From contig CAVVPN010000011.1 in the NCBI GenBank assembly GCA_963750165.1, positions 640,001 through 704,000 on the forward strand: DNA of 64,000 nucleotides, written 5' to 3'. The DNA comes from an uncultured Gemmataceae bacterium. Its GTDB lineage: Bacteria; Planctomycetota; Planctomycetia; Gemmatales; Gemmataceae. The number at the start of each line of letters is the position of its first letter. Position 1 is the first letter of the stretch. The translations under genes were made by a program, and so were the position numbers. The notes below the pieces were generated by a model. It saw only the letters and a list, made by a program, of their open reading frames with translations. It was not told the DNA's origin and made no database searches. Of this stretch, positions 1-64,000 are shown piece after piece.

Positions 1-553
1 GTCGATCGGCACGCAGAAACTCATCACGGCTGAGGAATTCGCCCGGATGCCCGACCCGCCGGACGGGTCGCAACAGGAACTCGTGCGGGGAGTGATCGTT
101 ACCATGCCGCCGCCAGGTGCTCGCCACGGGGCTTGCTGTTTTGAGGTGACGTTGCGGATCGGGACCTACGTCAAGGAACACAAGCTCGGCCACGTGTTCA
201 CAAACGACACCGGCTTCATCGTGGAGCGCGGTCCCGACACGGTGCGCGGCCCGGATGTGTCCTTCTGGCGGCGCGAACGCTTACCCGAAATCCCCACGGG
301 TTACATTGACATCCCCCCGGATTTGCTGGTGGAGGTGGTTTCTCCGGGAGACCATTTCACGCGCGTTCACAAAAAGGTGCACGATTACCTCAGCCGGGAG
401 GTGCCGCTCATTTGGGTCGTGGACCCGGAAGATCGGAGTGTGACGGTTTACCGCCCGGGTAAACAGGCGACCATCCTGGCTGAAGTGGATACGCTTTCCG
501 GCGAGGAGGCGTTGCCCGGGTTCTCCTGCGTCGTGCGCGAACTGTTTCCCTGA
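1..553 (+). CDS. Uma2/DUF820 family PD-(D/E)xK endonuclease (5' end runs off window)
   Basis: Open frame from nt 2 (SIGTQKLITAEEFARM...); motifs ELVRG, HG, RGPDVSF, PDLLVEVVSP, IWVVDPEDRSVTVY. Confidence 0.9.
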   Translation, partial: SIGTQKLITAEEFARMPDPPDGSQQELVRGVIVTMPPPGARHGACCFEVTLRIGTYVKEHKLGHVFTNDTGFIVERGPDTVRGPDVSFWRRERLPEIPTGYIDIPPDLLVEVVSPGDHFTRVHKKVHDYLSREVPLIWVVDPEDRSVTVYRPGKQATILAEVDTLSGEEALPGFSCVVRELFP

Positions 554-566
554 AGGCGAGGGTCGC

Positions 567-1142
567 ATGGTCTCCCAGGTCCAGGTCGTCTCCATCCTGA
601 TGATCATCCACGGCGCGCTGATCTCTTTGATGGGCTTGCTGTTCGCCGCGCTCGGGCCGTTCCTGTTCGCCATGGAGTCCTCTACCGCGCGGCGGCGGGA
701 CGACACCGGCCTGGCCGTGATGATGATCATTTTCCTCATCGGCGGGCTGCTCCTGCTGACCGTCGGCGTCCTGCACATCATCGCGGGCGTCCGCTGCCTG
801 AAGTTCCGCGGCCGCGTCCTGGCGATGGTGGCGCTGTTTGCCAACATCGTCGCCCTGCCGACCGGCTACTGCAGCCTGTTCGCCATCGGCATGGCCGTCT
901 ACGGGCTGATCGTGCTGTTCGACAAAGACGTGGCCCTGGCCTTCGAGCGGGGCGAGGAAGGCATGGCCAGGGAGGACATCCTCGCCGAATTCGCCCCGCG
1001 CTACCACCGCCGCCGTCGCCCGCGCCGCGACGAGGACGACTACGACCGCGACGAGGACCGCCGTCCGTCGTACCCCCGGGACGACGCCGACCGTGAGGAC
1101 CGCGGCGAACCGGACGACCAGGACCGCCACCGCTTCCGCTGA
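567..1142 (+). CDS. Hypothetical membrane protein with R/D-rich tail
   Basis: About four hydrophobic segments followed by a charged low-complexity C-terminus; GC3-rich codons. Confidence 0.75.
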   Translation: MVSQVQVVSILMIIHGALISLMGLLFAALGPFLFAMESSTARRRDDTGLAVMMIIFLIGGLLLLTVGVLHIIAGVRCLKFRGRVLAMVALFANIVALPTGYCSLFAIGMAVYGLIVLFDKDVALAFERGEEGMAREDILAEFAPRYHRRRRPRRDEDDYDRDEDRRPSYPRDDADREDRGEPDDQDRHRFR

Positions 1143-1238
1143 GCGGTCGGCCGGCGGCGCTTGCCGGGCGGCTGCTTTCGCCGCACAATACCGCCAATCT
1201 CACCCGGGCAACCAACGCAGCACAGCGAGGACACGGCG

Positions 1239-2090
1239 ATGCGCTACGGCATGAACTTGTTGTTGTGGACCGGTCACGTCACGTCGGCCCACTTCCCCCT
1301 GCTGGCGAAGCTAAAGCAGACCGGCTTCGACGGCGTGGAGCTGCCGCTCTTCGAGGGCGACGCGGCCCACTACAAGACCGTCCGCAAGGAACTGGACAAC
1401 CTCGGCCTCGGCTGCACCACGGTGACGGTGGCGACGCCGGAGGCCAACCCCATCAGCCCGGACCCGGCCGTCCGCCGCAAGGGCCACGAGCGGCACCAGT
1501 GGGCCATCGAGATGACGGCGACCCTGGGCGGTACGCACCTGTGCGGCCCGTACCACTCGCCGCTGGCGGTCTTCAGCGGCACCGGCCCCACCGACGACGA
1601 GAAGCAGCGCGCCGCCGACGTGCTGCGCCAGTCCGCGGAGTTCGCGCAGCAGCACCAGGTCACGCTGGCCATCGAGTACCTCAACCGCTTTGAATGCTAC
1701 TTCCTGACCACCGCCCGGCAGGCGAAGGCGCTGGTGCAGGCGGTGAACCATCCCAGCTTCCGCATGATGTACGACACGTTCCACGCCAACATTGAGGAGA
1801 AGAACATCCCCGAGGCCATCGAGAGCGTGGCGGACAGTTTCGTGCATGTTCACATCAGCGAGAACGACCGCGGCACACCGGGCACCGGCCACGTGCACTG
1901 GGCGGAGACGTTCCGGACGCTGCGCAAGGTGAAGTACGATGGCTGGATGGTGATCGAGGCGTTCGGCCGGGCGCTGCCGGAGCTGGCAGCGGCAACGCGC
2001 GTCTGGCGCGACCTGTTCCCGTCTGCGGAGGAGGTGTACACGCAGGGCCTGCGCTTCATGAAGGAGCAATGGGAGAAGGCGGGCAAGTGA
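1239..2090 (+). CDS. Sugar phosphate isomerase/epimerase (D-tagatose/D-psicose 3-epimerase-like TIM barrel)
   Basis: GFDGVE, EYLNRFE, DTFHANIEE, HVHISENDRG, IEAF motifs; ATG at 1239 with upstream GAGG. Confidence 0.9.
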   Translation: MRYGMNLLLWTGHVTSAHFPLLAKLKQTGFDGVELPLFEGDAAHYKTVRKELDNLGLGCTTVTVATPEANPISPDPAVRRKGHERHQWAIEMTATLGGTHLCGPYHSPLAVFSGTGPTDDEKQRAADVLRQSAEFAQQHQVTLAIEYLNRFECYFLTTARQAKALVQAVNHPSFRMMYDTFHANIEEKNIPEAIESVADSFVHVHISENDRGTPGTGHVHWAETFRTLRKVKYDGWMVIEAFGRALPELAAATRVWRDLFPSAEEVYTQGLRFMKEQWEKAGK

Positions 2091-2100
2091 AGAAGAATAA

Positions 2101-2196
2101 TCACCACAGAGAACGCAGAGAGCGCAGAGAAAAGACCAAGAATGAATGAAGCAATTCTTGGTCTTTTCTCTGCGCTCCCTGCGTTCTCTGTGGTGA
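2101..2196. repeat. Long intergenic palindrome with 9-nt periodic arms (family 1)
   Basis: tcaccacagagaacgcagagagcgcagagaaaagaccaag...cttggtcttttctctgcgctccctgcgttctctgtggtga; related copies at 5505, 22607, 50692. Confidence 0.85.
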
Positions 2197-2296
2197 AATG
2201 TTGTCTTCACTCTGAGGCGGCGGCGCGTTAGAATCCGCGCGGAGGTGCCCGGGTCGGGGCACGGTGAGGCTACCCGTCCGCGAAAGGATGCGAACC

Positions 2297-3296
2297 ATGA
2301 AGAACGTGGTGCTGGCGTTGGCCCTGCTCGCCCTCGGCACGGCGCCCGCAGCGGCGCAACAGCCCTGGGCCGAGAAGCTCTTCGGCGGGGTCACCAGTCA
2401 CGACTTCGGCAACGTGCCCCACGGCGCCCAGGTCAAGTACAGTTTCAAGGTCAAGAACATCTACGCCGTGCCACTCGAATTCACCGACGTGCGCAGCAGA
2501 CTGCATCTGTGGCAAGCCGGTCGCCAACCCGAAAGTCCTCCAGCCCCAGCAAGTGGGCACCATTGAGGTGATCATGGACACCTCCCGCTTCACGGGCCCC
2601 AAGAAACTCAACATCTTCGTCACCGTTGGCCCCGAGTACGTCTCGACGGCCACCTTGCTCGTCACCGCCTTCTCGCGCACCGACGTGGTGTTCAACCCCA
2701 GTCAGATGAACTTCGGCGTGGTGGCGCAGGGCCAGACGCCGACGCAGACCGTGGACGTGGAGTACACCGGCGTGCTCGACTGGCGCCTGACCGAGGTCGT
2801 CAAGGATCCCACGGCGCCGATCCACCTCACCGTCAAGGAACTCTACCGCCAGCCACCCATGAAGGGCTTCGTGGGCAAGGTCGGCTACCGCTTCACCGCC
2901 ACGCTCAAGGCCGACGCGCCGCCCGGCCCGATCAAGCAGGAACTCACCCTCAAGACCAATGACCCGACCGCGCCCGTGCTGACCCTGCTGGTCGAGGGCA
3001 ACGTCCAGGGGACGCTGACCGTGGCCCCAGCCGTGGCCAACCTCGGCAAACTGAAACTCGGCGAGGTCCGGACGCTCAAGGTGCAGGTGCGCGGCGCCCG
3101 GCCATTCCGCATCCTCGGCGTGGACGGCGGCAACGGCGTCAAGGTCGAGGCGCCAGCCGGCAGCGCCCCGAGCCACATTCTGGTGATTCGCCTGGCGGCC
3201 ACGCAGCCCGGCGAGGTGCGCCGGCAACTCCTGATCCGCACCGACCTCGACAACGCCACGGCGACGCTGCCGCTGCAGGCCGTCGTCGCGCCGTGA
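2297..3296 (+). CDS. DUF1573-like Ig-fold exported protein, frameshifted near 2498
   Basis: Signal peptide and HDFG motif in the first frame; CIC motif (CGC-like) and the remainder in the next frame (ORFs 2264-2566 and 2553-3296). Confidence 0.75.
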
Positions 3297-3345
3297 GCAG
3301 GACGGGCGTGCGCCGGCGGGGCTTTCTATAATGGGGGAAGGGTTG

Positions 3346-3390
3346 CCCCCTCACCCCCAACCCCTCCCCCCTGAAGGGGGCGAGGGGAGC
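3346..3390. repeat. Short GC-rich REP-like hairpin (ccctcacccc...ggggcgagggg)
   Basis: Imperfect inverted repeat just downstream of a TATAAT at 3327-3332. Confidence 0.5.
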
Positions 3391-3419
3391 CAGAGGGCCC
3401 TTCGTCGCCGGAGCGCACC

Positions 3420-5503
3420 ATGAGCACGTCCCCGTTCACCAACCGGCTCGTCCACGAAACCAGTCCCTACCTGAAGCAGCACGCCCACAACCCCGTGGAC
3501 TGGTATCCCTGGGGCGACGAAGCACTGCGTCGGGCGCGCGAACTGGATCGGCCCGTCTTCCTCAGCATCGGCTACTCGGCGTGCCACTGGTGTCACGTCA
3601 TGGAGCACGAGAGTTTTGAGGACCCCGAGGTCGGCCGGCTCCTCAACGAACACTTCGTCAGCATCAAGGTGGACCGCGAGGAGCGGCCCGACCTCGATCA
3701 AATCTACATGACGGCGGTGCAACTGCTCACCGGCCAGGGCGGCTGGCCGATGTCCATGTTCCTGACGCCGGCGCTGCAGCCGTTCTACGGCGGCACCTAC
3801 TTCCCGCCCGATGATCGCTATGGCCGGCCATCGTTCAAGCGGCTGCTACAGGCGATCATCCACGCCTGGCAGACGCAGCGCCAGGAAATCGAGGCGCAGG
3901 CTGGTAAGGTCACCGAGGAGGTGCAGCGGGCCGTGCAGGTTGAGGCCGCCGCGGGAGAACTGACCGACGCCCTGCTGCGGCCCATCGTGCCGGCGCTGCG
4001 GCGCGTCTTCGACCCCACCTTCGGCGGCTTCGGTCAGGCTCCCAAATTCTCGCACTCGATGGAAATCCGCCTGCTGTTGCGATTGTGGCGGCGCTTCCGC
4101 GACGACGAGGCGCTGCAGATGGCGACGCGGACGCTGGACGGCATGGCCCTGGGCGGTATGTACGACCATTTGGGCGGCGGCTTTCACCGCTACAGCACCG
4201 ACCGCCGCTGGCTGGTGCCGCACTTCGAGAAGATGCTGTACGACAACGCCCTGCTGAGCGTCGCCTACCTGGAGGCGTACCAGGCGACCGGCAGCCCGTT
4301 TTACCGCGAGGTCGTCGAGGAGACGCTCGCTTACGTGCAGCGCGAGATGACCAGTCCGGAGGGCGGATTTTACAGTACCCAGGACGCGGACAGCGAGGGC
4401 GAGGAGGGCAAGTTCTTCGTCTGGACGTGGGCGGAGGTCGAGGAGGCGCTCGGCATCTATCTGGCGGCGGCGTTCCGGCCGGTGTACTGCATGACAGGAG
4501 ATGGCAACTGGGAGGGCGGGAAGAACATCCTGCACCGGGTACGGACCGATGAGCAGGAAGCCTCGCTGCTTGGGCTGACGGTGGACGAGCTGCGCGAGCG
4601 GCTGGCGGCGGCGAAGGCGAAATTGTTCGCGGTTCGCAGCCGGCGTGTTCGGCCGCACCGCGATGAGAAAATGCTGACGGCGTGGAACGGCCTGATGATC
4701 ACCGCGTTCGCACGGGCCGCGCAGGTGCTGGAGAAGCCGGCGTACACTGCCGCGGCGTGCCGGACCGCCGAATTTGTCCTGACCCGCATGCGCCAGCCGG
4801 ACGGTCGGCTGTGGCGAACATACAGCACCGGCTCCCAACCGAAGCTCAACGGCTACCTGGAGGATTACACTTTCCTTATCAACGCCCTGATCGACGTGTA
4901 CGAACTGATGTTCGAGCCGCGCTGGGTGCGGAGCGCCCTGGAACTGACCGGCGTGCTGATCGAGCAGTTCTGGGACGACGCCGAGGGCGGTTTTTTCTTC
5001 ACCGGCCGCGACCACGAGGCGTTAATTACGCGCAGCAAGGACCCGCAAGACAACGCCACGCCGTCGGGTAATTCGATGGCGGCAACGGCGCTCCTGCGCC
5101 TGGCGAAGCTGACCGGCCGGGCCGATTTGCAAGAGAAGGCCGTGCGAACGCTGCAGTGCTTCCGCGGGCTGATGGCGTCCAGCCCGATGGCGGCCGGGCA
5201 GATGCTCATCGCCCTGGATTTCCATCTCGGGCCGGTCGATGAGGTGGCGCTGGTCGGCGCGCCGGGTCCGACGCGGTGCGCGCGGCCCTGCGGCTGATCC
5301 GGCAACCGTTTCGCCCGCAGCAGGTGGTGGCGCTGCGCGACCCGGCTGGCATTACCGGTGAGGCGGAGCGGCTGGTCCCGTTGCTCGCCGACAAGTCCGC
5401 TCAGGGATCGGTGACCACTTACCTCTGTCGTGATTTCACCTGCCAGGCGCCGCTGGTGGGGATGGAAGCGCTGCGGACAGCCCTGGAGAGACCGCAGGAT
5501 TAA
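3420..5503 (+). CDS. Thioredoxin-domain YyaL/SSP411 (DUF255) family protein, frameshifted near 5270
   Basis: [40 protein letters not shown]-terminal [11 protein letters not shown] lies in ORF 5276-5503. Confidence 0.9.
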
Positions 5504-5504
5504 C

Positions 5505-5669
5505 CCGGAGGATTCACCACGGAGAACGCGGAGAGCGCAGAGAGAAGACCGAGGAATCGATCCACAGCTGACACAGAAGAACACCGATAAAGACAGTTGA
5601 ATGGGTCTTTATCGGTGTTCCTCTGTGTCAGCTGTGGATCCTCTTTTGTCTTTTCTCTGCGCTCTCTGC
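5505..5669. repeat. Family-1 palindrome with nested inner palindrome
   Basis: Near-identical to 50692-50880; inner arms ...gacacag..caccgataaagac / gtctttatcggtg..ctgtgtc. Confidence 0.85.
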
Positions 5670-5879
5670 CGTGCGCGGCGGAACGACTTTTGCAGTGTGC
5701 AAAGATGCAGCGTCTTCGGGTCGCTAACCGAATATGCCATCAGCCTACGACAGTTCACCGGGTATCGATTTCGCCGATTGCGTAATTAGGGTAAATTGGG
5801 TAAAACAAAGTGCGGTGGGCTGCCGAACCGTTGCGAGGGAGTGCCCGGAGCGATTGGGTGCCGGTCGGGGAGGCTGTGA

Positions 5880-6254
5880 ATGGATGCCCTGCACGCATTG
5901 CTGGACGAGGTGAGGAAGAAAGGACTGGTGAAGGGCCGTCTATTTGGCCTGTTGAACGTCCTGATCGGCCGCAAGGTCAGCAAGGCGGACAGCGTCGTCT
6001 GCAATGGCCTGACCTGGCGCGAGCTGGCGGCGATCCTGAAAAAAGCCCGCTGGGACCGGGACGGCGTGCGCGAGTTCGGTCTGGACCCCGACCATCTGCC
6101 GCCGCGCGACCGGCAGCAGTTCTGGTATAGCGCCATCGCCCGGGCCGGCGTGGACAGCGCCGCGGCCACCGCGGCGGGCGATGAGTTGGCCGCGGCCCTG
6201 GAAAAACTGGGCTACGAGGTCGGCCCGGCTCCGGGGCAGCCGAAGGATGAGTGA
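5880..6254 (+). CDS. Hypothetical protein
   Basis: 124 aa ORF with upstream GGAGG and plausible globular composition. Confidence 0.7.
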   Translation: MDALHALLDEVRKKGLVKGRLFGLLNVLIGRKVSKADSVVCNGLTWRELAAILKKARWDRDGVREFGLDPDHLPPRDRQQFWYSAIARAGVDSAAATAAGDELAAALEKLGYEVGPAPGQPKDE

Positions 6255-6268
6255 TCCGCCGACTCCCA

Positions 6269-8077
6269 TTACTTGACGCCCGCCCTGGCCGCCGCCCTGG
6301 GGTCGATTTTCTTCAGCGCCCGGCCGACGGCGGCGCGGATCTCCGCATTCGGGTCGTTGAGCAACCGCACCAACCGCGGCACTGCCGTGACGCCCTGCTT
6401 GCCACCCTCGCCCAAAAAGTCCGCGGCCCGGATGCGGTGAGCAGCCTTGCGATCCTCCAGCACCGACACCAACCCTTCGACCACCTCCGGATCCGAGCCG
6501 AGGAGACTGAACGCGCCGCGGGCGTTCTTGCTCACTTGCTCGTCGGGGTCATCCACGGCCGCCAGCAGCGCCGGCACGGCCGCGGCGCTGCGCAGATGGA
6601 GGGCGTCGATCCAGCTGAACGCCTGCGTCGCCAGGCGGCGGACGTGAACGTCCTTGTGCTTCATCGCCCGGCACCAGACCGGCATCGCCTCCAGGCCCAG
6701 GCAGCGCAGGCCGATGATGGCCTCGTCGCGCACCTGGGTACTCTTGTCGCTCAACAATGGTTCCAGGGCCAGGACTGCCCGGCGACGGTCCGGGTTGCCC
6801 GCGGCGTCGTGGTCCATCATGCGGTGGACGCGCCCCACCATGCCCACGGCCCGGGCGACGCGGCCGCGCATCAGCGGGTCGGGGTCGTTCAACAGCGGGA
6901 GCAGCGTCGGCAGTGCGGCGGCCGGTACGGAACGCATTTGCATCAGCCCGTGCGCGGCCTGCAGGCGATAGTTCGGGTTCTGCAAGGCATCGAGGAACGG
7001 TTGCACGGCGTCCGGGCCGATTTCCAGCAGCGCCCACCAGGCGTTGTCGCGCAGCAGTTTGTTGTCGCCCTTCCAGGCGGTGACCAGAGCCGGCACGGCG
7101 TCCGGGCCGTTGGACACCAGCGCCAGGCGGGCGCGGCCGCGGATGTTGAAGTCTGCATCCTTCAGGAGAGCGATCAGGGGGACGATGGCGTCCTTGCCGA
7201 TCCCCGCCAGCGCGTGCGGCGGCCCACAGTAGCCAGGGGGTTGTTTCTTGAGCATGGGTGGTGGGTTACGGAGGGCGGCGATCAGGGCGGGAATGGCCGC
7301 CCGCGCCTCCGGGCCGATGCCGTGCAGCGCGAAGCAGGCGTGACCGAAGGCCGGTTCTTGCTGCGCCTCGACCAGCGCGACGAGCGCGGGCACAGCGGGT
7401 TTGGCGGCCGCGCCCAGCGTGTGCAGTGCCTGGGCGGTGTCCTCCAGCACCGCAGCGTCACGCTCCTTCAGCGCGGCGATCAGCACGGCCAGGCCGGTCT
7501 TCAGGTCGCCGGCGCGGCTCAGAGCGAACGCGGCGCCGACCCGCACTTTTTTGTCCGGATCGTCCAGCGCCTTGCGCAGCGCGGGCAGCACATCCTTGGC
7601 GCCGGGGCCGATGGCCGCCAGCGCCCACGCCACGTCAGCGCGGACGGCGGCGTCGGGGTCCGCGAGCGCCTTCACGAAGACGGGCATCGCCGCAGTCGAG
7701 CGCGGCCCGGGACCGTAGCGCACGACGAAGTGGCCCCGGAAGTGGAGATCCTTGTCCTTATCCTTCAGTGCCGCCAGCATCAGCGCGGCGGTGCGGTCGG
7801 CCTGGTGGCCGAGCCGGCACAGCGCCCCGGCGACCTCGACGCGCACGTGACGATCCGGGTCGTCCAGGGCCTTGACCAGCGCGGGCAGCGCCGGCTGCGC
7901 GGCGTCTGGCTTCACCCTGGACAGTTCCCGGGCGGCGATGATGCGCCAGCCGGTATCCTTGTTCCCGAGCTGGCGTATCAATTCCTGGACGTATCGCTCC
8001 GTCTCCTGCTTCGTGCCCCCGGCGGCACCGGGAGCCAGTAGCGCCAGCACGCCAACGAACGCGACCACGCTGAACAT
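6269..8077 (-). CDS. Exported HEAT/PBS-lyase repeat protein
   Basis: Repeated AVPAL..AL.DPD..VR..AA.AL units; signal peptide; GGAGG before ATG 8077. Confidence 0.9.
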   Translation of the reverse strand: MFSVVAFVGVLALLAPGAAGGTKQETERYVQELIRQLGNKDTGWRIIAARELSRVKPDAAQPALPALVKALDDPDRHVRVEVAGALCRLGHQADRTAALMLAALKDKDKDLHFRGHFVVRYGPGPRSTAAMPVFVKALADPDAAVRADVAWALAAIGPGAKDVLPALRKALDDPDKKVRVGAAFALSRAGDLKTGLAVLIAALKERDAAVLEDTAQALHTLGAAAKPAVPALVALVEAQQEPAFGHACFALHGIGPEARAAIPALIAALRNPPPMLKKQPPGYCGPPHALAGIGKDAIVPLIALLKDADFNIRGRARLALVSNGPDAVPALVTAWKGDNKLLRDNAWWALLEIGPDAVQPFLDALQNPNYRLQAAHGLMQMRSVPAAALPTLLPLLNDPDPLMRGRVARAVGMVGRVHRMMDHDAAGNPDRRRAVLALEPLLSDKSTQVRDEAIIGLRCLGLEAMPVWCRAMKHKDVHVRRLATQAFSWIDALHLRSAAAVPALLAAVDDPDEQVSKNARGAFSLLGSDPEVVEGLVSVLEDRKAAHRIRAADFLGEGGKQGVTAVPRLVRLLNDPNAEIRAAVGRALKKIDPRAAARAGVK

Positions 8078-8101
8078 GCCACACCTCCACGACACCGGAC
8101 C

Positions 8102-9124
8102 TCAGTTGGAAACGCTGACCTTTGGCAACGCTTTTCGCAGCATGCGGACGCCCGCGTCGGTCACTCGTGTCTCATTCACGATTACATCACGGAGTTCCTG
8201 CAACTGGACAAGTTCGGACATGCCCGCGTCGGTGACCTTCGTGCCGTACAGGATCAGCAGTCGCAGCTGTGTCATCTGGCCGACGTGGCGCAACCCCGCG
8301 TCGGTGATCTTCGTGTCGTACAGATCCAGGGTCTGCAATTTGGACAGTTCCGCCAGCGCCCGCAGGCCGCGGTCGGTTACCTGCGTCTTCCCGAGCCAGA
8401 GATCCCGAAGGTTCGGCAGCCCGGCCAGGTCGCGCAACCCCGCGTCACCGACTTTCGTGCCGCGCAGCATCAGCAGGCGGAGCGTTTTCACTGCCGTCAG
8501 GTTGCGCAGCCCCGCGTCGGTGACCCGGGTTTGTTCGAGGAACAATTCCTGCAGCTGGGGCAGCGGCGCCAGTTCCTTGAGCCCCGCGTCGGTGACCGCA
8601 GTCATGCGCAGCGACAGCGCGTGCAGGTTCTTGAGCTGCGCCACGTGCTTCAGTCCCTCGTCGGTCACGCGGGTGAGGTCCAGGTCCAGGCGGCGCAACC
8701 CCGTCAACGGGGCCAGCGCGAGTAGGCCGGCGTCGGTCGTCTGCGTGCCGCTCAACTGCAGCACGTGCAGTTTTTTCAGGCCCGCCAGCGCTTTCAGGCC
8801 CACCCCCTGAACCTGCGTCCTCATGAGGTCCAGCGTCCGCAGTTCAGTGAGTCCGGCCAGCGACTTCAAGCCCTCGTCGGTGATCGCCGTGCTCTCCAGT
8901 CTCAGCGTCTGGAGTTGCTTGCACCCGGCCAGCAGACGCAGGTCCGCGTCCGTTACCCGGGTTTCGTTGAGGTGAACGGCAACGACCGCCCCGCCGTTGC
9001 GGTACACCTTGCCGCGGAGGCGCTCGACGGCCTGCACCGCTCGGTCCTCGGCCTCGTCGGCGACCAGAGCGGCGGGCGACAGTGCGAAGGTGAGGAGTGC
9101 CAGCAGGAAAATGAGCCGGTGCAT
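8102..9124 (-). CDS. Exported leucine-rich repeat protein (24-aa LxxLxLxxTxVTDAGL repeats)
   Basis: About 11 diverged LRRs, signal peptide MHRLIFLLALL, C-cap LRKALP. Confidence 0.9.
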   Translation of the reverse strand: MHRLIFLLALLTFALSPAALVADEAEDRAVQAVERLRGKVYRNGGAVVAVHLNETRVTDADLRLLAGCKQLQTLRLESTAITDEGLKSLAGLTELRTLDLMRTQVQGVGLKALAGLKKLHVLQLSGTQTTDAGLLALAPLTGLRRLDLDLTRVTDEGLKHVAQLKNLHALSLRMTAVTDAGLKELAPLPQLQELFLEQTRVTDAGLRNLTAVKTLRLLMLRGTKVGDAGLRDLAGLPNLRDLWLGKTQVTDRGLRALAELSKLQTLDLYDTKITDAGLRHVGQMTQLRLLILYGTKVTDAGMSELVQLQELRDVIVNETRVTDAGVRMLRKALPKVSVSN

Positions 9125-9274
9125 CGGGAAGCTCCACGGGTGGAGAGGGAGGTCGCACCCGAAGATGATAACCGATCCGCGGAAAAGAGCGTGTAACAAA
9201 CGGGTAACGAGCGCGGCTCAGGTAAAGTTTGCGGCTACGGCCAGAAGCGGGCAAGCAGTTTTGTCCGCTAGCTC

Positions 9275-10621
<1,347 letters not shown>

Positions 10622-10677
10622 GATTACTGTTACGAAGGGCCGAGGTTCGTTCCCGGAGCGAAACGCGGCGGCGATGC

Positions 10678-11175
10678 TTAACCCGTGGGATCGACCCGGA
10701 AGAGAACCTGGCCGTAATCTACAGCATCCTCGTCTTTCATCAAGATTTCGGTGATGACACCACTGCACTCCGCCTGGATTTCGTTCTGCATCTTCATGGC
10801 CATGATAATGCAGACGACTGTGGTCGGTGTGACGCGACTGCCGATGGTGACGAACGGCGCGGCGTCGGGGTTCGGTTTGGAATAATAGGTGCCGACCGCC
10901 GGACACTTGATCTCGAGCAGTTTTTTGGCGGCTACGGCCTCCGAGACCGGTTGGGGCACGGCTGCGGTGGGGGTCGCGGCGGTCGGCAGCGGCGCCAGCG
11001 TGACCGGCGCGATGCCGGGGACCGTCAGCGGCAGGCCGCCGCGGCGCAGCAGAATGCGGCGGTTGCCCTCGCGCAGATCGATCTCGCTCAGGTCGTGGCG
11101 GCGCATCAGACGCACCAGCGCCTTGACCGTCGGCACGTCAAAAGGGCCCGGGCTGTTGGACACGTCGTCAGCCAC
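10678..11175 (-). CDS. accB: Biotin carboxyl carrier protein
   Basis: AMKM biotinylation motif, Pro/Ala linker, adjacent to accC. Confidence 0.95.
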
Positions 11176-11211
11176 CGTGTTCTCCCACTTCCTCTGGGTC
11201 GGCCCGCCCGG

Positions 11212-12360
11212 TCAACACTCGACCACCGCGGCGGCCAGGTCCTTCGGCACGCTGGTCAGCACTTCACAGCCGTCGAGCGTCACAAGCACGTCGTCTTCAA
11301 TGCGGACACCACCCCATTCGGGCAGGTAGATGCCGGGCTCGACGGTCACCACCATGCCCGCCTGCAACTCGACCTCGGAGCCGGGCCGCAGCAGCGGCGC
11401 CTCATGGACCTGCAGGCCCAGGCCGTGGCCAGTGCTGTGCGTGAAGTGGTCGCCGTAACCCGCCGCGGCGATGACCGAGCGGGCGGCGGCGTCCACCTGA
11501 CCGGCCCGCACGCCGGGCCGCAGGGTGGCGATGGCCGCGGCCTGGGCGCGCAGCACAACCTCATACACTTCCTGGAATTTCGGCTCGACGCCATTGGCCC
11601 CGGGCTGGTCCCAGCGCGTGGAAGTTGTACGGGTCCACAGAACGCGTGTCAAGTCGCTTTTGTAGAAGCGGCCGCTGGCGCCCCAGTCGAGCAGCAGCAG
11701 TGGATTTTCCGCGACGCGGCGGCTGGTCGGCGGCGCGTGCGGCAGGGCGGCGCGGCTGCCGACGGCGACGATGGCCGGGAAACTGCTGCCACGGCCGCCC
11801 GCCCGCCGGAGGTAGCTTTCGATGGCGTCGCTGAGGTCTTTTTCGCAGTCGTCTGGCCGCAGCAGGGCGCGGAACATGGCGAACGCCCGCTGCGCGAAGT
11901 CGATGGCCTCGCGGATCTGGCCGACCTCAATGGCGTCCTTGCAGGCCCGCAGTTGCTCGACGCGGTCGCGGCCCGGCTTCCAGTCGAGGTTGGCCGCGGC
12001 GCCGCGCAGCGCCTCCAGGTCGGCTACGGTCAGGTGGCTGCTCTCGATGCCAACGTGCTTGACGCCGAGCCTGTCCAGCGTCTGGGCGGTGGCCTCGGTC
12101 AGCGGCGTCACCGGCGGGCGGATAACCGTCTCCAGGCCAGGACACTCCTCGGCCAGTTGCTGCGTGAAGCGGCCGTCGCTGACGAGGACGCTGCGCCGCG
12201 GCGTAACGATCAGGTGGCTGCTCTCGCCGCTGAAGCCGGTCAGGTAGCTGACATTGACGGGCTGGCTGACGAGCAGGGCGTCGAGGCCCTCGTTGGCCAC
12301 GCTCTCGGCGAGGCGGCGGCGGCGGTCGGCGAAGTAGTCGGGTGCGGTCGGCGGCGTCAA
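11212..12360 (-). CDS. Xaa-Pro aminopeptidase (M24 family); start uncertain (TTG 12360)
   Basis: YLTGFSG, DWGA, SDLTR, HSTGHGLGLQVHE, TVEPGIY, GVRIEDD. Confidence 0.92.
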   Translation of the reverse strand: MTPPTAPDYFADRRRRLAESVANEGLDALLVSQPVNVSYLTGFSGESSHLIVTPRRSVLVSDGRFTQQLAEECPGLETVIRPPVTPLTEATAQTLDRLGVKHVGIESSHLTVADLEALRGAAANLDWKPGRDRVEQLRACKDAIEVGQIREAIDFAQRAFAMFRALLRPDDCEKDLSDAIESYLRRAGGRGSSFPAIVAVGSRAALPHAPPTSRRVAENPLLLLDWGASGRFYKSDLTRVLWTRTTSTRWDQPGANGVEPKFQEVYEVVLRAQAAAIATLRPGVRAGQVDAAARSVIAAAGYGDHFTHSTGHGLGLQVHEAPLLRPGSEVELQAGMVVTVEPGIYLPEWGGVRIEDDVLVTLDGCEVLTSVPKDLAAAVVEC

Positions 12361-12451
12361 GGGAAGGCCCTTCCGTGAAGCGGGTGCGGGCGGTTTGGTA
12401 GGGATCAGTGTAGCGACCGCCGCCCCTGGCCGCAATTCAGTCTCGTGAAGT

Positions 12452-12546
12452 GGCACTGCGTCACAGCGGACGGCAGCGGTTGCCACAGCAAGGAAGCCAA
12501 GAACGCCAAGAACGCCAACTTTTTTACACGTCGAGATCCGGTGCCT
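12452..12546 (+). repeat. Single internal unit of family-2 MITE-like repeat
   Basis: gccacagcaaggaagccaagaacgccaagaacgccaac...acacgtcgaga, shared with 40513-40799 and 61089-61384. Confidence 0.8.
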
Positions 12547-12603
12547 ACAGGACGTGGCTCGTGGGAGGTGTGGGCGCTGGCCCGTGATCTGCCGCTCGTG
12601 AGA

Positions 12604-12681
12604 GTCCTCGAAAGGATGAAGGATGAAGAAAAGACAGAAGAAGGGTTTTCTTCATCCTTCATCCTTCATCCTTTCGAGGAC
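12604..12681. repeat. Heptamer (GGATGAA)n inverted repeat overlapping thiolase stop
   Basis: gtcctcgaaaggatgaaggatgaagaaaa ... ttttcttcatccttcatccttcatcctttcgaggac. Confidence 0.85.
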
Positions 12682-13821
12682 GGTGGCGGTGGCCATGCCG
12701 TGGCCGATGCACATGACCTGCAAGCCGAAGCGGCCGCCGGTCACCTCCAGGCCGACGAGCATCTTCGCCAGCAGGCCGGCGCCGGTCGCGCCCAGCGGGT
12801 GGCCGTGGGCGATGGCCCCGCCCCACGGGTTGACGCGGGCCAGGTCCGGCTGCAACTCGCGCGCCCAGGCCAGCACCACCGTGGCAAACGCCTCGTTGAC
12901 CTCGAACCAGTCGATGTCCGCCATGCTCAGCCCAGCACGCGCCAGCGCCGCCCATGTCGCCGGGATGATGGCCGTGAGTTGCAGCGTGGGATCGTCGCCG
13001 ACCACGACGCGGGCGCGGAAGCGGGCGCGCGGCCGGAAACCATCGGCAATCGCCGTCTCGCGATCCGCGATCAGCACGGCCGCGGCGCCGTCGGCGATCT
13101 GGCTGGCATTGGCAGCGGTCACCACGCCAGCGCCGCCAGGGCGGAAGACCGTCGGCAGGCTCGCCATCTTCGCCGGATCGATCACGTCGCGAATGCCCTC
13201 GTCGCGCGTCAGGGGCACGCCGGCTTCCGTGGTGCCCGCGGCCGCCCCGGTCAGCAGCTCACGGTGCCAGCCCAGTCGGGCAGCGGCGGCCGCGCGGCGG
13301 TGGCTCTCGGCGGCGAAGGCGTCCGCCTCGGCGCGGCTGATGCGCCAGCGCTGGGCTACGCGCTCGGCACTCTCGCCCTGGTGGATCAGTTCGCGGCGTG
13401 CCAGCAGGTCCGGGTTGAGCCGCTCGAAGCCGCCGCCGATGTCGCTGAACATCGGGACGCGCGTCATGCTCTCGACGCCGGCGGCGATGACGTAACGGGC
13501 GTCGCCGGCGGCGACGGCCTGGGCGGCGAAGTGGACCGCCTGTTGACTGGAGCCGCACAGCCGGTTGAGCGTGACGGCCGGCACCGTGTCGGGGAAGCCG
13601 GACAGCAGCACTGCCAGGCGGCCGACGTTGGCGCCCTGTTCGCCCACCTGGGTGACGGTGCCGTTGATGACATCCTCGACCCGGGCCGGATCCAGACCGG
13701 CGCGCTCCACGAGGCCGCGCAGGGTCAGGGCGAGCAGCTGGTCGGGTCGGGTGTCACGGTGGGCGCCACTGCGGCGGCCGAACGGGGTGCGCACGGCTTC
13801 GAGGATCACAGGTTCAGGCAC
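12652..13821 (-). CDS. Thiolase (acetyl-CoA C-acyltransferase)
   Basis: [38 protein letters not shown]. Confidence 0.95.
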
Positions 13822-14080
13822 GCTAACCTCCGGGCTCAGACAGGTTTGTCATTGAACTTCGGTTTGCAATCCATTATTTCATTTTGTCCATCGGTCGCTC
13901 CGTTGGCTTCCGCCCGCATGACTTCGCGTCACGGCGGCTCGTTCGGGCCCGGGTTCATTCGACATTATAACGCCACCCGCACCCGGAGGAACGGCCCAAC
14001 TTCGCGTGGACAGGACGCGCCCGCCGCCGCACAATAGCGTTGGCGAACCGCCGCACCCTGACCGGAGGAGGGAGACGACC

Positions 14081-15880
14081 ATGCTCAACACGTCCTTGAA
14101 GGAAGCCGTGCTGCGCCTGCTGCCGCGCGTGCAGACGCCGGCACAGTATCTCGGCGGCGAACTGAACGCCGTCGTCAAGGACCATCGCGGCGTCCGCGGC
14201 AAGCTGTGCCTGGCGTTCCCCGACGCCTACACGCTCGGCATGAGCCACCACGGCTTGCAGGTTCTGTACACCATCATGAACAGCGACCCGCAGTGGGCCT
14301 GCGAACGCGCCTTCACGCCCTGGGTCGATTTCGAGGCCCTGCTGCGCCAGCACAATCTGCCGCTCTACTCGCTGGAGACGTTCACGCCGCTGCGGCAGTT
14401 CGACGTGCTCGGCTTCAGCCTGCAGTACGAAATCTGCTACACGAACCTGCTGACCATGCTGGACCTGGGCGGCGTGCCGCTGCACAGCAAGGACCGCACG
14501 CTCGCCGACCCGCTGGTGATCTGCGGCGGTCCCGGGGCGCAGAACCCCGAGGTGCTCGCGCCCTTCGTGGACCTGTTCGTCATCGGCGACGGGGAGGAAA
14601 GTCTGCCGTGGTTGATGGAAAAGTACATGACGCTCAAGGAGCACGGCGGCAAGTCGCGGGAGGACGTGATCGCGGAGCTGGTCGGCGGCACGACCTGGGC
14701 GTATGCGCCGATGTTCTACGAGCCGGAGTACCACGCCGACGGCACCCTCGCGGCGATGCACCGCACGCGCGCCGACGTGCCGCAGCAGGTCATGGCCTGC
14801 ACGATCACGCAGGACTTCGACGCCATCCCGCTGCCGACGCGGCCGGTGGTGCCGTTCGTCGAGACGCCGCACGACCGCATCGCCCTGGAGATCATGCGCG
14901 GCTGTCCGTGGCAGTGCCGTTTCTGCCAATCGACGGTCATCAAGCGGCCGTTGCGCGTGCGCAGCGTCGAAACCATCGTACAGTCGGCCCTGGAGAGCTA
15001 CCGCAACACCGGCCACAACGAAATCAGCCTGCTCAGCCTGAGCACCAGCGATTACCCGTATTTCGAGGAACTGGTGACGCGCATGCACGAGGTGTTCACG
15101 CCGCTGGGCGTCAACATTTCGCTGCCGAGCCTGCGCGTCACGGATCAGTTACGGTTGCTGCCGAAGCTGTTTGCCGGCGTGCGCAAGGCGGGGCTGACGC
15201 TGGCGCCGGAGGTGGCCCGCGACGACATGCGCGACCAGATCCGCAAGCCGATCAAGAACGAGGACCTGTACGAGGGCTGCCGCGAGGCGTTCAAGAGCGG
15301 CTGGAACAAGGTCAAGCTGTACTTCCTGTGCGGCCTGCCGGGCGAGCGCACCGCCGACCTGGACGGCATCGTGGACATGGCGGAGACGATCTCGCGCATC
15401 GGCAAGGAGGTCAAGGGCCGCTTCGTCGATGTGACGGCGTCGGTGTCGAACTTCGTGCCGAAGCCGCACACGCCGTATCAGTGGAACGGCATGCAGTCGC
15501 GTGAGTATTTCCACTGGGCCGGCCAGTATCTGCGGCAGCGCTGCAAGATTCGGGCGGTGCGGATCAAGCAGCACGACGTGGAGGTGAGCCTGCTGGAGGG
15601 CGTGCTGACGCGCGGCGACCGGCGCGTGGCCCCGGTGCTGGAGGAGGCATGGCGGCGCGGCTGCCGGCTGGACGGCTGGCGCGAGTGCTTCCAGCCGGAG
15701 GTGTGGTGGCAGACGTTCGCGGACCTGGGCGTTGACGTGCAGTGGTACTCGCACCGGGCGCGGCCGATGACCGAAGTGCTGCCGTGGGATCATGTCAACG
15801 TCAAGAAGGGGCGGCAGTATCTGGAGAAGGAGCAGACGCGCAGTTTGCACCAGCTGGAGGTCATGGCGGCGGCGACGTGA
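14081..15880 (+). CDS. B12-binding-like radical SAM protein (TIGR03960 type)
   Basis: PAQYLGGE, LAFPDAY, FSLQYE, CPWQCRFC cluster motif, FVPKPHTPYQW; GGAGG RBS. Confidence 0.92.
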   Translation: MLNTSLKEAVLRLLPRVQTPAQYLGGELNAVVKDHRGVRGKLCLAFPDAYTLGMSHHGLQVLYTIMNSDPQWACERAFTPWVDFEALLRQHNLPLYSLETFTPLRQFDVLGFSLQYEICYTNLLTMLDLGGVPLHSKDRTLADPLVICGGPGAQNPEVLAPFVDLFVIGDGEESLPWLMEKYMTLKEHGGKSREDVIAELVGGTTWAYAPMFYEPEYHADGTLAAMHRTRADVPQQVMACTITQDFDAIPLPTRPVVPFVETPHDRIALEIMRGCPWQCRFCQSTVIKRPLRVRSVETIVQSALESYRNTGHNEISLLSLSTSDYPYFEELVTRMHEVFTPLGVNISLPSLRVTDQLRLLPKLFAGVRKAGLTLAPEVARDDMRDQIRKPIKNEDLYEGCREAFKSGWNKVKLYFLCGLPGERTADLDGIVDMAETISRIGKEVKGRFVDVTASVSNFVPKPHTPYQWNGMQSREYFHWAGQYLRQRCKIRAVRIKQHDVEVSLLEGVLTRGDRRVAPVLEEAWRRGCRLDGWRECFQPEVWWQTFADLGVDVQWYSHRARPMTEVLPWDHVNVKKGRQYLEKEQTRSLHQLEVMAAAT

Positions 15881-16274
15881 CGCACAGGTCGGCCGCCCAC
15901 TGCGCACGCCGTCGGCGGAGGGCTTGCGTGAACTCCTGCACGCGCTGCCGCAATCGGGGCGGCAGGTCGGCCGCTGCCAGGAGTTGGTCGCCCAGACAGA
16001 TCGCTTCGTGAAAATTGCCCGCCTGGGCCCAGCAGCTGATCGCGCTGAAGCGGTGTAGCTGACTTTTTTCGTGCAACCCTTGGGCGGCGCACACCTCGCT
16101 CAGCTGTTCCTCCAGCGCGGCGGCCCGGGCGAACCGCTCCGCCGCGGCGTCCTCCTGCCGCTGGTCCCGGAGCAACCGCCCTTCCAGGATCAGGTTCGAT
16201 TTCAGGGTTTCGTCGGCCGCAAAGTCCGCGTCCAGCCCGTGCCGTGCGAGTCCCTTCAAGGGGCGCTGCATCAT
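15861..16274 (-). CDS. Hypothetical alpha-helical (TPR-like) protein, partner of upstream nuclease
   Basis: Ala/Leu/Arg-rich helices; ATGA overlap with the upstream ORF at 16271-16274. Confidence 0.7.
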   Translation of the reverse strand: MMQRPLKGLARHGLDADFAADETLKSNLILEGRLLRDQRQEDAAAERFARAAALEEQLSEVCAAQGLHEKSQLHRFSAISCWAQAGNFHEAICLGDQLLAAADLPPRLRQRVQEFTQALRRRRAQWAADLCVTSPPP

Positions 16275-16794
16275 GGGGTTCTCTCGTCAAAGTGAGGGAA
16301 GGAGAAGATCACGCGCCGGGTCGCAAATCCGACCACGATCACGTAGCCGTCCGCTCCGTAGGGGTTGTCCAGCAACTGCTGCACTTTCTCCCGGTGTCGG
16401 GCCTCCAGGTTGTCCGCGGTCGTGCCACTGACTTCCAGGCCGAATTCCTGCGTCTCGTCCAGGCACCAGTAATCGAAGCGGTCGCCCTCCGCCGCCACCG
16501 CGTGCAGGCGGATGCCGGCGAAGTGCCACAGGACCACGCAGGCCACCCCAGCGCGGCCCATTCCGTGAGCGGGTTGTCCTGGATGCCCAGCGGCAACCGC
16601 GGGATACTCTCCCGGTCCCAATGTAAACGGAGCGAATGCTCGCCCGCCATTTCGCGAACGTCCCGCAGTTCAACCGTCAGGAGTGTCTCAGTGTCATCCG
16701 GGGTGGATTGCAAGCGCGTCACGGCGAACGGCACAAACAGGTGCGTGGCGAGTGCGTGGAGTTCGCCGATGGTTTCGAGACGAAAGGAATCCAC
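16271..16794 (-). CDS. Putative PD-(D/E)xK-like nuclease (E..A / FDY / LEVSG), frameshifted near 16548
   Basis: Joining ORFs 16339-16794 and 16271-16621 gives TEWAALGVAC...GDRFDYW...GLEVSG. Confidence 0.6.
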
Positions 16795-16837
16795 AATACC
16801 ATCCCTTCAACCCTCCAAGGTGTCCGCGCTTCAAAGT

Positions 16838-16849
16838 CCATTATAATGG
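16838..16849. promoter_or_regulatory. Palindromic CCATTATAATGG giving a TATAAT -10 box on both strands
   Basis: Lies between divergent starts 16794(-) and 17045(+). Confidence 0.4.
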
Positions 16850-16906
16850 CGGGGGAGTTCTCCAAAGGTAAAAAGTGCGGCGACGGCAGCGGCTGACGGT
16901 TAGAGT

Positions 16907-16959
16907 AGGAGCAGACGCGCAGCTTGCACCAGCTGGAGGTCATGGCGGAGGCGACGTAG
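16907..16959 (+). repeat. Copy of the last ~53 nt of the radical SAM gene
   Basis: aggagcagacgcgcagcttgcaccagctggaggtcatggcggaggcgacgtag vs 15828-15880. Confidence 0.92.
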
Positions 16960-17044
16960 TTTGTCTCCCCTTCCCCGACCGGATCGCGGAACTGGGGCGC
17001 GGCACGCACTGGTTGCTCGGATTCCAACAACACCGGGAGGCCGT

Positions 17045-18574
17045 ATGAGGACGCAGACGCGGGCGCGATTCGGGGCGGCGGCGCTGGTGACGGTGCTGAT
17101 CGGGTTCGGCTCGGGACGGGTGTGCGGGCAGGAGCCCAGGCCGTTGCCGGCGGCGGTGACGGCCGCCTGGCAAAAGGCCGGCGCCGAGGTCGGCTGGACG
17201 AGGTCGGATAAATCCAGGGTACGACTGCTGTTTCGTCTCGGCAGGGCCGGGAAGGCTGGGGAGGTGCCGGCCTTCCGGTTCTCAGCGTGGCAGGGCGGCA
17301 TCCTCGCCAAACTGCCGCGGCCGGAGACCCCGTTTGGCTTGGACTTCGGCTCCACGAAGGTGGCGGACGCGGGGTTGAAGGAGCTGGCCGCGCTCCAGCA
17401 ACTGCAGGCGCTGAACCTTGGCTTCACGCAGGTGACGGACGCGGGGCTGAAGGAGTTGGCCGCGCTCAAGCGACTGCAGGCGCTGAACCTCGGCTTCACG
17501 CAGGTGGCGGACGCGGGGCTGAAGGAGCTGGCCGCGCTCAAGCAACTGCAGTTGCTGGGCCTCGGCGGCACGCAGGTGACGGATGCGGGTCTGAAGGAGT
17601 TGGCCGCTCTCAAGCAACTGCAAACACTGGACCTCAACGGCACGGAGGTGACGGACACGGGTCTGAAGGAGCTGGCCGCGCTCAAGCAACTCCAGTCGCT
17701 GGACCTCGGCTTAACGAAGGTGACGGACGCGGGGCTGAAGGAACTGGCCGCGCTCCAGCAGCTGCAGTCGCTGGCCCTCGGCTTAACGAAGGTGACGGAC
17801 ACGGGTCTGAAGGAACTGGCCGCGCTCAAGCAACTGCAGTCGCTGGCCCTCAACGGCACGGAGGTGACGGACACGGGTCTGAAGGAACTGGCCGCGCTCC
17901 AGCAACTGCAGGCGCTGAACCTCGGCTTCACGCAGGTGGCGGACGCGGGGCTGAAGGAGCTGGCCGCGCTCAAGCAACTGCAGTTGCTGGGCCTCGGCGG
18001 CACGCAGGTGACGGATGCGGGTCTGAAGGAACTGGCTTCGCTCAAGCAACTGCAAACACTGGTCCTCAGCAGCACGCAAGTGACGGACGCGGGGCTGAAG
18101 GAACTGGCTTCGCTCAAGCAACTGCGGTCGTTGTACCTCTACAACACCAAGGTAACGGACGCGGGTCTGAAGGAACTGGCCGCTCTCAAGCAACTGCGGT
18201 CGTTGTACCTCTACAACACCAAGGTAACGGACGCGGGGCTGAAGGAGCTGGCCGCCCTCAAGCAACTGCAGACACTGGACCTCAACGGCACGAAGGTGAC
18301 GGACGCGGGGCTGAAGGAGCTGGCCGCCCTCAAGCAACTGCGGTCGTTGTACCTCTACAACACCAAGGTAACGGACGCGGGGCTGAAGGAGCTGGCCGCG
18401 CTCAAGCAACTGCAAACACTGGTCCTCAGCAGCACGCAAGTGACGGACGCGGGGCTGAAGGAGCTGGCCGCGCTCCAGCAACTGCAATCGCTGAACCTTT
18501 TCAACACGAAGGTGACGGACGCGGGCGTAGCCCAGCTACGGAAGGCGCTGCCAAGCCTTGACATCCTCCGCTAA
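17045..18574 (+). CDS. Exported LRR protein with 16 near-identical 72-bp modules
   Basis: KQLxxLxLxxTxVTDAGLKELAAL x16; signal peptide; GGAGG RBS. Confidence 0.93.
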   Translation: MRTQTRARFGAAALVTVLIGFGSGRVCGQEPRPLPAAVTAAWQKAGAEVGWTRSDKSRVRLLFRLGRAGKAGEVPAFRFSAWQGGILAKLPRPETPFGLDFGSTKVADAGLKELAALQQLQALNLGFTQVTDAGLKELAALKRLQALNLGFTQVADAGLKELAALKQLQLLGLGGTQVTDAGLKELAALKQLQTLDLNGTEVTDTGLKELAALKQLQSLDLGLTKVTDAGLKELAALQQLQSLALGLTKVTDTGLKELAALKQLQSLALNGTEVTDTGLKELAALQQLQALNLGFTQVADAGLKELAALKQLQLLGLGGTQVTDAGLKELASLKQLQTLVLSSTQVTDAGLKELASLKQLRSLYLYNTKVTDAGLKELAALKQLRSLYLYNTKVTDAGLKELAALKQLQTLDLNGTKVTDAGLKELAALKQLRSLYLYNTKVTDAGLKELAALKQLQTLVLSSTQVTDAGLKELAALQQLQSLNLFNTKVTDAGVAQLRKALPSLDILR

Positions 18575-18638
18575 TTGGTTCGATAGCGACCGGCCAAGCG
18601 CTCCAGCGCTGTTGATGCCGCGACGGCCACGACACCTC

Positions 18639-18846
18639 CGGCTGGCGCGAGTGCTTCCAGCCGGAGGTGTGGTGGCAGACGTTCGCGGACCTGGACATTG
18701 GTGTGGAGTGGTACGCGCACCGGGCGCGGCCAATGACGGAGGTGCTGCCGTGGGACCACGTCAACGTCAAGAAGGGGCGGCAGTATCTGGAGAAGGAGCA
18801 GACGCGCAGCCTGCACCAGCTGGAGGTCATGGCGGAGGCGACGTGA
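18639..18846 (+). repeat. 208-nt copy of the radical SAM gene 3' end (15673-15880)
   Basis: Ungapped alignment ending at the same TGA; about half of the differences are synonymous. Confidence 0.95.
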
Positions 18847-18877
18847 CGCCGTGCATTCGAGAGACGGGGGAGCACAC

Positions 18878-19114
18878 ATGAATCGCTTGGTGGTGAAATC
18901 CAGAGTGAGCAGCGATGGCGTCTTGCACCTGGCGCTGCCGGTGGGTCTAGAGGCGGCGGACCAGGAGGTCCAGGTTACGGTGGAGACGGTCCCGGGTGCG
19001 CCGCTCTCCCGAGAGCAATGGCGGGCCTGGGTCCAGTCGATGGCCGGCGCCTGGCAGGGAGACTTTGAGCGACCGCCGCAGGGCGAGTACGAGGCGCGGG
19101 AGCCGCTATCGTGA
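18878..19114 (+). CDS. Putative antitoxin for downstream PIN toxin
   Basis: Small ORF (DGVLHL.LP motif) with GTGA overlap into the PIN gene. Confidence 0.75.
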   Translation: MNRLVVKSRVSSDGVLHLALPVGLEAADQEVQVTVETVPGAPLSREQWRAWVQSMAGAWQGDFERPPQGEYEAREPLS

Positions 19115-19515
19115 AATACCTTCTGGACTCGAACGCCTGGATCGGCTGGCTCCGCCAGAGCCAGCCGAATCTCGTGCGCCGCATCCAGCAGGAACAGCCA
19201 GCGGACATCGCCCTTTGTTCGGTGGTATTGGGGGAGTTGCTTTACGGTGCCCGGCACAGCGGGGCGGCACACCAGGCCAACAATTTGGCCCTGGTTGCCG
19301 CATTGCGTCAGCAGTTCGTCTCAGTCCCCTTCGACGACCGGGCTGCCGAGGAGTACGGCAAGGTTCGGGAACACCTCGCCGGACTGGGAACGCTGATCGG
19401 GCCGAATGACCTTCTGATTGCGGCGATTGTCCTGGCCAACGGCTTGACCCTGGTGACCAACAACACCAGCGAATTCAGCCGGGTGCCAGGGCTGCCGCTG
19501 GAAGATTGGCAATAA
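19111..19515 (+). CDS. vapC: VapC PIN-domain toxin
   Basis: YLLDSN, ELLYGA, IGPNDLLIAA, LVTNNTSEF. Confidence 0.93.
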   Translation: MKYLLDSNAWIGWLRQSQPNLVRRIQQEQPADIALCSVVLGELLYGARHSGAAHQANNLALVAALRQQFVSVPFDDRAAEEYGKVREHLAGLGTLIGPNDLLIAAIVLANGLTLVTNNTSEFSRVPGLPLEDWQ

Positions 19516-19618
19516 TTGCGCCGTCGCGGCTGTGGGCAGACCGATGACAACCTGGAGTGGATGCTGGATCGGGATTCCACACCCCCAGGTGCTACAGCGG
19601 CGCAAACGGTCGCTTGGG

Positions 19619-19700
19619 GTCAAGATGGGCCGACAATATCTTGCAGAAGGAGCCGACGCGCAGCTTGCACCAGCAGGAGGTCATGGCGGCGGCGACGTGA
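19619..19700 (+). repeat. Decayed copy of the radical SAM gene 3' end
   Basis: gtcaagatgggccgacaatatcttgcagaaggagccgacgcgcagcttgcaccagcaggaggtcatggcggcggcgacgtga, with a 1-nt indel. Confidence 0.85.
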
Positions 19701-19716
19701 GGACCGGGAGGTGCCG

Positions 19717-20604
19717 ATGATTCTGGGCATCGATCCCAAGGTCGATTACGCCTTCAAGCATCTGCTGGGCCGCGAGTCCACGCGCGACCTGTTGATCGAC
19801 GTGATCGACCGGGTACTGAACGCCGCGCCGGGCCACCAGATTCAAGAACTGGAACTGCTCAACCCGTTCAACCCAAAGGAGACGCTGGACGACAAGCTGT
19901 CGATCCTGGACGTCAAGGCGCGCGACCAGTCCGGCCGGCAGTTCAACGTCGAAATGCAAATGCTCGCCCACCGGCACTACGAGAAGCGCATCCTGTACTA
20001 CGCCTGCAAATTGCACCAGCAACAACTGCACGAGGGCCAGGATTACCTGGAGCTGCGGCCGACCATTTCGATCAGCTTCCTGGACCACGTGCTGTTCCCG
20101 CAGGCGCCGGACTATCACCTGCACTTTCGGCTGCAGGACGAGGCGCACCACGTCGTTCTGTCGGAAGACATCGAATTTCACCTGCTGGAATTGCCGAAAT
20201 TTACAAAGTCGGCGGCGGAGCTGACAACGGACCTGGACCGCTGGCTGTATTTACTGCGCCACGCCGCCAACGTGGACACAGACGCGGTGCCCGCGCCGCT
20301 GCAGCGGCCGCTAATTTTGCGGGCTTTGGAGGAACTGAAAGTGTTGACGCAATCTGACCTGGAGCGCGAGCGCTACGAGGCGCGGCGCAAGTGGCAGCTG
20401 GACTACAACACGGGCCTGAAGGTGGCCCGCATGGAAGGCCTCGAAGAGGGCGAACAGATCGGCCGAATTCAGCTGTGCGAGCAGTTGCTGCAACGGCCGG
20501 TGACGCCGCGCGAGCAACTGGCAGCGCTGACACTGGCGGACTTGACGCGCCTGGCGGCTGATTTACAAACCCAGGTGTTGCAGCAGCGCAACCCCACGAG
20601 TTGA
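19717..20604 (+). CDS. Rpn family recombination-promoting nuclease / PD-(D/E)xK putative transposase
   Basis: DPKVDYAFK, ILDVKARD, NVEMQ, KRILYY, ELPKF, YEAR.K; GGAGG RBS. Confidence 0.92.
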   Translation: MILGIDPKVDYAFKHLLGRESTRDLLIDVIDRVLNAAPGHQIQELELLNPFNPKETLDDKLSILDVKARDQSGRQFNVEMQMLAHRHYEKRILYYACKLHQQQLHEGQDYLELRPTISISFLDHVLFPQAPDYHLHFRLQDEAHHVVLSEDIEFHLLELPKFTKSAAELTTDLDRWLYLLRHAANVDTDAVPAPLQRPLILRALEELKVLTQSDLERERYEARRKWQLDYNTGLKVARMEGLEEGEQIGRIQLCEQLLQRPVTPREQLAALTLADLTRLAADLQTQVLQQRNPTS

Positions 20605-20649
20605 CTGCTGCCGTTGGCCGGCGATGCGCGAGAGCCACAAATTCGCCCC

Positions 20650-20918
20650 CCTCCGAGGACCTGAAAGCAGTGTCACCAAACAATCGATTGCGCGAGGGCT
20701 AGGAAGCGCGGCGCAAAGTGTTACTGGATTTCAAAGCAGAAATGGATGCCGTTCGCGCGAACGGTCGCGAAGACGGCGAACAGATCGGCAGAATCCAGTT
20801 GTGCGAGCAGTTGCTGCAACGGCCGGTGACGCCGCGCGAGCGGTTGGCGTCCCTGTCCCTGGAGGACTTGACCCGGGTGGCGGACGATTTGCAAGCCCAG
20901 GTGCTGCGGCAGCGCTAA
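20650..20918 (+). pseudogene. Duplicated Rpn C-terminal fragment (possible small ORF 20742-20918)
   Basis: GEQIGRIQLCEQLLQRPVTPRE identical to the Rpn tail; in-frame TAG upstream at the Y of YEARRK. Confidence 0.8.
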
Positions 20919-20974
20919 TGGCCTGCGGGTCAGAAGCACCCGTGCGACCGGCGAGCAGCCGGCCGCCGGCTAAG

Positions 20975-21058
20975 TGCCGGGGGCGGGACTCGAACCCGCA
21001 CGGTCTTGCGACCACAGGATCCTAAATCCTGGGTGTCTACCAGTTCCACCACCCCGGC
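20975..21058 (-). tRNA. tRNA-Leu(TAG), no encoded CCA
   Basis: gccggggtggtggaactggtagacac-caggatTTAGGatcctg anticodon arm, long variable arm, ggttcgagtccc T-arm. Confidence 0.95.
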
Positions 21059-21185
21059 CTGCGCCGCCGCTCCGCCATTCTAGCAGCCGACCCGGCCCTC
21101 GCAACCGTCCCGGCCCGGCGGCAGTTCCATTTCGGCCGCGTTTCCCTATCCTCAACCCACAACCACACCCCGGAGACGCGCTCTG

Positions 21186-22571
21186 ATGCACGCCGACGTT
21201 CCCACCACCCCGGTTGCCGCCGACCCCAGTGGCCGGCCCTGGTATCGCGAACTGAGCCGCTACCACTGGTTCGTCCTGACCGTCGCCGCCCTCGGCTGGC
21301 TGTTCGACTGCCTGGACCAGCAGCTCTTTAACCTGGCGCGCAACCCGGCGGTGACGGAATTGCTCGGCACCGGGACCGACCGCCTGGTGATCGACCGCAC
21401 CAGTGGATACGTCACCTCGATCTTCATCCTCGGCTGGGCGACGGGCGGCCTGGTGTTCGGCATCCTCGGCGACCGCATCGGCCGCGCCCGCACCATGCTG
21501 CTGACCATTCTCATCTACTCGCTCTGCACCGGCCTGAGCGCCCTGTCCTGGGACATCTGGTCGTTCTCGTTCTTCCGCTTCGTGACCGGCCTGGGCGTGG
21601 GCGGCGAGTTCGCGGTCGGCGTGGCGCTGGTGGCCGAGGTCATGCCCGACCGGGCCCGGCCGCACGCCCTGGGCTGGCTGCAAACGCTGTCCGCCGTCGG
21701 CAACATCGCCGCCGCCCTGATCAACATCAGTCTCGGCGTCGCCGAGGGCGAGGGCATGCTCGGCGGCTGGACGCCGTGGCGCATCATGTTCGTGATCGGG
21801 GCGCTGCCGGCACTGCTGGCCATCCTGGTGCGCTGGCGGCTCCAGGAACCGGCCCGCTGGCAGCAGGTCGTGGCCGAGACGGGCGAGCAGCGCAAGGCCG
21901 GCTCCATGAAAGAACTGCTCGGCGACCCGACCTGGCGGCGGCACGCGCTGGTGGGCCTGGGGTTAGCCATTCCGGGGGTCGTCGGCTTGTGGGGCATCGG
22001 CTTTTTCAGCTTCGATTTCGTCCGCGCTGTGTTCCGGCGCACGTACGAGGCGGAAGGGCTCAGCCAGGAAGTCATTCGCGGCAAGTTGACGATGCTGGTC
22101 GGCGTCGTCTCCGTGCTGCAAAACCTGGGCGGCGCGCTGGGGATCTACCTGTTCAAGGTCTTCACACAGCACAGCGGCCGCCGGCCGGCGTTCGCGGTGG
22201 CGTTCGTGCTCGCCATCCTCAGCACCGCCGGCACCTTCTGGTTCCTGAACGATTACTACGACGTCTTCTGGATGATCCCCCTGATGGGCTTTTGCCAGCT
22301 CACCCTGTTCGGCGGCTACGCCATCTACTTCCCGGAGTTGTTCCCCACCCGACTGCGCAGCACGGGCACGTCGTTTTGCTACAACGTCGGCCGCTTCGTC
22401 GCCGCGCTCGGGCCGCTGACGATGGGCGAGTTGATCAATACGGTCTTCGGCCACCACGGCCAGATCATGGCGTGGCGCTACACCGGCGTGACGATGTGCG
22501 CCGTCTTCCTCATCGGCTTGATGGTGCTGCCGTTCGCCCCGGAGACCCGCGGCAAACCGCTGCCGGAATGA
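21186..22571 (+). CDS. MFS transporter
   Basis: LGWLFD, GILGDRIGR, GLGVGGE, PELFPTRLR, PETRGK; about 12 TM segments. Confidence 0.95.
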   Translation: MHADVPTTPVAADPSGRPWYRELSRYHWFVLTVAALGWLFDCLDQQLFNLARNPAVTELLGTGTDRLVIDRTSGYVTSIFILGWATGGLVFGILGDRIGRARTMLLTILIYSLCTGLSALSWDIWSFSFFRFVTGLGVGGEFAVGVALVAEVMPDRARPHALGWLQTLSAVGNIAAALINISLGVAEGEGMLGGWTPWRIMFVIGALPALLAILVRWRLQEPARWQQVVAETGEQRKAGSMKELLGDPTWRRHALVGLGLAIPGVVGLWGIGFFSFDFVRAVFRRTYEAEGLSQEVIRGKLTMLVGVVSVLQNLGGALGIYLFKVFTQHSGRRPAFAVAFVLAILSTAGTFWFLNDYYDVFWMIPLMGFCQLTLFGGYAIYFPELFPTRLRSTGTSFCYNVGRFVAALGPLTMGELINTVFGHHGQIMAWRYTGVTMCAVFLIGLMVLPFAPETRGKPLPE

Positions 22572-22606
22572 ACCCGGCACCGGGTCGCAGCGTATCAGGA
22601 AGAAGG

Positions 22607-22703
22607 TTCACCACAAAGACACGGAGGACACAAAGGAAAAGGCAAAGAAAGAATTGAATTGATTAATCTTTTTCCTTTGTGTCCTCCGTGTCTTTGTGGC
22701 GAA
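22607..22703. repeat. Family-1 palindrome variant between convergent genes
   Basis: ttcaccacaaagacacggaggacacaaaggaaaa ... ttttcctttgtgtcctccgtgtctttgtggcgaa. Confidence 0.85.
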
Positions 22704-22707
22704 TACC

Positions 22708-23658
22708 TCAGTTGCACTCGGCCACGAGGGGCGTCGCCAGTTCGCTGAGGTAGAACAGTCGCCCCGGCAGCGTCGGCATGAACGAGCTGGGGATCCACGG
22801 CGTCGGCTCGTGCAGCAGCGTCATCCGCAACGACAGGCCCTGCCACTGCATGCCGCGGCCCAGCACTCCGTCGGCGCCGCCGATGGCGCGGTCGGCCGAC
22901 AGGAACAGGGCCGGCCCGATCGTGTTGGCGTACGCCGGCACCAGCGTTGTGCGGCTCTTGAAGCTGGTGATCGCGTTCTGCTCCACCGTCAACGGGTGCA
23001 GTCGGGCGCCCAGACGGTGCGTCTGCTGCTTCCAGGCCGCCGTGTCCGCGAACTCCGCGGCGAAGTGCGGCTCCCAGAAGGCGATGTGACAGACGCGGCC
23101 GATGCCGTACACCGTCACCAGCTTCGCCCCTTGTTTCTTCAGGTCCGCGAGCTGGGCGGCATAGGTCGGCAACTCATCCTTCAGAGCGAAGTGCCGCTGT
23201 CTGGGCGGCACCGTGCCGCGGCCGAGCGGGCCGTAAAACGCCTGCTCCATCGCGTACTGGAAGGCGCCGCGGTTGTCCGGCGGCAGCGTGTTGCCCTGGG
23301 CGTCCGACCATTCGTCCATGTTGAAGCCGTGAACATGGTCGCAGCCGACACCCCACTCGCTCAGGAAGTAGACCGCCCAGCGGTACATGCCCATCGGCCC
23401 GACTGGCAAGATGAGCGCCAGCGGCCGGCCAGCAACGCGGGCCAGCTGGATTTCGCGGGCGATTTCGTGGCCCATGTAGGTGTCGAAGTCCGCGACGCTG
23501 GCACAGGCCACCGGCTCGAACTGCGGGTGCCACCACGGACAGCGCCGCGCCAGGTCCGCCTGAGCCACGGCGCCGAGGCGGTCGATTTTTTGCAGGTCCC
23601 AGCCGGCCGGGAAGAAGCCTTCCAGCAGCGAGCCGGCCATCGTGGTGAGCAGGTTCAT
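22708..23658 (-). CDS. Glucosamine-6-phosphate isomerase/deaminase (NagB-like) family protein
   Basis: [30 protein letters not shown] motifs. Confidence 0.8.
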
Positions 23659-23865
23659 GGGGTCTCTCAACAAGGAGGAAGATCGTGCGGCGCCTGTGTC
23701 AGACAGGTATATGCGCCGCGCCTCGGTTCGCCACGCCCCCCGGCGGCGGGAGTTTGGCGCGGGGCTTGTTTTTGGGCCGCCACCTTATACAAAGAAGAAA
23801 TTCGCGTAGCGAACTGTTCCGTTTCACCGTGAAAGATACCGGCCAGTGCCGGGAGGAAGAACCCG

Positions 23866-24840
23866 ATGATGCGCGTGTTTTGGCGGGGCTGTCTGGTGGT
23901 CGCGGCGGTCCTGGGGATGACCGTGTCCGCCTCCGCCCAGGAAAAGCTGGTCTGGAAGGCCTTCGACTCCAAGCAGCCTTTCTACCAGGAGATGACCACC
24001 GAAACGAATCAGAAAATGACCGTCATGGGCATGGAGGTCAACCAGACGCAGAACCAGACCTTCTACCTGCAGTGGACGCCCCTGACCGACAAGAGCACCA
24101 AGGACACCTGGGTGGTCGAGCAGAAGATCATCGGCGTCAAGATGAACATCAACATTGGCGGCAACAATATCTCCTACGACTCCACCGCCAAGGACCAGCC
24201 GCAGAACCCGTTGACCGACTTCTTCAAGGCCCTGACCAGCAAGGAAGCCAAGTTCATCCTCACCATCAACAAGGATGACATGAAGGTGACCAAGATCGAA
24301 GGCCGCAAGGAGTTCATCGACGAGCTCATCAAGTCCAACCAGCAGCTGGACACGCTGCTCAAGCAGATCCTCAGCGAGGACGCGCTCAAGCAGATGGCCG
24401 ACCCGACCTTCGCCGCCATCCCGCCCAAGGGCGAGATTCCCAAGAGCGGCACCTGGGAGAAGAAGGACGTCATCCTGAACATGGGCCCGATCGGCACCTA
24501 CGAAACCAGCTACACCTACAAGGTGGACACGAAGACTCTCGCCGACAAGTTCAAGCAGGGCAAGGTGACCATCGACATGAGTGTGACGATGAAATACAAG
24601 GCCCCCGACGCCAAGAGCGGGGCGCTGCCCTTCACCATCAAGGAAGGCAAACTCGACGGCAAGAGCAAGGAAGGCAAGATCGTCTTCGACGTGACCAATG
24701 GCCGCATTGAAACCATGGACCTGACGCTGGACCTGGACGGCTCGCTCACCATCGAGATCGCCGGCCAGCCCACCACGGTCACCCTCAAGCAGACGCAGAA
24801 AACGACCCTGAAGACCCTGGAAAAGAGCCCCCTCCCGTAA
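23866..24840 (+). CDS. Exported Lys/Thr-rich beta protein (DUF6263-like)
   Basis: Signal peptide, ISYDS motif, strongly biased codon usage; the family assignment is tentative. Confidence 0.7.
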   Translation: MMRVFWRGCLVVAAVLGMTVSASAQEKLVWKAFDSKQPFYQEMTTETNQKMTVMGMEVNQTQNQTFYLQWTPLTDKSTKDTWVVEQKIIGVKMNINIGGNNISYDSTAKDQPQNPLTDFFKALTSKEAKFILTINKDDMKVTKIEGRKEFIDELIKSNQQLDTLLKQILSEDALKQMADPTFAAIPPKGEIPKSGTWEKKDVILNMGPIGTYETSYTYKVDTKTLADKFKQGKVTIDMSVTMKYKAPDAKSGALPFTIKEGKLDGKSKEGKIVFDVTNGRIETMDLTLDLDGSLTIEIAGQPTTVTLKQTQKTTLKTLEKSPLP

Positions 24841-24852
24841 CTGGACCCGTTT

Positions 24853-24932
24853 GCGGATGGGTGGAGCGGAAGTCGCCAGACTTTCGTCCGGTGCTCCTCG
24901 GAAGTCTGGCGATTTCCGCTCCACCCATCCGC
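24853..24932. repeat. ~30-bp-arm inverted repeat between convergent genes (REP/terminator)
   Basis: gcggatgggtggagcggaagtcgccagactt ... aagtctggcgatttccgctccacccatccgc. Confidence 0.85.
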
Positions 24933-24939
24933 GCTGGTT

Positions 24940-26352
24940 TTACCGCCGCTCCAGTTGCGCCAGCCGTTGCTCCCAGTCCGCACAGACCGCCAGCGTCCGC
25001 GCCTCCGCGGCGCCGGTGTAGTTGGCCGGGTCGTCCAGCACTGCCCGCTGCTGCGGCGTCAGCCGTTGAAAATACGCCGCCACCGTTTTGTCCGCGCGGA
25101 TCACCTGGTTGAGCGGCACCCGCTGCGCCCGCGCCTGCTGGGCCAGCACCCGCGCCTGCTCGTGCGCGTCGGGGTGGCCGGCCAGCGACAGCAGCACGTA
25201 CAGCGGCTCCGCCACCACCGGATCCTTGCCACCCTCCAATATTTCCGCCATGCGGCGCACGTCCGCCTCCACGCCGTCCAGCGTGCCGCTCAGCCGGTGG
25301 ACGCCATAGGCGAACGCCGTCACGAACTCCGTCACGAAGCGCATCGACGCCGAGTTGGTCAGGTCGCGCTGGTGCTCGGAAATCTGATCCAGCAACACCG
25401 TCTGCAACCGCGGCACATACGCCTTCCACAAACTCTTGACGTTCTCGAAATCCTTGGGGTTGACCTTGTGCGGCATCGTCGAGGAACCGACGACCTGTGT
25501 GCCGGGGTCGCTCTCCTTGCGGTCGCGGATTTCGTGGATTTCGCTGCGCTGCAGGTTGCGGCCGTCGTCGGCGAGGTTGGCCAGCACGCCCCAGCAGGAC
25601 GCCAGGGCGTACACGAAGTCGGCGACGTACTCCGGCTGCACAATCTGGCTGGAAATCTCCGGCGCCGCCAGGCCGAGCTTCGTCATCAGGGCCGCTTCCA
25701 GTTCCTCGGGATGTTCCGGCCGCAGCAGCGCCAGGGCGTTGTAGGCGCCGACGGCGCCGGCAAACTTGCCACGCAGGTTACCGGCGACGCGGACAAGCTG
25801 CTCCAGGCGCTGGCCGAGGCGCGAGACGTACAGCGCCAGTGCGAAGCCGAAGGTCAGCGGCACCGCGTGCTGACCGTGCGTGCGGCCCATCTGCTTCGTG
25901 GCCGCGTGCTGCCGGGCCAGGGCGATCAGCTGCCGCAGCAGCCGGGCCAGCGCCGGCACCAACACGGCGGCGGTCACGTCCTTCAGGCACAGCGCCCGGG
26001 CGGTGTCCATGATGTCAGCGGAGGTGGCGAACAGGTGGACGAACGGCCGGGCCGCCGGGCTGACGCGGTTGCGGACGCAGTTGACCAGCGCCCGCAGGTT
26101 GTGCTGGATGCGTCGCTCCTCCTCGTAGACCTCCTCGGCGGTAATCTGCTCACAGGCCTTGGCGATCTCCGCGGCGGCCGCTGCATTGCAAACGCCGTGG
26201 TCCGCCAGGGTCGCCGCCAGCGCCGCCTCGACGCGCGCCAGGTAGCGGACCTGCGCGGCCTCGGAGACGTAAGGGTGCAGGCGTTCGTAGAACGCGCGGT
26301 CGGCGAAGTAATAGCGGGCATCCAGCGGCGACGCGGCATCAAACGGATTCAT
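24940..26352 (-). CDS. purB: Adenylosuccinate lyase
   Basis: SPLDARY, ATSADI, GRTHGQHA, GAVG, GSSTMPHKVNP, HQRDLTNS. Confidence 0.9.
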   Translation of the reverse strand: MNPFDAASPLDARYYFADRAFYERLHPYVSEAAQVRYLARVEAALAATLADHGVCNAAAAAEIAKACEQITAEEVYEEERRIQHNLRALVNCVRNRVSPAARPFVHLFATSADIMDTARALCLKDVTAAVLVPALARLLRQLIALARQHAATKQMGRTHGQHAVPLTFGFALALYVSRLGQRLEQLVRVAGNLRGKFAGAVGAYNALALLRPEHPEELEAALMTKLGLAAPEISSQIVQPEYVADFVYALASCWGVLANLADDGRNLQRSEIHEIRDRKESDPGTQVVGSSTMPHKVNPKDFENVKSLWKAYVPRLQTVLLDQISEHQRDLTNSASMRFVTEFVTAFAYGVHRLSGTLDGVEADVRRMAEILEGGKDPVVAEPLYVLLSLAGHPDAHEQARVLAQQARAQRVPLNQVIRADKTVAAYFQRLTPQQRAVLDDPANYTGAAEARTLAVCADWEQRLAQLERR

Positions 26353-26614
26353 CGCGGTCACTCGGGTCAGGGATGGCGAGGGTGTCGGCCCCGGCATTCT
26401 AGAGCGTTTCGCGTCCAGGTGTAGCGGTCTGGTGTTGAGCCCCGCAGCGGCGACAGCCAATCGCCAGGGCCGTCAGGCCCTGGAACGCAACGGGGGGCGC
26501 GGCCGCGGACTCCGCGAAAAATGTGCTACGATGCTTGCGAGCGGTAAATTCGTCGGTTATTTAATACACCTGTCACCACAAAATCACCAACCACCCCTTC
26601 CAGGAGGCACCGCG

Positions 26615-28064
26615 ATGGCGACCGTGAAAGCGTGGAAAGTCGGCGACAACAGCGCGCACCGCTTTCCCGGACGACTTTGAGATTGTCAAGAAAGCGGTCC
26701 TGCAAGTTACCGATATCAAGACCAACCACAACAAGTATTACGCCATCGAGCTGCACAAGGGCACCATCAAGGGCAAGACCCTTTTCCGCATCTACACGCA
26801 CTACGGCCGCACCGACGACCTGGAAACCAACCCCGACGCCGGCCAGAAAGAGTGCCGTTACTTCGACACCGTCGGCGAGGCGGACGCCAACTACCAGTCC
26901 ATTTACCGCGAGAAAACCGGGCCGCGCAAGGGCTATCGGGAGGTGGCGCTGGCGTCGAGCAAGATCGGCTCGCAGAAGGCACGCGGCACCAGCACCGGCG
27001 AGGTCGATGAGAAGACGCTGCAGCGCATCGCCGCCACGCAGAACGGCGGCGCCGCCCCGGCCGCGGTCGTCAAGCAGAGCAGTCTCGATCCGGGCGTGCA
27101 GCGCCTGGTGCGCTACATCTACGACGAGGCCACCAGCGCCCTGACCAGCACCGTCGCCGCCAAGATCACCGCCCAGGGCATTGAGACGCCGCTCGGCGTG
27201 TTGACCCTCGGACAGATCGACAAGGGCGATAAAATCCTGGCGGAAATGTACGACATCTTTGAGAAGAAGCCCAAGGGCTACCAGGCGAAGTTGGAAGCGC
27301 TGACGGGCGATTTTTACTCCGCCATCCCGCACCGCATTGGCCGCACCCGCGCCGCCATCGCCAGCTCCGTCATCGACAACCTGACCGCCTTCGAGCAGAA
27401 GCAATCGACGCTGCAACTCATGAAGGACATGTTGCAGGTCAATGGCGAGGGCGGCAGCGTCCTGTTCGACGCCAGGATCGACACCGAGTACGAGGCGCTG
27501 AAGTGCAACATCGGCTACCTCGATCCCAAGTTGTCGGAATACAAGGAACTCGCCGACCACGTTGTCAAGAGCCAGGTCAAGTCGAAGAGCATCAAGGTGC
27601 AGCACATCTACACGCTGAAGCGGCCCGACGAGTGGACGGCCTTTACCGAGCAGATGGACAACCACAAACTGCTGTTCCACGGCTCGCGCATTCAGAACTG
27701 GGTGGGCATCCTGTCGCGCGGCATCCTGCTGCCGAAGATCGTCGTGAGCATGGGCGTCAACCGCACGGACGCCGGCTGGCTGGGTCACGGCATCTACTTC
27801 GGCGACGCTGCCTGCACCAGCTTCTTTTACGCGACGCCCGGCCGCCACAAGACGCGCATGATCGCCATCGCGCGGGTCGCCCTCGGCAAGAAAAAGGAAT
27901 ACACCAAGATCACCTACGGTCTGAACAAGCCGCCCGATGGTTTCGACAGCTGCCACGGCGTCCGCAACAAGCCGGGCAAGCCGTCGGAGTTTGCTGACGA
28001 CGAGTATGTCATCTACACCAACCAGCAGCAGCGTCTTGAGTATTTGGTCGAAGTCACGGGGTAA
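26615..28064 (+). CDS. WGR + PARP regulatory + PARP catalytic domain ADP-ribosyltransferase; +1 frameshift near 26657-26678
   Basis: AGGAGG RBS and ATG 26615; NHNKYYAIEL..THYGR (WGR), PLG.L/FYSAIPH (regulatory), FHGS, GIYF, DEYVIY (H-Y-E triad). Confidence 0.9.
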
Positions 28065-28176
28065 AATCCGAATACCGAATGTCGAAATCCGAAACAAATT
28101 CAAAATCCGAAGAGGAAAATTCAAAACGAAGAACCCGACACGCTGTTTCGGATTTCGGATTTCGAGATTCGAATTT
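28064..28176. repeat. Heptamer (AAATCCG/CGGATTT) inverted repeat between PARP and macrodomain genes
   Basis: aaatccgaataccgaatgtcgaaatccgaaaca ... tgtttcggatttcggatttcgagattcgaattt. Confidence 0.8.
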
Positions 28177-28194
28177 GTTCTTGGGAGGAAAGCC

Positions 28195-28920
28195 ATGTTT
28201 GTACACGTGATCCTGGTGGATGTCAACAAGAAGATGGTCGATGCCTGGCGTTCCGTCTTCGAGGAAAACCCCGAAGTTGAGATCGTCCACGGCTCGATAC
28301 TGGATCAACCGGTCAGCGCCTGGGTGTCGCCGACCAACTCCAAGGGCAGCATGGATGGCGGCCTCGACGCCATCATCAAGAAGCACCTCGGCAGCAAGAT
28401 CGAGACGCGGCTGCAAAAGGAAATCCAGCTGCGCTACGGCGGCAACCTGCCGGTGGGCCACGCCATTAGCACGCCGACTGATCGGCCGCAGCCGCGTTAC
28501 CTGATTTCGACGCCGACCATGCGCACCTCGTCGGAGGACATCAGCGACACGCTCAACGTGGCGCTGGCGTGCGCCGCGGCGTTCCAGGCGGTCCACATCC
28601 AGAACCAGCAAGAACCGGGCGGCATCCGCTCGGTGGCGCTGCCGGGCCTCGGCGCCCAGACGGGCCGGGTGCCGGTGGAGATCTGCGCCGACCTGATGTG
28701 GACCGGCTACAATCTGTTCCGCGATGCCGAATTCCGCGACTTCGCCTCCGTCCGCGCCGCGCTGGAGGAGCAACTCGGCGATCTGGGGCCGACCAGCAAG
28801 AGCGCCAAGAAGAAGCTCACGGTGCCCAAGGGAATTGAGAAGCCCATGCCCCTGCCGCCCGAGCCGGCGCCCAAGCCGTCGAAAAAGGGACCGGACGTGG
28901 ATTTTGACGACTACGAGTAA
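28195..28920 (+). CDS. Macrodomain (ADP-ribose binding/hydrolase) protein
   Basis: HGSI, VSPTNSKGSMDGGLD, PTMR, ALPGLGAQTG; GGGAGG RBS; K/P-rich tail ending in acidic DFDDYE. Confidence 0.9.
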   Translation: MFVHVILVDVNKKMVDAWRSVFEENPEVEIVHGSILDQPVSAWVSPTNSKGSMDGGLDAIIKKHLGSKIETRLQKEIQLRYGGNLPVGHAISTPTDRPQPRYLISTPTMRTSSEDISDTLNVALACAAAFQAVHIQNQQEPGGIRSVALPGLGAQTGRVPVEICADLMWTGYNLFRDAEFRDFASVRAALEEQLGDLGPTSKSAKKKLTVPKGIEKPMPLPPEPAPKPSKKGPDVDFDDYE

Positions 28921-28941
28921 CGGAGGTCTGCTGCTGGCGGC

Positions 28942-30861
28942 CTAGCGCTCCGCGGACGCCAGCGCCTGGTTGACCGCCACCCACAGTTCGTTCATGCGGA
29001 ACGGCTTGCGCAGCAGACTGACGCCCGGCTCCTGCAACAGCCGCGGCGCCGGGTCCGCCTGCAGCAGACCAGTACACAACAGCACCGGCAGCTGCGGCAG
29101 CCGCTGCCGCAGTGCGTCGAACGTCGCCGATCCTTCCTCGCGCGGGATCATCAGGTCAAGCACCACCAGGTCCGCCTCCTGTCCCTGGTCCAGCAGCGCC
29201 AGCGCTTCCTGGCCGTTGGCAGCGCAGGCGATCCGGTGGCCGGGGATCTCCAGGAAGCGGCGCACGACATCGCGCACCGCCTCCTCGTCGTCAATCACCA
29301 GGATGTTGCGGCCCGGGGCCTCGTCTGGCTCCAGCACCTGGCCGGCCTCCAGGCCGACCACCCCCGGCCGGCCGGGCGTCCCCGTCAGCCGCGGCAGGTA
29401 CAATCCCACCGTCGTGCCGGCGCCCGGCTGGGTGCGAATCGTCAGGTAGCCCTGATGGCCGTGGACGATGCCGAACGCCACCGGCAAACCCAACCCCGTG
29501 CCCTGGCCCACATCCTTGGTGGTGAAGAACGGGTCCAGCGCCTGGTTAAGCACCTCGGGCGTCATGCCGCTGCCGTGATCCTCCACCTCCAGCACCACGT
29601 AATCGCCCGCCAGCACGCGCTCCGGAAAGAACGGCTGCTCCGCCGCCAGCACGACATGGCGGAGGCGGAAGATGATCGGTGTGACCTGCTGCATGGCGTC
29701 GCGGGCGTTCAGCGCCAGGTTGACCAGCACCTGCTGCAACTGATTGGCGTCCGCCAGTGCCGTCAGCGGTTCGTCGTCGGTCTCCGGGAGTTCCAGATCG
29801 ACCTCCAGCGCCAGCGAGTGCCGCACCAGTTCCGCGGTGCCGCGCAGCAACCCCTCCATGCGCGTCGGCTGCCGGCTCAGCGCCGGCTTGCGCGCGAAGG
29901 CCAGCAGCCGCCGCGTCAGGTCCGCCGCCCGGTCGGACAGATCGACGATGAACTGCAAGAACTGCTTCAGCGACGGCGGCACGCTCGGCTCGCGCAGCCC
30001 CAGGGCGGCGTAGCCCTGGATGCCGGCCAGCAGGTTGTTGAACTCGTGGGCGACGCCGCCGGCCAGCGTACCGACGCTCTGCATCTTCTGGGCGTGCATC
30101 AGTTGCCGCTCCAGCTGTTTGCGTTCGCCAATGTCGCGGTAGATGCCGACGAAATGCGTCATGGCGCCGCGGCTGTCGATGATCGGCGAGACCGTCAGCG
30201 AGGCGTCGAACAGTGAGCCGTCCTTGCGGCGGTTGATCAACTCGCCCTGCCAGCTGCTGCGGCCCAGGATGGTGCGCCACAGCTCGGCGTAGAACTCCGT
30301 CGGGTGCAGGCCGCTCTTGAACAGGCGCGGCGTCTGGCCGAGCAGTTCGTGGCGGGGGTAGCCGGTCAGACCCTCCAGGGCCTGGTTGACGTGCAGGATG
30401 ACGCCCTGCAGGTCGGTGATGACGATGCCGTCGCGCGCCGACTCCAGGGCCTCGACGAGCAGGCGGTTGGTCTGCTGCAGGCGGTGGCGCGTGACGGCCT
30501 CGGCGACGCGCTTGGGCAACTCGACCAGGAACTCCAGGGCCCTGTCCTTGGCGACGTAGTCCAGGGCGCCGGCGAGCATCGCCTGGATGGCCAGGTCCTC
30601 GTCGCCCAGGCCGGTGATGAGCAGCACGGGCGGGCTGAGGTTCTCGCGGTGCAGCCGTTCCAGCAGCTCCAGGCCGTTCATGTCGGGCAGGTCCCAGTCG
30701 AGGACGACCAGGTCGAACTGCGTCTGGCCGAGGACGATGAGGGCGTCGGCGGCGGTGCCGCAGGTGGTGACCTCGTGGCCGGCCCGCTCCAGGCTGCGGC
30801 GGATGAGCAGCACGAAGTCGGGGTTGTCTTCCACCAGGAACAGGCGCAGGCGCTCAGCCAT
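28942..30861 (-). CDS. Hybrid sensor histidine kinase (REC-PAS-HisKA-HATPase-REC)
   Basis: LVEDN..D..LP, PAS ([12 protein letters not shown]), [28 protein letters not shown]-terminal receiver. Confidence 0.95.
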
Positions 30862-30896
30862 GATCGAGTCACCACCTGGGACGGGGCGGCCGCCGG

Positions 30897-31613
30897 TCAC
30901 GCCCCGGGTACGAACAGGGTCAGGAGCACGCCGCCTTCGGGCTCGGCGGCCACGGTCAGCTGGCCGTGGCAGCAGTCGGCCAGTTCCCGGGCGAGCACCA
31001 CGTCGAGGCGCTGCCGCAGGGCCGCGTCGGTCGGGGTCGCGGCGGCCGCGCCGCCCCGGCGCGGCAGGCGGAGCGTCAGGGCCACACCGGCGGCCACGGC
31101 CGCCGCGGCGCCCTGCAGGCGCACCACGCCGGGCCCCGCGGACGTCAGCAGCACGCGCGCCATCTGCAACACCGTCTGCTGCAGGGCGCGGCGCGGCGCC
31201 CGCACCGCCGACGCCTCCAGGTGGAAATGGTACTCGATGACCTGGGTGGGATACAACAGGTTGACGGCGGCGCGCACCTCGCCGAGCAGATCGGCCAGGG
31301 GCACGACCTCGGCGGTGCCGCCGGCGCCGGTCAGCCGGCAAAGCTCTCGCAAGGTGCTGACCATGTTCTGGGCGTTCTGGGTGGCGCTGTGGAGGCGGCG
31401 CAGGTAATCGTGGCCCTGCGGCGTGAGGTGTTCCGCCTCGTCGATTTTGAGGTTTTGCAGCAGCCCCTGGATGACGACCAGGTGGTTGGGCAGGTCGTGG
31501 TTGATGGTGGGGCGCATGGCCTCCAGGAGGCGGGCGGCGCGTTGCAGCGGGCGCGCCGAATCGTTCACAGGGCCGGCGGGCGGCCGGCGCTCGCCTTCCG
31601 CTTCGCGGGTCAT
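30897..31613 (-). CDS. HisKA-domain protein with degenerate ATPase domain
   Basis: INHDLPNHL H-box; N, G1 and G2 boxes not recognisable. Confidence 0.7.
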   Translation of the reverse strand: MTREAEGERRPPAGPVNDSARPLQRAARLLEAMRPTINHDLPNHLVVIQGLLQNLKIDEAEHLTPQGHDYLRRLHSATQNAQNMVSTLRELCRLTGAGGTAEVVPLADLLGEVRAAVNLLYPTQVIEYHFHLEASAVRAPRRALQQTVLQMARVLLTSAGPGVVRLQGAAAAVAAGVALTLRLPRRGGAAAATPTDAALRQRLDVVLARELADCCHGQLTVAAEPEGGVLLTLFVPGA

Positions 31614-31855
31614 GGCGGTACCTCCGTCCCGGGCGCCTGCGTGACGGGTGTGGCGCGGCCGGGGCTGTGGCAGAGGGGGGTGGGTGTTTCGTTGGGCGGG
31701 AAGACACGCAATCTCCTTTGTAGAGGGCCGGCGCCGGGAAAGGAAGGTGAATTTTTCGTGAAGTGTGCCGGCAGCGCGGCGCGCACCGGGGGCGCCGGGC
31801 GGGGCCGCAGTTGGTACGCTGACCGAGGCGTCGCCCCCCGAGCCGTGGAGCCGAC

Positions 31856-32671
31856 ATGCCCCTCACCCCCGCGGACTGGCAGTTGCCCGCCGGCGTCGAT
31901 CGCGCCCTGTGGCACTACCTGCACGACGCGGCGCTGGCCCGGTCCTACGACGCCGGCCTGACCGACTGTGGCCTGCTCGCGCTGGACCAGGTATTCGTGC
32001 GCCGCCACTGCGACCCGCCGGGCCGGCTGCTCGACCTGGGCTGCGGCACCGGCCGCGCCGCGATCCCGTTGGCCCGCGCCGGCCATCGGGTGGTCGGCGT
32101 CGATTTGTCGGCGGAGATGCTGCGCGTCGCCGGCGAGCGGGCCGCGGCGGCCGGGGTCGCGCTGGACCGAGTGCAGGCCAACCTGGTCGAGCTGGGCGGC
32201 CTCGACGACCAAACGTTCGATTACGCGGTCTGCCTGTTCAGCACGCTGGGCATGATCACCGGCGCGGCGAATCGGCTGCGGGCGCTGCGGCACGCGCAGC
32301 GGCTGCTGCGGCCCGGTGGCAAACTGGTGCTGCACGTCCACAACCGTTGGTTCCCCTTCTGGGACCCGCAGGGCCGGGCCTGGCTGCTGGGCGACACGCT
32401 GCGCGGCCTGATCGGTCGCGGCGAACCGGGCAACAAGGTCATGCCGGCGCACCAGGGCCAGCTGGGGCTGACGCTGCACGTCTTCACGCGCCGGGAGGTG
32501 CTGCGGCTGGTGCGGTCGGCCGGCTTCGAGGTGCTGGAACTGCGGCCGCTGAGCCTGCGGCCCGACGGCCGGCTGGCGGCGCCGTGGTGGTTCGGCTGGC
32601 TGCGGGCCTACGGCTACCTGCTGGCGGCACGGCGGCCCGAGGGGAGGAACGACAACCATGCTCACCGTTGA
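31856..32671 (+). CDS. Class I SAM-dependent methyltransferase
   Basis: LLDLGCGTGR, GVDLSAEML, FD, LRPGG. Confidence 0.92.
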   Translation: MPLTPADWQLPAGVDRALWHYLHDAALARSYDAGLTDCGLLALDQVFVRRHCDPPGRLLDLGCGTGRAAIPLARAGHRVVGVDLSAEMLRVAGERAAAAGVALDRVQANLVELGGLDDQTFDYAVCLFSTLGMITGAANRLRALRHAQRLLRPGGKLVLHVHNRWFPFWDPQGRAWLLGDTLRGLIGRGEPGNKVMPAHQGQLGLTLHVFTRREVLRLVRSAGFEVLELRPLSLRPDGRLAAPWWFGWLRAYGYLLAARRPEGRNDNHAHR

Positions 32672-33284
32672 ACCGCACCCGCTGCTGGACCTGCGTGCCT
32701 TCGTGACCGAGTTTCCGAAGCCGCTCGGCGAACTGCCGGCGCCGCCGGAGGTGCTGGCGCTGTTGCAGCCCGACGCCGCCGCGCCGCTGTCCAGCGACGA
32801 CGCCGTGCGCGAGGCGGTGCGCGCCCTGCTGCGGCACGGCGGTTTCAAGCCGACCGGCCGCAGCAAGCCCGCGTCGGAATATCTCATCAAGGCGGTGCGT
32901 GACGGCCTGCTGGCGCCGATCAACCTGGCGGTGGACGTGTGCAACGCGGTGTCGCTGCACAGCGGTCTGCCGGTGACGGTCATCGACCTCGACCGCGCCC
33001 GCGCACCGCTGAGAGTGGCCGTGGCGCCGGCCGGGGCGTCCTACGTTTTCAACGCCAGCGGCCAGAGCATCGACCTGGGCGGCCTGCTCTGCCTCGGCGA
33101 CGCCGACGGTCCCTGCGGCAATGCCGTCAAGGATGCCCAGCGCACGAAGACCACGGCAGACACGCGGCGGACGCTCACGGTCCTCTGGGGCACCGTGGCG
33201 CTGCCGGGCCGGGCCGAACAGGCGGAACGGTGGTATCGGTCGCTGCTGGAACAGCATGGCGCCACGACGCAGGCCGTGGACTGA
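32658..33284 (+). CDS. B3/B4 (PheRS-beta editing-like) domain protein
   Basis: FKPTGRSKPASEYL, INLAVDVCNAVSL. Confidence 0.85.
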   Translation: MLTVEPHPLLDLRAFVTEFPKPLGELPAPPEVLALLQPDAAAPLSSDDAVREAVRALLRHGGFKPTGRSKPASEYLIKAVRDGLLAPINLAVDVCNAVSLHSGLPVTVIDLDRARAPLRVAVAPAGASYVFNASGQSIDLGGLLCLGDADGPCGNAVKDAQRTKTTADTRRTLTVLWGTVALPGRAEQAERWYRSLLEQHGATTQAVD

Positions 33285-33608
33285 TGGCGATGGCTCTTCC
33301 CCTCAGGGCCGTTCCCCGGAAGCGGGCTGGGTGGTTTAATAGAGATAGTGCCAGGGAGGGCTTTCGTCTCATATCATCTCACACACACCCTGTTTGCCCC
33401 AGGGGCAGGGCAGACTCCCCACCCGCAACCCAGGACGCCGCACCATCTGGGAAGCCCCACCAAACCAGTGGGAAACAGCGAACAATCCTGCTCCTCCCTT
33501 TTTTTCTTGACCCCCCCTTGCCTTCCGCAATAGGACATGCTAAATAGTTTGTTAGCCTGGCCTAAACACATTGTTCGTCCAAGCTACAAAGATTGCTAGG
33601 AGGCCCGA

Positions 33609-34430
33609 ATGGCGAAGCAGCATCCACGCCGAACCGCCTTCACGTTGATCGAGCTGCTGGTGGTGATCGCGATCATTGCTATCCTGATCGGCCTGCTCCT
33701 GCCCGCCGTCCAGAAGGTGCGCGAGGCGGTGTCGTGCATGCAGTGCAGCAACAACCTCAAGCAGATCGGGGTCGCCTGCCAAAACTTCCACACCACGTTC
33801 CGATACTTTCCGAGCGACAATTCCGCGACCGCCCCCCCGTATCCCTACCCGAACACCTGTTGGATTCTCCAATCGCTGCCTTACTTCGAACAGGGCAACG
33901 TGCAACAGATTGCCCAGGGCGGCAACGGGAATCAACAGGGAAATGGACAGCAGGGGAACGCGGGCGGCACCGCGTCACTCACCCCCGCGAACAACGGCAA
34001 TGTCCTGATCGAGGTCCTGCTCTGCCCCAGTCGCGGCATCCGGGGCAATGGACTCACCGATTACAACTATGTCCAGCAAAGCACCTCGGTTCTCTACGGT
34101 GCGCCGGTGGGGAATTCCCTGACGGTCATCTCCCGCGGCAACGGTTCCTCCAGTACGGTGATGGTGGCACACCTCGCCTGCAATCCCCAGGACTATGCCA
34201 GTGGCCCAACGCCTTGGTATGACTGCATCCAACCTCTGGTTGCGATCAGCGTGTCCGATAGCCAGGTTCAGCAGGGATTGTGGGACCAAACCCTCAGTTC
34301 GCCGCATGCGGGGGGGAACCAGGTGCTGTTTGCGGACGGCCATGTTCAACTGATCAGCAACGAGTGGCTCACTGCCAATCAGAACGTCTGGAACTGGCGA
34401 AACACAAACCCCTTGCAGTTCCCCAATTGA
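33609..34430 (+). CDS. DUF1559 prepilin-type N-terminal cleavage/methylation protein
   Basis: [40 protein letters not shown]9-DG motif ([12 protein letters not shown]). Confidence 0.95.
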
Positions 34431-34463
34431 CGCCTGGGGTTGCGGAGAAGCTGAGGAGGTCCC

Positions 34464-35150
34464 ATGTTCAAGTTGGGTCCGATCTGCATGGCTTTGCTGC
34501 TGGCCCTGGCGGTGGGCGGCATCGGTCTGCTGGCACGGCTGGCGGTTCACAACAGGCCGCCTGCAGGCACTGGAAAGCAGACCGCCCGGGTGGCCGGGGA
34601 TGAGCAGGGCACGTCTCCGGCCGGTTCGCTCCGGGAGATGCTGGCGCAGCCCGAGATCATTCCGACGCATCACCACCCGTTGCTGGGCCGGCCGGCCCCC
34701 GACTTTGCGCTCGCCGACGCCGCAGGTCACGTCTGGAACCTTCGGAAGTTGCAGGCCAGCGGCCCGGTCGTGCTGATCTTTTTCTACGGCTACCACTGCA
34801 AGAATTGTGTTCGGCAACTCTTCGCCGCCAACGACCAGCTGCCGCTCTTCCGCGAAGTGGGTGCGCGGGTGCTGGCCATCAGCGCCGACCCACCGGAATG
34901 GACGCGGCAACGGTTTCAGCAGTACGGCTCCTTCGGCTTCCCGATCCTGTCGGACCCGGGGAACCAGGTGGCGCGCGCCTACCAGGTGTTCCGGGCGGAC
35001 CAGCTGCGCCACGGGACTTTTGTCATCGACCGGCAGGGGATGGTTCAGTGGGTCAACGTCGGCGACGCGCCGTTTCGTCGCCCGCCGGCCCTGCTCTACC
35101 AGCTGGCCAGGCTCGAAGGCCGTTTCCCGTTGATTCAGCCCGGCCAGTGA
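34464..35150 (+). CDS. Membrane-anchored AhpC/TSA redoxin
   Basis: APDFAL, CKNC, AISAD, LSDP, TFVIDRQG. Confidence 0.85.
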   Translation: MFKLGPICMALLLALAVGGIGLLARLAVHNRPPAGTGKQTARVAGDEQGTSPAGSLREMLAQPEIIPTHHHPLLGRPAPDFALADAAGHVWNLRKLQASGPVVLIFFYGYHCKNCVRQLFAANDQLPLFREVGARVLAISADPPEWTRQRFQQYGSFGFPILSDPGNQVARAYQVFRADQLRHGTFVIDRQGMVQWVNVGDAPFRRPPALLYQLARLEGRFPLIQPGQ

Positions 35151-35303
35151 GCCGACGGGAACATTGCCTGCAACCGGTTCCTGCGAAATCCATTTGCATA
35201 CTTCCCGGATCGCCCATACAATGCCGAAGCATTTTCCACTTTTTTTTCGTGCAGGCTGTCAACACCGGCGCTCCCTGGCAGGTAAGTCTCCAGGAGGAGT
35301 GAC

Positions 35304-35932
35304 ATGGACCAGGCAAAACCAAATTCCGGCGATACGGAGTGGCTGCTCCAGCAAGCCGAGGCGGGCGACAAGCAGGCCTTTGAGGAGCTGTTCGCGCGCC
35401 ACCGGGCGTACCTCCATCAGGTCGTCGCGCTACGCCTCGGTCGCGTGTCCGGCTGCGCCTCGACGCCTCCGACGTGGTTCAGGAAGCCCAGCTCGACGCC
35501 TTTCGACGCTTCGGCGATTTCCTGGAGCGTCGGCCGATGGCGTTCCGGTTGTGGCTGCGCAAGACGACGTACCAACGGCTGCTGCAGTTGCAGCGTTACC
35601 ATCAGGCGGCCCGGCGCAACGTGGACCGGGAAGTGGGGCTGCCGGACGGCTCCTCCTTCGCCCTGGTGCAGCGGCTCCTCGCGGGCGGTTCGACGCCGAG
35701 CCAGCAGTTTGAACAGGCGGAGAAGGCCCGCCGCATCCGGGAGGCGCTGGCGCACCTTTCGGACGCAGACCGCGAGGTTCTGCTCATGCGCACCCTGGAA
35801 GGGCTTACCAACCAGGAGGTGGCCGAGGTCCTGGAAATCGAACCGGTGGCCGCCAGCCAGCGCTATGGCCGTGCCCTGGTGCGCCTGCGCGCCGTCCTCG
35901 TCAAGACCGGCTTGCTGGAGGCCCAACCATGA
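35304..35932 (+). CDS. ECF sigma-70 factor, frameshifted near 35440
   Basis: GDKQAFEELF, then DASDVVQEA, STPS, LSDADREVL, EVAEVL in the next frame. Confidence 0.85.
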
Positions 35933-38061
35933 ACATCACAACGCCGGACAACGCCTCGTTGGAGGAACTGGTGGGCCGGATCGCCGGCGAATTCACCGAA
36001 CGGGTCAACCGCGGCGAGCGGCCGTCCGTCGGGGACTACGTCGATCAACATGCCCGGGAACATCCGGAACATCCGGACCTGGCGGCGGAGCTGCGCAAGG
36101 CGCTGGAGGTGGCGGAGATGCTGAAACAGCCCGCCGTGGAGGCCGCCCTGGCCGACGGAGACCCCTACATGGCCGCGCCGCTGGGTGATTTCCTGCTGAT
36201 CCGCAAAATCGACAAGGGCGGCATGGGCATCGTCTACGAGGCCCGGCAACTCTCTCTGAAACGGACCGTGGCGGTCAAGGTGCTGCCGGCTGCGGCGACC
36301 CTGGACCCGCGATCACTCCAGCGCTTCAAGATCGAGGTCAAGGCGGCGGCGAGCCTGAACCACGAGCATATTGTGCCGGTCCACTGCATTGGCTGCGAGC
36401 GCGGCATCCATTTTTACGCCATGAAGTGCATTGAGGGCATGTCCCTCGCAGCATTCATCAAGGAGGTGCGGCGCCGGGCGGGCCTGGAGCCGAACGACCC
36501 CGAGCAGACCGCACCGCACCTGCACGCACCCGCGGGGCAGGACACCGCGCCGGCGGCGACACTGACGACCGAGGGCGCGAAGCGCTCCCCGGAGTATTTC
36601 CTCACCGTCGCCCGGCTCGGCCTGGAGGCGGCCCAGGGGCTGGCGCACGCCCACGCGATGGGCGTGCGCCACCGCGACATCAAGCCCGGCAACCTGCTCG
36701 TGGACAACAATGGGAAACTATGGATCACCGATTTTGGCCTGGCCCAGATGCGCAGTGACGCCGCGCAGACGCAGGGCGGCGACGACCCGCTGACGGAGAG
36801 AGGCCAGTTGATCGGCACCGTCCGCTACATGAGCCCCGAGCAGGCCGTGCGCGTCCCCGTGGACGAGCGCTCCGACATCTATTCGCTGGGCGCCACGCTG
36901 TACGAACTGCTAGCGCTGGAGCCGGTCTTCCAGGGCGACGACCGCGATGAGTTGCTACGGCAAATCGTCTCCGAGGACCCTCGGCCGCTGCGCAGCCACA
37001 ACCGCAGCATCCCGCGCGACCTGGAAACCATCGTCCACAAGGCGCTGGCCAAGGCGCCGGCCCGCCGCTACCCCTCGGCGGCGGAGCTGGCCATGGACCT
37101 GCAACGATTTTGGAACAACGAACCGATCAAGGCGCGGCCGGAAGGGCGGTTGCGGTGGCTCGGGCGCAAGGCGCGCCGGCACGCTAACGGCATTTTCCTG
37201 GGGTTGTCGGCCGTCATCACCACGGTGGTCCTGGTCCTCTTCGTGCTGCAAGTGAACCAACCCGCCCCGGAACCCCCAACTCCGCCGGAGGTTCTAGAGG
37301 AACGACGCCAGCAGGCGGCACTTGCGGCCCTCACGAAAGACCTGGACCAGGGAAAGAAGGTCACCTTGATTGGGGCAACAGGACGCCCTGGGTATTTCAA
37401 ATGGCGAACCGACAAGGCCGCCGGCAAGTTCATGTACGCGCCCGATGGGGAGTTCAAGGTGCGGTGTTGGGAACACGGCCTCATCGAACTCCTCCCGGAC
37501 CCGCGCCTCCCGCGCTACCGCTTCCGTGCCGAGGTGCGGCATGAACAACAAACCTTCCAGGAATCCAGGGTGGGCATCTACTTTGGGCACAGCGAGCAAC
37601 CCCACCTTGGGGCGGTTGCGCACTTCCACTGCAACGTCGCGTTCAACGACCTGTTCGATGTGATCATGGTCGATCCGAAGGAGGGCTACAAAGGCAATCT
37701 GGTGGGGCTGCAAGCCCACCGCCAATCCTGGGAGGGACGGGCCCACTACACAAGTCAGGTGTACAAGGCGGACCTGTTTTTCCGCCCGGCAATTCCTGTC
37801 GGTGCGCTGGGCCCCTGGCGCGAGATTGCAGTGGAACTGCGGCCGAACACCATCAAACTCTTTTGGGAAGGAGAGTGCTACGCCACCACGCCACGTGCTG
37901 TTTTGATGAGGGACGCACGTCCCCTGGTTGCGCGGCCAGACCAGGACCTGCCGGCCAATGCGCCCCAGTACCCCCCGCGCGGTGGCCTTGGGCTCTTTGT
38001 CAGCCTGGGAACTGCGTCGTTCCGTAACGTAACCGTCGAACCGATTAGCGAGGACAACTAA
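35929..38061 (+). CDS. Transmembrane Ser/Thr protein kinase
   Basis: GGMGIVY, VAVK, HRDIKPGN, TDFG, YMSPEQ, SDIYSLG; ATGA overlap with the ECF gene. Confidence 0.95.
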   Translation: MNITTPDNASLEELVGRIAGEFTERVNRGERPSVGDYVDQHAREHPEHPDLAAELRKALEVAEMLKQPAVEAALADGDPYMAAPLGDFLLIRKIDKGGMGIVYEARQLSLKRTVAVKVLPAAATLDPRSLQRFKIEVKAAASLNHEHIVPVHCIGCERGIHFYAMKCIEGMSLAAFIKEVRRRAGLEPNDPEQTAPHLHAPAGQDTAPAATLTTEGAKRSPEYFLTVARLGLEAAQGLAHAHAMGVRHRDIKPGNLLVDNNGKLWITDFGLAQMRSDAAQTQGGDDPLTERGQLIGTVRYMSPEQAVRVPVDERSDIYSLGATLYELLALEPVFQGDDRDELLRQIVSEDPRPLRSHNRSIPRDLETIVHKALAKAPARRYPSAAELAMDLQRFWNNEPIKARPEGRLRWLGRKARRHANGIFLGLSAVITTVVLVLFVLQVNQPAPEPPTPPEVLEERRQQAALAALTKDLDQGKKVTLIGATGRPGYFKWRTDKAAGKFMYAPDGEFKVRCWEHGLIELLPDPRLPRYRFRAEVRHEQQTFQESRVGIYFGHSEQPHLGAVAHFHCNVAFNDLFDVIMVDPKEGYKGNLVGLQAHRQSWEGRAHYTSQVYKADLFFRPAIPVGALGPWREIAVELRPNTIKLFWEGECYATTPRAVLMRDARPLVARPDQDLPANAPQYPPRGGLGLFVSLGTASFRNVTVEPISEDN

Positions 38062-38084
38062 CCCTTTCTTGGTGGACCACAACA

Positions 38085-38429
38085 ATGGTGAATGACGACC
38101 TTGAACAGAAACTCCAGCACTACAGCCACAGGTTCCAGCGCTTCGTTATCGCTGGGGCCCTCAACTTCCGGATGCTGAACGGGGTGCAAAACCTTACTTG
38201 TTCTTGCCAAGGCAAGGCCAATCCCGCCCCTATCGTTGCCTGCACTCTCTGGGCCATCGACAGTATGGGAGTTGGTACGGCCGTCGCTTCGCAGTTGGTG
38301 TTCGTGAACGAACAGAATTGGAATGTGTCGTTTAACGCTCCGGGTGACGTTCCTTTTCAAGGAACGTACCTCCTGGTTGTCGACGCGTTCGGCACGGAAG
38401 GGGCCGCCTTTTCTACTGGTACGGCGTAG
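38085..38429 (+). CDS. Hypothetical protein
   Basis: 114 aa lower-GC ORF directly after the kinase. Confidence 0.5.
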   Translation: MVNDDLEQKLQHYSHRFQRFVIAGALNFRMLNGVQNLTCSCQGKANPAPIVACTLWAIDSMGVGTAVASQLVFVNEQNWNVSFNAPGDVPFQGTYLLVVDAFGTEGAAFSTGTA

Positions 38430-38779
38430 GTGCAACCCGCCTATCCCGGCTCGTGATAAAAAACCAACGCCTGGATTAGATTTCCAGCCGAGGTAGGACA
38501 GGAAGTTCTGAACAAAGGCCGGGTCGGCGGCGCGGGCAACCGCTCCGCCGACCCGGCCGCATTTCTTTGATGGCCACCTGGTCTACCACTAAAAAAGCCC
38601 ATTTTGAATTCCAGCTCCCTGTTGATCCGCGAACTGTCAATCTTCACACCTCCCGGCAGGTAGGTATGCGGGTAAGAGTTCAAGGGCCACGCAATCTTCG
38701 CTCCCCGAGAATTCCTGGCCACCGGCCCCGACCGTTCCAGGGCCGAGCAGTCCCGCACACCTCAACCAGGAGAATTCCC

Positions 38780-39271
38780 ATGCGCATCAGCGCGACCGGC
38801 AACCTGATCGTGGAAACCGCGCTCCAGGACGTCCATGTGCTGCGTTTCCTGCGTCCCGATCTGCGGGAATACCTGTGGGACGACGCCGACGCTCCGATGA
38901 GCCCGCTATTCCGCGAGATCCAGGCAACCGCCCTGTCCGACCTGGTGGACGGCTCGGTGCTCATCGTCAACCTGGGCCTGGTCGATCTCATCACCGCGGC
39001 GTTCTACCGCTGCCTGCTCGGCATTCGCGCCGACGTACGTGCGCGCCACGGCCAGCTGGTGCTGTGCGGCCTGAGCCCCCTGCACCGGGAAATTTTCACC
39101 CTCCTGCGGGGGCCGGAGGTTTTCACCAGCGCCCGCACCGAAGTCGAGGCGCTCCGCGTGGCCCGCGCGTGGCTGATCAACCCGCAGACGCCGCGGCGGG
39201 TCAGGTTGAGTGACGCGGTGCCCGATCAACCGGTCCGCGTATCGAGGACAGCGAGGCACGCTTACACCTGA
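38780..39271 (+). CDS. STAS-domain (anti-sigma antagonist-like) protein
   Basis: LIVNLGLVDLITAA, GQLVLCGLSP..REIF; AGGAG RBS. Confidence 0.7.
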   Translation: MRISATGNLIVETALQDVHVLRFLRPDLREYLWDDADAPMSPLFREIQATALSDLVDGSVLIVNLGLVDLITAAFYRCLLGIRADVRARHGQLVLCGLSPLHREIFTLLRGPEVFTSARTEVEALRVARAWLINPQTPRRVRLSDAVPDQPVRVSRTARHAYT

Positions 39272-39582
39272 GCCGGCAGCCGCGCTGAGCCTGATCCGCT
39301 CACCTGGGCTCGCCATATCCGCACAGGGCACGCGCCGGGGCAGGGGGCCGTGGAGCGCCCGACCGGCAGGGGTGGGCCGAATTCCCAGGCTATTTCCAGG
39401 GATTTCAGGCTTCCGCCAGCGCGGCCGGCTCCGGTACAGGGTTTGCTTCCGCCGGTAACCGAGGGAGTGCGAGGAAGGCGTGACCGCCAAATCGGCCGTC
39501 TCACGTCATTGGCCGGGGAGGCCAGGGATTGGGCCTTGTCCTTGACGGCCCTTCCGTAGCACGATCTTTGAGGAGGTGGATC

Positions 39583-39798
39583 ATGACCGAGAATCAATCG
39601 ATGGGCAAAGAACTGGCGAAGGGCGCGGGGCGTTTCCTGAGCCGCAGCGCCGCCGTCGTGGTGGGCGTGCTTCTGATGATCGTGGGGTTGGCAATGGGCG
39701 TCACGGTCGTGATGCTGCCCGTGGGCGTGCCCCTGGGTCTGGTGGGACTGCTCGCTTTCCTCTGGGGCATCTCCGGCTCAGAGACGAAGACGGAGTGA
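39583..39798 (+). CDS. Small two-TM membrane protein
   Basis: AGGAGG RBS, hydrophobic hairpin. Confidence 0.75.
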   Translation: MTENQSMGKELAKGAGRFLSRSAAVVVGVLLMIVGLAMGVTVVMLPVGVPLGLVGLLAFLWGISGSETKTE

Positions 39799-39918
39799 GA
39801 CCGCGCCCAGGCCCGAACGGCGGCGCGGGGCGGGAACGTAGCGCGTTCACCGCCCCGCAAGCGTCCAGGGTCTGGTTCGCGCTGGACTGGCTACGGACGG
39901 GAACAGCGCTGGACTGAA

Positions 39919-40157
39919 TCAGAAGAGCGTTGGATCCCTGGCCGGTTCCCCGAACAGGGCGAAGTACAACACGAACAGGCCCAGCACGAGGAGAAAGACG
40001 CCAATCAGCCGCGTTTTGCGGAGCGCCTCGGGAGTCGGTGGCGGCGCGTCGGCGGGTGGTTTCTCCTCCATTTCCCAGGCCGTCCTCGGCCAGAAGATCA
40101 GGAAGAGGCCTCCGAGCAAAAACGCCGCTGCCCCAAAAAACGGAAAGGCATGGTCCA
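39919..40157 (-). CDS. Small two-TM membrane protein (start uncertain)
   Basis: FLLGGLFLIFWPR..W / RLIGVFLLVLGLFVLYF. Confidence 0.55.
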
Positions 40158-40238
40158 CTCTCGCCTTTGTTGAGCAACCTGGTGCTCGACGAACTCGATC
40201 AGGAATTGACGCGACGGGGTCACCGCTTCCGCCGTTTT
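40152..40238 (+). pseudogene. Fragment of group II intron-type reverse transcriptase
   Basis: GPLSPLLSNLVLDELDQELTRRGHRFRRF, i.e. the RT4-RT5 segment, stopping where YADD would follow. Confidence 0.75.
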
Positions 40239-40512
40239 CAAGAGCATTTGCCAAAAGCTCGTTTATTCGTTGACAGGTCGGCAACCACGGGCTCGCCCCT
40301 CACGCTACGCCATACCTTGAGTCCTGCAGCGTTGGCTCACATGCCGAAAATCAGGGGTTGCCCGAATCCGGGTGGCGGCCCGCCGTGTTGCTGGGGGCAC
40401 TTCCACCAGGGCACCTGGGTTCGCCTCATTCTACCATCGCCGGCGCAGTCAGACTGCAGAACGTGAACGGCACGCGGACAGCCGGCTGTTCCGGTTGTAA
40501 CTGGTGTGCGCT

Positions 40513-40799
40513 TGGAGCGGTTGCCAATGGCGTGGACCACGAACGGCAGCCTGGCGCTGGCAGGGCGCCGATTCTCGACGTATGAAAAAGTTGGCGTCCT
40601 TGGCGTTCTTGCTGTGGCAACCGTCGCCGTTGGTGGTCGCGCCGTGCCAGCCGCACGCGGCCAGGGCGCCAACTCTCGACGTGTGAAAAAGTTGGCCCCC
40701 TTGGCCCCCTTGGCCCCCTTGCTGTGGCAGAGCAGGCCGCTGGTGGTCAGCCCGTGCCAGCCACCCCATGCGTGGGCAAACCGTGTGTGAACCGCTCCA
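40513..40799 (-). mobile_element. Family-2 MITE-like element with two ~105-bp internal units
   Basis: 10-bp terminal inverted repeats TGGAGCGGTT/AACCGCTCCA; colinear homology with 61089-61384. Confidence 0.7.
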
Positions 40800-41289
40800 G
40801 TTGACGCAGCGCCTCGTAGAGCACGATGCCGGCCGCGGTGGCAAGATTGATGCTACGCACCTTGCCGCTGGGCATGGGGATGCACAGGCAGCGCTCGGCG
40901 TGGCGGTGCAGCACGTTCGCCGGCAGACCACGCGACTCGCAGCCGAACAGCAGGCAATCGCCGGGCTGATACGCCACGGTGGTGTACGGGGTCGTGGCGT
41001 GCGCGCTGAGGCAAAAAATCCGTCCGCCCGGCAAGGTCGCCTCGAACTCCTCCAGATTCGCGTGCAACCGACAATCCACGACGGGCCAGAAGTCGCAGCC
41101 GGCGCGGCGCAGGTTGCGGTCGTCCAGGCGAAAGCCCAGACGGCCGATCAGGTGCAGCGGCACCCCGACCGCGGCGCACAGCCGGGCGATGTTGCCGGTG
41201 TTCGGCGGTATCTCCGGTTCAAGCAGCGCAATGTGAAGCAATTCGCTGGGTTTTTCAGGCACCGCCGCGGTTCCACGCTTGTGATCCAT
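40747..41289 (-). CDS. trmL: tRNA (cytidine/uridine-34-2'-O)-methyltransferase (SPOUT); start uncertain
   Basis: EPEIPPNTGNIARLC, RRAGCDFW, LLFGCESRGLP, VRSINLA. Confidence 0.92.
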   Translation of the reverse strand: MDHKRGTAAVPEKPSELLHIALLEPEIPPNTGNIARLCAAVGVPLHLIGRLGFRLDDRNLRRAGCDFWPVVDCRLHANLEEFEATLPGGRIFCLSAHATTPYTTVAYQPGDCLLFGCESRGLPANVLHRHAERCLCIPMPSGKVRSINLATAAGIVLYEALRQLERFTHGLPTHGVAGTG

Positions 41290-41355
41290 CGCCGTCCAAC
41301 TCAAGATTAAAAGGAATGTCCGTCGCCCGCCCCCGTCGCCTGTGGAGTCCTGACC

Positions 41356-43632
41356 ATGACCAGCCGCCGCGGTTCGCAGTTCGATGTCTTCGCGCTCAGC
41401 CTGCTCGTGGCTGGCCTCTTCGTCGCGGGGTGCGTGTTCGGTTATGACCTGACTCCGGCCAGCGCCGCCACCTACCCGCCGCCCCAGACCGCAGCGCACG
41501 TGCTCGGGCCGGCCGGAGCGGACCTGGCAGATCAACTATATCAAACGCTCGGCAGCGCCGTGTACGTCCTGCTGGCGGCGTGGTTCGTCCTGGTGCTGGC
41601 GCTGCTGCGCCGCCGCGGTCGCTGGCACTGGCTGCTGCGCTTCAGTGGTTGGGCGCTACTCGTGCCCTGCGTGGCTGTCCTCGCCGACCTGGCCGGTCCC
41701 GGCGCGTTGCCTGGCCCACTGACCAGCAACGGCGGCACCCTCGGGGCCTGGCTCACGGGCTGGCTCGAAGACTCCTTCACGCCTGCCAGCTGCGTCCTGC
41801 TGATCGCGGGAACCTGCGTGCTGAGCGTGACGTTGACGGCGGGCTTCGTGGTGCGGCGTCTATTGCGGCTGGGTTGGTGCTGCACCCGCTGGCTGGGGCG
41901 GCGCGTGGTCCACTCCGTCCTGGACAATCTGCCTTCCCGGACGCCGAGGCCGCAAACGGTGGAGGAAATCCACCTGGCGGAACTGGACGAGGTGGAGGTG
42001 GTGCCCACGCCGCGGACCATCCCGATCAACCGGCCGCAAATGCCGAGTTTCGCCGGCAAACACGGCGTCGGCTTTCGCTCGCTGCTGCGCCTGGGCCGCG
42101 CCGCGCCTCCCATCGTCCGGCCGCAGCTCCACTCCCCTGCTGATTTTTCAGGCTTCCAGCTGCCGCCGCTGTCCCTGCTCGAAGAACCGAAGCCGTTCCC
42201 GTTCGAGGCGCACGACCGGCGCCTGCGCGAACAGGCGGCCCTGCTGGAAAAGACCTTCACCGACTTCAACCTGAACGTGCGCGTCGTCGGCATCAACACC
42301 GGCCCGGTCGTGTCGCAGTACGAACTGGCCCTGGAGACCGGCCTGCGCGTCAACAAGGTTACCTGCCTGGCCGACGACCTGGCGCTCAACCTGAAGGTGC
42401 CGAGTGTCCGCATCGTGGCCCCGATCCCGGGCAAGAACACCGTCGGCGTTGAGGTGCCCAACGAACACCGCGCCGAGGTGCGACTCAAGGAAGTCATGCT
42501 CACCGCGGGCGCGAAGGTGCAAAAGCTGCACATCCCGTTGTTCCTGGGCAAGGATACCGAGGGCCAGTCGCTGGTGTACGACCTGGCGGACATGCCGCAC
42601 CTGCTGATCGCCGGTCGCACTGGCACCGGCAAATCGGTATGTCTGAACGCCATCATCCTCAGCATCCTCATGACGCGCCGGCCCGATCAGGTCAAAATGG
42701 TCATGATCGATCCGAAAATGACGGAACTCATCGAGTACGGCAAGATTCCGCACCTGATGCACCCGGTGGTGCGCGACGCCAAGAAGGCCGAGGCGATCCT
42801 GGCCTGGGCGGTGGACAAGATGGAGGAGCGCTACGACCTGCTCAGCCGGGCGCGCGTCCGCAACATCGCTTCATACAACCAGCTGTCCCACGAGGAAATC
42901 CTGCGGCGCGTCAACCCGGACGAGGAGGAGCGCGAGCGCATCCCTGACAAAATGCCGTTCATCGTCATCATCGTGGACGAGATGGCCGACCTGATGATGA
43001 CCTCCAAGCGCGAGGTGGAAGGCCACGTTATTCGGCTGGCGCAGAAGTCACGGGCGGCGGGTATTCACCTCGTTGTGGCCACGCAGAAGCCGACCGTGGA
43101 CGTGATTACCGGCCTCATCAAGTCGAACCTGCCGGCACGCATCAGCTTCCAGGTGTCGAGCCGCACGGACAGCCGCGTCGTCCTCGACGAGATGGGCGCC
43201 GACAAGCTGCTGGGCAAGGGCGACATGCTGTTCCTGCAGCCCGGCACCAGCACGCTGCTCCGTGCTCAGGGCACCTTCGCCAGCGATCTGGAAATCACCC
43301 GCGTGGTCGAGCACCTGGAGTGCGAGCCGTGCTTCGATCAGGAGTTGATGGAGGTCAAGAGCACCAGCGAGGGCAGCGGGCTGGTGGAGCGACTGCGCAG
43401 CGACAGTCTGTACGAGCAGGCCATTGAAATCGTGGTGCGCGAGGGCCGCGGCAGTGTGTCGCTGTTGCAGCGGACGCTGGGCATCGGTTACGGACGGGCG
43501 GCCCGGCTCATCGACTTCATGGCAGAGGACGGCCTGGTCGGCACTTACAACGGCAGCAACGCCCGTGAGGTGCTGTGCTCGCCGGAGCGCTGGGAGCAGA
43601 TGAAGGAGGGTCGCCAGGTCGCCGCGTGGTGA
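41356..43632 (+). CDS. ftsK: DNA translocase FtsK
   Basis: N-terminal TM region, PHLLIAGRTGTGKS, IDPK, VDEMADLMM, ATQKP, gamma domain SVSLLQR.LGIGYGRA. Confidence 0.95.
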   Translation: MTSRRGSQFDVFALSLLVAGLFVAGCVFGYDLTPASAATYPPPQTAAHVLGPAGADLADQLYQTLGSAVYVLLAAWFVLVLALLRRRGRWHWLLRFSGWALLVPCVAVLADLAGPGALPGPLTSNGGTLGAWLTGWLEDSFTPASCVLLIAGTCVLSVTLTAGFVVRRLLRLGWCCTRWLGRRVVHSVLDNLPSRTPRPQTVEEIHLAELDEVEVVPTPRTIPINRPQMPSFAGKHGVGFRSLLRLGRAAPPIVRPQLHSPADFSGFQLPPLSLLEEPKPFPFEAHDRRLREQAALLEKTFTDFNLNVRVVGINTGPVVSQYELALETGLRVNKVTCLADDLALNLKVPSVRIVAPIPGKNTVGVEVPNEHRAEVRLKEVMLTAGAKVQKLHIPLFLGKDTEGQSLVYDLADMPHLLIAGRTGTGKSVCLNAIILSILMTRRPDQVKMVMIDPKMTELIEYGKIPHLMHPVVRDAKKAEAILAWAVDKMEERYDLLSRARVRNIASYNQLSHEEILRRVNPDEEERERIPDKMPFIVIIVDEMADLMMTSKREVEGHVIRLAQKSRAAGIHLVVATQKPTVDVITGLIKSNLPARISFQVSSRTDSRVVLDEMGADKLLGKGDMLFLQPGTSTLLRAQGTFASDLEITRVVEHLECEPCFDQELMEVKSTSEGSGLVERLRSDSLYEQAIEIVVREGRGSVSLLQRTLGIGYGRAARLIDFMAEDGLVGTYNGSNAREVLCSPERWEQMKEGRQVAAW

Positions 43633-43642
43633 ACGCGGCGCT

Positions 43643-44380
43643 TCACGGGATGCGGAGGACGCGGCACGTCTCCTCATAGCTCGCTTCCAGTTCGAGCGGC
43701 ACGGCCAGGTTGTCGGCGAGCCAGAGCGGTAACGTCGGTAGCGGTTGGCCCAGCGGCAGCGGGTGCAACCAGGTTTCGAGCAGCCAGTCGTCGCCCGGTT
43801 TGGTGGTGCGGCAGGCCACGGTGTACAGCGGCGGCGGCTCCCTCCCGAGCGCCGGGTCCGTCAGCCCGATCAATTCCAGCAGTTCGCCGTACAGGTTAAA
43901 GTTACGCGTCGTGACCAGATCGATCACGATGACGGACACGCGCTCCTGGAGCAAGGCGGCGCATTTGGCGACGAAGGCGTGGCGGTGCTCAGGACGATCT
44001 TTGTTGGAGGGACTGACGATCTCGACCGCGGCCACGAGCCGCCGGCCGCGGGTGCTGTCGTAAACGCGCACTTCAAACTCGTCCGTTGCCGGGAGGTCTG
44101 TAGCGACAGTCAGCGTCGGTTGGGCCGGTGCCCAGACCGCTGGCGTTAGCCCGCCGTAACCGTTGCCCGGGTCCACGGGAGAACGCCCCTCGTCGTCCTT
44201 CTCGAACGTCGCCACGCCGATCTCCGCGGAAAAACCCAGGTGGCGGCGCAGTCCGGCAACGTAGCGACGCGGCAACTTGTTGAACAAGTGCTGGACAATC
44301 ACCATCGGCCAACCCGCATGAAAACTTTCCCAGGCGGTGAGGTCGTCCAGGGGGGGGCGAAAATGGTCGCGCAACGGCAT
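43643..44380 (-). CDS. DUF4058 family protein
   Basis: MPLRDHF, W..FH..W, AAVEIVSPSNK, LPTLPLWL, LEASYEE; TATAAT (minus strand) at 44402-44407. Confidence 0.85.
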   Translation of the reverse strand: MPLRDHFRPPLDDLTAWESFHAGWPMVIVQHLFNKLPRRYVAGLRRHLGFSAEIGVATFEKDDEGRSPVDPGNGYGGLTPAVWAPAQPTLTVATDLPATDEFEVRVYDSTRGRRLVAAVEIVSPSNKDRPEHRHAFVAKCAALLQERVSVIVIDLVTTRNFNLYGELLELIGLTDPALGREPPPLYTVACRTTKPGDDWLLETWLHPLPLGQPLPTLPLWLADNLAVPLELEASYEETCRVLRIP

Positions 44381-44546
44381 GAGAGAATCCTCCTTGCCGC
44401 CATTATACTCTGAGCCAGTCGCCACACACGATGCCCAACCGTGCAACCGCGCAGGCGTCTGGCAAGGGGCTTTCGCTCCGTCCGTGGCGGGGGTACAATA
44501 CATCCTGCCTTGAACCATCTTCGCCCCACCCATCGGAACGCAACCC

Positions 44547-46125
<1,579 letters not shown>

Positions 46126-46135
46126 GAGGGTCGTC

Positions 46136-46294
46136 ATGGTCTTCGCCGTGCAGTGCCCCAATCTGAAGTGTCGCAAGTTCATGCTGGTCGAACCGCAGGA
46201 TCGCGGCCGTGTCGTGCAGTGCCTGATCTGCAAGACGGCCATCCGCGTCGGCGTGCCGCAGCCGCCGTCGCCCAAGACGCCGATGCCGCGCTAA
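46136..46294 (+). CDS. 52-aa zinc-ribbon protein (not in ORF track)
   Basis: MVFAVQCPNLKCRKFMLVEPQDRGRVVQCLICKTAIRV...; AGGAGG RBS overlapping the Hsp70 stop. Confidence 0.8.
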   Translation: MVFAVQCPNLKCRKFMLVEPQDRGRVVQCLICKTAIRVGVPQPPSPKTPMPR

Positions 46295-46303
46295 GCGACG
46301 CGT

Positions 46304-47938
46304 TCAAGGCGTGTGTTTGTATTTGCCTTTTTGATTCTGTTCCTCATGATTCTGTCTCCGTCGAATGGCCGCCCGGCGCAATTCCCGCCGCGTCAACCAC
46401 CGTCGCAGCCGGCCCTGCGTCGCCACCTGCTCGACCGTGAACACGTATCGCCCCAGCAGCTCCGGCGGCGCCAGTGGGATGTCGCGCACAGTCACGTCCA
46501 GTAAGCCGTTGTCCTGCTCCAGATCGACCAGTTCCGCGAACCAGCGCGGCCCGCCCTGTGTGGCGCCACGGCCCGCACACACGGCGACGCGGCCGAACAC
46601 CTGCGCCTGCAGCGCCCACGCCAGCAGGTCATTGGTGACGACGCGGTGCTGCTGGCCGAGAGCGTCGCACAGCCACAGGCTCGGGCCCGCCCAGCACAGC
46701 ACCTGTCGCCGGCCGCGCACGGCCACCACGTCCAGCGGGATGCCGCCCGGGTCGCGGTAGGCGCACGGCGTCACCGGGCCGCGGCGGTTGAACGGCACCG
46801 CCCACAACTCCTCGCCGCCCACCCCGGCCGCCGCAACGTACACCGTGCCGCACAGGTCGTCCGCACTCCCCGGATGGACTTCCTCGGCGGGCAGCAGTAC
46901 CACGCCCGGGATTTCGTGGACCTGCACCAGCAACTGGCGGTGCCGCAACAGATTCACGGCGGCCAGTGGGCCAGGCCGATCCGGCAGTTCCGCCGGCAAC
47001 GTCAGCAGCCAGACGCCCTGGGTTGTCGCGACGAGCAGGCCGTCGCGCTCGCCCAGCGGCACCGGTCGCAGCACCGCCCGGCCGTCCTCCGCCGTCAGCG
47101 GTCGGCCGCCGTCGTCAGGCGTGAACCTGCTGACCGTGCAGCGCTCGTCCAGGGCCGGGTGCAGCCTGGACGCACACAGCGTCAGCCCTGCGGCCGACTG
47201 CGCCAGCCAGACGGCGACGCGCTCCGGGCAGTGACGGCCGACCTGCAACAGCACCGGGTCGGTCAGCAGTTCCTCGCCGGCGGCGGGCTGCCACACGAAG
47301 AGCGGCCGATAGTCGTCGCGGCGCGGGTCGTCCAGCGCCAGCAGGTTCACGGCCTTGATGCCGTACTGCGAATACAGCACTAGCCACAGTCCGCCATGCC
47401 GCGCCCGCACCAGTTGCCGCGCGCCGCCCGGCCACAGCTGCTCGAACGCCAGCGGCCGGGCGCCGTTGATGTCGCTGAACGGATCGACCAGCAGCCAGCG
47501 GCCGCCCCCGGCCCCCAGCCACAGCCAACCGCCGGCTTCCAGCAGTGACACCGCTGTGTCACTCGTGTCGGGTGGCAGGTAATCGTCCAGGTACAGCACC
47601 CAGCGGGCGTCCCCTGGCTGGTCCAGCGGCGGCTTCAGGTTCAAACTCTCTTGCGGCACGGCGTCCAGGTCGCGCAGCCAGGCGGCGGACGCCCAGCCAT
47701 CGGGCAACTCGTATCGGCAATGGCGGCAGAAGCGGGCCAGGGGCCGGTTGAGGGCACGACAGCGGCCGTGCTTGCCGTGCCGCGGACAGCGCGCCGCCAC
47801 ACGCTGACAGACGCCGCAGACGCACAACTCGCCGGTCAGCTCCGCCTCGTGGAACAGGCCGACGCACTCGGGATACGGGCAGGGCAAACCGGTTTGGCCG
47901 ACGGCCACCTCGGCGATGGGTTCGGGATGGGAAGTCAT
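46304..47938 (-). CDS. Hypothetical protein with N-terminal Cys-rich zinc ribbons and beta-rich body
   Basis: CPYPEC, CGVC, CP..C, NRPLARFCRHC. Confidence 0.7.
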   Translation of the reverse strand: MTSHPEPIAEVAVGQTGLPCPYPECVGLFHEAELTGELCVCGVCQRVAARCPRHGKHGRCRALNRPLARFCRHCRYELPDGWASAAWLRDLDAVPQESLNLKPPLDQPGDARWVLYLDDYLPPDTSDTAVSLLEAGGWLWLGAGGGRWLLVDPFSDINGARPLAFEQLWPGGARQLVRARHGGLWLVLYSQYGIKAVNLLALDDPRRDDYRPLFVWQPAAGEELLTDPVLLQVGRHCPERVAVWLAQSAAGLTLCASRLHPALDERCTVSRFTPDDGGRPLTAEDGRAVLRPVPLGERDGLLVATTQGVWLLTLPAELPDRPGPLAAVNLLRHRQLLVQVHEIPGVVLLPAEEVHPGSADDLCGTVYVAAAGVGGEELWAVPFNRRGPVTPCAYRDPGGIPLDVVAVRGRRQVLCWAGPSLWLCDALGQQHRVVTNDLLAWALQAQVFGRVAVCAGRGATQGGPRWFAELVDLEQDNGLLDVTVRDIPLAPPELLGRYVFTVEQVATQGRLRRWLTRRELRRAAIRRRQNHEEQNQKGKYKHTP

Positions 47939-48674
47939 GGGGCGGGCTCCCGCGGCGGCCTACGGTAGCAGAACGACAGCAGCGGCGGCCAGCGTTCGGC
48001 CAGCGTCGCGGGCAGAGCGTCGCGCGGCCACAGCCGTTGATCGACACGGCCCACACAGACGGCCAGGTGCTCGGTCAGTTGTTGTTGCAAGACCGCCAGA
48101 CTGCCGCCCGCGGGACGGATGGGCCAGGCGGCCTCGTCGCGCCAGCCGGGCCAGGCGGTGAGGTGCCGTTCCAGGGCGGCGAAGTGCGCGGCTTCTTCGG
48201 GCTGCTGTAGCAGGAGCGCGAGGGCGCCGACGGCGGCGAGAGGGCCGGCATCCTCCGATGGCAACCACCGCAGCAACGCCGCGAACTCGTCAGTGTCCGC
48301 CGTCGGCCGTGCCAGGGCGTTGACGAGCAGGCACGCCGCCGCGTCGTCTTCCAGCAGCAGCCGGAGCCAGGCCGCGCCGCCGTCGGGCCGTGCGCCAGGT
48401 GTCGCGCCACGACGCCGACCAGGACAACCGCCCGGCAGTCCTCGACAGCGCGAACCGCCCGCGCGAACGACAACGCCGGATCGGTGCAACCCGGATCAAC
48501 CAGCGGCTCGTCCGTCAGGCCCAGTGCAAGCAGCCGTCGCGCCGCCACGACGCGCCAGTCCGCTGCGCCAGGTTCGCGCAACCGCGCCAGCAACTCGGCC
48601 AGCGTCGCGGGCGGCGCCGCGCCAACCGGCAAGCCGTCGAGCACCAGGGTCAGCACGGCGTCGGCAGCGAACAC
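47935..48674 (-). CDS. Hypothetical helical protein, frameshifted near 48390
   Basis: ORFs 48075-48674 and 47935-48489 join into one Leu/Ala-rich protein; ATGA overlap with the next gene. Confidence 0.55.
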
Positions 48675-48976
48675 GGTCCGATCCCTCGCGGTCTCATGAA
48701 TGCGAATTCCGGTTGCCCAACCGCTACCCTGGGCCGTCCGAGGTGTTTATAGGTTGTCAGTCATGGTGTCTGACTGCGCCTGGACTGGCCTCCTCTCATC
48801 GTAGGGCTTTTTTTCACGAAAAGAACCACGGCCAATCACCGGAGCGGTGAAGGGCCGAACCTATCCGTCCCGTCGCGGGTGCGGGACCCGTGGCGGCCCG
48901 GTCACGGACTGATGTCATCGTTACAGGAGAAGAAGCACCCGGGAATTTCCATCACCCCTGTGCGGAGGACGAACCC

Positions 48977-50155
48977 ATGACCAATGGTCTTCGCGGAGCG
49001 AAGTGCCCCGCCACGGTCCTGTCTGCTCTGATCCTGGCGCTGGCCGGCGGGCTGGCTGGCGGTCAGCAGGCGGCCCCACCTGCCCCCAACCCCACGCCCG
49101 TGCGAGCGCTGCGGCTGCCCGAGACGCCCTACCGATACGCCAACCTCGAACTGCCGGCCCACTTCAAGACGGCCGCCGCGCGGCGCTTCGACAACACGCC
49201 CCGCGACAACCCGGTGACCGACAACGGCGCCACCCTCGGCCGCGTCCTGTTCTACGACACGCGGCTGTCGGCCAACAACACCGTGGCCTGCGCCTCGTGC
49301 CACCAGCAGAAGAACGCCTTCGTCGATCCGAACCGCTTCAGCAAGGGCTTCGAGGGCAAGCTGACCGACCGCCACGCCATGGGGCTGAGCAACCTCCGCT
49401 ACTACCCGCGCGGCCGCTTCTTCTGGGATGAGCGCGCCCCGAGCCTGGAAGCCCAGGTGCTCATGCCGATCCAGAGCAAGGTCGAGATGGGCATGACCCT
49501 GGACCGGGTTCTGGACATCATCAGCAAGGATGCGCACTACCCGAAGCTGTACCGGGATGCGTTCGGCAGCGACGGCATCACGAAGGAGCGCACCGCCAGG
49601 GCTCTGGCGCAGTTTGTCCGCTCGCTGGTGTCGTACCGCTCGAAGTTCGACGAGGGCATGGCCAAGGCGGATTCGGTGCGCGACGACTTCTCGAACTTCA
49701 CGGCCCAGGAGAATCGAGGCAAGACAACGTTCTTGAACCGTTGCGCCACCTGCCACCTGCCCGGCGGCCAGCAGGCGCACTTCACGCTGAACCGGCCGAT
49801 GAACAACGGCCTGGACGCGGACCACAAGACATCGGACGGCGGCGTGGGCGGCATCACGCTGCGGCCGGGCCAGTTGGGCCTGTTCAAGTCGCCGTCGCTG
49901 CGTAACGTGGAATTCACAGCGCCCTACATGCACGACGGTCGCTTCAACACCCTGGAAAAGGTGATCGACCACTACGCCCGCGGCGTCAAGAACCACCCGA
50001 ACCTCGACGGTCGGGCGCGGCGTGGCAACATCAATCCGGGCCAGCGGGCCGCCCTGGTCGCGTTCCTGAAGACGCTGACCGACCGGCAGTTCCTGGCCGA
50101 CCCGAAGTTCTCCGACCCGTTCGTGACGATCACCGCAACCGCCGCCCCCAAGTAA
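48977..50155 (+). CDS. Di-heme cytochrome c peroxidase/MauG family protein
   Basis: LGRVLFYDTRLS, CASCH, FFWDER, CATCH, FKSPSLRNV..TAPYMHDG. Confidence 0.93.
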   Translation: MTNGLRGAKCPATVLSALILALAGGLAGGQQAAPPAPNPTPVRALRLPETPYRYANLELPAHFKTAAARRFDNTPRDNPVTDNGATLGRVLFYDTRLSANNTVACASCHQQKNAFVDPNRFSKGFEGKLTDRHAMGLSNLRYYPRGRFFWDERAPSLEAQVLMPIQSKVEMGMTLDRVLDIISKDAHYPKLYRDAFGSDGITKERTARALAQFVRSLVSYRSKFDEGMAKADSVRDDFSNFTAQENRGKTTFLNRCATCHLPGGQQAHFTLNRPMNNGLDADHKTSDGGVGGITLRPGQLGLFKSPSLRNVEFTAPYMHDGRFNTLEKVIDHYARGVKNHPNLDGRARRGNINPGQRAALVAFLKTLTDRQFLADPKFSDPFVTITATAAPK

Positions 50156-50166
50156 GGAGCACATCG

Positions 50167-50637
50167 ATGCGCATGATGACCGTGTGGCTGACGGCCGCCC
50201 TGTTGGCGGCGCTGACGTTCACCGGGGTGGGCGAGAGCCAGCCCCCGGGCCAGAAGAAAAAAGGGCCGCCGGACGGCTTCGGCAAGAAGGATGGGCCGGG
50301 CTTCAAGAAGGGCAAAAAGGGCAAGGGCAAGGGCGCCCCTCTGACGACAGACGGAGTGGCCGATTACCTGCTCGCCTTCGACAAGGCCAAGACCGGCAAG
50401 GTCACCCGCGACCAGCTTCCCGAACGTATGCAGCACCTGGTCGATCAGGGCGACACCAACGAGGACGGCGCCCTGGATCGCGAAGAAATCCTGGCGCTGG
50501 CGGCCAAACTGTCGCAGGACCGCAGCCTCGCAGGGTTCGGCCGCGGCCCCAAAGGTTTCGGGGGCAAGGGACCCAAGGGCGGCAAGGGCGGCAAGAAAGG
50601 CAAAGGCTTTCCGCCTAAATCCGACGCCCCGTCGTGA
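50167..50637 (+). CDS. Exported EF-hand protein with G/K-rich low-complexity arms
   Basis: Signal peptide; DKAKTGKVT and DTNEDGALDREE loops. Confidence 0.8.
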   Translation: MRMMTVWLTAALLAALTFTGVGESQPPGQKKKGPPDGFGKKDGPGFKKGKKGKGKGAPLTTDGVADYLLAFDKAKTGKVTRDQLPERMQHLVDQGDTNEDGALDREEILALAAKLSQDRSLAGFGRGPKGFGGKGPKGGKGGKKGKGFPPKSDAPS

Positions 50638-50691
50638 CCTTGGGCGGGACGGATAAGGGCTGTGAACAACCCTGGCTCCGTTTACGTTTCA

Positions 50692-50880
50692 CGGAGAATT
50701 CACCACAGAGAACGCGGAGAACGCAGAGAGAAGACCGAGGAATCGATCCACAGCTGACACAGATGAAACACCGATAAAGACCTATTCAAATGTCTTTATC
50801 GGTGTTTCATCTGTGTCCTCTGTGGATCCTCTGTTGTCTTTTCTCTGCGCTCTCCGCGTTCTCCGTGGTGAATCCTCCGG
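50692..50880. repeat. Complete family-1 nested palindrome (~190 bp)
   Basis: Outer arms ttcaccacagagaacgcggag.../ctccgcgttctccgtggtgaa; inner arms as at 5505-5669. Confidence 0.88.
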
Positions 50881-50898
50881 TTTAGGCTCGGGAGGCGA

Positions 50899-51705
50899 TC
50901 AACCCTGCGTGGCGGGCACGAGCCCTTTCTCGCGCAGCACCGTCTCGACCCATGCCTGTTGTTCGGGTGACAGCGCCGGCGGCGGCACGCGCTCCGCATA
51001 GCGCACGCGCTGGCGGTACGGGCCGGAGTCATAAGCGCTGTCCATCACAGCTTGCAGGTCCAGAGCCACGCTGCCATCGCCAGGCAATAGCGGCACGTCC
51101 AGCACGGGGAGGCGGTCGGGCAGCAACACCGGGTAAACCTGGAACTCCTCGCGCGCGTCGCAGGTATGAACGCAGACGTGGTAGTCGAACGGCCCGGCTT
51201 GCTCCACGGCCAGCGCCTGGGGAACGGCCGTGGCGTGCGCCCCCCCGCGCAGCAAGTCGATCTCGATCAGGTGCGCCTTGCCGTCGAGCAACTCGCGTTG
51301 CTTGCTCAGGTATTTGTCCCGACTCTCCCCCGACGACTTGTTCGACGGGCTGAGCACCTCGATTGCCGCCACGAGATGTTCTTCGTCCCGGCGGCAATAA
51401 ATATCGACGAACGTCTGCCTGCGCTCGTCGGACGGGGTACGAACAAGCACGGGCCGGGTGGTCGGCCGTGCCGCCACGAGGGCGCCGCCCGGATTGGGCC
51501 GCTCGTCGCGGAGGACGTTCACGTCTGGCCAGAGGTTGCGCCCCGAGACGTCGATCCAGACGCGGTCGTTGATGTCGGCGTAGTAGGGTGGACGCAGGGC
51601 GGCCAGGAGCGCACGACAGGACTCGGTGATCAGCCGCGCGTGGAAGCCGGCGAACAGGGCGGCCTCCTCAAGAAACGGGTCCATGCCCGGAAACGGCGAC
51701 GGCAT
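50899..51705 (-). CDS. DUF4058 family protein
   Basis: MPSPFPGMDPFLE, IEVLSPSNK, HLIEIDLLRGG, LDLQA. Confidence 0.9.
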   Translation of the reverse strand: MPSPFPGMDPFLEEAALFAGFHARLITESCRALLAALRPPYYADINDRVWIDVSGRNLWPDVNVLRDERPNPGGALVAARPTTRPVLVRTPSDERRQTFVDIYCRRDEEHLVAAIEVLSPSNKSSGESRDKYLSKQRELLDGKAHLIEIDLLRGGAHATAVPQALAVEQAGPFDYHVCVHTCDAREEFQVYPVLLPDRLPVLDVPLLPGDGSVALDLQAVMDSAYDSGPYRQRVRYAERVPPPALSPEQQAWVETVLREKGLVPATQG

Positions 51706-51789
51706 CACGGCCTCCTTTCCTGCGCCAGTCAGCTGCGAGGAAAAGGGGTCAGGTTTCGCTCGAAAGGTCAGATAACTTGAGGCGAAAAC

Positions 51790-52386
51790 CTAACCAGACC
51801 CCTCTTGCTTTTCCTTTTGCTTTTCGGCCTTGGCACAACTCATCCTGAAGTCAATCCAGCGCACTAACCGAGACCTAGGAAACTCCCGTCGAATCCTCGC
51901 CCGATAGCTCGTTCTCGCCAGCAGGAAGACAATACTCTCGTCCTCCACTTCTATGCTTCGCCGCTTCAGTTTATCACGAAATGCCGGTAAGGCACCGACA
52001 ATTTGCTGCATTCCTTCTGGCGAATTCCTCACCTGAATCGGCGTGTCGAACAGATCGACAAGGAACACACCCAGTTCTTTGAGCTGCAACAAGAACGCTG
52101 CGTACTCCTCTGTGCTTTCAGGCAACCTTAGAAAGTAGTGGTGAAAGATTGTTGCTGGCAGGCTGCGGTTGTCACGAATAGATGGCGTCTTGCGGAGCAC
52201 CATGGGCAAGTAGAAGTACGATGATCCGCTGGGAGGGGGCGCTTCTCCCACCAACAGTGTCTCTATCACAAATGGTCGGTAGGCTTCGGATAACGCCAGA
52301 TAGTCTAAGCTTGACTTTTGCAGCGATATTAATACTCGAGTAATGCAAATTTCCGCATACGCCTTTTGGCGGAAACGCCTGGACAT
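51790..52386 (-). CDS. Low-GC hypothetical protein, possibly uracil-DNA-glycosylase-like fold; start uncertain
   Basis: YRP..I..LLVGEAPP..SYFY and GVFLVD patterns resemble UDG-superfamily motif A. Confidence 0.55.
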   Translation of the reverse strand: MSRRFRQKAYAEICITRVLISLQKSSLDYLALSEAYRPFVIETLLVGEAPPPSGSSYFYLPMVLRKTPSIRDNRSLPATIFHHYFLRLPESTEEYAAFLLQLKELGVFLVDLFDTPIQVRNSPEGMQQIVGALPAFRDKLKRRSIEVEDESIVFLLARTSYRARIRREFPRSRLVRWIDFRMSCAKAEKQKEKQEGSG

Positions 52387-52389
52387 TTA

Positions 52390-53274
52390 GTGACTGTCCC
52401 ATAAGGGGGGAGGAATGCGTATAATGTACCATGAGAACGCAATCCTATCCCAGCGACGTGACCGATGCCCAGTGGACCTTGATCGAGCCGCACCTCCCCG
52501 TCTATCCCGGCGGGCGGCCCCGCACCACCAACCTGCGCAACGTCGTCGATGCCATCTTCTACCTGCTGCGCACCGGCTGCCAGTGGCGCTACCTGCCCAA
52601 GGACTTCCCGCCCAAAAGCACCGTCTGGCGCTACTTCGACGAGTGGCGGCACAATGGCACCCTCGACGTTCTCCACGACCTGCTCCGCAAAAAAGTCCGC
52701 ACGCAGCAGAAGCCCTACCAGCCTCGGACCACGGCCAGCGTGGACAGCCAGTCGGTGGACACCACCTCCGGCGGCGAGCAGCGCGGCCGGGACAACGCCA
52801 AGAACGTCGATGGCCGTAAACGCCATATCGTGGTGGATAGCATGGGCTTGCTGCTGGCCGTGCTGGTGACCGCCGCCAGCGCCGATGACGGCGCGGTGGC
52901 GGCCCAGTTGTTCGCCCGGCTGCAGGGCCAGCCGGTGGGCAAGGTGCGGCGAATGTTCGCGGACAGCAAGTACCACAACTACGCCCTCTACGAGTGGGTC
53001 CAGGAGAACGCCCCCTGGGAGCTGGTGATCGTGCGGCGGCCGGCGGGGAAGCGCGGTTGGGAGAAACTGCCGCTGCGCTGGACGGTGGAGCGGACCTTCG
53101 CCTGGCTGGGGAAGTGCCGGCGGCTCTCCAAGGACCGGGAGAAGAGCGCGCTCTCGTCGGAGGCGTTCGTCAAGTTGGCCATGATCCACCTCATGCTCAA
53201 CAGGCTCCAGCCCAAGGACACGAAGGCCAAGTTCTACTATCGCCCAGCTGCTTGACCCCTTATGGGACAGTCAC
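52390..53274 (+). mobile_element. IS5-family insertion sequence (885 bp)
   Basis: Perfect 19-bp TIR gtgactgtcccataagggg; TTA target duplication at 52387-52389 and 53275-53277. Confidence 0.95.
52431..53255 (+). CDS. IS5-family (IS1031-like) DDE transposase
   Basis: YPSDVTDAQW, GCQWRYLP.DFPP, DSQSV, GRKRHIVVD, ADSKY, RWTVERTFAW. Confidence 0.95.
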   Translation: MRTQSYPSDVTDAQWTLIEPHLPVYPGGRPRTTNLRNVVDAIFYLLRTGCQWRYLPKDFPPKSTVWRYFDEWRHNGTLDVLHDLLRKKVRTQQKPYQPRTTASVDSQSVDTTSGGEQRGRDNAKNVDGRKRHIVVDSMGLLLAVLVTAASADDGAVAAQLFARLQGQPVGKVRRMFADSKYHNYALYEWVQENAPWELVIVRRPAGKRGWEKLPLRWTVERTFAWLGKCRRLSKDREKSALSSEAFVKLAMIHLMLNRLQPKDTKAKFYYRPAA

Positions 53275-53499
53275 TTAGCAAGAAAAGGGCGAGGTTGCTA
53301 GTTGGCGCGGCGCCGAAAAATCGGCGCACACCATGTTGTACACTAATAGTTTTTTCACACCCACCAGACTTTCAGGTGTTGAAAAACTCGGAAGGCTCGG
53401 GCCGGCTGCCATTTCTGGCAATCCTGCCTTGTCCTTGGGCAATCAACGACAATGGAGATCGCTGCAAAAGTCAAGCTAAGGCCATTGTCTGTCTCTGTG

Positions 53500-53582
53500 G
53501 CCGAACTACCCGGCTCAGTTGCCACGGCCGAACTGCGGGACCGCCGCAGGAAGACGGAGTCAGCTGCAGCCGATGGTCCGGC
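53500..53582 (-). other. Integron attC site (R'' degenerate)
   Basis: Minus strand: GCCGGAC-catcg-gctGcagctgAc...gcaactgagc-cgggta-GTTCGGC. Confidence 0.7.
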
Positions 53583-53615
53583 GCGACCAGGCCTCTCAGC
53601 CAGTTGCCCCACAGT

Positions 53616-54107
53616 CTACAGGCTCGCCAGGAAGTGGTCCCGGACCATGCGGACTCGCTCCGCGTGGTGTGTGATCTCGATGAAGGTCCCCCGGAGTGGT
53701 GCTACCGGGCAGGGATTGCCCTCGTCCCACGCCAGCCACTGCACGGGGATTCGCCATTCCTCCTCGTTCTCGCCCTCGGTCGTAAACGGCCGGAGCCGGT
53801 CGGGATGATCGAGGCCTAGTATCTCCAATCGACTCTCCCTGGCCCGGCCGATGCCGATGATCCCGAGCCCGTTGGCGTACATGACAATCACGTCACCGCC
53901 CCGGACCCGCCGCATGTGGTCCTCGTGGATGAAAGGGAGCCATGCCGCGGCGAAACCCCTTGCGTGCATCCGCTGTTCGAGGGTGTTGCCGCCAGCACCC
54001 GCACCCCGATCCGTGTTGCACCAAAAGATGCTCGCCGCGCTGTCGAGTGCTTCGCGCAGAGGCAGCACGCTGTTAGGCGGACTCGGGTTGGTCACTTCAG
54101 CAGTCAT
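53616..54107 (-). CDS. Gene-cassette ORF, EVE/PUA-like domain suspected
   Basis: GAGGGAGG-ATG immediately after the attC R'; GDVIVMY..G.GIIGIG and WRIPVQW pattern. Confidence 0.65.
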   Translation of the reverse strand: MTAEVTNPSPPNSVLPLREALDSAASIFWCNTDRGAGAGGNTLEQRMHARGFAAAWLPFIHEDHMRRVRGGDVIVMYANGLGIIGIGRARESRLEILGLDHPDRLRPFTTEGENEEEWRIPVQWLAWDEGNPCPVAPLRGTFIEITHHAERVRMVRDHFLASL

Positions 54108-54119
54108 GCGCCCTCCCTC

Positions 54120-54208
54120 GCCGAACAACTCAGTTCACGTGCGGGCCACTCGACTGGGCGTGCCCGTGCAACCTCCATAGGCCCGTCACGTGCAACACCT
54201 GGTTCGGC
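54120..54208 (-). other. Integron attC site (89 bp)
   Basis: Minus strand: GCCGAAC-caggt-gttGcacgtgAcgggcc...ggcccgcacgtgaac-tgagtt-GTTCGGC, with two unpaired bases at canonical positions. Confidence 0.82.
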
Positions 54209-54279
54209 TCGGCACCTTTTCCTTCCGACTCGAACCCTGCAATCCTTCAATCGCTTGGGCAGCACCAAACGGTAGAACT

Positions 54280-54876
54280 CTAGCATACTCGCAGCTGGCG
54301 CCGCGGTGGACACTTCTTGCGGGGCCGCATCGTCTCACACCTTTCCGTTTCCTGGTCGCACGCGGCGCACGGGTCACCGTGGATCCCGGCAGTGAAGTTC
54401 TCTTCCAACCACGCTACAAAATCGGCGATGAACTCTTTTTTGAACGAGGTGCTTCTGTGGCTTCGGCCGCGCTTTTCGATCGGGTAGGCGAGATGGCGTT
54501 TCTCGAACTCTGGAGCGTTCCTGCCGAAGTAGAAGAAGTGGTCGGAGATGAGAGCGTACCTGTCGGTGCTGCCCGCCAGGTGCAGTTCGTTTCCGGACCG
54601 GCGCTTGAACCGAAGATCGTGGAAATAGTCCTGGAGCGTCATCTTCTCAGTGACGAGCATCGCATAGACAAGCTTTCCATGGCCGGCGCTTAACTCGTTA
54701 TTCCCGCCAGTGCCGACGATCCAGTCGCCCACCTCGGCCATCTCCACGACATTGCGCCTGACCCCATCTTCGCTGAATTTGCAGAACGCGAGCGTGCAGA
54801 ATCCCCCGTTGGGGTTCGGAGAACGGCCGTAGTCATGCTCGACAACGTACGAGTACATCCCCTGAATCTCACGCAT
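54280..54876 (-). CDS. Nmad2-like (nucleotide modification associated domain 2) protein
   Basis: YSYVV.HD.G.SPNP..GFCTLA.CK, GDWIVG, LVYAM.VTE, LISDHFFYFG; GGAGG RBS. Confidence 0.75.
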   Translation of the reverse strand: MREIQGMYSYVVEHDYGRSPNPNGGFCTLAFCKFSEDGVRRNVVEMAEVGDWIVGTGGNNELSAGHGKLVYAMLVTEKMTLQDYFHDLRFKRRSGNELHLAGSTDRYALISDHFFYFGRNAPEFEKRHLAYPIEKRGRSHRSTSFKKEFIADFVAWLEENFTAGIHGDPCAACDQETERCETMRPRKKCPPRRQLRVC

Positions 54877-54982
54877 GAAACTCCTCCCGTGCTGAGCCGT
54901 GTTGCTTTGAAAAGTTGAAGTGTGATTAGGGCGCACCGCGCGCTCTAACAAGGTCAGGTTTTTCACTCTCGGCCAAAAAAAG

Positions 54983-55103
54983 CTAGGACGGCAATCCTGA
55001 CTGGAGTGGACAGAATTCCCTGTGTATTCAGACAGATGGACTAATGAGCACCGCCATTATTCCCTGGGGAACTCCACGGCTCCAGTCAGGATTGCCGTCT
55101 TAG
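54983..55103. mobile_element. Non-autonomous MITE-like element
   Basis: 20-bp perfect TIR gacggcaatcctgactggag flanked by CTAG/TTAG, no ORF. Confidence 0.7.
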
Positions 55104-55178
55104 AAAAAAGGGGGACGCGGACAGTTCAAACACCCTCTCGGTCGAACGAACTATGTCCGCGTTCTCTTTTCCGCCTCT

Positions 55179-55400
55179 TCACACCTCAAATTCGCTTCGC
55201 GCCAACCCGGACTGGCGAACGATCGACCGCAGCGTTCCCATTCGCAATTCCTTGTGGTCGGGAACCGGAACCGTCGTGGTCCCCTCCGCCGTCACCCGCT
55301 GCATGACAATGTGACTGCCACGCTGGCGTACGCGGGTGAACCCGTGTCGCTCCAGGATCGCACACGCTTCCTGGCCCGACAGCACCCGCAGCTTACTCAC
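55179..55400 (-). CDS. hicA: HicA-family toxin
   Basis: LERHGF..VRQRGSH, VPVP.H.EL..GTLRSI. Confidence 0.93.
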   Translation of the reverse strand: MSKLRVLSGQEACAILERHGFTRVRQRGSHIVMQRVTAEGTTTVPVPDHKELRMGTLRSIVRQSGLARSEFEV

Positions 55401-55614
55401 AGGCCACCTCGACCTGCGTCACGAACACCTCATCGCCGAGGCGGTCCTGAATCTCGGCGGGAGACGCACATTCAAAGAACAGCTCGAGCGCCTCGCGAAG
55501 GTTGTCTCGGGCCGCCTCGATGGTGTCTCCTTGACTCGCGATATCCAATTCGAGGCAAAGGGCGACGAACCCATCCCCTTCGCGATGAATCACGGCCGTC
55601 AGTCGCTTGCTCAT
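55393..55614 (-). CDS. hicB: HicB-family antitoxin (short)
   Basis: FVALCLELDIASQGDTIEAARDNLREAL; overlaps hicA. Confidence 0.92.
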   Translation of the reverse strand: MSKRLTAVIHREGDGFVALCLELDIASQGDTIEAARDNLREALELFFECASPAEIQDRLGDEVFVTQVEVACE

Positions 55615-55863
55615 GTTCCCTCCGAAAAACCTCTGCTGCGCGGCTCCGATGTAGGGTTGGGCGCTACGCTACGGCCTCGATTGTGCGGTTCCGCAAGCAA
55701 CCGCCACATTGGCCTTCTTCTCGACCGCTTGTCATCCGCCACCGCTCCATCTTCCTACCTTGCCCCCCAGGCGTCAAGGTGATCGTCGGCAGAGCGCAGC
55801 GCCTGCCGCTGAGTGTACTCCCTCGGGAGCCGGGGCGCAAGTAGCACGAAAGAACCGGACCGG

Positions 55864-55933
55864 GAGCGCCACGTCGCCAGCGGCAGCGAAGGCAGTCGCT
55901 CAGCGCCTCGGCTCGGGCGGCGTCAGCGACCAG
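55864..55933 (-). repeat. Copy of phosphosugar mutase 3' end plus shared downstream flank
   Basis: Encodes LTPPEPRR* like the mutase LTPPEPGR*; ~36-nt flank shared with 56565-56602. Confidence 0.8.
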
Positions 55934-56293
55934 TCACGGTGCCCCGACGCACAAAGCAACCGCGACAGCCACGGCGTCGAGTTGTGCCGCAGGGACCACC
56001 CCCAGCGGGCGGATGAAGCGCGTCAGGGAGACCGACTTCGTCTGAAATGCATCGGCCCCGGAATCCTTGCTCAACCCGTTGCCGGCAGCGACGGAGATGA
56101 GTACGACCCAGGGGAAACCGGCGTACGGCGGCTTCCAATCCGTCAGCGGCACCACCATCCGCAGCGGGAGGCGGCCGATCGCGTCCACGCTGATGACCAG
56201 GGCCGCCCGCACCTTCTGAATCTCCGCACCCACCGACGGGTCGAAGTCCACCAGCCAGATTTCACCGCGGCTGGGTGTCGGAACTGTGGACAT
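55934..56293 (-). CDS. MazF/PemK-family toxin
   Basis: RGEIWLVDFDPSVGAEIQKVRAALVIS, VVPLT, NGLSKDS, Q.KSV. Confidence 0.92.
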   Translation of the reverse strand: MSTVPTPSRGEIWLVDFDPSVGAEIQKVRAALVISVDAIGRLPLRMVVPLTDWKPPYAGFPWVVLISVAAGNGLSKDSGADAFQTKSVSLTRFIRPLGVVPAAQLDAVAVAVALCVGAP

Positions 56294-56465
56294 ACAGATC
56301 CCCCTCCCCGAACGCCTCGAACGCGGTCAGGGCCGGGTCGTTGCGATACTCCTCGGCCGCAACCGCCGCCGCAGCCGCGAGGATAGCGTCCCGCTGCTCT
56401 GCCGGCAGGCGGCGCAATTCAGCGGCAGTCCAGACTTTTTGAGCGGGAGGGGTTGGTGCCGTCAT
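56262..56465 (-). CDS. Putative antitoxin for MazF-like toxin
   Basis: Small ORF with GGAGG RBS, AAEEY..DP.LTAF motif, overlapping the toxin start. Confidence 0.75.
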   Translation of the reverse strand: MTAPTPPAQKVWTAAELRRLPAEQRDAILAAAAAVAAEEYRNDPALTAFEAFGEGDLYVHSSDTQPR

Positions 56466-56564
56466 GCAGCGTCCTCCAGGAGTGCGAAGAAGCGGAAATG
56501 CGACTCCTCTGGATTGTAGTCCCTGCAAGATCGGGCCGCTAGCCCACCGTCCGAACTGTGATGA

Positions 56565-56648
56565 GAGCGCACCACGTCGCCAGCGGCAGCGAAGGCATCC
56601 TCTCAGCGCCCCGGTTCGGGCGGCTCACCCCCACGAACCAGCGCGAGT
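56565..56648 (-). repeat. Second copy of phosphosugar mutase 3' end plus flank
   Basis: Encodes LALVRGGEPPEPGR* vs mutase LALVGLTPPEPGR*. Confidence 0.8.
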
Positions 56649-57022
56649 TCCTCGACCACCTTGGGCGGTACACTGGACCGGCGCAACGTGACGCGCACGC
56701 TTCCTGGTCGGTTCTCGAACTGGCCGAAAATCCACACCGTTCCCTGGGGGCCTGGACGCTGGAAGGAGAGGGGACCGCCGTACAGATTGGTAGGGGTTGC
56801 AGTCTCGGCAGCCGACTTGGCGGCGAGGCACGCGAGAAGGGGCCTGAGCAGGCGGCGTGTTTGGTGATCCGTGCTCGCGTCTGCGTCGAGGATGAACGCT
56901 TGCGCTTCGTCTGAGCGCTGGGCGGCGATGGCGCTGAGCACTTGCTCCGCGAGTCCCTCCACGGTCCAGGCGGGATCGAGCGGGGCACGCAGAAAGTCAC
57001 TGATGGGGTTATTGAGCGTCAC
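56603..57022 (-). CDS. Hypothetical protein whose C-terminus is the relic mutase tail
   Basis: GTGA overlap with the upstream ORF at 57019-57022. Confidence 0.6.
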   Translation of the reverse strand: MTLNNPISDFLRAPLDPAWTVEGLAEQVLSAIAAQRSDEAQAFILDADASTDHQTRRLLRPLLACLAAKSAAETATPTNLYGGPLSFQRPGPQGTVWIFGQFENRPGSVRVTLRRSSVPPKVVEELALVRGGEPPEPGR

Positions 57023-57442
57023 AATGGGATTACCCGTTTCGTGAGATTGTGCCATTCGGCCCGCAGTTCATTCAGACCGCATTCAGGCTCGAACCGGATC
57101 TCGCCGCCACGTGCCAGGCCGGCGGCGATGGGGTCAGTGTAGAGGATCGCCATGATCCACGCGGGCACACTTACTTCAAGGATAGCCGGCCCTCCTTCGT
57201 TGGGGAAGAGCGCGTCCTTGTTCCGTGCGGCCATTTCCGGGGTGCCCGTACTGCAGGGGCGACCATCGCCGATGACGGTCGAAAAGCCTTCCGCCGGAGA
57301 GAGGCTCCCCGTACCCGGTTCCCGGTAGTTCGGGTCTGGCCCATTCGTCTCCATCGCGCGGGCTCGGTGGAGCGTCGTCCCGTGATGGAGAACGGTCGGT
57401 GGGAGATCGGGCGCGCAAGGGGACCACCTCGGTAGTAGGCAT
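57019..57442 (-). CDS. Small putative ADP-ribosyltransferase-fold protein, frameshifted near 5' end
   Basis: ATG 57442 frame switches into VLHHGTT...GFST...AILEV...GEIRF. Confidence 0.5.
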
Positions 57443-57458
57443 CCGTTAAGACTGTGGC

Positions 57459-59420
57459 TCAGCGCCCCGGCTCCGGCGGCGTCAGCCCCACCAGCGCCAG
57501 CGCCTGCCGCAGAAAATCGTCGCACAACCGCTGAAACTGCACGTCCACCTCCTGACAGGTGCGCTCCCAGTCCGCCGCGGTCGCGCCGCCCGCCTTCGGC
57601 GCCGAACAGACCTCGACATATGCTTTCGCCTTCGGCTCGGTGCCGCTCGGCCGCAGTGCCAGCCGGGCGATGTCGCCCAGGCGGAACACCAGGAAATTGC
57701 GGGCCGCCGCGTCGGTCGCGCCCTTCAGCGGCCCCAGCCAGTTGTTCTCGTTGCGCAGATCCTCGAAGCCGGTCACCGTCAGGCCGCCGATCGTGCGCGG
57801 CGGCTCCGCACGCAGGCGGTCCAGCATTTTCGCCATGTTCTGCTTGCCCTCGATGCCGGGCATCACCACCGTCAGCACGTCGTTGCGGAAGTAGCCGTAC
57901 TGCCGCGACAGCATCTCCACGTAGTCCCAGACCGTCTGCCCGCGCCGCCGCTGCTCCAGCGCCAGCTCCGCCAGCAGCAGCGCGGGTGCGCCGGCGTCCT
58001 TGTCGCGGATCTGCGGCGTCAGCAAGATGCCGTGGCTCTCCTCGCACGCCAGCACGAAATCGTCCGGCGTGCCGCGCACCTCCTCGTAGGCGCCGTACTT
58101 CTCCAGCTGCCAGAGCACGTCGGCGATGTACTTGAAGCCGACCAGCAACTTTTCGACCACCTGCGCCCCGAAGCCGCGGGCGATGCGCGTCACCTGCCCC
58201 GTGGTCACCAGTGTCTTGACGACGATGGGCGAACCGGGCATGCGGCCCTGCTCCGCCAGCTTGGCGAGCTTGAAGTGCGTCAGCAGTGCCGCGATGACGT
58301 TGCCGTTGAGGTAGCGCATCGGCCAGTCGCCGCCGGGGCCGGGGCTGGTGCGCACCGCCGTGAGGCCGCCGAGGCGGTCGGCGTCGGGGTCGGTCGCCAG
58401 CGCCAGGTCGGCGTGCGTTTCCTTTGCCACGCGCTCGGCGCGGTCGAGGCACTCGGGGATTTCCGGGTTGGGCGTCTTCGTGACGTTGGGGAACTGGCCG
58501 TCCGGCGTCATCTGCTCCTCGACCGGGATCGGCCGGAAGCCCTGCGCGACCAGCACCTCCAGCGCGGTTTGCGAGCCGACGCCGTGCAGCGGCGTGAACA
58601 CGACCTTGACCTCATCGAGCTTCGGCGGCGGCAGCAGGCTCTGGCGGCGGCAAAGCTCGATGTACTCGCGGTGCGGCGTCTCGTCGAGGAAGTGGACGCG
58701 GCCGGAGCGCACCGCCTCGGACCACGGCAGCGCCTTGATGACGCTGACCTGATCGACGAGATCGGCCATGATCTGGTCGTCCGGCGGGATGGGCTGGCCG
58801 CCGCGCTCGTCGTAGAACTTGCCGCCGTTGTCGTCCGGCGGGTTGTGCGACGCTGACATGTTCAGGCCGCCGTGCGCCCGCAGCCGGCGGATGGTGTAGG
58901 ACAACTCCGGCGTTGCCAGGTAGCGCGGGCTGTGCTCCGGCAGGATGTGGGCGTGGACGCCGTTGGCGGTATAGACGCCGGCGGCGAACTGTGCCAGGTC
59001 GCGCGACGACAGGTGCAGGACGGGGTTGGGCAGTTCCGGGTTGTACTGCCGGCGCCTGTCCTCGAAGCGGCGTACGTCGTAGGCCAGGACGACACGGAGC
59101 GGGTTGACCTCGGGGAAGCGCTCGCAGAGGTATTCGCAGTGGCCCTGCACGGAGGCTTCCAGGGTCCAGCGGTTCATGCGGTTGGGGCCGATGCCGACGG
59201 CGCCGCGGCGGCCACCGGTGCCGAACGGCAGGATTTGACAGAAGCGGTCGAGCAGACCGGGCCACTGTCGGGTGTGGATCAACCACTCGATCTGCGGCCG
59301 GTACGTGGCGAACTCGGGCCGGGTGAGCCATTGCTCAAGGAACGCGAGGGCCCGCTCCTTCAGGGCGGCCGCGGCGTCGATGGTGACAAAGCCGTTCTGG
59401 ACCTGAGTCAGCAACTCCAT
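57459..59420 (-). CDS. Phosphoglucomutase/phosphomannomutase family protein
   Basis: FGTGGRRG, SASHNP, DPDADR, VGFKYI, EESHG, RPSGTEPK. Confidence 0.95.
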   Translation of the reverse strand: MELLTQVQNGFVTIDAAAALKERALAFLEQWLTRPEFATYRPQIEWLIHTRQWPGLLDRFCQILPFGTGGRRGAVGIGPNRMNRWTLEASVQGHCEYLCERFPEVNPLRVVLAYDVRRFEDRRRQYNPELPNPVLHLSSRDLAQFAAGVYTANGVHAHILPEHSPRYLATPELSYTIRRLRAHGGLNMSASHNPPDDNGGKFYDERGGQPIPPDDQIMADLVDQVSVIKALPWSEAVRSGRVHFLDETPHREYIELCRRQSLLPPPKLDEVKVVFTPLHGVGSQTALEVLVAQGFRPIPVEEQMTPDGQFPNVTKTPNPEIPECLDRAERVAKETHADLALATDPDADRLGGLTAVRTSPGPGGDWPMRYLNGNVIAALLTHFKLAKLAEQGRMPGSPIVVKTLVTTGQVTRIARGFGAQVVEKLLVGFKYIADVLWQLEKYGAYEEVRGTPDDFVLACEESHGILLTPQIRDKDAGAPALLLAELALEQRRRGQTVWDYVEMLSRQYGYFRNDVLTVVMPGIEGKQNMAKMLDRLRAEPPRTIGGLTVTGFEDLRNENNWLGPLKGATDAAARNFLVFRLGDIARLALRPSGTEPKAKAYVEVCSAPKAGGATAADWERTCQEVDVQFQRLCDDFLRQALALVGLTPPEPGR

Positions 59421-59544
59421 TTTGCGACCTCTCGGGGAAGGGCGGGTGCACGGACATGGAGTGAAAATACAGCGGCGGGGGAATTTGTGCCAGCGCAGTT
59501 TGACCGAACTGCTCCGCAAGTCAGCGACGGGCTAAAATGAGCGC

Positions 59545-60621
59545 ATGAACAAGCCGCCGCTGGAAACGCCAACACTGGAACACCTCGCCGCGCTCGCCGA
59601 CCGTGCCGACCGCGAACCGGACTGGCCCACCGCGTCCTGGCAGACGCTATGCACCGCAGGCGTGCCGGCGTGGGCCGTGCCGGTGGCGCTGGGCGGTCGT
59701 GGCCTGGACGCGCTGACGCTGCTGGCCGGTTACGAGCAACTCGCGGGCGCCTGCCTGACGACTGCGTTCATCCTGAGCCAGCGTGAGGCGGCGGTGCGGC
59801 GGCTGCTCACGGCCCCGCGGCCACTGCAGGAACGGTTGCTGCCCGACCTGGCCGCGGGCCGCACCTTCGCCAGCGTCGGCCTGTCGCAGTTGACCACGTC
59901 GCGCCAGCACCAGGCGCCGGCGCTCACGGTCACGCCCGACAGCGCCGCCGGCTTCGTGCTGGACGGCGTCATCCCCTGGGTGACCGGCGCCGATCAGGCC
60001 GACGTGCTGGTGGTCGGCGGCCCGCTGCCGGACGGCCGGCAAGTGCTGCTGGCGCTGCCGCGCCCGTGGCCGGGCGTGACCGTGGAGTCGCCGCAACCGT
60101 TGCTGGCGCTGCTGGGGTCACGCACCGCCCAGGTGCGCTGCGAGCGCGTGTACCTGGCGAGCGACTGGCTGGTGGCGGGGCCGGCCGAGAAGGTGATGGC
60201 GACGGGCCGCGGCGGTGTCGGCGGCGTGGAAACGTCGTGTCTGGCGCTGGGGCTGGCGGGGGCGGCGGTCGAATATCTGCGACAGGAGGCCACCCAGCGC
60301 CTCGACCTGGCCGAAGTGGTCGGGCGGTTGGAGGCGGCGCGGCGGACGGCGTGGGCGCGGCTGCTTGAGCTGGCCGTGGGTTCACCGCTGACGGAGGAGG
60401 TGCTGGCGTTGCGCGTGAGCTGCACGCGGTTGGTGTTGCAGGCGACGCAGGTGGCGCTGACGGCGGCGAAGGGGACGGGTTTTGTGGCGCCGCATCCGGT
60501 GCAGCGCTGGGTGCGGCAGGCGTTGTTCTTCCTGGTGTGGTCGTGTCCGCGGCCGGCAGCGGAGGGGGTGATTGCGACGTTGTTGCCCGACCTGCCTGGC
60601 GCAGGCGAGCGGGGGGCGTGA
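59545..60621 (+). CDS. Acyl-CoA dehydrogenase family protein
   Basis: GFVLDG..PWVTG, KGTGF..HPVQRWVRQALFF. Confidence 0.85.
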   Translation: MNKPPLETPTLEHLAALADRADREPDWPTASWQTLCTAGVPAWAVPVALGGRGLDALTLLAGYEQLAGACLTTAFILSQREAAVRRLLTAPRPLQERLLPDLAAGRTFASVGLSQLTTSRQHQAPALTVTPDSAAGFVLDGVIPWVTGADQADVLVVGGPLPDGRQVLLALPRPWPGVTVESPQPLLALLGSRTAQVRCERVYLASDWLVAGPAEKVMATGRGGVGGVETSCLALGLAGAAVEYLRQEATQRLDLAEVVGRLEAARRTAWARLLELAVGSPLTEEVLALRVSCTRLVLQATQVALTAAKGTGFVAPHPVQRWVRQALFFLVWSCPRPAAEGVIATLLPDLPGAGERGA

Positions 60622-60668
60622 GTCCCCTGTTGGATTGCACCAAACAGGGCTCACGCCCCCCGCTCGCC
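60603..60668. repeat. REP-like palindrome spanning two convergent stop codons
   Basis: ggcgagcggggggcgtgag..cctgtt ... aacagggctcacgccccccgctcgcc. Confidence 0.85.
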
Positions 60669-60869
60669 TTCCTGGTCGCGCCGCCGCGTGGCATCGTGGT
60701 CGATGCCGTTCAGGTCCGCGCTGCTGTGCCGGCCGTAGTCGAACTCGGCGTCGGCGGCCTCGTCCGGCTGCTCGGTCAGCTGCCGTTTGAGGTGCTGCCG
60801 CCGGCTCTTGTTGCCAGCGCGCTTCAGACTGCGTTTCAGTTGCCGGTGTCGGCGTTTTTCCTGGTCCAT
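60651..60869 (-). CDS. Small basic hypothetical protein
   Basis: MDQEKRRHRQLKRSLKRAGNK...LNGIDHDATR. Confidence 0.65.
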   Translation of the reverse strand: MDQEKRRHRQLKRSLKRAGNKSRRQHLKRQLTEQPDEAADAEFDYGRHSSADLNGIDHDATRRRDQEGERGA

Positions 60870-61088
60870 GTGGGTTGGGACACCGCCGCTCGCTGCGGGG
60901 TTCGTCCCCTCATTTTTTCTCCGCTGCTGGCGGCGTGTCGTGGCAGTGCCGGCCAGTAAAAGACCGCGCACCTCCGACCGCCCGGTCTGCTTCGTCCTGG
61001 TGTCCTCGATCATGAGGAAAAGTGAGGAAAAGAGAACCAGTTCGTAAATTAGCTACTTTCCTCGCAGAATAACGCCAGCGGTTCTGCC

Positions 61089-61384
61089 TGGAGCGGTTCG
61101 CACGCGGATCGCGCCCGGGGTGGGACGGTGGGCACAGCTTGACCACCAGCGGCCTGCATTGCCACAGCAAGGGGGCCAAGGAGGCCAAGGGGGCCAACTT
61201 TTTCATACGTCGAGATTTGGCGCCCTGGCTCCGTAGGGGTGGCACGGCGCGACAACCAACGGCGGCGGCTGCCACAGCACGGACGCCAAGGACGCCAAGG
61301 ACCCCAACGTTTTCATACATCGAGATGCGGCGCCCGGCAGCGCCATCCTGCCGTTTGTGGTCCACGCGACTACGAACCGCGCTA
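61089..61384 (+). mobile_element. Family-2 MITE-like element (second full copy)
   Basis: Starts tggagcggtt, ends aaccgcgcta; two internal units; colinear with 40513-40799. Confidence 0.7.
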
Positions 61385-61750
61385 TGCTCCCCAAAGGACC
61401 GCAGGCTCAGCTCGCCGGCTTCCCGCTGCCGGGTCTTGGCGGTGAGGAAATGGTTACACAGGTCTTTGACGGTCAGACCTTTCGGCTTGACGCGGGGGCG
61501 TGCGGCCTGCCCGCAGGTCATCCACCTCGGCCTTGAACTTCGCCAGGGCGTCTTTCCAGGTTTCGCCGTCGAGCGGCAAGGTCGTGCCGTTGACCATCCG
61601 GCCCCAGCGTCCGAAATGGTGAATCGTCCCGCCAATCTTCTTCGACCAGTTGCCGAGCGGGTGGGCGTGGGGGGGAATTCGGCGTAGGGTTTTTTTGGCC
61701 GGGCGGCGGCTTTACGGGCGCGGGGTTTTCGGCTAGAATTATTGCGTGTG
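61385..61750 (-). pseudogene. N-terminal remnant of a phage-type tyrosine integrase
   Basis: KKPYAEFP, W.KKIGG..HHFG.W, LTVKDLCNHFLTAK across frameshifts; truncated at the MITE. Confidence 0.7.
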
Positions 61751-61914
61751 GCGTCACCTCCATCTGCAAAGGGTTCAGGTGGCGTCGCCCTCGCTTGCTG
61801 CAATCCGGCGAGGGTAACTTAACTACCCAAATTGTAGCGGTAGTAAAAAGGTAGTAAAAGGCAGTAGCAACCGGGAGAAAGGATTTGACGCAATTCAAAT
61901 AGAATCAATCACTT

Positions 61915-62003
61915 GGAGAGGTGGCTGAGTGGCCGATAGCACCGCTTTGCTAAAGCGGCGTGGGTGTCAAAGCCCACCGCGGGTTCGAATCCCGCCCTCT
62001 CCG
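61915..62003 (+). tRNA. tRNA-Ser(GCT), no encoded CCA
   Basis: ggagagg acceptor, ccgcttTGCTaaagcgg anticodon arm, long variable arm, ggttcgaatccc. Confidence 0.95.
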
Positions 62004-62119
62004 CTCTAACAACGACTTGCGGCGATTACTAGACACCCAGCAACAACCTGATTCTGGCTGCGGTAGGGATAGCGGTAGGGAAGGAAAACCCGGTAGGGAA
62101 ACGGGCGGTTTCTGACGAC

Positions 62120-62166
62120 GCAAAGGGGGCGCCTCTGGAGTATGGAGGCGCCCCCTTTGCTGTTTT
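62120..62166 (+). terminator. Stem-loop with T tract between tRNA-Ser and integrase
   Basis: gcaaagggggcgcctc-tggagtatg-gaggcgccccctttgc-tgtttt. Confidence 0.6.
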
Positions 62167-62197
62167 ACTTCTCCCCGGTGACAGGCCGGCGGCCACC

Positions 62198-63358
62198 TCA
62201 CGCGGGCTTCTGCCGCCGTTCCTGGCCGGCCTCCTGGGTCTGTTCAGGCGTCCTGGCGAGCAACGGCGGCAGCGTCCAGACCGTCTTGCCGATGTCCTCA
62301 AGCCCCAGGTCGTTGTACAGGTCGGCCGTCAGCTTGATGGTACTGTGCCGCATGAGCCGCTGCACCACTTCGATGGGGTGCCGCTTGCTCATCCACGTGC
62401 AGAAGGTGTACCGGAGTGAGTGGAAGTCCGCCCAGCGGCCGCGCTCGTCCTGGCGGACGATGCCGGCATTCTTGAGGTGCTCCTTGAACGTCTGGATGTG
62501 GGGGACGGTCAGGAGGGGGGCGGCCGGGGCCATAACCCGCCACCGCGGCAGCAGGGCTTGAGCGCAGTCGGGCAGCATGGGCAGCTCACCCCCCTGGCCG
62601 TTCTTCGTGATCTCCGGCCGCACGTGCCAGCGCGGCCGGTCGCCCTCCGGCGCCGCGTCTACCCGGGTCATCTGCTCCAGTTCCTTCCGGCGGAAGCCGC
62701 TGAACACCGCGACCTCGTAGCAGCGGCGGTGCTCGTCGCCGGCGGCCGCGCACAGGCGCTGGAACTCCTCCGGGGTCAGGGCGCGGCGGATGCGGCGCCG
62801 CCCTTTCTGGCCTACCTTGACCTGCTTGATGTTGGCGATCGGGTTGGACGCCAGCCACCCCTGCTGACAGCACCAGTTGAGGAACGCCTTGAGCTTTGCC
62901 TGGTGACCGTGCTGTGTCCGGGGCGCCTTGCCCGCCTCGGCCAGGTCCGCGAGGTAGCGGCTGAAGTGGTCGGCCCGGATGTCGGCCAGGCAGGTCCAGT
63001 TGCAGGCGGTGGCGATCTTGGTGAGGATGCGGCCTGCCTCGGCGACGTGCTTGCCGTCTGCGGGGCTGCCGCGGCGGACCAGTTCGCGCTGGTGCTCAAT
63101 AATCACCTCGGCAATCGGGCGGCGGGCCTCACCCTGGATCAGTCCCAGGTGTTCGCCAGTGACCTCGGCGTACAGTGGCTGCAGGCCAGCCTTCAGGCGG
63201 GCCACGTCCTCGACCAGCTTGCGGCCCAGGGTGCGGCTGGCGGCCCCGTCCTTGAAGGCGGGGATGGTTCGGGGGCGGTCGTGCTGGTCTACGAACTCGA
63301 TCCGGTATTTCTTGCGGCCGGTGGGCTTGAAGCAGCTGAACTTGTCGCCTTTCGCCAT
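62198..63358 (-). CDS. Tyrosine recombinase/integrase of a tRNA-Ser-linked island
   Basis: SGFRRKEL, TKNG, FHSLRYTF, LMRHS, LY catalytic pattern; GGAGG RBS; convergent with the tRNA 3' end. Confidence 0.92.
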   Translation of the reverse strand: MAKGDKFSCFKPTGRKKYRIEFVDQHDRPRTIPAFKDGAASRTLGRKLVEDVARLKAGLQPLYAEVTGEHLGLIQGEARRPIAEVIIEHQRELVRRGSPADGKHVAEAGRILTKIATACNWTCLADIRADHFSRYLADLAEAGKAPRTQHGHQAKLKAFLNWCCQQGWLASNPIANIKQVKVGQKGRRRIRRALTPEEFQRLCAAAGDEHRRCYEVAVFSGFRRKELEQMTRVDAAPEGDRPRWHVRPEITKNGQGGELPMLPDCAQALLPRWRVMAPAAPLLTVPHIQTFKEHLKNAGIVRQDERGRWADFHSLRYTFCTWMSKRHPIEVVQRLMRHSTIKLTADLYNDLGLEDIGKTVWTLPPLLARTPEQTQEAGQERRQKPA

Positions 63359-64000
63359 GAATGAACCTCCTTCGCACGCCGCCGTCCGACGCGGAGTGAT
63401 GCGTCTCAAGGTGATATGCCCACTTTCCCCCTGGCGGGTTGGTCGGGCACGGTGTTCAACCCGTGGTTGTTTCGCTGATCGGCTGGATAACCGGCCCACG
63501 CTGCACAGCTTGCGCGGTCAACAAATCCAGACCTGAGTGTGGCGGGTTCCGATAGCCACGTCTTGGACCTTCCGCCAGAAGGTTAGGTAGTGGTTAGGGT
63601 TGGTTTGGTGGTCTCACCACCAAACCAACCCATTATCGGCCACCCGTGTGCGCGGGCAAGCTCAGTAGTTTTCGCCCGACGCCAGCGCAAATGACCGGGC
63701 GATCCTCGCCCTCCGCTGGCTGCAGATCGGCGTTCATGCGGAGCGATCGGTGGACACGCCCGCGACGGAGGACGAACGCCGGGCCGCCCATGTCGCGATG
63801 CACGACCCTGGCCTATTTCGACGCCCGCTGCATCCTTGAACCCACCGTGAAATCCGATACATCATCGGCATCCAGTGTGAACTTGCCACCTCCCGCCGAG
63901 GAGTAGCCCATGTCCGAGCCGCGCACGTCCCGGCCCAAAAAAGCTCCGCACAACCCGCTGCTGCAATCGACCAGCCCGGCGCTGGCGGCGGACATCCTGG

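Follow-up and report, generated by a model that had tools for sequence, protein, structure and literature searches.

Several known systems resemble the array described here. Closest are the arrays formed by C-terminal displacement at rhs genes (Jackson et al. 2009, PMC2935791), where direct repeats of the upstream gene, variable in length, are stacked additively without an integrase, and for which integration of a circle by a single crossover was put forward. Sequential displacement of effector-immunity modules at T6SS loci of Vibrio cholerae (PMC5361080) is likewise anchored by homology and integrase-free and pushes older modules back; its authors themselves drew the comparison with integrons. 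With a laboratory plasmid construct in E. coli, 56 of 60 recombinants carried gene-end duplications of 109-950 bp flanking foreign DNA, formed without an integrase by a single crossover with re-circularised DNA (PMC3240628). Mobile endonuclease ORFs of fungal mitochondria give the series gene end, inserted ORF and duplicate C-terminus, the duplicate stemming from another lineage (PMC3630166). In CIME/IME accretion and tRNA-targeted islands (PMC5704250, PMC4383910), each unit leaves a restored gene and a displaced 3' fragment, such 3' fragments greatly outnumbering 5' ones.

The array studied here lies in a window of 64,000 nucleotides (the whole stretch of DNA that was analysed), behind a radical SAM gene of the TIGR03960 family that is present in one copy in the genome (Table 1). 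The initial annotation had noted that the 3' end of this gene recurs three times downstream, and a whole-genome BLAST with the gene as query indeed gave exactly three additional 3'-end copies, all within the array. They are 55, 208 and 82 nt long and 89-95% identical to the gene, with E values of 2e-16 to 8e-85 that rule out chance, and they begin at different points (-57, -208 and -81). The C-terminus and stop that they encode are those of the radical SAM protein (the TAG of copy 1 is at 16957-16959), whilst the cargo consists of separate genes. The array comprises three bounded packets, and at the end of each stands a tail copy, once a working allele of the host gene's final 18-69 codons. 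Four different cargoes had been proposed; their types are as then described, but the Rpn gene comes after tail copy 3 and is itself closed by none. The GC content of the cargo (0.62-0.66) does not distinguish it from the host (0.67), and PADLOC matched none of the eight cargo proteins, leaving the ‘defence’ label once given to the array unproven.

Table 1. Features of the radical SAM gene locus (window positions).
Feature	Position	Strand	Basis
Host gene: B12-binding radical SAM protein, TIGR03960, 599 aa	14081..15880	+	NCBIfam E 6.6e-196, exceeds cut-off
Packet 1: 137-aa helical, TPR-like protein	15861..16274	-	Atlas leads at 0.89
Packet 1: ~175-aa conserved protein, likely PD-(D/E)XK nuclease-type fold	16271..16794	-	141 homologs, alignment, tblastn
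Tail copy 1 (last 53-57 nt of host gene)	16903..16959	+	BLAST 16903-16957, 55 nt, 94.5%
Packet 2: 509-aa LRR protein, 72-nt repeats	17045..18574	+	Pfam/NCBIfam
Tail copy 2 (208 nt, 93.3%)	18639..18846	+	BLAST
Packet 3: probable antitoxin, 78 aa	18878..19114	+	Position; no family match
Packet 3: VapC-type PIN-domain toxin	19111..19515	+	PF01850 E 5.7e-18
Tail copy 3 (82 nt, 89.0%, one indel, most decayed)	19619..19700	+	BLAST
Rpn-family protein (PDDEXK_2)	19717..20604	+	PF12784, TIGR01784
Stand-alone Rpn 3'-end copy	20690..20918	+	20690-20915 matches 20364-20589, 77-78%
tRNA-Leu(TAG), convergent, terminates region	20974..21058	-	

The locus of the radical SAM gene is not special, since the same scar is common to about 15 genes. 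K-mer scans, in which the polarity became visible only once paralogs had been filtered out, gave orphan 3'-end copies downstream of 17 of the 5,445 genes of the genome and upstream of 2, with mid-gene controls of 1 and 4. On inspection 13 of the 17 survived (genes 3639 and 2563 were repetitive, gene 2450 ambiguous, and gene 5956 had a 36-nt spacer) and two were added that had been found separately, making 15 genes with 19 downstream copies; the automated scan had overlooked the DJ-1, gene 672 and L019 cases. After inspection neither an upstream copy nor one inverted across cargo was left among the 5,445 genes, each of the seven inverted matches being an adjacent hairpin or a convergent paralog. 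The tails reach 350 nt, and the packets measure 0.1-3.4 kb and carry no mobility relics. Their cargo, which occurs in both orientations, includes TA pairs, LRR genes and sigma genes, and most packets encode no DNase. The best long match of each copy is the neighbouring gene or a sister copy, so paralogs were rejected as donors. A comparison of 18 junctions revealed no common motif, and at one of them a perfect inverted repeat exceeds 6 bp; in 13 of the 18 the median distance from junction to cargo end is 44 nt. A dedicated locus resembling an integron or CRISPR leader, as first envisaged, is not supported: the scar is shared by 15 unrelated genes, with variable starts, no motif and cargo in both orientations.

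The proposed comparison across relatives did reveal variable cargo: tails are found at the radical SAM gene in 4 of 75 loci, starting at -122, -113, -32 and -38, each with other cargo. Second matches in G191 and G194 were excluded, as they lie on other contigs within long ORFs, and a class-wide search, with matches in 78 genomes, added no further genome with two copies. The gene neighbours of the locus are almost never common to relatives at family distance. Elsewhere, 5 of 30 other genomes have the nuclease-like and TPR-like pair of packet 1 between the duplicated ends of other host genes, PIN toxin genes lie within tail-bounded packets in 4 of 20 cases, and at loci L169, L178 and L180 the junctions lie 11-21 nt from the cargo ends. 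The genome-wide density of tails may not be general, given G088, where none of 633 genes over 1.2 Mb has one (P 0.17 at the rate of the studied genome). Eleven public read runs contain at most 0.09 of the words, and the reads of four runs over 14100-17300 are relatives' fragments only, with no useful joint. None of the public runs represents the strain itself and the genome has no congener; neither a circle, an empty allele nor a close strain was seen. Assembly artefact, named at the outset as a possible refutation, was rejected, because the copies diverge with a synonymous bias, the cargo is unique and other genomes show the same pattern.

The differences between tail copies and genes are mostly synonymous, which identifies the copies as former working alleles, as the initial annotation had supposed of the 208-nt copy. 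The dN/dS analysis suggested there gave a pooled value of 0.25, and 81 of 129 single-change codons (63%) are synonymous against an expected 41-49% (p ~2e-4 at 47%). In two relatives the changes between gene and copy are all synonymous (11/11 in G220 and 5/5), and in the L169 tail 18 are synonymous and 5 are not. Tail copy 2 itself, whose initial 56 nt show no difference from the gene, bears out the description ‘largely synonymous’ only barely: 7 of its 13 changed codons are synonymous, but the remaining 6 alter amino acids. The notion of a time-ordered array is similarly weak, for although decay is greatest in the distal copy, over their common 50 nt the three copies mismatch the gene at 2, 3 and 3 positions, and the two-copy arrays at uvrB and a phosphomutase gene have no decay gradient.

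Which of the two ends is the incomer could be judged in one genome, G220, whose last three codons are ambiguous. Compared with the G212 and G218 genes, the copy there is different at 5 of 31 synonymous codons and the gene's own end at 12 of 31, the latter divergence being near the recA/rpoB distance of this genome (0.41-0.44; P 0.002 against 0.42 and 0.06 against 0.30). By this codon comparison it is the copy that looks foreign and the gene's own end that looks native, the opposite of the earlier proposal that an incoming allele displaced the native end. A foreign copy is the expected leftover of a circle crossover close to the stop, and the G220 result thus favours single-crossover integration of circles made of a tail plus cargo. 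A fixed crossover is excluded by the variable start points and the lack of a junction motif.

The array is therefore likely to be a trace of ordinary recombination with gene tails as landing sites, and it is moderately probable that the three packets each entered as a small circle of tail and cargo by one homologous crossover into the gene end. The donor would be a related cell, whose gene tail and neighbouring cargo form a small DNA circle, perhaps once incoming linear DNA has been trimmed and its ends have joined, or else through the looping out of a packet flanked by pre-existing tails. The crossover would restore the gene and shift the spare tail and the older packets downstream. The tails would finish at the stop codon since donor and recipient share no homology past it, and since an event survives only if the gene is restored. 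No dedicated enzyme would be necessary, and the items retained would be small modules, addictive TA pairs among them. Some features weigh against entry as circles: a RecA crossover would normally need more than the 30-55 nt of the shorter tails, and the model accounts neither for the initial placing of cargo beside a gene end nor for the closeness of junctions to cargo ends. It is conceivable, if doubtful, that conserved gene tails serve as a general enzyme-free attachment, with circles looping out between repeats, re-entering other species at the same gene and carrying TA and defence modules across planctomycetes and other phyla, and that the tight cargo boundaries reflect a host factor, so far unrecognised, by which the circles are shaped.

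Short tails are more readily accommodated by linear homology-facilitated illegitimate recombination (HFIR), in which donor DNA would anchor in the gene, bring its own end together with cargo and join illegitimately inside the resident gene, making the copy the native end, as the initial annotation had it. This has been put forward for the Vibrio T6SS arrays (PMC5361080), and it would account for the very short tails and 40-100 nt spacers of G203, G100 and site 980 and for one junction that truncates a PIN gene at 51 aa. The genome has the competence genes ComEC and DprA, which count for the circle model as well; the query used for Ku gave no match. HFIR is nevertheless unlikely, as it usually deletes target DNA (PMC3240628), whereas the events here are additive, with the target sequence duplicated at 15/15 sites, and the copy in G220 appears foreign rather than native. 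Capture of cargo in one step with a long target duplication, by break repair or template switching, followed by drift, could produce the identities of 97-100% in some pairs (DJ-1, the rhomboid 5' end, L178) and the 14-bp fold-back across the 5' junction of tail copy 2 (background 1 in 1,500), and a local origin has been reported for Rpn tail copies (bioRxiv 10.1101/2023.05.02.539157). A dead duplicate should, however, accumulate amino-acid changes, which agrees neither with the overall synonymous excess nor with G220; the duplications end at the stop codon, and the fold-back is confined to 1 of 18 junctions, so that such an origin is quite improbable.

Enzyme-driven readings are less probable still. 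Housekeeping genes are known to accrete elements at their 3' ends (PMC5704250), and relics of integrase-driven islands of the CIME type, the integrase being lost or acting from elsewhere, would find some support in a genome with 36 tyrosine and 4 serine recombinase matches, two of whose 15 tail sites are ~5 kb from a recombinase. Yet the recombinase nearest to the array is ~41 kb away (62309-62782), in keeping with the earlier report of none adjacent, and a search with 32 recombinases taken from the genome itself found none downstream of the radical SAM gene at any of the 75 relatives' loci (717 kb searched). The crossover point is not fixed, tails of up to 350 nt exceed the 8-60 bp repeats of such islands, and 15 unrelated targets with small packets free of mobility relics complete a case that makes island relics very unlikely. 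A tRNA-Leu island was also considered and rejected, since no displaced tRNA fragment was found in the array. Homing, in which a packet nuclease would cut the recipient gene end and be copied in with a resistant tail, has its precedent in the fungal endonuclease ORFs (PMC3630166) and could draw on the nuclease-like gene in slot 1, whose pair recurs between gene ends in other genomes, and on an HNH-like ORF (by motif reading) in the L163 stack. Unlike a homing enzyme, however, the pair changes its host gene from one case to the next; PIN toxin genes occur in tail-bounded packets at an equal rate, most packets have no DNase gene and the nuclease fold itself is weakly supported; there is very little probability that homing built the array.

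With its three tail-closed packets, variable tails and recombinase-free loci, the array conforms to the serial, homology-anchored, integrase-free acquisition first suggested, and it belongs with the known displacement arrays, as a variant. It is not, on present evidence, a new dedicated gene-capture machine. Like the rhs arrays it stacks upstream-gene fragments of variable length, but the rhs repeat is an internal core with a new toxin tip (PMC2935791), whereas here the repeat is the true end of an enzyme gene, non-homologous tips on a conserved core are absent, the protein is unchanged, the cargo genes are unrelated and there are many host genes. The Vibrio case, as its authors present it, concerns toxin loci only, with the old effector mostly deleted (PMC5361080), and the E. 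coli duplications came from a laboratory construct, the text consulted describing no natural, serial use across species (PMC3240628). The fungal units each need a LAGLIDADG or GIY-YIG endonuclease and displace a native end (PMC3630166); the single case judged here, G220, points the other way, the three packets hold one weakly predicted nuclease, and other sites have TA, LRR and sigma genes. CIME/IME islands are larger elements with a site-specific recombinase, a fixed crossover and short repeats (PMC5704250, PMC4383910); at this gene neither a recombinase nor a fixed crossover with 8-60 bp repeats was found. Integrons have an adjacent IntI tyrosine recombinase, attC-type palindromic sites at the cassette boundaries and co-oriented, mostly single-gene cassettes; packet 1 has two genes, on the opposite strand. 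In the openly accessible literature covered, there was no earlier account of the pattern at ordinary bacterial genes beyond these systems.

For most small accessory genes, such as TA pairs and single defence genes, the vehicle is not known. A displaced tail marks both acquisition junctions to the base and preserves part of another lineage's allele, and a scan of one genome could therefore count integrase-free additions, identify landing genes and indicate donors. Displacement of the rhs style thereby reaches beyond toxin loci into ordinary enzyme genes, and integration of a circle becomes distinguishable from linear replacement with strain pairs.

Two packet 1 proteins and the Rpn gene deserve further comment. 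The final ~8 codons of the 137-aa protein have been swapped for the antisense of the host gene end, by comparison with a paralog at C11:1298149. A homopolymer near 16546-16549 carries a frameshift that splits the gene for the 175-aa protein and may be a long-read error; single-base frameshifts in the assembly may be read errors more widely. A homolog model of this family (n = 141; pLDDT 94.8) weakly suggests a PD-(D/E)XK/Hjc-like nuclease fold, the Hjc/TSEN matches being weak (best E 0.012) and the fold search giving none at E<=0.001. At the right-hand edge, the separate copy of the Rpn C-terminal domain behind the Rpn gene resembles RpnS' of E. coli, a C-terminal-domain copy directly behind rpn, from which, as that preprint describes it (bioRxiv 10.1101/2023.05.02.539157), no difference was found.

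Copies of gene 3′ ends form a genome-wide scar in the source genome G000 (9.6 Mb in 12 contigs), one that extends beyond the radical SAM locus. By its gene content G000 is a planctomycete, and the window is its C11:640001-704000. Exactly three extra copies of the radical SAM gene's 3′ end exist in this genome, all just downstream of the gene, so that the repeated end described in the initial annotation is confirmed and is unique to the array. The cargo between these 'tails' consists of an opposite-strand two-gene packet, a gene for an LRR protein and a pair of vapBC type. The stretch past the tails holds Rpn, then a duplicate of its 3′ end, then a tRNA-Leu in convergent orientation. That duplicate agrees with the arrangement published for RpnS' (bioRxiv 10.1101/2023.05.02.539157). 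No recombinase gene is near the array, as had also been claimed, the closest being ~41 kb away.

Locations and properties of features (window positions unless a genome or locus is named)
Feature	Location	Description
Host gene	14081-15880	TIGR03960 radical SAM gene
Tail copy 1		55 nt, 94.5% identical to host gene end
Tail copy 2		208 nt, 93.3% identical to host gene end
Tail copy 3		82 nt, 89% identical, one indel
Inverted repeat	18632-18669	perfect, 14 bp, across 5′ junction of copy 2
26-nt stretch	19584-19609	just 5′ of copy 3; 77% and 81% like two Rpn 3′ ends
175-aa family gene	16271-16794	unnamed, well-folded family
REP-like repeats	12604-12681, 22607-22703, 24853-24932	intergenic inverted repeats, long and almost perfect, with arms of 25-34 bp
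tRNA-Ser and tyrosine recombinase gene	61915-62782	next to each other
Relative G013		116-nt tail; membrane protein + unassigned 302-aa gene
Relative G220		107-nt tail; 607-aa ORF
Relative G203		37-nt tail
Relative G100		31-nt tail
Loci L169, L178, L180		nuclease-like/TPR-like pair flanked by host 3′-end copies
Locus L188		pair flanked by host 5′-end copies
Locus L163	3777-7198	one 45-50-codon C-terminus three times, around HNH-like ORF and pair
Locus L091	G000 C12:290380-302596	9-kb unit with TA and other small genes, closed upstream by 54-nt copy of a 1,043-aa gene's start
Locus L092	G000 C11:1298149-1299268	second TPR-like gene and 3′ part of nuclease-like gene (83.6%), overlapping end of unrelated 222-aa ORF

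Genes were called with a hexamer model, and 5,445 of them were examined for orphan duplicates of their 3′ end, 5′ end or mid-section lying no more than 12 kb away; 3′-end copies lay downstream at 17 and upstream at two, mid-gene control copies were found at one and four, and 5′-end copies lay upstream at six and downstream at one. Both upstream 3′-end matches (paralog or low-complexity DNA) and all seven inverted matches (adjacent hairpins or a convergent paralog) were dismissed. Thirteen of the 17 downstream cases were kept on inspection and two came from a second scan, so that the search proposed in the initial annotation gives 15 genes with 18 copies, to which a later-found second phosphomutase copy is added. 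The hosts listed include uvrB (two copies), phosphomutase, DJ-1, type III PKS, dehydratase, histidine kinase, two 2-hydroxyacid dehydrogenases and two DUF1553 genes; their packets (0.1-3.4 kb) include TA pairs, LRR, ECF sigma, Kelch and small unknown genes. In a mirror case, a 35-nt exact copy of a rhomboid gene's start lies upstream of its cargo. L091 is a possible 5′-type event.

The tail copies are, on codon evidence, former working alleles, as had been claimed, because dN/dS pooled across 18 copies is 0.25 and synonymous changes are in excess: 81 of 129 single-change codons in the G000 copies, against 26-32% expected for neutral copy decay and 41-49% under additional synonymous drift of the gene itself. 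At third positions, changes are even in both directions (34 each way). On the further claim that incoming DNA displaced the native end, a single case, G220, points the other way. There, 11 codons separate gene from copy, and every change is synonymous; compared with the genes of congeners G212 and G218, the copy has five changes and the gene has 12. The copy looks foreign and the gene native, because the copy differs from the congeners at 16% of synonymous codons, compared with 39% for the gene end (26-45% for the body) and 41-44% for recA and rpoB. A time-ordered array is weakly supported: the distal copy is the most decayed, but on their common 50 nt the copies differ from the gene by 2, 3 and 3 changes, and the two-copy arrays at uvrB and phosphomutase lack a decay gradient.

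The last 51 residues of the radical SAM protein are matched in 214 of 252 family genomes, with G000, G013 and G220 carrying long second copies. Cargo varies and the neighbouring gene is seldom shared among relatives, as anticipated. Four of 75 fetched loci carry tails; no recombinase was found in these four. One of them, G220, was chosen for its already-found second copy. Tails at 3/74 unselected radical SAM genes versus 0/~351 other genes in those loci (p 0.005; automated scan alone 2/74, p about 0.03, by hand) suggest a modest hotspot, with p values drawn from related, non-independent genomes; conservation of the gene up to its stop codon is the likely reason. Tails at 0/633 genes in 1.2 Mb of G088 leave a uniform genome-wide density unsupported.

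We infer circles, their donors and RecA dependence, and rate at somewhat better than even a mechanism in which a circle of gene tail plus cargo would enter the resident gene end by one crossover. Such integration would explain why insertion is additive, why tails vary in length and end at the stop, why att motifs are lacking and why the G220 copy looks foreign. Gene-end duplications of this type arose in 56/60 clones in the E. coli experiment of PMC3240628, and PMC2935791 puts forward the same model for rhs arrays. The flanks of 18 junctions show no common motif; at 13 of them a median of 44 nt (8-147) lies between the copy's start and an intact cargo gene, one junction truncates a PIN gene and one has a 14-bp fold-back. 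Entry of linear DNA by homology-facilitated illegitimate recombination, treated in PMC5361080, is a less likely competitor, and duplication in one step is improbable.

Still less credence goes to CIME relics (PMC5704250 and PMC4383910), the array failing CIME membership on the features tested, and equally little to nuclease homing (PMC3630166). The latter could draw on the nuclease-like gene in the first packet, but PIN genes of G000 occur in gene-end packets at a similar rate (4/20), so packets are associated with small accessory modules in general rather than with the nuclease; homing ORF membership also fails on tested features. The integron-like reading likewise fails on the features tested, with the scar at 15 genes genome-wide. 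The array fails rhs membership too, yet works similarly: it behaves like rhs/T6SS displacement, and adds to that known kind a variant acting on ordinary bacterial genes genome-wide, for which no earlier description was found in the partly covered literature.

The nuclease-like and TPR-like genes adjoin in 26 of 30 GTDB loci. Direct repeats flank 10 of the 30, and in five (Planctomycetota, Armatimonadota) they are gene-end copies at other hosts; L181 is a complex duplication, and four others were paralogs or non-coding repeats. L163, whose locus lacks the intact host gene, reads as a second stack of three copies, in a different planctomycete. The 175-aa family spans three phyla, nearly always beside a TPR-like gene, and the window's two pieces gave no Pfam, NCBIfam or PADLOC match; the two genes are a candidate new TA or defence pair.

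The inverted repeat at copy 2 joins the gene's natural 7-bp hairpin to 7 bp more on the cargo side and looks like a template-switch product. The 26-nt stretch may be left over from an additional Rpn tail, or may be a chance match. The tyrosine recombinase gene probably marks an ordinary tRNA-targeted island. Hairpins similar to the window's REP-like repeats overlap several gene ends elsewhere in G000.
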